A stretch of 20,456 nucleotides of DNA from Bdellovibrionia bacterium. GTDB taxonomy: Bacteria; Bdellovibrionota; UBA1018. The stretch spans positions 1 to 20,456 of the forward strand of contig JBMSSC010000037.1 of assembly GCA_049424145.1 (NCBI GenBank), read 5' to 3'. Positions 1 through 20,456 of this stretch are shown piece after piece. The notes under the pieces were generated by a model that did not search any database, had not been told where the DNA came from, and was given only the letters and a program-made list of their open reading frames with translations. Position numbers and translations under genes: made by a program. Position 1 is the stretch's first letter, and each line of letters begins with the position of its first letter.

Positions 1-144
1 TCCCAGTTACGGGCGTTGTCCCAGTTACGGGCGTTGTCCCAGTTACGGGCGTTGTTCCAGTTGCTGGCGTTGTTCCAGTTACGGGTGCTGTTCCAGTTAC
101 GGGTGCTGTTCCAGTTGCGGGCGTTATTCCAGTTGCGGGTGGAT
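1..144 (-). repeat. 18-bp coding tandem repeat, at least 8 units (T[C/T]CCAGTT[A/G]CGGG[C/T]GTTG-like)
   Basis: Units start at 1, 19, 37, 55, 73, 91, 109 and 127; the first three are identical. They encode TPVTGT/APVTGT/TPATGT on the minus strand. Confidence 0.95.
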
Positions 145-823
145 TTGCTCCTGTTGACGGTAAACCAGCGGAAGGGATCTCAGATGCAGCACGATTGCCG
201 GAATCCTTTTGAACCACGCCTAAAGATTGACGCAGAAAATTTTTCATCCGATTGACCTGCGGATTTTTTGGATTGTTGTTTGAGGCGGAAGAGTAGGCAT
301 CCAAGGCGTCTTTATACTTCTTTTGAAGGTAGTAGATTCCCCCTTCGATTTCATAGGGAGCAGCAAGATAGGGGGCCTCTTTTTGAACATCTTTCAGGAT
401 CGCCAGGGCTTCAGCTTGGCGTCCTTGTTTCGCCAGTCTCTGGCTTTCAAAGATGGAATCAATCATCAAATTGAGCCGACTTTGGTCCTCAAGGGATCCT
501 GCCAAGGGGAGATCAACATTTAAGAGCACGTCGACAAAGCTTGGGTCCGTGACAATGGCTCGCAGAGGAAGGTAACCGGGTTTTCTAAACTCAAAATACA
601 AAGGACCTGACCCAATATTAGAACGACTCAGTTCTGCCGAGCTTAAAGTCAATGGGGTCTGCCCAATGAGCTGGGGCTTACTGGAGCCTAAGGGTGCAAC
701 ATAGACTTCTGCTTCATTTGGGGTGCTTTGCAGGCTGATCTTAATCGAAGAGCAAGCTGTCTCAAGCACTCCTATGAGCAGTAGAATACGGGCAGATTTT
801 TTTATACGAAAGTCATTCAGCAT
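1..823 (-). CDS. Probable lipoprotein with PEGA-like domain, TPR repeats and C-terminal (T/A)P(V/A)TGT repeats; 3' end outside window
   Basis: Manual translation from ATG 823 (in-frame alternative ATG 856): MLNDFRIKKSARILLLIGVLETAC (signal ending in Cys), SLQSTPNEAEVYV...IGQTPL...FRKPGY (PEGA-like), AAPYEIEGGIYYLQKKYKDALDAYSSA...NPKN (TPR-like), then TPVTGT repeats. The frame is open to position 1. It is missing from the ORF track, probably because it has no stop in the window. Confidence 0.85.
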   Translation of the reverse strand, partial: MLNDFRIKKSARILLLIGVLETACSSIKISLQSTPNEAEVYVAPLGSSKPQLIGQTPLTLSSAELSRSNIGSGPLYFEFRKPGYLPLRAIVTDPSFVDVLLNVDLPLAGSLEDQSRLNLMIDSIFESQRLAKQGRQAEALAILKDVQKEAPYLAAPYEIEGGIYYLQKKYKDALDAYSSASNNNPKNPQVNRMKNFLRQSLGVVQKDSGNRAASEIPSAGLPSTGANPPATGITPATGTAPVTGTAPVTGTTPATGTTPVTGTTPVTGTTPVTG

Positions 824-937
824 AGTTGAAGACCTGTCTCGTCCTCCACTTCTCATCGTCTTTTCAACGCTGAGGCTTAACAGGCTTTTGAAAATCATGG
901 ACATTTCCGATAAGACCAATACAGAAAGAGGTTTCAT

Positions 938-1969
938 GTGATCATCGAAGTCAAAGATATTTGTAGATCATTTAAGTCCAGTAAAAAGGAAGAAGGGCTC
1001 AAGGGCGCTTTCAACCTCTTATTCAACCCCACCTATTCGGTTCACGAGGCACTTCAGTCGGTGAGCTTTCAGATTGAGGCCGGCTCATTTGTGGGCTTAA
1101 TCGGGGCCAATGGAGCAGGAAAAACGACACTGCTGAAAATTCTCTCAGGACTCATCCCTCCCAGTTCAGGTCATGTGCGGGTGTTAGGTACTGATCCGTC
1201 TGAGCGGAGTTTGGATTTTAGAAAGGCCATCGCTTTAGTGATGGGGCAAAAGGCTCAACTTTGGTGGGATCTACCGGCAATTGATGCCTTTGATCTTCTG
1301 AAGGCGATTTATGAGATCCCAGATTCTTTATATCAGGATCGTTTGAACCATCTGACTGAACTCTTGGATGTTAAACGCCATCTGAACACTCAGATTCGAC
1401 GCCTTTCCCTGGGTGAGCGCATGAAGATGGAGCTCATTGGAGCGATCCTGCATTGGCCCAAGGTGATTTTTCTCGATGAACCCACCATTGGGCTAGACGT
1501 ACTTGCCGCTCATAAACTGAGAGAGTTTCTGAAAGTCTTTAATGAGAAGGAAAAGTCCACCATCATTTTAACGAGTCATAATATGGATGACATTGAGAAG
1601 CTCTGCTCCCGCGTCCTCATCCTCAAATCAGGCTCGCTGATCTATGATGGCAAGCCTCAAGGGTTAACGCGTCATGAGGAGCGCCATCTCAAGATGCGGG
1701 TCCTGGAACCCATTTCATGCGAAGAGATGCGGGCTCTGACTCAAGTGCATGAGGGGGCATTGGATCAACAGGAGGACGAGCAGACCCATCAACCGACGTT
1801 CCACTTTCACATCAAAAACGATCAAATCATGAGTGTTCTTCAGAAAGTCATGAGTCGACTCACGATTGTGGACATGGGAATTGAGGAGCAAAGCTTAGAG
1901 AAGGTGATTCAAAACCTCTACTCTGAAGAAAAAGCTCAAATCAATCCACCGAAGCGGGAACTTGTATGA
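938..1969 (+). CDS. ABC transporter ATP-binding protein (ABC-2/DrrA-like)
   Basis: Walker A GANGAGKTT, signature LSLGERMK, Walker B IFLDEPT, H-loop TSHNM; AGAGG SD before GTG. Confidence 0.95.
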   Translation: MIIEVKDICRSFKSSKKEEGLKGAFNLLFNPTYSVHEALQSVSFQIEAGSFVGLIGANGAGKTTLLKILSGLIPPSSGHVRVLGTDPSERSLDFRKAIALVMGQKAQLWWDLPAIDAFDLLKAIYEIPDSLYQDRLNHLTELLDVKRHLNTQIRRLSLGERMKMELIGAILHWPKVIFLDEPTIGLDVLAAHKLREFLKVFNEKEKSTIILTSHNMDDIEKLCSRVLILKSGSLIYDGKPQGLTRHEERHLKMRVLEPISCEEMRALTQVHEGALDQQEDEQTHQPTFHFHIKNDQIMSVLQKVMSRLTIVDMGIEEQSLEKVIQNLYSEEKAQINPPKRELV

Positions 1970-2757
1970 ATATTCAATGGCGACTTGCGGCGTTAAAAAA
2001 TGGGTTTCAAGATGCGACGGCGTATCGATGGGAATTCCTGTTTGAAATTCTCGGTTCGGCATTCGTACCGGCCGCCATTCAGTGTGTGCTTTGGTATGCC
2101 TTGTTTGAGGTGGGAGGTGCCAAGGAAGTGGGGGGCATGAATTACGCTGATCTGGTCACTTACACGGGGATGAGTCTTTTATTTAGCCAAATCCGCGGAG
2201 GGGACCATGATTTTGAGCTTCAAGAGCTGATTCGCACGGGCCAATTGAGCAATTATCTACTCCGACCGGTGGGTGTGGTGGAGTTTATTTATATTCGTGG
2301 AGTAGCGCCCAGAATTTTTATTTCTTTTCTCTGTTTAATGATGGGAGTTGCCGCCAGTTATTTTCTCAATCTCTCCCCTGCTCGAATTCTAGGAGCCATG
2401 CTCCTCGCATTCTTGGGAAATGTCATTCATTACCAGATTGGAGCCACTCTTTCGACCTCAGCATTTTTTTTGGAAGAGGCCCATAGTGTTCTCATGGTGA
2501 AAAACATGGTCGTGAATTTACTCTCAGGAGAACTGATTCCCCTCAATCTCTTTCCTCCTTCGCTCCAATGGATCTGGAAAACCACGCCTTTTTATCTCTA
2601 CGTGTTTGCGCCCACTCAGTTTGCCCTAGGCAAAGCCACATTAGATGATTATTTTGGTCAACTAATGATATCCCTCCTCTGGCTTTTGGCGGGCTGGGCG
2701 GCTATTCGCTTGAGCTGGAGTGTGGGAATGAAACGATATGTGAGCCTAGGGGGTTAG
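1966..2757 (+). CDS. ABC-2 family permease (DUF990/ABC2_membrane_6-like)
   Basis: About 6 hydrophobic segments; IRTGQLSNYLLRP and LLSGELIPLNLFP motifs; ATGA overlap with the ATPase gene. Confidence 0.9.
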   Translation: MNIQWRLAALKNGFQDATAYRWEFLFEILGSAFVPAAIQCVLWYALFEVGGAKEVGGMNYADLVTYTGMSLLFSQIRGGDHDFELQELIRTGQLSNYLLRPVGVVEFIYIRGVAPRIFISFLCLMMGVAASYFLNLSPARILGAMLLAFLGNVIHYQIGATLSTSAFFLEEAHSVLMVKNMVVNLLSGELIPLNLFPPSLQWIWKTTPFYLYVFAPTQFALGKATLDDYFGQLMISLLWLLAGWAAIRLSWSVGMKRYVSLGG

Positions 2758-2762
2758 AGGCC

Positions 2763-3554
2763 ATGAAGATCCTTCATTATTTACGGATTTATCGGATTCA
2801 GATCAAAAACAATTTTGTTCGAGAGGCCGTTTATCGAACCAATTTTCTAACGGCCGTTACGGTGGATTTGATTTGGATGGCCGTGGAGGCGAGTCTCTTC
2901 TCGGTGATTTATGCAAATGTGCCCACGCTTGCCGGCTGGAGTAAGCCGCAGGTTTATTTTTTCCTTGGGATTTTCTTTGCATCCGATGCCCTATTTACGG
3001 TTTTCTTTCAACGAAACTACTGGGTGTTCTCGGACCTGGTGAACCGCGGGGACCTCGATATCTTGCTCACCAAGCCTGTGCATCCTTTGTTTTTAGCTTT
3101 ATCCCGATTCATTCATCTCACGGCGCTGCTCAATGCCGTACTTGGGCTCTTCATTGCATTTGAATTTGCAGAGGCTGCTGGGTTTGCAGGGGGCTGGCAT
3201 TGGCTGCTGGTGGGTTTTTGGCTTCTCATTGGTCTTCTGTCAGCGGTTTTATTGCGCTTCGTATTTGCCATCTCAGTGTTTTGGACAGAAAGAAGCTGGG
3301 CGATCTCCCGAATGTACTATCAGTTCTTTGCATTTGCGACGAAGCCCGACACGATTTATCCCAAGGCAATTGGCTATCTCATTAAGACGATTCTACCATT
3401 TGCCTTCATTGGGAGCGTGCCGGCCCGGGCCCTTCTTTTTGGTCTTCAGCCTGGGGAGTACGTGGGGCTAGTGAGTGTTCTTGGGGGTTTCTTCATTCTT
3501 GATCGTTTCTTATGGAAGAAGGCGCTTCTGAAGTACCAAAGTGCAAGCAGTTAG
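2763..3554 (+). CDS. ABC-2 family permease (DUF990/ABC2_membrane_6-like), second subunit
   Basis: YRTNF, VNRGDLDILLTKP, PDTIYP, LPFAFIGSVPA and C-terminal YQSASS motifs; GAGG SD. Confidence 0.9.
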   Translation: MKILHYLRIYRIQIKNNFVREAVYRTNFLTAVTVDLIWMAVEASLFSVIYANVPTLAGWSKPQVYFFLGIFFASDALFTVFFQRNYWVFSDLVNRGDLDILLTKPVHPLFLALSRFIHLTALLNAVLGLFIAFEFAEAAGFAGGWHWLLVGFWLLIGLLSAVLLRFVFAISVFWTERSWAISRMYYQFFAFATKPDTIYPKAIGYLIKTILPFAFIGSVPARALLFGLQPGEYVGLVSVLGGFFILDRFLWKKALLKYQSASS

Positions 3555-3578
3555 TTGAAAAGGGGTGGGTTTTGAATC

Positions 3579-3594
3579 GGTCGCCGTGGCGACC
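3579..3594. promoter_or_regulatory. 16-bp palindrome copy 1 (GGTCGCCGTGGCGACC), candidate parS; within a longer inverted repeat that might also terminate transcription
   Basis: Seen directly. Flanks TTTTGAA (3570-3576) and TTCAAAA (3595-3601) extend the stem; lies 24 bp after the ABC operon stop. Confidence 0.6.
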
Positions 3595-3692
3595 TTCAAA
3601 AAAATGGACCTATCCTCTCTCATGAGGCTCGAGGAAGTGGCTTAAAACGCAAGAGCTTGAGTCTTTGAACTAATAACCAATGGATTGATTCG

Positions 3693-3843
3693 TAGAATTT
3701 CATGATTTATAGAATTTCATGATCCTTTTCATTTAATGACCTGTAACAATGACCTGTAACAATGACCTGTAACAATGACCTGTAACAATGACCTGTAACA
3801 ATGACCTGTAGTAATGACTTATCTATCATGACTTATAGAATTT
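3693..3843. repeat. AT-rich direct repeats flanking the 13-mer array
   Basis: TAGAATTTCATGAT at 3693 and 3710; TCATGA[T/C]TTATAGAATTT at 3700-3717 and 3826-3843. Confidence 0.85.
3735..3812. repeat. Non-coding tandem array of the 13-mer AATGACCTGTAAC
   Basis: Five perfect units at 3735, 3748, 3761, 3774 and 3787, a sixth (AATGACCTGTAGT) at 3800, and a decayed AATGACTT at 3813. Confidence 0.97.
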
Positions 3844-4105
3844 ATTCCCAATACTCCTATCAACTTCTCTCCCTGCTTTCAGAATGGTTGAAGCCTACGG
3901 CTAAGGGAGGAATCGAAAAAAGGCTCCCAACTGAGGCAAGGCTCCCCCTTGCTCACAAAGGGTATGATCAGATCCTGCTGGAATCCACCTTGAGACCCTT
4001 GAGGTCTACCTATTTAAAAAAATGTTGATTGAAAAACCACCCCCAACTTTGAATCAAGGGATGAAAAAAAACTGACCGATCCTTCCATTATTCCTATTTT
4101 TAATC

Positions 4106-4121
4106 GGTCGCCATGGCGACC
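4106..4121. promoter_or_regulatory. 16-bp perfect palindrome copy 2 (GGTCGCCATGGCGACC), candidate parS/operator upstream of parA
   Basis: Seen directly. Shares the AATC 5' flank with copy 1; GC-rich core in T/A tracts; ends 91 bp before the parA ATG. Confidence 0.65.
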
Positions 4122-4212
4122 ATAAAAAAATCTTTCTAGTTTTTCAATGTAAGCATAAGATTTTAGCCATCTCGAGTATCGATCATCAATCAACCCATGG
4201 AGGTGGTTCAAA

Positions 4213-5202
4213 ATGGCTTCTTTCCGAGACATGCACTTTAGTGCCAGCGAATTCACAAAGATCGCAGGCATTGATAAATCAGCAATCCCGATTCTAGAGG
4301 AAAAAGGAATTTTAAAAACGGTAAAAAAGAAACTCGGCAACTCAGAACGCAAAATGATCCCTTTGGAGAGTTTACAGGGGTATTTTCATGCCATTCGTGA
4401 CGGTCGCCATGGCGACCTCTCCACTTTGTCCAGTTTAGCCTCGTTGCCTAAGCATCGAGTGCAAATGTTTTACAATGTGAAAGGCGGAACGGGAAAATCG
4501 ACACTGACTGCTCAATATGTAATGAAGGCTGCCATGCTGGGGCTTAAGGTCTTAGCGATCGATCTAGATGGCCAAGGGCACCTTACGGTGAACTTGGATG
4601 TTCTCGATGGACATGAAAGAGCCACCATCTATGACGTCCTGATTAATGATCTCCCCTTAGAAGAGGCGATCATGCCAGTGGCCCCCGGGCTAGATCTCAT
4701 TCCAGCCAACTTGGGTTTGTGCAATATTGAGATACCGCTCAATAATAAATCACGGAGAGAGTATCGCTTGTCTGAAGCAATTGCTCGAGTGGTTGACCAC
4801 TATGACTTGATCGTAGCGGACACGAATCCGGCAGCATCGATTCTCAATGGATCCATGCTGGTTGCCTCCCACCTCGTTAATGTGATTTGCGCGACTAACC
4901 CCCTCTCATTCCATGGAATGTCTTTAGTGATGGCCACCATTGAGGGATTGGAGCGAGAATTTCGACATCAGCTTGAAGTGAAGATTGTTCCTAATATGTA
5001 CGATAATCGGGAAGTCATTAGCCAGGAAGTTTTAGGGGAACTCCGAGCTCAGTTTCCAGATCACTGCACTCAAGCGGTGATCAATAAAAGCGCAGATCTC
5101 AACGAGGCCACCAAACGAAGAACCACCGTCTGGGATGTGAACACCAAAGGGGTCGCAGCTCAAGACATTCGCATGCTCACAGAAGAACTCTTATTTAGTT
5201 AA
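4213..5202 (+). CDS. parA: ParA family ATPase with N-terminal HTH extension (type Ia-like)
   Basis: Deviant Walker A KGGTGKST, A' IDLDGQGHLT, Walker B LIVADTNP, NMYDNR. The roughly 80-aa N-terminal extension FSASEFTKIAGIDKSAIPILEEKGIL resembles a MerR/winged HTH. GGAGGT SD. Confidence 0.92.
   Translation: MASFRDMHFSASEFTKIAGIDKSAIPILEEKGILKTVKKKLGNSERKMIPLESLQGYFHAIRDGRHGDLSTLSSLASLPKHRVQMFYNVKGGTGKSTLTAQYVMKAAMLGLKVLAIDLDGQGHLTVNLDVLDGHERATIYDVLINDLPLEEAIMPVAPGLDLIPANLGLCNIEIPLNNKSRREYRLSEAIARVVDHYDLIVADTNPAASILNGSMLVASHLVNVICATNPLSFHGMSLVMATIEGLEREFRHQLEVKIVPNMYDNREVISQEVLGELRAQFPDHCTQAVINKSADLNEATKRRTTVWDVNTKGVAAQDIRMLTEELLFS
4402..4417. promoter_or_regulatory. 16-bp perfect palindrome copy 3 inside parA
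   Basis: GGTCGCCATGGCGACC encodes GRHGD in the linker between the HTH and the ATPase domain. Confidence 0.6.
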
Positions 5203-5218
5203 TGGAAAGGAACGAATC

Positions 5219-6121
5219 ATGGAAGACATCAAAAAAGATGACCCAAACGCAGGTCGAATTAAAACACGACAAGGGAGTGGATACTTAAAGCAGCTCTACT
5301 CTACGGCAAAGACCACAGCAGGGACGACCCACTCTCACCTCAAGAATCTCACTACTTTTTTAGTCAACTTTATCCCTATTGAAAAGGTGGATGCATCCGA
5401 ACTTCAGGTGCGAGTGCATTTTGATGATGCTGAGATCCAAGCTCTATCCCAATCGATTCGAGAGCATGGGGTTTTACAGCCCATCCTAGTTGTCCAGGAT
5501 GGAGACCGATACAAAGTGATCGCCGGGGAGCGTCGACTCAGAGCAGCAAAAGCAGCGGAACTGGATCGAATCCCCGCCCGAGTCTTATCCACCAACGATA
5601 AGGCCACGCATGAGATTGCACTGCGAGAAAACTTGGATCGGGTGGATTTGCATCCAATCGAAGAAGGCGAAGGCTACGTTTCGCTTCTTGAAACCAAAGC
5701 CTACATCAGTCATGACGCGATTGCTAAGGCGTTTGGAAAGCCAAAGTCTCGAATCACGGAGTGCATTGGATTCACTCGGCTCTCTGAAACCACCAAACAG
5801 GAACTCCTGCGCACTGGGGTAAAAAACAGGGCTCTCCTTCGCCAGTTACTCACCTTGCCTGCGGACAAACAAGTCGAGCTGATTCAAGATGCAGTCGGCA
5901 AAGAAGAAGTGGTGGAGACTTTGCCACAAATTCCAGCCCCTGCCTCCAGCAAGGACCCAGCCCCCAAAGCGGCCCCAGCGAAACCCTTTGCTTACCGAGT
6001 CGATAAGAAAGGAGTATCTGTACCGAGCTTCAAGTGGAGAAAAAAAGACTCTCCTGAAGCTCTTCAGAACTACATTGCATCACTCAAGCGGTTGATCTCC
6101 GAGCTCGAGTCTTTCAGCTGA
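5219..6121 (+). CDS. parB: ParB/RepB/Spo0J family CTPase DNA-binding protein
   Basis: LSQSIREHGVLQPILV, IAGERRLRAA (CTP-binding GxxR motif), ENLDRVDLHPIEE, HTH SHDAIAKAFGKPKSRITECIG; 16 bp downstream of parA. Confidence 0.93.
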   Translation: MEDIKKDDPNAGRIKTRQGSGYLKQLYSTAKTTAGTTHSHLKNLTTFLVNFIPIEKVDASELQVRVHFDDAEIQALSQSIREHGVLQPILVVQDGDRYKVIAGERRLRAAKAAELDRIPARVLSTNDKATHEIALRENLDRVDLHPIEEGEGYVSLLETKAYISHDAIAKAFGKPKSRITECIGFTRLSETTKQELLRTGVKNRALLRQLLTLPADKQVELIQDAVGKEEVVETLPQIPAPASSKDPAPKAAPAKPFAYRVDKKGVSVPSFKWRKKDSPEALQNYIASLKRLISELESFS

Positions 6122-7359
6122 TTGAGGTTAACCCCGAGAACAGGCCAAGAGGACTGGGATCGTCTCTTTAAGTAGGAGAAAAACTCGTTGGTTCGAATCC
6201 TCCCACCGCTGGAGGCGTGACGGAAGAACAACTGGTTTTTCTCCTTAACCAAAAACCCCTGATGGGTGATGAGAACCGGGTGCTTAGGATGAGATCGGCG
6301 CACTAGGTTGATGATGGTTCCATCAGGAATTCGGCTTGCCACTTTTTTTAGGCTTTTTAAGTCAATATAGGGAACGGAGGAAATCTGTGGACTCGACTCG
6401 TCAGAGGGAGTCTCCACTGATGCCAATGCACGAGTATGTCCGAGCTTTTTAGCGTTTTGGACAAGCCATTGGGCACGATCCACCTTTTTTGAGGCCACTT
6501 GGATCTTCAGGCCGCCTTCTTTGGCAATGAGCTGGGTGATGTCCGTGAGCAGTCCTGATCTCTGGTTATTGGGAATCCAATCGGCTTCAGGAAAGTGATT
6601 TCGTGAGGCGTAGTTTGATTTGCCATCCTTGTATCGCAGCGACAGGAGGTTACCAACAAAGTCCCGCTCCCGTTCACTTCGAGAGAGCGCGGCGACGGTC
6701 TCAACGTAAGTGGTACAATCTAAGCTTGAAGGAACTAATGGCGCAACATCTTCAATACTGTAGCCTTCAGCAAGGTCTGCAATTTTTTTCTGATTCTCTG
6801 AATTGCCCTCAATGAAGGAGCTCCAGAACTTGACCCGCTCGGCAAAGGGTAACTTTTGAGCCAATTGAAACTCTTTTCCCAGAGGACCCAAGTTTTGCTT
6901 TTGAATCTCAGGGGCAGGCTGAGCGACAGAGTCACTGCCTGCTTGAGGACCTTTGGGACCTGCCGACGCAGGAGGAGGGGTGATGGGCTCAACCCCCTGG
7001 GGTGCCTGAGTCTGAGGTTGCGACGGAAGCATCAGCTGGGCCTGTTGCGCCTCTGGACTCGGCAGAGCGTCTGGGGAGTCTTTCCCTCTTGGAGGTTGCG
7101 ATAAAAAAACTGCTCCTAAAACCAACCCCACTGTTCCGATCGAAAATAGGGACCACTTCAGCGTGTCAAACTGAACCCGATGAACCCATTTTCTTAAAGC
7201 CCGGGGGCGAAGCGCATGACTTCGCTTTCGCTTTTCATCCATCATGGACTGGATCGACTTTTTTGAAGACAAGTCAGCTTTCTTTTTGGATTGAGTCTTC
7301 TTCCTTCGTAATCCTTCTGAACGCTTAGGCTTTTGCCTCTTCACCCCGAGTTTTGCCAT
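6070..7359 (-). CDS. Membrane-anchored DUF1460 (AmiA-like, NlpC/P60 superfamily) N-acetylmuramoyl-L-alanine amidase-like protein
   Basis: LDCTTYVETVAAL (catalytic Cys), LRYKDG...RNHF..DWI.NN, ITHQGF, FRHASS. Basic N-tail, one TM helix, Pro/Gln linker; GAGGGG SD. Confidence 0.85.
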   Translation of the reverse strand: MAKLGVKRQKPKRSEGLRRKKTQSKKKADLSSKKSIQSMMDEKRKRSHALRPRALRKWVHRVQFDTLKWSLFSIGTVGLVLGAVFLSQPPRGKDSPDALPSPEAQQAQLMLPSQPQTQAPQGVEPITPPPASAGPKGPQAGSDSVAQPAPEIQKQNLGPLGKEFQLAQKLPFAERVKFWSSFIEGNSENQKKIADLAEGYSIEDVAPLVPSSLDCTTYVETVAALSRSERERDFVGNLLSLRYKDGKSNYASRNHFPEADWIPNNQRSGLLTDITQLIAKEGGLKIQVASKKVDRAQWLVQNAKKLGHTRALASVETPSDESSPQISSVPYIDLKSLKKVASRIPDGTIINLVRRSHPKHPVLITHQGFLVKEKNQLFFRHASSGGRIRTNEFFSYLKRRSQSSWPVLGVNLNQLKDSSSEINRLSDAM

Positions 7360-7466
7360 TGGTTCCCCCTCAACTCCTCATCGGATAATACCTGACAAAA
7401 TTTAGATGTTTTTAGGAGCCTCATGGAAGCTTCTGGGGTTTAAAAAAATTTTCATTCCAGTAGGAT

Positions 7467-8486
7467 TTGATTAAAGTGGGATTTATGTGGATCGCTAAAC
7501 CCATTGATCGCCTTTCTGAGGAAGAGAAACTCAGCTGGGAGGCGATACCCCAGAAGCCTCTTGCTCAGAGCTTAGCGTGGGCCAGTGCCATGAAGTCTTT
7601 GGGTACGCCGAGCTTTCTGATTTTTAATCCCGAAGAAAAGGTCGGAGGAATTGTCTTTGCATCCCATCTGCGCTCAGGACTGGGATCAAAAGTCCAACTC
7701 GAGTGTGTCAACGGACCCTTACTCCACTGGGACGATTCATCCGTGGTTTCTCGACAACTGGCCACCTTTGCTCTGGCTTGCTCCAAACTCAATCCGCAGT
7801 TTGCTCGGTTAACGCTTCGCCCGCGCTGGGAAAAAGGACAAATCCAAAAGCGAATGTCCCACCTGCCCGTTGCGCTGACCCAAAGCACGCTCTCCTCCAC
7901 CTTAGTCGTCAAGCTTCAAGGCTGTCAAAAAACACAGTGGAATCAATTAAGTCCCCGACTCAGACGGACGTTAAGGACGACCTGGAAGGAGCCGCTTCGC
8001 ACCACTTGGCAAGAGCTAACCCCCACTCTCCTACGTCCCTTCACCGAAGCCCTCCGAGAATTTAGCGCAAGGCGTCAATTCACCGTACCACCCGATGCTT
8101 GGTTTGAATCCCTCACGCTTACCCCTCGTGTTTCCGATCAACACTCGCCTCGGTTCTGGATGGTCACCGCCCAACGGACCTCATTGCACTTGCCTTCCAC
8201 CGAGTCCCAGGCCCAACTCCTGGTGGCATCCCAAGGCACAACCGCCCATTACCTCTTTGGTTTCACGCAAAAAGCGCACGCCCAGAAATCCTCCACCAGT
8301 CTTTCTGCCGTGGCGCACTGGGAAGCCCTCACTCAGTGCTCAAAATTGGGGCTAGAAAACTATGATTTGAACGGATATATGACTGATCCCAAGACGGACC
8401 ACCCCTACTTTGGAGTGGCTCAATTTAAAAAGCAATTTGCGGGAGCCGTGGTTGAATATGAAGTTCCTGAATTTATTATTGAGTAA
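7467..8486 (+). CDS. FemABX-like / GNAT-fold acyl or aminoacyl transferase (start may be ATG 7485)
   Basis: LAQSLAWA, NGPLL, TLVVKL...LSPRLRRTLR, AHYLFG, HWEAL...YDLNG...GVAQFKKQFAG match the FemAB/Acetyltransf_6 pattern. Confidence 0.75.
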   Translation: MIKVGFMWIAKPIDRLSEEEKLSWEAIPQKPLAQSLAWASAMKSLGTPSFLIFNPEEKVGGIVFASHLRSGLGSKVQLECVNGPLLHWDDSSVVSRQLATFALACSKLNPQFARLTLRPRWEKGQIQKRMSHLPVALTQSTLSSTLVVKLQGCQKTQWNQLSPRLRRTLRTTWKEPLRTTWQELTPTLLRPFTEALREFSARRQFTVPPDAWFESLTLTPRVSDQHSPRFWMVTAQRTSLHLPSTESQAQLLVASQGTTAHYLFGFTQKAHAQKSSTSLSAVAHWEALTQCSKLGLENYDLNGYMTDPKTDHPYFGVAQFKKQFAGAVVEYEVPEFIIE

Positions 8487-8513
8487 GAGCCTGTTTTTTC
8501 CGAAGACAACCTT

Positions 8514-9578
8514 GTGACATCAAAAACGCAAGCTCAACCCTGGGTTCAATTAGAGAGAATCGACGGCTTCATTCATATTGAGCCTGCCATCATCACCTTA
8601 TCGTTGGTGCTTGCAGCGTGGCTGATCTCTAAAATCTTTCTCAAAACCCTGAGTGAGGATCGAAGTCGCACATTAGCGACCCAGTTTAGTAACCTAGGCG
8701 TTCATCTGATTTTTGGAACGGGTTTATTTGTTGCTTATTTGGGCCTCCATCAGCTCCCGGATACGGCATTCGTAGAGAGAATCATGACGTACGTGGGGCT
8801 AATCACGATTTTCTCGGGCTCAGCTATTTTTATTAAAACCTGGCGAATTTTAGTTTTTGAGTACCTCTATTTAAGCCACATGAGAGTGGCTTTTCCCGTA
8901 CTTCTAGTGAATCTATTCACGCTTCTTTTATCGATCGTTCTAGCTGGATGGATTGGAGCTGAGATCTTCAATCTTCAGTTAACCCCCCTGATTGCAACCT
9001 CTGCGATTTTCTCCCTTGTACTGGGTCTTGCTCTTCAAGACACACTCGGCAATCTTTTTGCAGGGGTGGCCCTTCAATTTGATAAGCCCTATGAAATTGG
9101 GGATTGGGTTGAAATTCAAACGGGCACACAAAAATGGACGGGTCAGGTTTATGAGATCTCTTGGCGCGCCACCATTCTTGTCGGAATGGGAGAGGAAATC
9201 ATCACTGTACCCAATCGAGTGATGGGACAAGCTCAGATTACAAACTTCACCACGAAGTATCGACCCATCTTAAGAGCGTTGATTTTTAGGTTCCCCTTTG
9301 ATGTGAATCTCGATCGAGTCAAAAAGATCCTCGCTCAAGCGGCAAGTGCTGTGCCTGAGGTGCGACGCTCTCCAACGCCCTTTGTCCTAATCTCCGACAC
9401 CTCGGAGTCTTGGATCAGTTGCAAACTCATCTATTACATTGATCATTTTGGAACCCACACCCGCGTTGCCGATGCCGTCTACTCCCAATCCTTAAGTAGC
9501 CTTGAGGCTGCAGGGATTTCACTAGCAAAACATCAATTGAAGATTGAAACCCTCTCCGAAAACGTTCTTTCATCCTGA
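8514..9578 (+). CDS. Small-conductance mechanosensitive channel (MscS family)
   Basis: LGLALQDTLGNLFAGVALQFDKPYEIGDWV, GQVYEISWRAT, VPNR motifs; several N-terminal TM segments. Confidence 0.93.
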   Translation: MTSKTQAQPWVQLERIDGFIHIEPAIITLSLVLAAWLISKIFLKTLSEDRSRTLATQFSNLGVHLIFGTGLFVAYLGLHQLPDTAFVERIMTYVGLITIFSGSAIFIKTWRILVFEYLYLSHMRVAFPVLLVNLFTLLLSIVLAGWIGAEIFNLQLTPLIATSAIFSLVLGLALQDTLGNLFAGVALQFDKPYEIGDWVEIQTGTQKWTGQVYEISWRATILVGMGEEIITVPNRVMGQAQITNFTTKYRPILRALIFRFPFDVNLDRVKKILAQAASAVPEVRRSPTPFVLISDTSESWISCKLIYYIDHFGTHTRVADAVYSQSLSSLEAAGISLAKHQLKIETLSENVLSS

Positions 9579-9767
9579 AACTCTTCCACGACAAAACCCT
9601 GAAGGTGAAATCCGGAATGAACTCCATCGTCTTGGGCTGTCATGCAAGATGCACGGCTTAATGAGCAGACTTCCAGCCTAAAAACAGCCTTGCGACCAGG
9701 AACCGATCACCTGCAGAGGCAACTTCAGAGAGTAGGTCAACGGACCTCATGAGAGGCAAATCACAGA

Positions 9768-9783
9768 TGGCACAAAAGATGCT
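9768..9783 (+). promoter_or_regulatory. Putative sigma-54 (-24/-12) promoter for the PilZ gene
   Basis: TGGCACAAAAGATGCT versus consensus TGGCAC-N5-TTGCW; exact GG-N10-GC spacing; ends 32 bp upstream of GTG 9816. Confidence 0.65.
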
Positions 9784-9815
9784 TGGACCCACAGCAATAA
9801 AAAGGGACCTCGCTC

Positions 9816-10244
9816 GTGCAACTCAGAAAAGATGAACGATTTACTTACCGCGTGAATGTGATTTGGAGCTTTTTTGCTCAATCTAAAAACCCTAAAAAAT
9901 CAGGGTCACTGGAGGATATTTCTCGCTCAGGATGCCTACTCAAGACACAAGAGCGAATCGACTCCCGGCGATGGCTTAGAATCGTCATCCAAGATGAGGC
10001 CACGAACCTACTTTTTGCTACCATTGGAAGAGTGATGCGAGAGCACTCTTCTCTGCACTCTCGCAAACCCTCTTGGACTTCTATGCCTGAACCGTATTTT
10101 TATGGGATTGAGTTTACGTTTCCCAACTATTTTACACTAGCCCAGGATCAGGAAATCTCAGCACTCTCCAAAAGGAACTTCATTGTTCGCTCTTGTCGGA
10201 GTCTAAACTCTAAGTCCTGCGCGCGGCCGGGATTTTTTGCATAG
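9816..10244 (+). CDS. PilZ domain protein (c-di-GMP receptor)
   Basis: RKDER (RxxxR) and DISRSG (DxSxxG) motifs, then GRVMR and YGIEF; AAGGGA SD; in-frame TAA at 9798 limits the start. Confidence 0.85.
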   Translation: MQLRKDERFTYRVNVIWSFFAQSKNPKKSGSLEDISRSGCLLKTQERIDSRRWLRIVIQDEATNLLFATIGRVMREHSSLHSRKPSWTSMPEPYFYGIEFTFPNYFTLAQDQEISALSKRNFIVRSCRSLNSKSCARPGFFA

Positions 10245-11497
10245 AACTCTTTCAATTGGTCCAGCTCCATCTTCATTGAGCTGGCCATATTGGAGATCTC
10301 CGTCTGCACTTCTTCTGCGCTCACTGCGATGGACTCGCTCTTGGCAATGGACTCCAGTGCCAAGCTTCCCATCACCTGGTTCTGAGCTCGTTTTAAAAGA
10401 TCAGAGAACCCCGACCGAACGATTTGTTCAATCATCTTTTCAGGGTAGCCTTGCTTCTTTAAATCCCGCGCCCACTCTTCGGCTAAAATTCGGGCTTGCG
10501 CCTGAATCATGGAACTGGGAACCTCAAAGGGATTCTTTTCAATCACAGCCCCTAAGAGATCACTACGAAGTTTTCTCTCCGCTTGCTCGACTCGCTCGCG
10601 GCTGATCATCTCTTTGGCTTTGATCTTGAAGTCACTTAAATTCTCATACCCCAGCTGTTGAGCAAACTCGTCATCGAGGGGCGCAAGCTTCTTTTCCTTC
10701 AGCTCATTGAGGGTTACATTAAACTCACCCTCTTGGCCGGCATAAGTTTTTTCAATAAAATCCTCAGGGAATTTGAGACGAAACGTCCTGGTCTCTCCTT
10801 GAGACATCCCCATGAGCTGATCTTCAAATCCTGGGATCCAAGAGTTTGATCCCAACTCCACCATCTTTGAACCGTTCATATCGGCCTGAGGAATGACTTT
10901 TCCCTCTTTCACCAAACCGCCAGAAATCTGAACATCCAAAAAGTCACCCTTTTGAGTCACTCGAGGAGCAGACCCGGATTCAGCTTCACTTCCGGCCACT
11001 GGAACAAGCTGGGCTTGGGAGTGACGAAGGTTTTCAATGACTTGATCCACATGATCATCAGTCACTTCGGTGCTCTCTTTTTTGAGCTTCAACTTTTTAT
11101 AGTTCTTCATCTCCAGCTCAGGCATCACCTCAACCGTTGCAATGAACGAGAGGTCCTGATCTTCATGGAGCGTATGATCGTGCTCGCCCGATCCGGTTTG
11201 ATGCTCCGGAGTCTCAATCTTCGGTCGTCCCACGGATTGGATTTTTTCTTGAATGACTGCTTTTTCAATCGAGTCGTCGATGAGCCGATGGAACAACTGA
11301 TGCCTCACATCACTGCCATAGAACTGCTTCACCATGCTCAGAGGGACTTGGCCGGCTCGAAACCCTTTGAGTTTCGCAGTCTTTTGGACTTGAACTAAGC
11401 TGCGATCAAACTGGGTTTTGACTTCCTGAGAGGGGATCTTAATTTTCAGTTTTCGAACGATACTAGAGATTTTTTCGACTTCAACGCTAAATTCCAT
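10148..11497 (-). CDS. tig: Trigger factor
   Basis: Ribosome-binding motif variant LKGFRAGQVP, FKBP domain WIPGFEDQLMGM...FPED, C-terminal NPFEVPSSMI. Confidence 0.96.
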   Translation of the reverse strand: MEFSVEVEKISSIVRKLKIKIPSQEVKTQFDRSLVQVQKTAKLKGFRAGQVPLSMVKQFYGSDVRHQLFHRLIDDSIEKAVIQEKIQSVGRPKIETPEHQTGSGEHDHTLHEDQDLSFIATVEVMPELEMKNYKKLKLKKESTEVTDDHVDQVIENLRHSQAQLVPVAGSEAESGSAPRVTQKGDFLDVQISGGLVKEGKVIPQADMNGSKMVELGSNSWIPGFEDQLMGMSQGETRTFRLKFPEDFIEKTYAGQEGEFNVTLNELKEKKLAPLDDEFAQQLGYENLSDFKIKAKEMISRERVEQAERKLRSDLLGAVIEKNPFEVPSSMIQAQARILAEEWARDLKKQGYPEKMIEQIVRSGFSDLLKRAQNQVMGSLALESIAKSESIAVSAEEVQTEISNMASSMKMELDQLKEFYAKNPGRAQDLEFRLRQERTMKFLLESAEIS

Positions 11498-11605
11498 GGC
11501 TTTCTTTTAGTCGAAACCGACCCAAATTGTCAACCCCATCCCAGCGCTGCCTCCAAGGCCATCTTGAGCCCGAAAGTGGCCACCGGAGTCAAAAACTGGA
11601 CCCAA

Positions 11606-12490
11606 TCATGAGAAAATGGATCGACTGGCCCTTTCCTCCTCAGGCTCACGCCAAGGCTCAAGCCTCAGGCCAAACTCGGAGGGATACCAGACCTTCTCCA
11701 GCCACAAGCCACGCGCAGGCGCCGTAGGCCCGACCTGGGATCGATCTTTTGAGGCTAAGACCTCTCGAATGCAAGACGGAGGTCGATAGCCTTCGCCCAC
11801 CTGCAGCAAGGTTCCGGCAATCGATCGAACCATTTGCTTTAAAAACCCCGTGCCCACTAGACGAATTCGCACGAGCCGAAACGAGGAAGAAAGCCCGGAC
11901 CCTCCCTCATGAAACCCCAAGGCGGGAAACAGGATCGGCAAAACAGTGACATCGGCCTCTAAAACTGTTCTCACCGTGCTCCCCGGCTTTGAACCCGAGG
12001 CCTGAAAGGCTTTAAAGTCATGCTCGCCCCGTAAAAAGCCTAATGCTTGAGTCACTGCATCTAAGTCCAAATCCTTTCGAATCCACCGAGTGTAGGGCAA
12101 AAGATGAGGCGGCGCACACGAGCCTTGTTGATAATAATAGCTGTACTGTTTCTTCTCAGCCGACTTCTGAGCGTGAAACTCGAGGCTCACCGGACTGAGA
12201 GCTAAAATCCGGATATCTTGGGATAACTGGCTATTGAGCCCCTTCATGAGGCGATGAGCATCCCAAGCCTTTTGCCTCAGGATGAAGTGGGCCACTTGAC
12301 CGGCTGCGTGAACACCTGAATCCGTGCGACCACTTCCCACGACAGAAACGGACTCCCCTGTGATGACTCCCAGCGCCTTTTCAATCGACTCTTGAAGACT
12401 GGGATCACCCGATGCACCTGAGCCCTTTTGCTTCTGCCAACCACAATAATGGGTTCCACTATAGGCAATTAAAACAGCGTACTTCCACAT
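11606..12490 (-). CDS. truA: tRNA pseudouridine(38-40) synthase
   Basis: YSGTHYCGWQKQ, GSGRTDSGVHA, GEHDFKAF, GFLKQMVRSIAG, TAPARGLWL. Confidence 0.96.
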   Translation of the reverse strand: MWKYAVLIAYSGTHYCGWQKQKGSGASGDPSLQESIEKALGVITGESVSVVGSGRTDSGVHAAGQVAHFILRQKAWDAHRLMKGLNSQLSQDIRILALSPVSLEFHAQKSAEKKQYSYYYQQGSCAPPHLLPYTRWIRKDLDLDAVTQALGFLRGEHDFKAFQASGSKPGSTVRTVLEADVTVLPILFPALGFHEGGSGLSSSFRLVRIRLVGTGFLKQMVRSIAGTLLQVGEGYRPPSCIREVLASKDRSQVGPTAPARGLWLEKVWYPSEFGLRLEPWREPEEERASRSIFS

Positions 12491-12495
12491 ACCTC

Positions 12496-13521
12496 TTAAA
12501 ACTCATAAGTTAAGCCCCCTGAAAACGAGTCAGAGGCAAACCGCAAATCGCCCCCTAACGGGCTCACTCGCGTATAATCCAAGGTCAGATAAAAATGCTT
12601 CACCCCATAATCGGAATAAAGATTCCACGACGCACTCCGGCTCATCCAATCGAGCAACAAAGCCACACCCAGGGAGGTAGTGAAAGCAGTACTCACCCCA
12701 CGCTTGGAGGCTCCCACATCACTTCTGACCTCCATGTAGTTCACCAACGTGGGCCCAATCATCACATACGGCCTTAAAATGCGAAGGAGGTTAAAGCGGT
12801 AAATGGCAGAAACACTCACGGGGACGACGAAAAACTGAAACGAAGTTCGAGCCTGGGACGAGAAAAAACCCGTGTTGCCGGGTTTTGGAAGCTCAAAGCC
12901 AAACGTTCCTTGAGCGGAAAAATAATTAAACCCCAAAGAGCCCACAATGCCGATGTTTCCAAGCCACTCACTGTGGAACGGCTGATACTCGTAAAATGCC
13001 GTGACCTCGGGTCGAAACTCTCGCCCATAGAAGGTCTCAAAGGGAAGATTCACTGATCCTGATTGCGCGGCTGAAATCTGGCGATCCACCTTCGCGCTCA
13101 CCCGAAGTCCAATGGCATGATGAATCTGCCCCGGACGCTTAAACTGCAACTCCGATTTTCCTTCATGGTAATTTTGAATTGCACTGGGGTTCTCGTTGGG
13201 TGGGAGGTTGCTCTTTACCTTCTCAGCATATCCCTCACTCCCCTCTCCTTTCGGTTCTGGAAGAGTTTGTTTGAGTTGCTCGAGATAGGCCCCCTCAGGT
13301 GGATCTGACCTTTCCCGTAATAGCTGCATACGACGCTGATCCAGGTAAGGAGTCTCAGAACTCATTTGCGTGCCCTCGGGCTTGGAACTCGACTTGCTTT
13401 TTAAATCATCTAAGAGCTGATCAATGTAAGGCTGACTCCCAGGCTCAGTAGCATGAGATTCAGCTAGACCGAAAGAGAAGAGCGCCAATACGATTGGAAT
13501 AACTTCCCTTGCAAACCTCAT
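12496..13521 (-). CDS. Outer-membrane beta-barrel protein with periplasmic N-terminal region
   Basis: Start ATG 13521 (MRFAREVIPIVLALFSFGLAESHA, signal peptide) overlaps the upstream stop as ATGA. Amphipathic beta strands and terminal GGLTYEF BAM signal. The track start at 13581 is probably too long. Confidence 0.8.
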   Translation of the reverse strand: MRFAREVIPIVLALFSFGLAESHATEPGSQPYIDQLLDDLKSKSSSKPEGTQMSSETPYLDQRRMQLLRERSDPPEGAYLEQLKQTLPEPKGEGSEGYAEKVKSNLPPNENPSAIQNYHEGKSELQFKRPGQIHHAIGLRVSAKVDRQISAAQSGSVNLPFETFYGREFRPEVTAFYEYQPFHSEWLGNIGIVGSLGFNYFSAQGTFGFELPKPGNTGFFSSQARTSFQFFVVPVSVSAIYRFNLLRILRPYVMIGPTLVNYMEVRSDVGASKRGVSTAFTTSLGVALLLDWMSRSASWNLYSDYGVKHFYLTLDYTRVSPLGGDLRFASDSFSGGLTYEF

Positions 13522-15089
13522 CCCTTTCCCTTTCTTTCTTTTTGCCAAAGGCAGGCCACAAAAATGGAAAACACGGCACACAAAGTTAAACCGAAAACCC
13601 CCCCTGCCGCAGGATTAAGGATCAACCACGCTCCGAATTCAACGGGGGCTAAAAAAAGGAGAACCGGATACTGAAATGCACGATGCTCCATCAGCCACGC
13701 CGCAGCGTCTGGAGACCAACGGTAGTAACTCCTGACCCACTTCCGCCCCCAAGACGAGGGGAGAAGGACTCGGTCTCTAAACTCTCGGAGCATCACCACA
13801 GGAGAGGACTCTACGGAACGAAATGCAGCCGTTGCAATAAAACAATTGCTCTTGGATAAAAACCCCTGAATGGATGCGGCATAAACCGGCTCAACCACAC
13901 AACTGGAGTCGGATTGCACAAAGACACCCGCCCGATCTTGGCCAATAAAAGAGATGCGGTAGGGCTTCAGATCACCGGAGGTGGAATTTTCCAGTCCTTG
14001 GACTGAAGCATTTGTGTCATTTAAATTCACAGTTTGGGCGAAAAGATTGTTACTTCCATAAAACTGAGTCTTATCAAAATCCAGCCCAGAGCCCTGACGC
14101 TGACCCAGAGCAATCATCCGGTATCCTGGAGCCCCTTGAGCGTTGCCAACAGGACCCACCTGAAACGCGGAGGTATCAAAATAGACCTCTCCATCGCCCG
14201 GAAACACGGCTTGATTTAAAGCACTGGATGCAGGACAAGTAAAACTGGGAGGCGTGACTTCAAAGACAAATTGAATCGGCACGGTGAATTGATCAATGGC
14301 TGCTGAAGTCGGTGTCAAATTGGGATCTGTTGCAACACGAACCGAAAAATAAAGAGGCAGGGTGCGAGAAGAAGTCGCCTCAGGATAGGACAATGTATTT
14401 CCATTGCAGACATTGAGCGCGGCTGACCCCAAAGAAAAGGACTTACAAATATCGTTCAAGTAAAAACCCAGACGAATGGTGGAGCCAGAGCTGTATTTGG
14501 CTGCATAAAAGTAGTTATTGGGGTTCGTCAGAAAGCCATTGGAATCGGGCGTCCGATCGGGGGCCTGACAATTCGTCATACTACAGGCCACTCCATTGAG
14601 GGTGGCAATGGGAATGGGCCGAGAGGTAGTGCCTGAGGCTCCCCCTGCATGAATCATGACCACCAAAGACTGACCCGCACTAATCAGAGGCGCGGCGGCC
14701 GTTGACGCAAAAGATACTTCAATGGCGTTGCTATGATCATTGACCGCATCGCTTGCGGCCGTTTGAGTAACATCCAGGGAAGTCACCCCTTGGGCAAGAA
14801 AGTTCTCAGCAGGCAGGGGACTCGTGCTTCCGGTTTGAACATAATAGTAGATCTGGGGCGAGGAAAACGTCGTGTTGCTATCCATCGCAGTTTGAATCGT
14901 TCCGCCATTGGTTGGAATTAAGCGAATGATCGCCCAGGCCAAAGACGAGTTTAAAAAAAGAAAGGAAAATAGAGCCAAATGAAAAACTCGGAGTCCCCAG
15001 CCGCTCTGAGGTAAAACCCTACTTTTTTTTACCCCAGCACCGCTTCTATCGCACTCCGACCAGGATGCTCTCTGCAATTTGAACGGCAT
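13518..15089 (-). CDS. Secreted Ser/Thr-rich, Cys-containing protein with C-terminal CFI-box-CTERM domain (start uncertain)
   Basis: Signal ...LALFSFLFLNSSLAWA, FN3-like VFPGDGEVYFD, C-terminal CFIATAAF...LREFRDRVL...GRKWVRSYYRWSP, TM segment and basic tail. Confidence 0.8.
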   Translation of the reverse strand: MPFKLQRASWSECDRSGAGVKKSRVLPQSGWGLRVFHLALFSFLFLNSSLAWAIIRLIPTNGGTIQTAMDSNTTFSSPQIYYYVQTGSTSPLPAENFLAQGVTSLDVTQTAASDAVNDHSNAIEVSFASTAAAPLISAGQSLVVMIHAGGASGTTSRPIPIATLNGVACSMTNCQAPDRTPDSNGFLTNPNNYFYAAKYSSGSTIRLGFYLNDICKSFSLGSAALNVCNGNTLSYPEATSSRTLPLYFSVRVATDPNLTPTSAAIDQFTVPIQFVFEVTPPSFTCPASSALNQAVFPGDGEVYFDTSAFQVGPVGNAQGAPGYRMIALGQRQGSGLDFDKTQFYGSNNLFAQTVNLNDTNASVQGLENSTSGDLKPYRISFIGQDRAGVFVQSDSSCVVEPVYAASIQGFLSKSNCFIATAAFRSVESSPVVMLREFRDRVLLPSSWGRKWVRSYYRWSPDAAAWLMEHRAFQYPVLLFLAPVEFGAWLILNPAAGGVFGLTLCAVFSIFVACLWQKERKGKG

Positions 15090-16146
15090 TTAATGCAGCT
15101 CCTTTTCTCAAGTTATCCGAAACCACCCAAAAATTCACGCCAAAGGGAACCGACTGATCCCTCCGAATTCGCCCGACATAGACGGCATCTCGACCCGTGG
15201 CTGCTTCGACTCCCTCTTCTTGCTCTGAAGTCACACTGAGGGGATAGATTTTTTTCTCAGGATCGTCCTGAACGATCACTCCCGACTGGGCTCTGAGCGC
15301 TTCTCGAACTTCCTCTAAGTCAAACTCTCGTTCACACTCCACGTTCACCGACTCGCCATGACAGGAGAACGTCGGCACTCTCACTGCCGTAGCTGAAATC
15401 TTCAACTGAGGCAGCCCTAGGATTTTGCGACTTTCTTCCATGATCTTCTGTTCCTCGCTCGTGTAGCCATTTTCTTTAAACCCCCCGATTTGAGGAATGC
15501 AGTTAAACGCAATCGGATGAGCAAACACCTGGGGCTCAACGCTCTGCTGATTAAACAAGGCTAGAGTTTGAGAGGACAACTCTCTCATGGCAGCCGATCC
15601 CGCTCCACTGACGCTTTGATAAGTGGAGACTACGACTCTTTTTAAGCCCCAGCGATCGGAGATGGGCTTAAGCGCCAAAACTAACTCAACTGTGGAGCAA
15701 TTCGGCCCCGAGAGGATCCGCTCCGATGCACTTAAGGCTGAGGGGTTTCTCAGGCGATCCGCCAGCAACTCAGCATTGACCTCGGGAACGAGCAATGGCA
15801 CGTCGTTTTTCATCCGAAAGGTTGCTGAATTATCAATCACCCAAGCCCCCGATTCGGCAGCCTCAGGGACCCATTGGCGCGAGACCTCATCGGAGGCATC
15901 AAAAAAAGCAAAGTCCACGCCTTGAAAACATCCCTTTTGAAGCACCTGGCAACGATGACTTTTCTCGCGCCACAAAATGACCTGGCCCTCTGAGCGTTTG
16001 GAACTAAATAAAATGAGCTGAGAGATAGGAAACTTTCTAGAAGCCAACACAGAAAGTAACTCACGACCCACGGCACCTGTTGCGCCGACTACTGCCACTC
16101 GATACCCTACCTTTGACTGCCGCACCTGAGTTTTACTCTCTGACAT
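15046..16146 (-). CDS. asd: Aspartate-semialdehyde dehydrogenase
   Basis: VGATGAVG, IDNSATFRM, PNCST (catalytic Cys), STYQSVSGAG, VRVPTFSCHGES, DNLRKGAALNAVQIAE. Confidence 0.97.
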   Translation of the reverse strand: MSESKTQVRQSKVGYRVAVVGATGAVGRELLSVLASRKFPISQLILFSSKRSEGQVILWREKSHRCQVLQKGCFQGVDFAFFDASDEVSRQWVPEAAESGAWVIDNSATFRMKNDVPLLVPEVNAELLADRLRNPSALSASERILSGPNCSTVELVLALKPISDRWGLKRVVVSTYQSVSGAGSAAMRELSSQTLALFNQQSVEPQVFAHPIAFNCIPQIGGFKENGYTSEEQKIMEESRKILGLPQLKISATAVRVPTFSCHGESVNVECEREFDLEEVREALRAQSGVIVQDDPEKKIYPLSVTSEQEEGVEAATGRDAVYVGRIRRDQSVPFGVNFWVVSDNLRKGAALNAVQIAESILVGVR

Positions 16147-16885
16147 AAGTGGATGTTGGACTCCTTGGATCCGTCATTTTTTCTTTGCCTTCGTCTGATA
16201 AAAGCAAACGAACGGCATTGGAACCTAAACTGAACAAGACATAAGCGCAGCCTAAGAGAAACAGGGTGATCTCCGGGCGGGTGGCCACCAGGATCATCGC
16301 AAGAAGGCCCACAAAGAGGTACCCAAAAGTGGAGCGGGAGCGCCAGTTGAGCTCTTTTAACGAGGGAAACCGAAGGGTGCTCACCATGAGGCTGGCCAAA
16401 AGCAGGGTCAGAATAAGAACAAAGGGCGAAATAAAACTCGGCCAACCGGTGGTGTGATGAAAAATCATAAACGTAGAGACAATGCCTGCAGCCATGGGAA
16501 TGGGAAGGCCCTGAAAGTAGTGTTTAGGAATCACAGCGGAATTGACGTTGAAACGAGCCAGTCGCATGGCCCCACAGGCGAGGAACAAAAAGGCCGCAAG
16601 AAACCCCAGTCGATCGTAGGGCTGAAGAGCAAACTGATAGAGCAGCAGTGCCGGAGCTGCCCCAAAGGAAATAAGGTCGGATAAGCTATCGTATTCGACC
16701 CCAAACTGACTGGTGGCCTTTGCCAGGCGTGCGATTCGTCCATCGAGCATATCAAAGATTCCAGCCGCCAGAATAGCCCAGCTTGCCGAAACATAATCAG
16801 CTCGAATGGAAGCTGCGATCGAATAAAAGCCACAAAACAGATTTGCGGTCGTGACAAAATTCGGTATTAGGTAAATTTTTTTCAT
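16133..16885 (-). CDS. pssA: CDP-diacylglycerol--serine O-phosphatidyltransferase
   Basis: IPNFVTTANLFCG, CDP-alcohol motif DMLDGRIAR...FGVEYDSLSDLISFG, RLARFN, FQGLPIP. Confidence 0.94.
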   Translation of the reverse strand: MKKIYLIPNFVTTANLFCGFYSIAASIRADYVSASWAILAAGIFDMLDGRIARLAKATSQFGVEYDSLSDLISFGAAPALLLYQFALQPYDRLGFLAAFLFLACGAMRLARFNVNSAVIPKHYFQGLPIPMAAGIVSTFMIFHHTTGWPSFISPFVLILTLLLASLMVSTLRFPSLKELNWRSRSTFGYLFVGLLAMILVATRPEITLFLLGCAYVLFSLGSNAVRLLLSDEGKEKMTDPRSPTSTYVRE

Positions 16886-16952
16886 TAGTCCTCAAAGCAA
16901 TTTTTTGAATCACCCTCAGATGACGCTGAGTTCACATCCCGATCCTGATCAG

Positions 16953-17870
16953 TTAAACTGCTCCTAACATCAGCCACACTCCAACCACCACTAAAACCAC
17001 CCCAAAAGTCCGCTCGAGGGAGAACTTTTCTAACTTCCACATCACCGCAATTGGAACGGCAATCACTGGAGATAACGAAGCTAAAGTTGAACCTAAAAAC
17101 AAAGATGAGTGAGAAAGACCGTAGAAATAAAAATACGATCCCCCGAAGGCTTCGATCAAAAATAACCAAAGAGACCCGATCAGCTGTTTCTTCGGCAGCA
17201 AGATAGCCTCATTTTTTGCCATCACTCGACTTATAACCAAAGTGATGAGTAAGCCAATCGACATGCGAATGGAATTTCCCACCGGAGGGATTAAACCCAT
17301 TCCCCCACGAGCTGTGGCAAAACTATTGGTGGCCCAACACATCGAAGCAAAAACGGCCAGACCAAAACCGAGGAAGGAAAATGAACTTTGGGGCTGTCCT
17401 TTTTTCTTTGATTTTTCAGGGCTATTGAGAATCACAAAAACGACTCCCGCCAGCGTCAACAGCAATCCTAGGAATTGAACGGCTGTGATGGACTCCTGAT
17501 AGGCAAAGTACCCTCCAAGAACTGTCCAGACTGGATAACATGAAGCAATGGCCAGTGCTGAGGGAAGGCCAATTTTCTTCGTACTGGCCAAGAAAACGAC
17601 ATCCCCTACACCGTAGCTTGCCAGCATGGAAAGAGAAAGCCAGCCCACTTGAGAGGCTTGAACATTTTTAAAGTACCCAATGCCCTCAGAAAGCCCGCCT
17701 GCGATCAAAAAGGTCGTGATCAAGGAAAGAGGAAACGACACTAGGGCTCGAGCAAAATTAATAGCATAAGCCGAATGCTTCTTCGATAATTGCGAATACC
17801 CGGCAGACCCAATGGCCCAGGTCAAGGCTGAGCAGAGGGCACACAAGGGTCCTAGAAAATTAGCTTCCAT
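16953..17870 (-). CDS. DMT/EamA family transporter
   Basis: About 10 TM segments in two EamA-like repeats (ALTWA/SMCWA; YQESIT/KLEKFS); AAGGAG SD. Confidence 0.88.
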   Translation of the reverse strand: MEANFLGPLCALCSALTWAIGSAGYSQLSKKHSAYAINFARALVSFPLSLITTFLIAGGLSEGIGYFKNVQASQVGWLSLSMLASYGVGDVVFLASTKKIGLPSALAIASCYPVWTVLGGYFAYQESITAVQFLGLLLTLAGVVFVILNSPEKSKKKGQPQSSFSFLGFGLAVFASMCWATNSFATARGGMGLIPPVGNSIRMSIGLLITLVISRVMAKNEAILLPKKQLIGSLWLFLIEAFGGSYFYFYGLSHSSLFLGSTLASLSPVIAVPIAVMWKLEKFSLERTFGVVLVVVGVWLMLGAV

Positions 17871-17890
17871 GAGAGATTCTCTCCTTTAAT

Positions 17891-18703
17891 TCAAACTTCA
17901 CTTAAATTGCCTATGGGAGCAGGCTTGAGCAATCCTGCTTTTAACTTCACCTCAGCATCGGATGCTCGCAAATACACGGGACTGACTTGAAGTCCCTCAA
18001 GGAGTCTTCCGGCTTGAACGGCTTCAAAACTGAGCAAGCCAGCATAGCGCCCTTGAATCTGATCCGAAAAAAATGAGCGATCCAAGAGCCGTTTAGATTC
18101 CGGTAATTCTTCCCAAACCTCAGAATACCTGGTTCGAGCCTCTCCGACTACCATCCATTTGGAATTTCTCCCTAACGCCGAGAGTTTCTTCTTCAGTCTT
18201 CCCACGAGTAACGAAGGAGGAAGCACTTCCTCTGAATAAGACCCCTGAAGAATCTCAGGAGCACTGCCCCAAAGGGCAAACAACTCCCCTTTGCAGGCAT
18301 CCGTGGCGGCCACAATCAGAACCGGACTCGAAGATCCACCTGAGGCATGGAGTGCAACGGGCCGAGCCAAGGCCGAAAGCGAAGAAAACGATACCACCGG
18401 TTTTTTTAGAAAATGACCTAGCGTGCGCGCTGTGGTCACTCCGATTCGAAGCCCTGTGAAACTGCCAGGCCCCACACCCACGCCCCAATAATCCACTTGA
18501 TGGAGCTTCCAGCGTGCGGATTCTAGGACTTGATGAACCCCCCAAAGCAGACGCTCTGAATGATTCAAATCCACATTCAGCGTCAGCTCGGCAACCAAGC
18601 GAAAGGGTTCATGAGCCCCAAGAGTGATCTTGGGATCTTCTCCCCATTCAATGGCAACTAAGCTTGCAGTCTTTGATGAAGTATCCCATGCTAAGAGTTT
18701 CAT
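17891..18703 (-). CDS. tsaB: tRNA threonylcarbamoyladenosine biosynthesis protein TsaB
   Basis: LAWDTSS, HSERL, GVGPGSFTGLRIG, DACKGE, PVYLRASDAE. Confidence 0.95.
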   Translation of the reverse strand: MKLLAWDTSSKTASLVAIEWGEDPKITLGAHEPFRLVAELTLNVDLNHSERLLWGVHQVLESARWKLHQVDYWGVGVGPGSFTGLRIGVTTARTLGHFLKKPVVSFSSLSALARPVALHASGGSSSPVLIVAATDACKGELFALWGSAPEILQGSYSEEVLPPSLLVGRLKKKLSALGRNSKWMVVGEARTRYSEVWEELPESKRLLDRSFFSDQIQGRYAGLLSFEAVQAGRLLEGLQVSPVYLRASDAEVKLKAGLLKPAPIGNLSEV

Positions 18704-20379
18704 AAATAAAAGAGACGGGCGATATCATTCTTAAACGCCACTCCCATGAGAGCAAGGATCATAAAAATACCGACTCCTTGAATGATCTCTCTTTGAGACA
18801 ACGACAGAGGCTTGCCTCGAATGGCTTCAACACCTAAGAGCAGGAGATGGCCCCCATCTAAAGCAGGGATGGGAAGAATATTTAAAACCCCGAGACCCAC
18901 AGAGAAAATCGCCATGTTGGTGAGAAAAGCAATCAAGCCGCGACTCAGCGATTCTCCTGCGATCTTGCCCATAAGAATGGGCCCTCCTAGGTTGCCAACG
19001 GAGACCTGGCCTGTGACCATTTTTTTCAAAAGTACCAAGTTTTTCCATGAAAAACTCACCATACGCTCGGTGGCGCGAATCACCAGTGTCAGAGGATTGA
19101 AGACCCGCTCAATGTAAGTGACAGGTTCAGCAAAAACGAGCATGGGCATGACGCCTACGGTATACGAGGTGGTCTGATTCAGCAGCGGATCACGCCCCTG
19201 CGTCACACTGGGGCGGATGACCACTTCATACTGCTTTCCCATCCTCTCCCACTGAAGGGAGACTGTCCCCTGCGTCTCCCCCCCTTTTTGAACGGCACTT
19301 TTGAGTTCAAAAAAACTATGAACCGTTTGTCCTGCCACAGCAGTGATTCGATCCCCACTTTGAATACCCGCTGCCTCAGCCGGTGATCCTGCCACGGGGC
19401 GCTCAACGAAAAGCTCCGAGGAGTAAAGACCAAAATCTACCTCGAGTCCCTGGGAGTTCTCAGGTTTCATCAACTCCACCGCCTTAAGACCCGTTTGCGC
19501 CTCGGAAACACGGCCCGACTTCACCTCAAGCTGAAGGCTTTGACGAGGGCTCAACTGTCGGTACATTGACTCGAGCTCTTCCCAGTTTTTTAACTTCTGT
19601 TGATTGACTTGAATGATTTGGTCTCCGGTTTGAAGACCTAAAACAGCCGCTTGGGAATTAGGATTCGATACCCCCACTTGATTGCCGCGAGGAAAGGCCA
19701 AAAGACCACTTAAATCCCCCACTGCGGTGGACTCGCCGTAGGAGCTGAGCCCTGGTTGAGAGGACGTTTCCACCTCAATCTCAGTACTCTCCGTTGACTG
19801 AGGATGACGAACTGTGAAGATGAGTTTTTGATTTGGATTTTCATTTAAAATCTGAGCCACTTCATCGAACTTTTGGACTGCCTGACCGGAGATTTTTAAA
19901 ATATCATCCCCGCTTTGAAAACCGGCTTTTTCAGCCATGGATCCCTGCACAACACGACCAATGTGGCTTGAAACTTGGGGCTCACCGACGACGAGAATCA
20001 CCATGAAAATGAAGACGGCTAGAATGAAGTTAAAAAGAGGCCCTCCAAAGAAAATAAAAAATCGCTTCCATGGCTTTTGCTTGTGGAGTGCACGTTTGAG
20101 CTCTGCTTCGGAAAGAGGTGCCTCTTGAGAATCTTGATCCTCGCCCAAAAGCTTCACGTAGCCGCCAATGGGAACGGCAGAAAGCCTAAAATCCGTCTCG
20201 CCCCACTTGCGCGACCAGATCTTAGGTCCCATGCCCACGGAGAAAATTTCGGCTTTTACCCCAAAAAGTCGAGCAAACACGAAATGCCCAAACTCATGGA
20301 AGATCACCAGAGGCACCAAAATCACAATAAAAGCAAAAACGGAATGAACGAAGGAACTAAGCCAAGTTACAAAAGCCAT
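18700..20379 (-). CDS. rseP: RIP metalloprotease RseP (site-2 protease) with three PDZ-like domains
   Basis: HEFGH, FSVGMGP, PIGGYVKL, GGPLFN, NILPIPALDGG; three GD.I..V/I PDZ-like repeats; GGAGG SD. Confidence 0.96.
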   Translation of the reverse strand: MAFVTWLSSFVHSVFAFIVILVPLVIFHEFGHFVFARLFGVKAEIFSVGMGPKIWSRKWGETDFRLSAVPIGGYVKLLGEDQDSQEAPLSEAELKRALHKQKPWKRFFIFFGGPLFNFILAVFIFMVILVVGEPQVSSHIGRVVQGSMAEKAGFQSGDDILKISGQAVQKFDEVAQILNENPNQKLIFTVRHPQSTESTEIEVETSSQPGLSSYGESTAVGDLSGLLAFPRGNQVGVSNPNSQAAVLGLQTGDQIIQVNQQKLKNWEELESMYRQLSPRQSLQLEVKSGRVSEAQTGLKAVELMKPENSQGLEVDFGLYSSELFVERPVAGSPAEAAGIQSGDRITAVAGQTVHSFFELKSAVQKGGETQGTVSLQWERMGKQYEVVIRPSVTQGRDPLLNQTTSYTVGVMPMLVFAEPVTYIERVFNPLTLVIRATERMVSFSWKNLVLLKKMVTGQVSVGNLGGPILMGKIAGESLSRGLIAFLTNMAIFSVGLGVLNILPIPALDGGHLLLLGVEAIRGKPLSLSQREIIQGVGIFMILALMGVAFKNDIARLFYL

Positions 20380-20394
20380 GATGAGGACCTCCTG

Positions 20395-20456
20395 TTAACC
20401 AAAAACCCGGATACAAGCATACAGAACGGGGAGGCTAAACACCACACCATCGAAGC
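20395..20456 (-). CDS. cdsA: Phosphatidate cytidylyltransferase, C-terminal fragment
   Basis: The minus frame reads FDGVVFSLPVLYACIRVFG* (DRFD..F..P motif of CdsA), in the usual position upstream of rseP. Confidence 0.75.
   Translation of the reverse strand, partial: FDGVVFSLPVLYACIRVFG

Follow-up and report, generated by a model that had tools for sequence, protein, structure and literature searches.

On balance, we favour the view that the partition locus described here, parABS2, is an anciently domesticated plasmid ParABS that acts beside the canonical parABS as a second, accessory centromere. It lies in a stretch of 20,456 nucleotides (the window) from a Bdellovibrionia bacterium, where the genes parA2 and parB2 are accompanied by three copies of a 16-bp palindrome, the candidate parS2 (Table 1). 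A sequence-only reading of the window had raised the question of whether the palindrome and orthologous parB genes go together in relatives, and indeed they do: this ParB is present in 76 of 401 Bdellovibrionota genomes, all in one order; 75 of them also carry GGTCGCCRYGGCGACC, against none of the 325 others, and the exception (G026) has two copies with a CC/GG centre. Judged from the sequences, ParB2 very probably binds the palindrome.

Table 1. Features of the parABS2 locus, in window coordinates
Feature	Position	Strand	Description
Three-gene ABC transporter operon	938..3554	+	Conserved genes on the upstream side, a marker of the insertion site; given for context, outside the system
Candidate parS2 site 1	3579..3594	.	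GGTCGCCGTGGCGACC; 25 bp past the stop codon of the preceding ABC gene; 634 bp upstream of the parA2 start codon
Candidate parS2 site 2	4106..4121	.	GGTCGCCATGGCGACC; 107 bp 5' of the parA2 ATG; ends ~12 bp upstream of the inferred -35
Inferred sigma-70-type parA2 promoter	4133..4161	+	-35 near 4133-4139; -10 TAAGAT at 4156-4161; by eye
parA2	4213..5202	+	329 aa type Ia ParA; AAA_31 E 1.8e-33; KGGTGKS ATPase
Candidate parS2 site 3	4402..4417	.	GGTCGCCATGGCGACC; within parA2 codons 64-69 (GRHGDL), in a low-confidence linker of the model
parB2	5219..6121	+	300 aa; ParB_N E 5.8e-25, HTH_ParB E 1.2e-8

The palindrome and the genes beside it

The three clustered palindromes that had been noticed at parA are confirmed, spanning 839 bp, and, as had also been stated, the window holds no further copy, even at two or fewer mismatches; in shuffled windows 0.07 matches would be expected, and three were reached in none of 100 shuffles. 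Nor is this a genome-wide repeat, since the whole 2.69-Mb genome contains just three exact matches, all at parAB2, with 0.008 expected from base composition. The earlier description of two perfect copies and one with an A>G change was right about a single-base difference at the centre, but the variant copy is not degenerate, because AC/GT is the most frequent centre (67 of 129 sites, of which 123 have a purine-pyrimidine centre). A weaker preference at the flanking positions lengthens the consensus to 18 bp, (c/t)GGTCGCCRYGGCGACC(g/a), and the loci have between one and eight exact, clustered sites, carried in some loci by tandem arrays of 36-55-bp units. When the bare motif was sought across the collection, the matches listed were mostly single chance matches in GC-rich genomes.

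Most sites (86/129) lie upstream of parA2 and another 41 in its 5' part. The linker that holds the latter differs in length, and its sites are translated in two reading frames (GRxGD for 17 of them, VAxAT for 24), so that selection here would appear to act on the DNA and not on the peptide. Nor is the distance from site to ATG fixed: 33 of 35 loci have it at 76-247 bp, and at one locus (L061) the sites lie 1.6-3 kb away after an inversion, with parAB2 intact. Between sites 1 and 2 of the window there is, in addition, a 13-bp tandem array of 6.5 copies; an Rfam scan of 3400-4500 gave as its sole match Pistol, at a sub-threshold E of 0.29, which we rejected.

By the Walker A motif and N-terminal domain of its ParA, and the CTP motif and HTH of its ParB, parA2-parB2 is a type Ia ParABS. 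ParA2 consists of an N-terminal strand-helix-helix-hairpin-helix domain (residues 1-62), a variable linker and an ATPase with the deviant Walker A motif at residues 90-96; K90, G94, K95, D117 and D119 are invariant in 56 sequences. The N-terminal domain is predicted to be the (winged) HTH of type Ia ParAs, an assignment that comes from the model (pLDDT ~90 for residues 1-60, with the same topology) because Pfam is silent for residues 1-80; an ESM Atlas search with this N-terminus gave a best score of 0.77, a lead at most. The ParA2 model aligns over its full length with Vibrio cholerae ParA2 (7npd; Z 28.8, rmsd 3.0, 307 residues) and with 3ez9 (283 residues). ParB2 has a ParB CTPase domain, whose GxxRxxA motif (GERRLRA, residues 103-109) is invariant in 37 orthologues, an HTH with the recognition helix KPKSRITECIGF, and a short C-terminal strand-strand-helix domain; the recognition helix is nearly invariant, and the site is invariant alongside it. 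Its best solved matches are Myxococcus ParB (7bnk, E 8e-31), Noc and Spo0J, and an ESM Atlas search returned ParB clusters only.

Relatives show a putative promoter at the place given in Table 1, CTTGC(G/A) ... TA(G/C)AAT (CTTGCG in 18, TAGAAT in 13 and TACAAT in 11 of 36 upstream regions), and 6-mer counts over these regions brought up only promoter-like and RBS words. A consensus promoter/terminator scan found five sites against 2.1 expected, none of them the conserved parA2 promoter. Read mapping, which covered contigs only, gave one RNA-library contig over 4179-4323, which is no proof of transcription.

Known systems, hosts and a probable plasmid origin

The palindrome had been described as unlike known parS sites, and so it is: the canonical consensus TGTTNCACGTGAAACA has no match at two or fewer mismatches on the window's contig, and candidate parS2 departs from the F Sop subfamily site TGGGACC-RY-GGTCCCA. 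A suggested likeness to F sopC holds for the CC-RY-GG centre but goes no further than that, since TGGGACCACGGTCCCA differs from candidate parS2 at four of seven bases per arm, sharing the other three and the RY centre; a purine-pyrimidine centre and tandem arrays are common to both (PMC3177203). The known type Ia systems (F SopABC, P1/P7 ParAB and Vibrio cholerae ParAB2) share with parABS2 an HTH ParB with a CTP motif and a 16-bp inverted repeat; unlike them, parABS2 has its sites upstream of or inside parA, has no rep gene, and sits on the dnaA replicon beside a canonical system. Another plasmid ParB site, IncP-9 NAH7 parS TTTCTCGCATGCGAGAAA, has TCGC and GCGA half-sites (PMC12421886); these are separated by two bases, not four, and the outer bases differ, the comparison being one of the sites.

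The canonical Soj/Spo0J ParABS has in common with parABS2 the CTPase and HTH fold of its ParB and a small number of sites, located on the main chromosome in the half that contains the origin. ParB2 and ParB1 are, however, only 32% identical, over 152 residues. Canonical specificity resides in R173/T179/A184/G201 and N178 (PMC7383237), where the aligned ParB2 has K176, C182, R187, A205 and E181; the first four differ likewise from the Noc residues Q/K/K/R, and the NCBIfam Noc score of ParB2 is 150.5, the cut-off being 315. In Bdellovibrio bacteriovorus, parS is TGTTCCACGTGGAACA (PMC10547168).

Our literature search, which covered mainly openly accessible main texts, found nothing on this site or on a second parAB in Bdellovibrionota, and candidate parS2 is apparently undescribed. 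One ParB paper containing GGTCGCC was considered as a prior report and discarded, the sequence there being part of a lambda-end oligo (one paper checked).

The host group is made up mostly of uncultured relatives of predatory bacteria. The locus had been placed outside the usual mnmG-rsmG-parA-parB context and proposed to be a second, domesticated system free of rep, integrase and transposase genes, all of which is supported. Among the window's ORFs no such gene was seen (a Pfam scan covered 13 ORFs or parts of them, the others being judged by sequence), and the canonical mnmG-rsmG-parS-parA-parB locus is complete on another contig (C15) of the same genome, with two sites identical to parSBb, so that parABS2 is an addition and not a replacement. 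Exact canonical parS sites were found in 66 of 86 genomes, and the presence of canonical parABS alongside counts against an evident need for a second system. Within its order the parABS2 neighbourhood is syntenic across families, and ParA2 and ParB2 (median identities 70% and 69%) are conserved as well as or better than the neighbouring tig (51%) and truA (59%). The system is nevertheless dispensable, because the syntenic site is empty in at least seven genomes, two of them from a genus in which the other members sampled still have the system: in 7 of 10 ParB2-less genomes of the order the ABC operon is followed by at least 1.5 kb devoid of parAB2 or a site, and in two ParB2-less genomes it abuts tig. 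Genes and sites thus look to have been lost together; at another locus (L076) parA and the sites are gone and the ParB branch is long.

As for domestication, ParA2 and ParB2 both cluster, in their respective trees, with the partition proteins of plasmids from protist and arthropod endosymbionts. ParA2 joins the plasmid partition ATPases with support of 100/98, and ParB2 the plasmid ParBs, as their sister clade, with 98/95 in the careful tree but only 82 in the quick one, on long branches. An origin by duplication of the host pair is rejected, the AU test excluding one clade with parAB1 (ParB p 0.0062, ParA p 8.5e-85). A clade of ParA2 with the seven endosymbiont ParAs alone was also rejected (p 0.0055), because two unplaced metagenomic proteins fall inside it; the larger clade is supported. 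The uncharacterised parAB loci concerned are those of Ca. Megaera (CP113872.1 and CP113871.1), Ca. Bandiella (NZ_CP104165.1) and Ca. Cardinium (CP101108.1), whose ParAs are 33-35% identical to ParA2 over the full length. Like parABS2, they have palindromes next to parAB that are the same or related; on one Ca. Megaera plasmid the very same 16-mer stands 15 bp 3' of parB, the only match in that plasmid's 48 kb. Unlike parABS2, they are plasmid-borne, three adjoin a DnaA-like or long divergent gene, and their sites, numbering one to three with varying outer bases, are mostly downstream of parB or between genes. Perfect-arm NNN-CGC-N4-GCG-NNN palindromes lie beside parAB in all eight loci of the endosymbiont ParB clade and in none of 72 control loci below 45% GC; this relaxed motif was derived after viewing the loci, and it matches 36 of 234 control loci, all at 45% GC or above. 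We found no paper on the parS of these plasmids. Among viral contigs, the best match (L294) has no site and encodes a related ParA whose downstream neighbour is not ParB, the ParB check covering L294-L300 of 79 viral loci.

What the locus may do

Our explanation is that a type Ia, plasmid-type ParABS cassette would have been captured into the main chromosome of the ancestor of one Bdellovibrionota order and then inherited vertically, without a replication gene, beside canonical parABS. ParB2 dimers would recognise GGTCGCCRYGGCGACC through the HTH, close as a CTP clamp and spread, as known ParB biology suggests, giving a partition complex at the clustered exact sites. This complex would stimulate nucleoid-bound ParA2-ATP, so that the locus is moved or held 75 to >370 kb from oriC (a distance with at least five-fold variation, on either arm). 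A different recognition helix would insulate this accessory centromere from ParB1/parS1. As a secondary role, the ParA2 N-terminal domain is likely to repress the operon with the help of ParB2 spreading. The centromere role itself, which we draw from knowledge of the family, seems to us somewhat better than an even bet.

Of the alternatives, the one that survives best, though we think it unlikely, is that the ParB2-site complex is a chromosome-tethered landmark, patterning ParA2 in order to place the division site or polar machinery and not moving DNA. Landmark-type positioning of other structures is familiar from MipZ and Noc, and a canonical segregation system is already present. Moreover, N-extended ParA relatives in Myxococcota and Syntrophales lack a ParB at 77 of 80 loci and have no such sites, so that the wider ParA family often works without a centromere; but these orphans form a clade separate from ParA2, which sits with the plasmid ATPases. 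ParB2 residues 15-53 are near-invariant and include a predicted helix (20-32, hydrophobic at 22, 23, 26, 27 and 30), which might be taken in the same direction, Noc having an N-terminal amphipathic membrane helix, but the helix has a pLDDT below 50. A predicted complex of a ParA2 dimer with ParB2 residues 8-52 scored 0.16 and was weighed for neither side. The MipZ Pfam match on ParA2 covers residues 85-120 only, and whereas Noc sites are dispersed, parS2 sites are gathered at one locus.

Less likely again is that the palindrome is mainly an operator through which ParB2, or the ParA2 N-terminal domain, represses parAB2 or its neighbours with no positioning involved. Autoregulation would also be consistent with the location of most sites, beside the promoter or early in parA, and ParB-mediated repression near parS (PMC10786196) and autoregulation of type Ia operons (PMC7022226) are reported. 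However, the sites do not overlap the inferred -35 but precede it by varying distances (by eye), L061 has no site near its ATG, endosymbiont plasmids have theirs mostly elsewhere, and a self-regulating loop would leave the 60-84% conservation of the ATPase across the order unaccounted for. Against ParA as the binder, the orphan ParAs have the N-terminal domain and no such sites.

A further reading, which we consider improbable, makes the locus a chromid's partition module and origin, or else a second origin in active use, the 13-bp array serving as iterons. In its favour, type Ia systems are usually found on secondary replicons, the contig of the window measures a mere 20 kb, and the array does lie between two sites. 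This idea is largely refuted by parB2 and dnaA sharing a contig, 75-308 kb apart, in 6 of 10 genomes checked, which is not the picture of a secondary replicon with its own initiator. Iterons were rejected as well, the 13-mer not being found as an array in the 37 related loci, where the shortest intergenic gap is ~80 bp; the DnaA-like protein beside endosymbiont plasmid parAB has no homologue in G000, and GC skew in G005 (10-kb samples, coarse) switches at dnaA, with no switch near parB2. It is scarcely credible that the locus is a binning artefact, a REP-like repeat or a recently inserted mobile element: plasmid-type genes in a metagenome-assembled genome might prompt the thought, but synteny and distribution refute it, GC and GC3 of parAB2 match the neighbouring genes, and 70 of the 76 sites listed are within ~3 kb of parB2.

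A proposed second centromere and its significance

Textbooks assign a single ParABS to each replicon, and to primary chromosomes a parS that is nearly universal. The main chromosome here probably has two independent centromeres. A precedent of a kind is the dicentric fusion chromosome of Agrobacterium tumefaciens C58, where ParABS and repABC with different sites share one DNA molecule (PMC11514494). That is a strain-level fusion keeping a second essential origin; parABS2, by contrast, has no initiator that we could find and is kept across most of its order. We would put at about even the chances of the broadest picture, in which most of the order has a stable two-centromere, single-origin chromosome, on which a plasmid ParABS, captured and using a DNA code of its own, powers another partition complex at a distance of tens to hundreds of kb from oriC, parallel to the canonical one, perhaps in another phase of the cell cycle or in multi-copy segregation during a predatory life cycle; the wider family, with NNN-CGC-N4-GCG-NNN sites that change along with the ParB helix, would be a natural set of orthogonal ParB-parS pairs that has gone undescribed.

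If true, this would be a lineage-wide exception, a plasmid system domesticated without its replicon, and a direct way into the questions of why a second centromere is kept on one chromosome and how a pair of ParA motors stay out of each other's way. A prediction also follows for the parS on plasmids of endosymbionts belonging to the Rickettsiales, the Holosporales and Cardinium, and ParB-site pairs that differ by graded base changes would lend themselves to specificity studies, orthogonal locus labelling and plasmid stabilisation.

A probable second ParABS system on one chromosome

The data show that parAB2, the gene pair of the window, has been added beside the canonical chromosomal parABS of its host and does not replace it. 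The genome that contains the window (2.69 Mb, 193 contigs, 95% complete) holds exactly two ParB_N matches, namely ParB2 itself and ParB1 on contig C15, where the gene order, named from translations, is mnmG, rsmG, parA, parB, a small gene and ATP synthase genes. Two copies of TGTTCCACGTGGAACA, the Bdellovibrio bacteriovorus parS (PMC10547168), lie there either side of rsmG and upstream of parA, so that the second system proposed in the sequence-only reading sits alongside a full canonical locus. ParB2 and ParB1 share 32% identity over 152 aa. Exact canonical parS is present in 66 of the 86 genomes of the order, and a further ParB match, a candidate canonical orthologue, was recovered in 49/53 ParB2-bearing genomes of one search.

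The three palindromes lie where that reading had placed them, and its claim of no further copy in the window holds up to two mismatches, with none of 100 shuffles reaching three copies. They are also the sole exact copies genome-wide, joined by two lone one-mismatch sites on other contigs. The 13-bp repeat is unique to this contig and was not seen as an array in 37 related loci; it is probably a lineage-specific VNTR.

Those 37 loci, a set that shares some members with the genome set, keep the arrangement of ABC operon, sites, parA2 and parB2, often followed by mscS, a PilZ gene, tig and truA, and the same gene order recurs in other families of the order. Sites are present in 35 of them, the exceptions being one locus cut by a contig end and L076, which offers a natural experiment on decay or repurposing. 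The GC and GC3 of parAB2 are like those of its neighbours. Of ten genomes that were checked, six have parB2 on the contig of dnaA, at distances of ~75, 157, 166, 179, 295 and 308 kb (four on one arm, two on the other) that are biased short, because the two genes fall on separate contigs in the other four; for G005 the GC skew, as sampled, together with the lengths of the contigs suggests at least ~370 kb. No description of order-wide coexistence of two ParABS systems on the dnaA replicon was found in the literature searched, and the nearest precedent found, the Agrobacterium fusion chromosome, differs in keeping a second origin (PMC11514494).

Coordinates of the features discussed
Location	Feature	Strand
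Window 3-139	18-bp tandem repeat coding a Pro/Thr/Gly-rich (TTPVTG)n tail; ORF leaves contig end	-
Window 938..3554	ABC operon	+
Window 3579, 4106, 4402	16-bp palindromes, candidate parS2	
Window 3735-3818	Tandem array with a 13-bp unit, AATGACCTGTAAC, in 6.5 copies, bordered by short TAGAATTTCATGA repeats	
Window 4213..5202	parA2, 329 aa	+
Window 5219..6121	parB2, 300 aa	+
Window 6070-7359	AmiA-like (PF07313) gene, 3' end overlapping parB2 stop by 52 bp; same place in ~10/37 related loci	-
L061:1850-4800	Inverted ABC operon, placing nearest exact sites 1.6-3 kb from parA2 start; ParB helix slightly changed (KQKSRITECISF)	
L076:1706-3490	Orphan ParB2 at syntenic place, parA and all sites lost; N-terminus rewritten, long branch, recognition helix intact	
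L294:3962-5753	Viral-collection contig: related ParA, 202-aa gene of no clear family, 15-bp tandem array at contig end	
L458:720-1670	Ca. Manganitrophus plasmid with TGTGGGAC(G/C)TCCCACA, another candidate parS, present four times upstream of type Ia-like parAB and rep	
L499:1-420	Six near-copies of the site, GGTCGCGGCGGCGAC(C/T), after ABC gene, several 44 bp apart; parAB2 not assembled	
G005:C3 near 1.40 and 1.46 Mb	Additional pair of hits to the DnaA model (its C-terminal portion), either side of dnaA, which its assembly splits into two frames	

Distribution and loss

The phylum was sampled by 401 genomes, each 85% complete or more. ParB2 (E below 1e-40) was found in 76, every one of them among the order's 86 and none among the 315 outside it; ParA2 is present in 75 of the 86. 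The sequence-only reading had asked whether the palindrome accompanies parAB orthologues in relatives, and GGTCGCCRYGGCGACC does occur in 75/76 genomes with ParB2 against 0/325 without, the one remaining ParB2 genome having two copies with a CC/GG centre. Losses weigh more than such counts, since kin are not independent. The upstream ABC gene was recovered in eight of the ten order genomes lacking ParB2, and in seven of these the next 1.5 kb contains neither parAB2 nor a site; in two of the seven the ABC operon abuts tig. In the eighth, G283, the contig (L499) ends 420 bp past the ABC gene, and the absence of ParB2 is probably an assembly break.

The sites and the proteins

We counted 129 exact sites in the window together with the 36 loci where ParA2 was matched; 86 lie upstream of parA2, 41 within the gene and 2 downstream. 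An in-gene site occurs in 34/36 loci with a full parA2 start, always in the linker from the N-terminal domain to the ATPase, and since this linker varies in length by ~60 residues and the sites fall into two reading frames (17 in one, 24 in the other), it is the DNA that is conserved and not the peptide. The centre is purine-pyrimidine in 123/129, the rule shown for SopB-sopC (PMC3177203). Several relatives have expanded the site in tandem, in units of 36-55 bp. The closest upstream site lies 76-247 bp from the parA2 ATG in 33/35 loci and, judged by eye, upstream of a conserved promoter-like CTTGC...TA(G/C)AAT element.

In ParB2 the GERRLRA motif is kept and the recognition helix hardly varies. 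PMC7383237 gives four positions that set specificity (RTAG in ParB, QKKR in Noc, N178 common to both); by alignment ParB2 has K, C, R and A there, and E in place of N178, so that, judged by residues, it should not read canonical parS. In the predicted ParA2 model (pLDDT 92.6) the N-terminal domain is folded, and the alignments with V. cholerae ParA2 and with 3ez9 run over the whole length; chromosomal ParAs carry no such domain (PMC7022226).

Plasmid relatives and likely role

The component parts belong to a known class, and no description of the site sequence, or of the endosymbiont site family, was found in the literature searched; the NAH7 parS has half-sites in common with the palindrome at a different spacing (PMC12421886). 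The best plasmid matches of ParA2 are on Ca. Megaera (E 2e-55) and Ca. Bandiella (3e-54) plasmids, where parB follows parA. The former carries GGTCGCCACGGCGACC 15 bp past parB, its only match within 48 kb, and the latter GGTCGCAACTGCGACC, while GTTCGC, TGTCGC, TATCGC or TTCCGC variants adjoin parAB in six more loci of the endosymbiont-plasmid ParB clade. The pattern that these loci have in common was drawn up post hoc; it occurs in 0/72 control loci under 45% GC and in 36/234 of all controls.

ParB2 is sister to eight ParBs of this clade (98/95; 82 in a quick tree with fewer rows), and ParA2 falls with endosymbiont-plasmid ParAs in a 100/98 clade. Grouping with the host's own proteins was rejected for both ParB2 (p 0.0062) and ParA2 (p 8.5e-85). 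The type Ia build and narrow chromosomal range, in place of a rooted tree, suggest transfer from plasmid to chromosome. The plasmid's DnaA-like gene has no homologue in the window's genome. Separately, N-extended ParA homologues without ParB form a clade in Myxococcota, Syntrophales, Gemmatimonadota and others (L375-L411, L215-L239).

ParB2 very probably binds the site. The complex might serve as a spatial landmark for another process, which we consider unlikely, and a purely regulatory role is a little less likely again. The repeated loss of the system counts against all essential roles. We favour, with some confidence, a second, accessory centromere, because ATPase, CTPase and sites persist or disappear as a unit and the closest relatives of the system serve plasmid partition.
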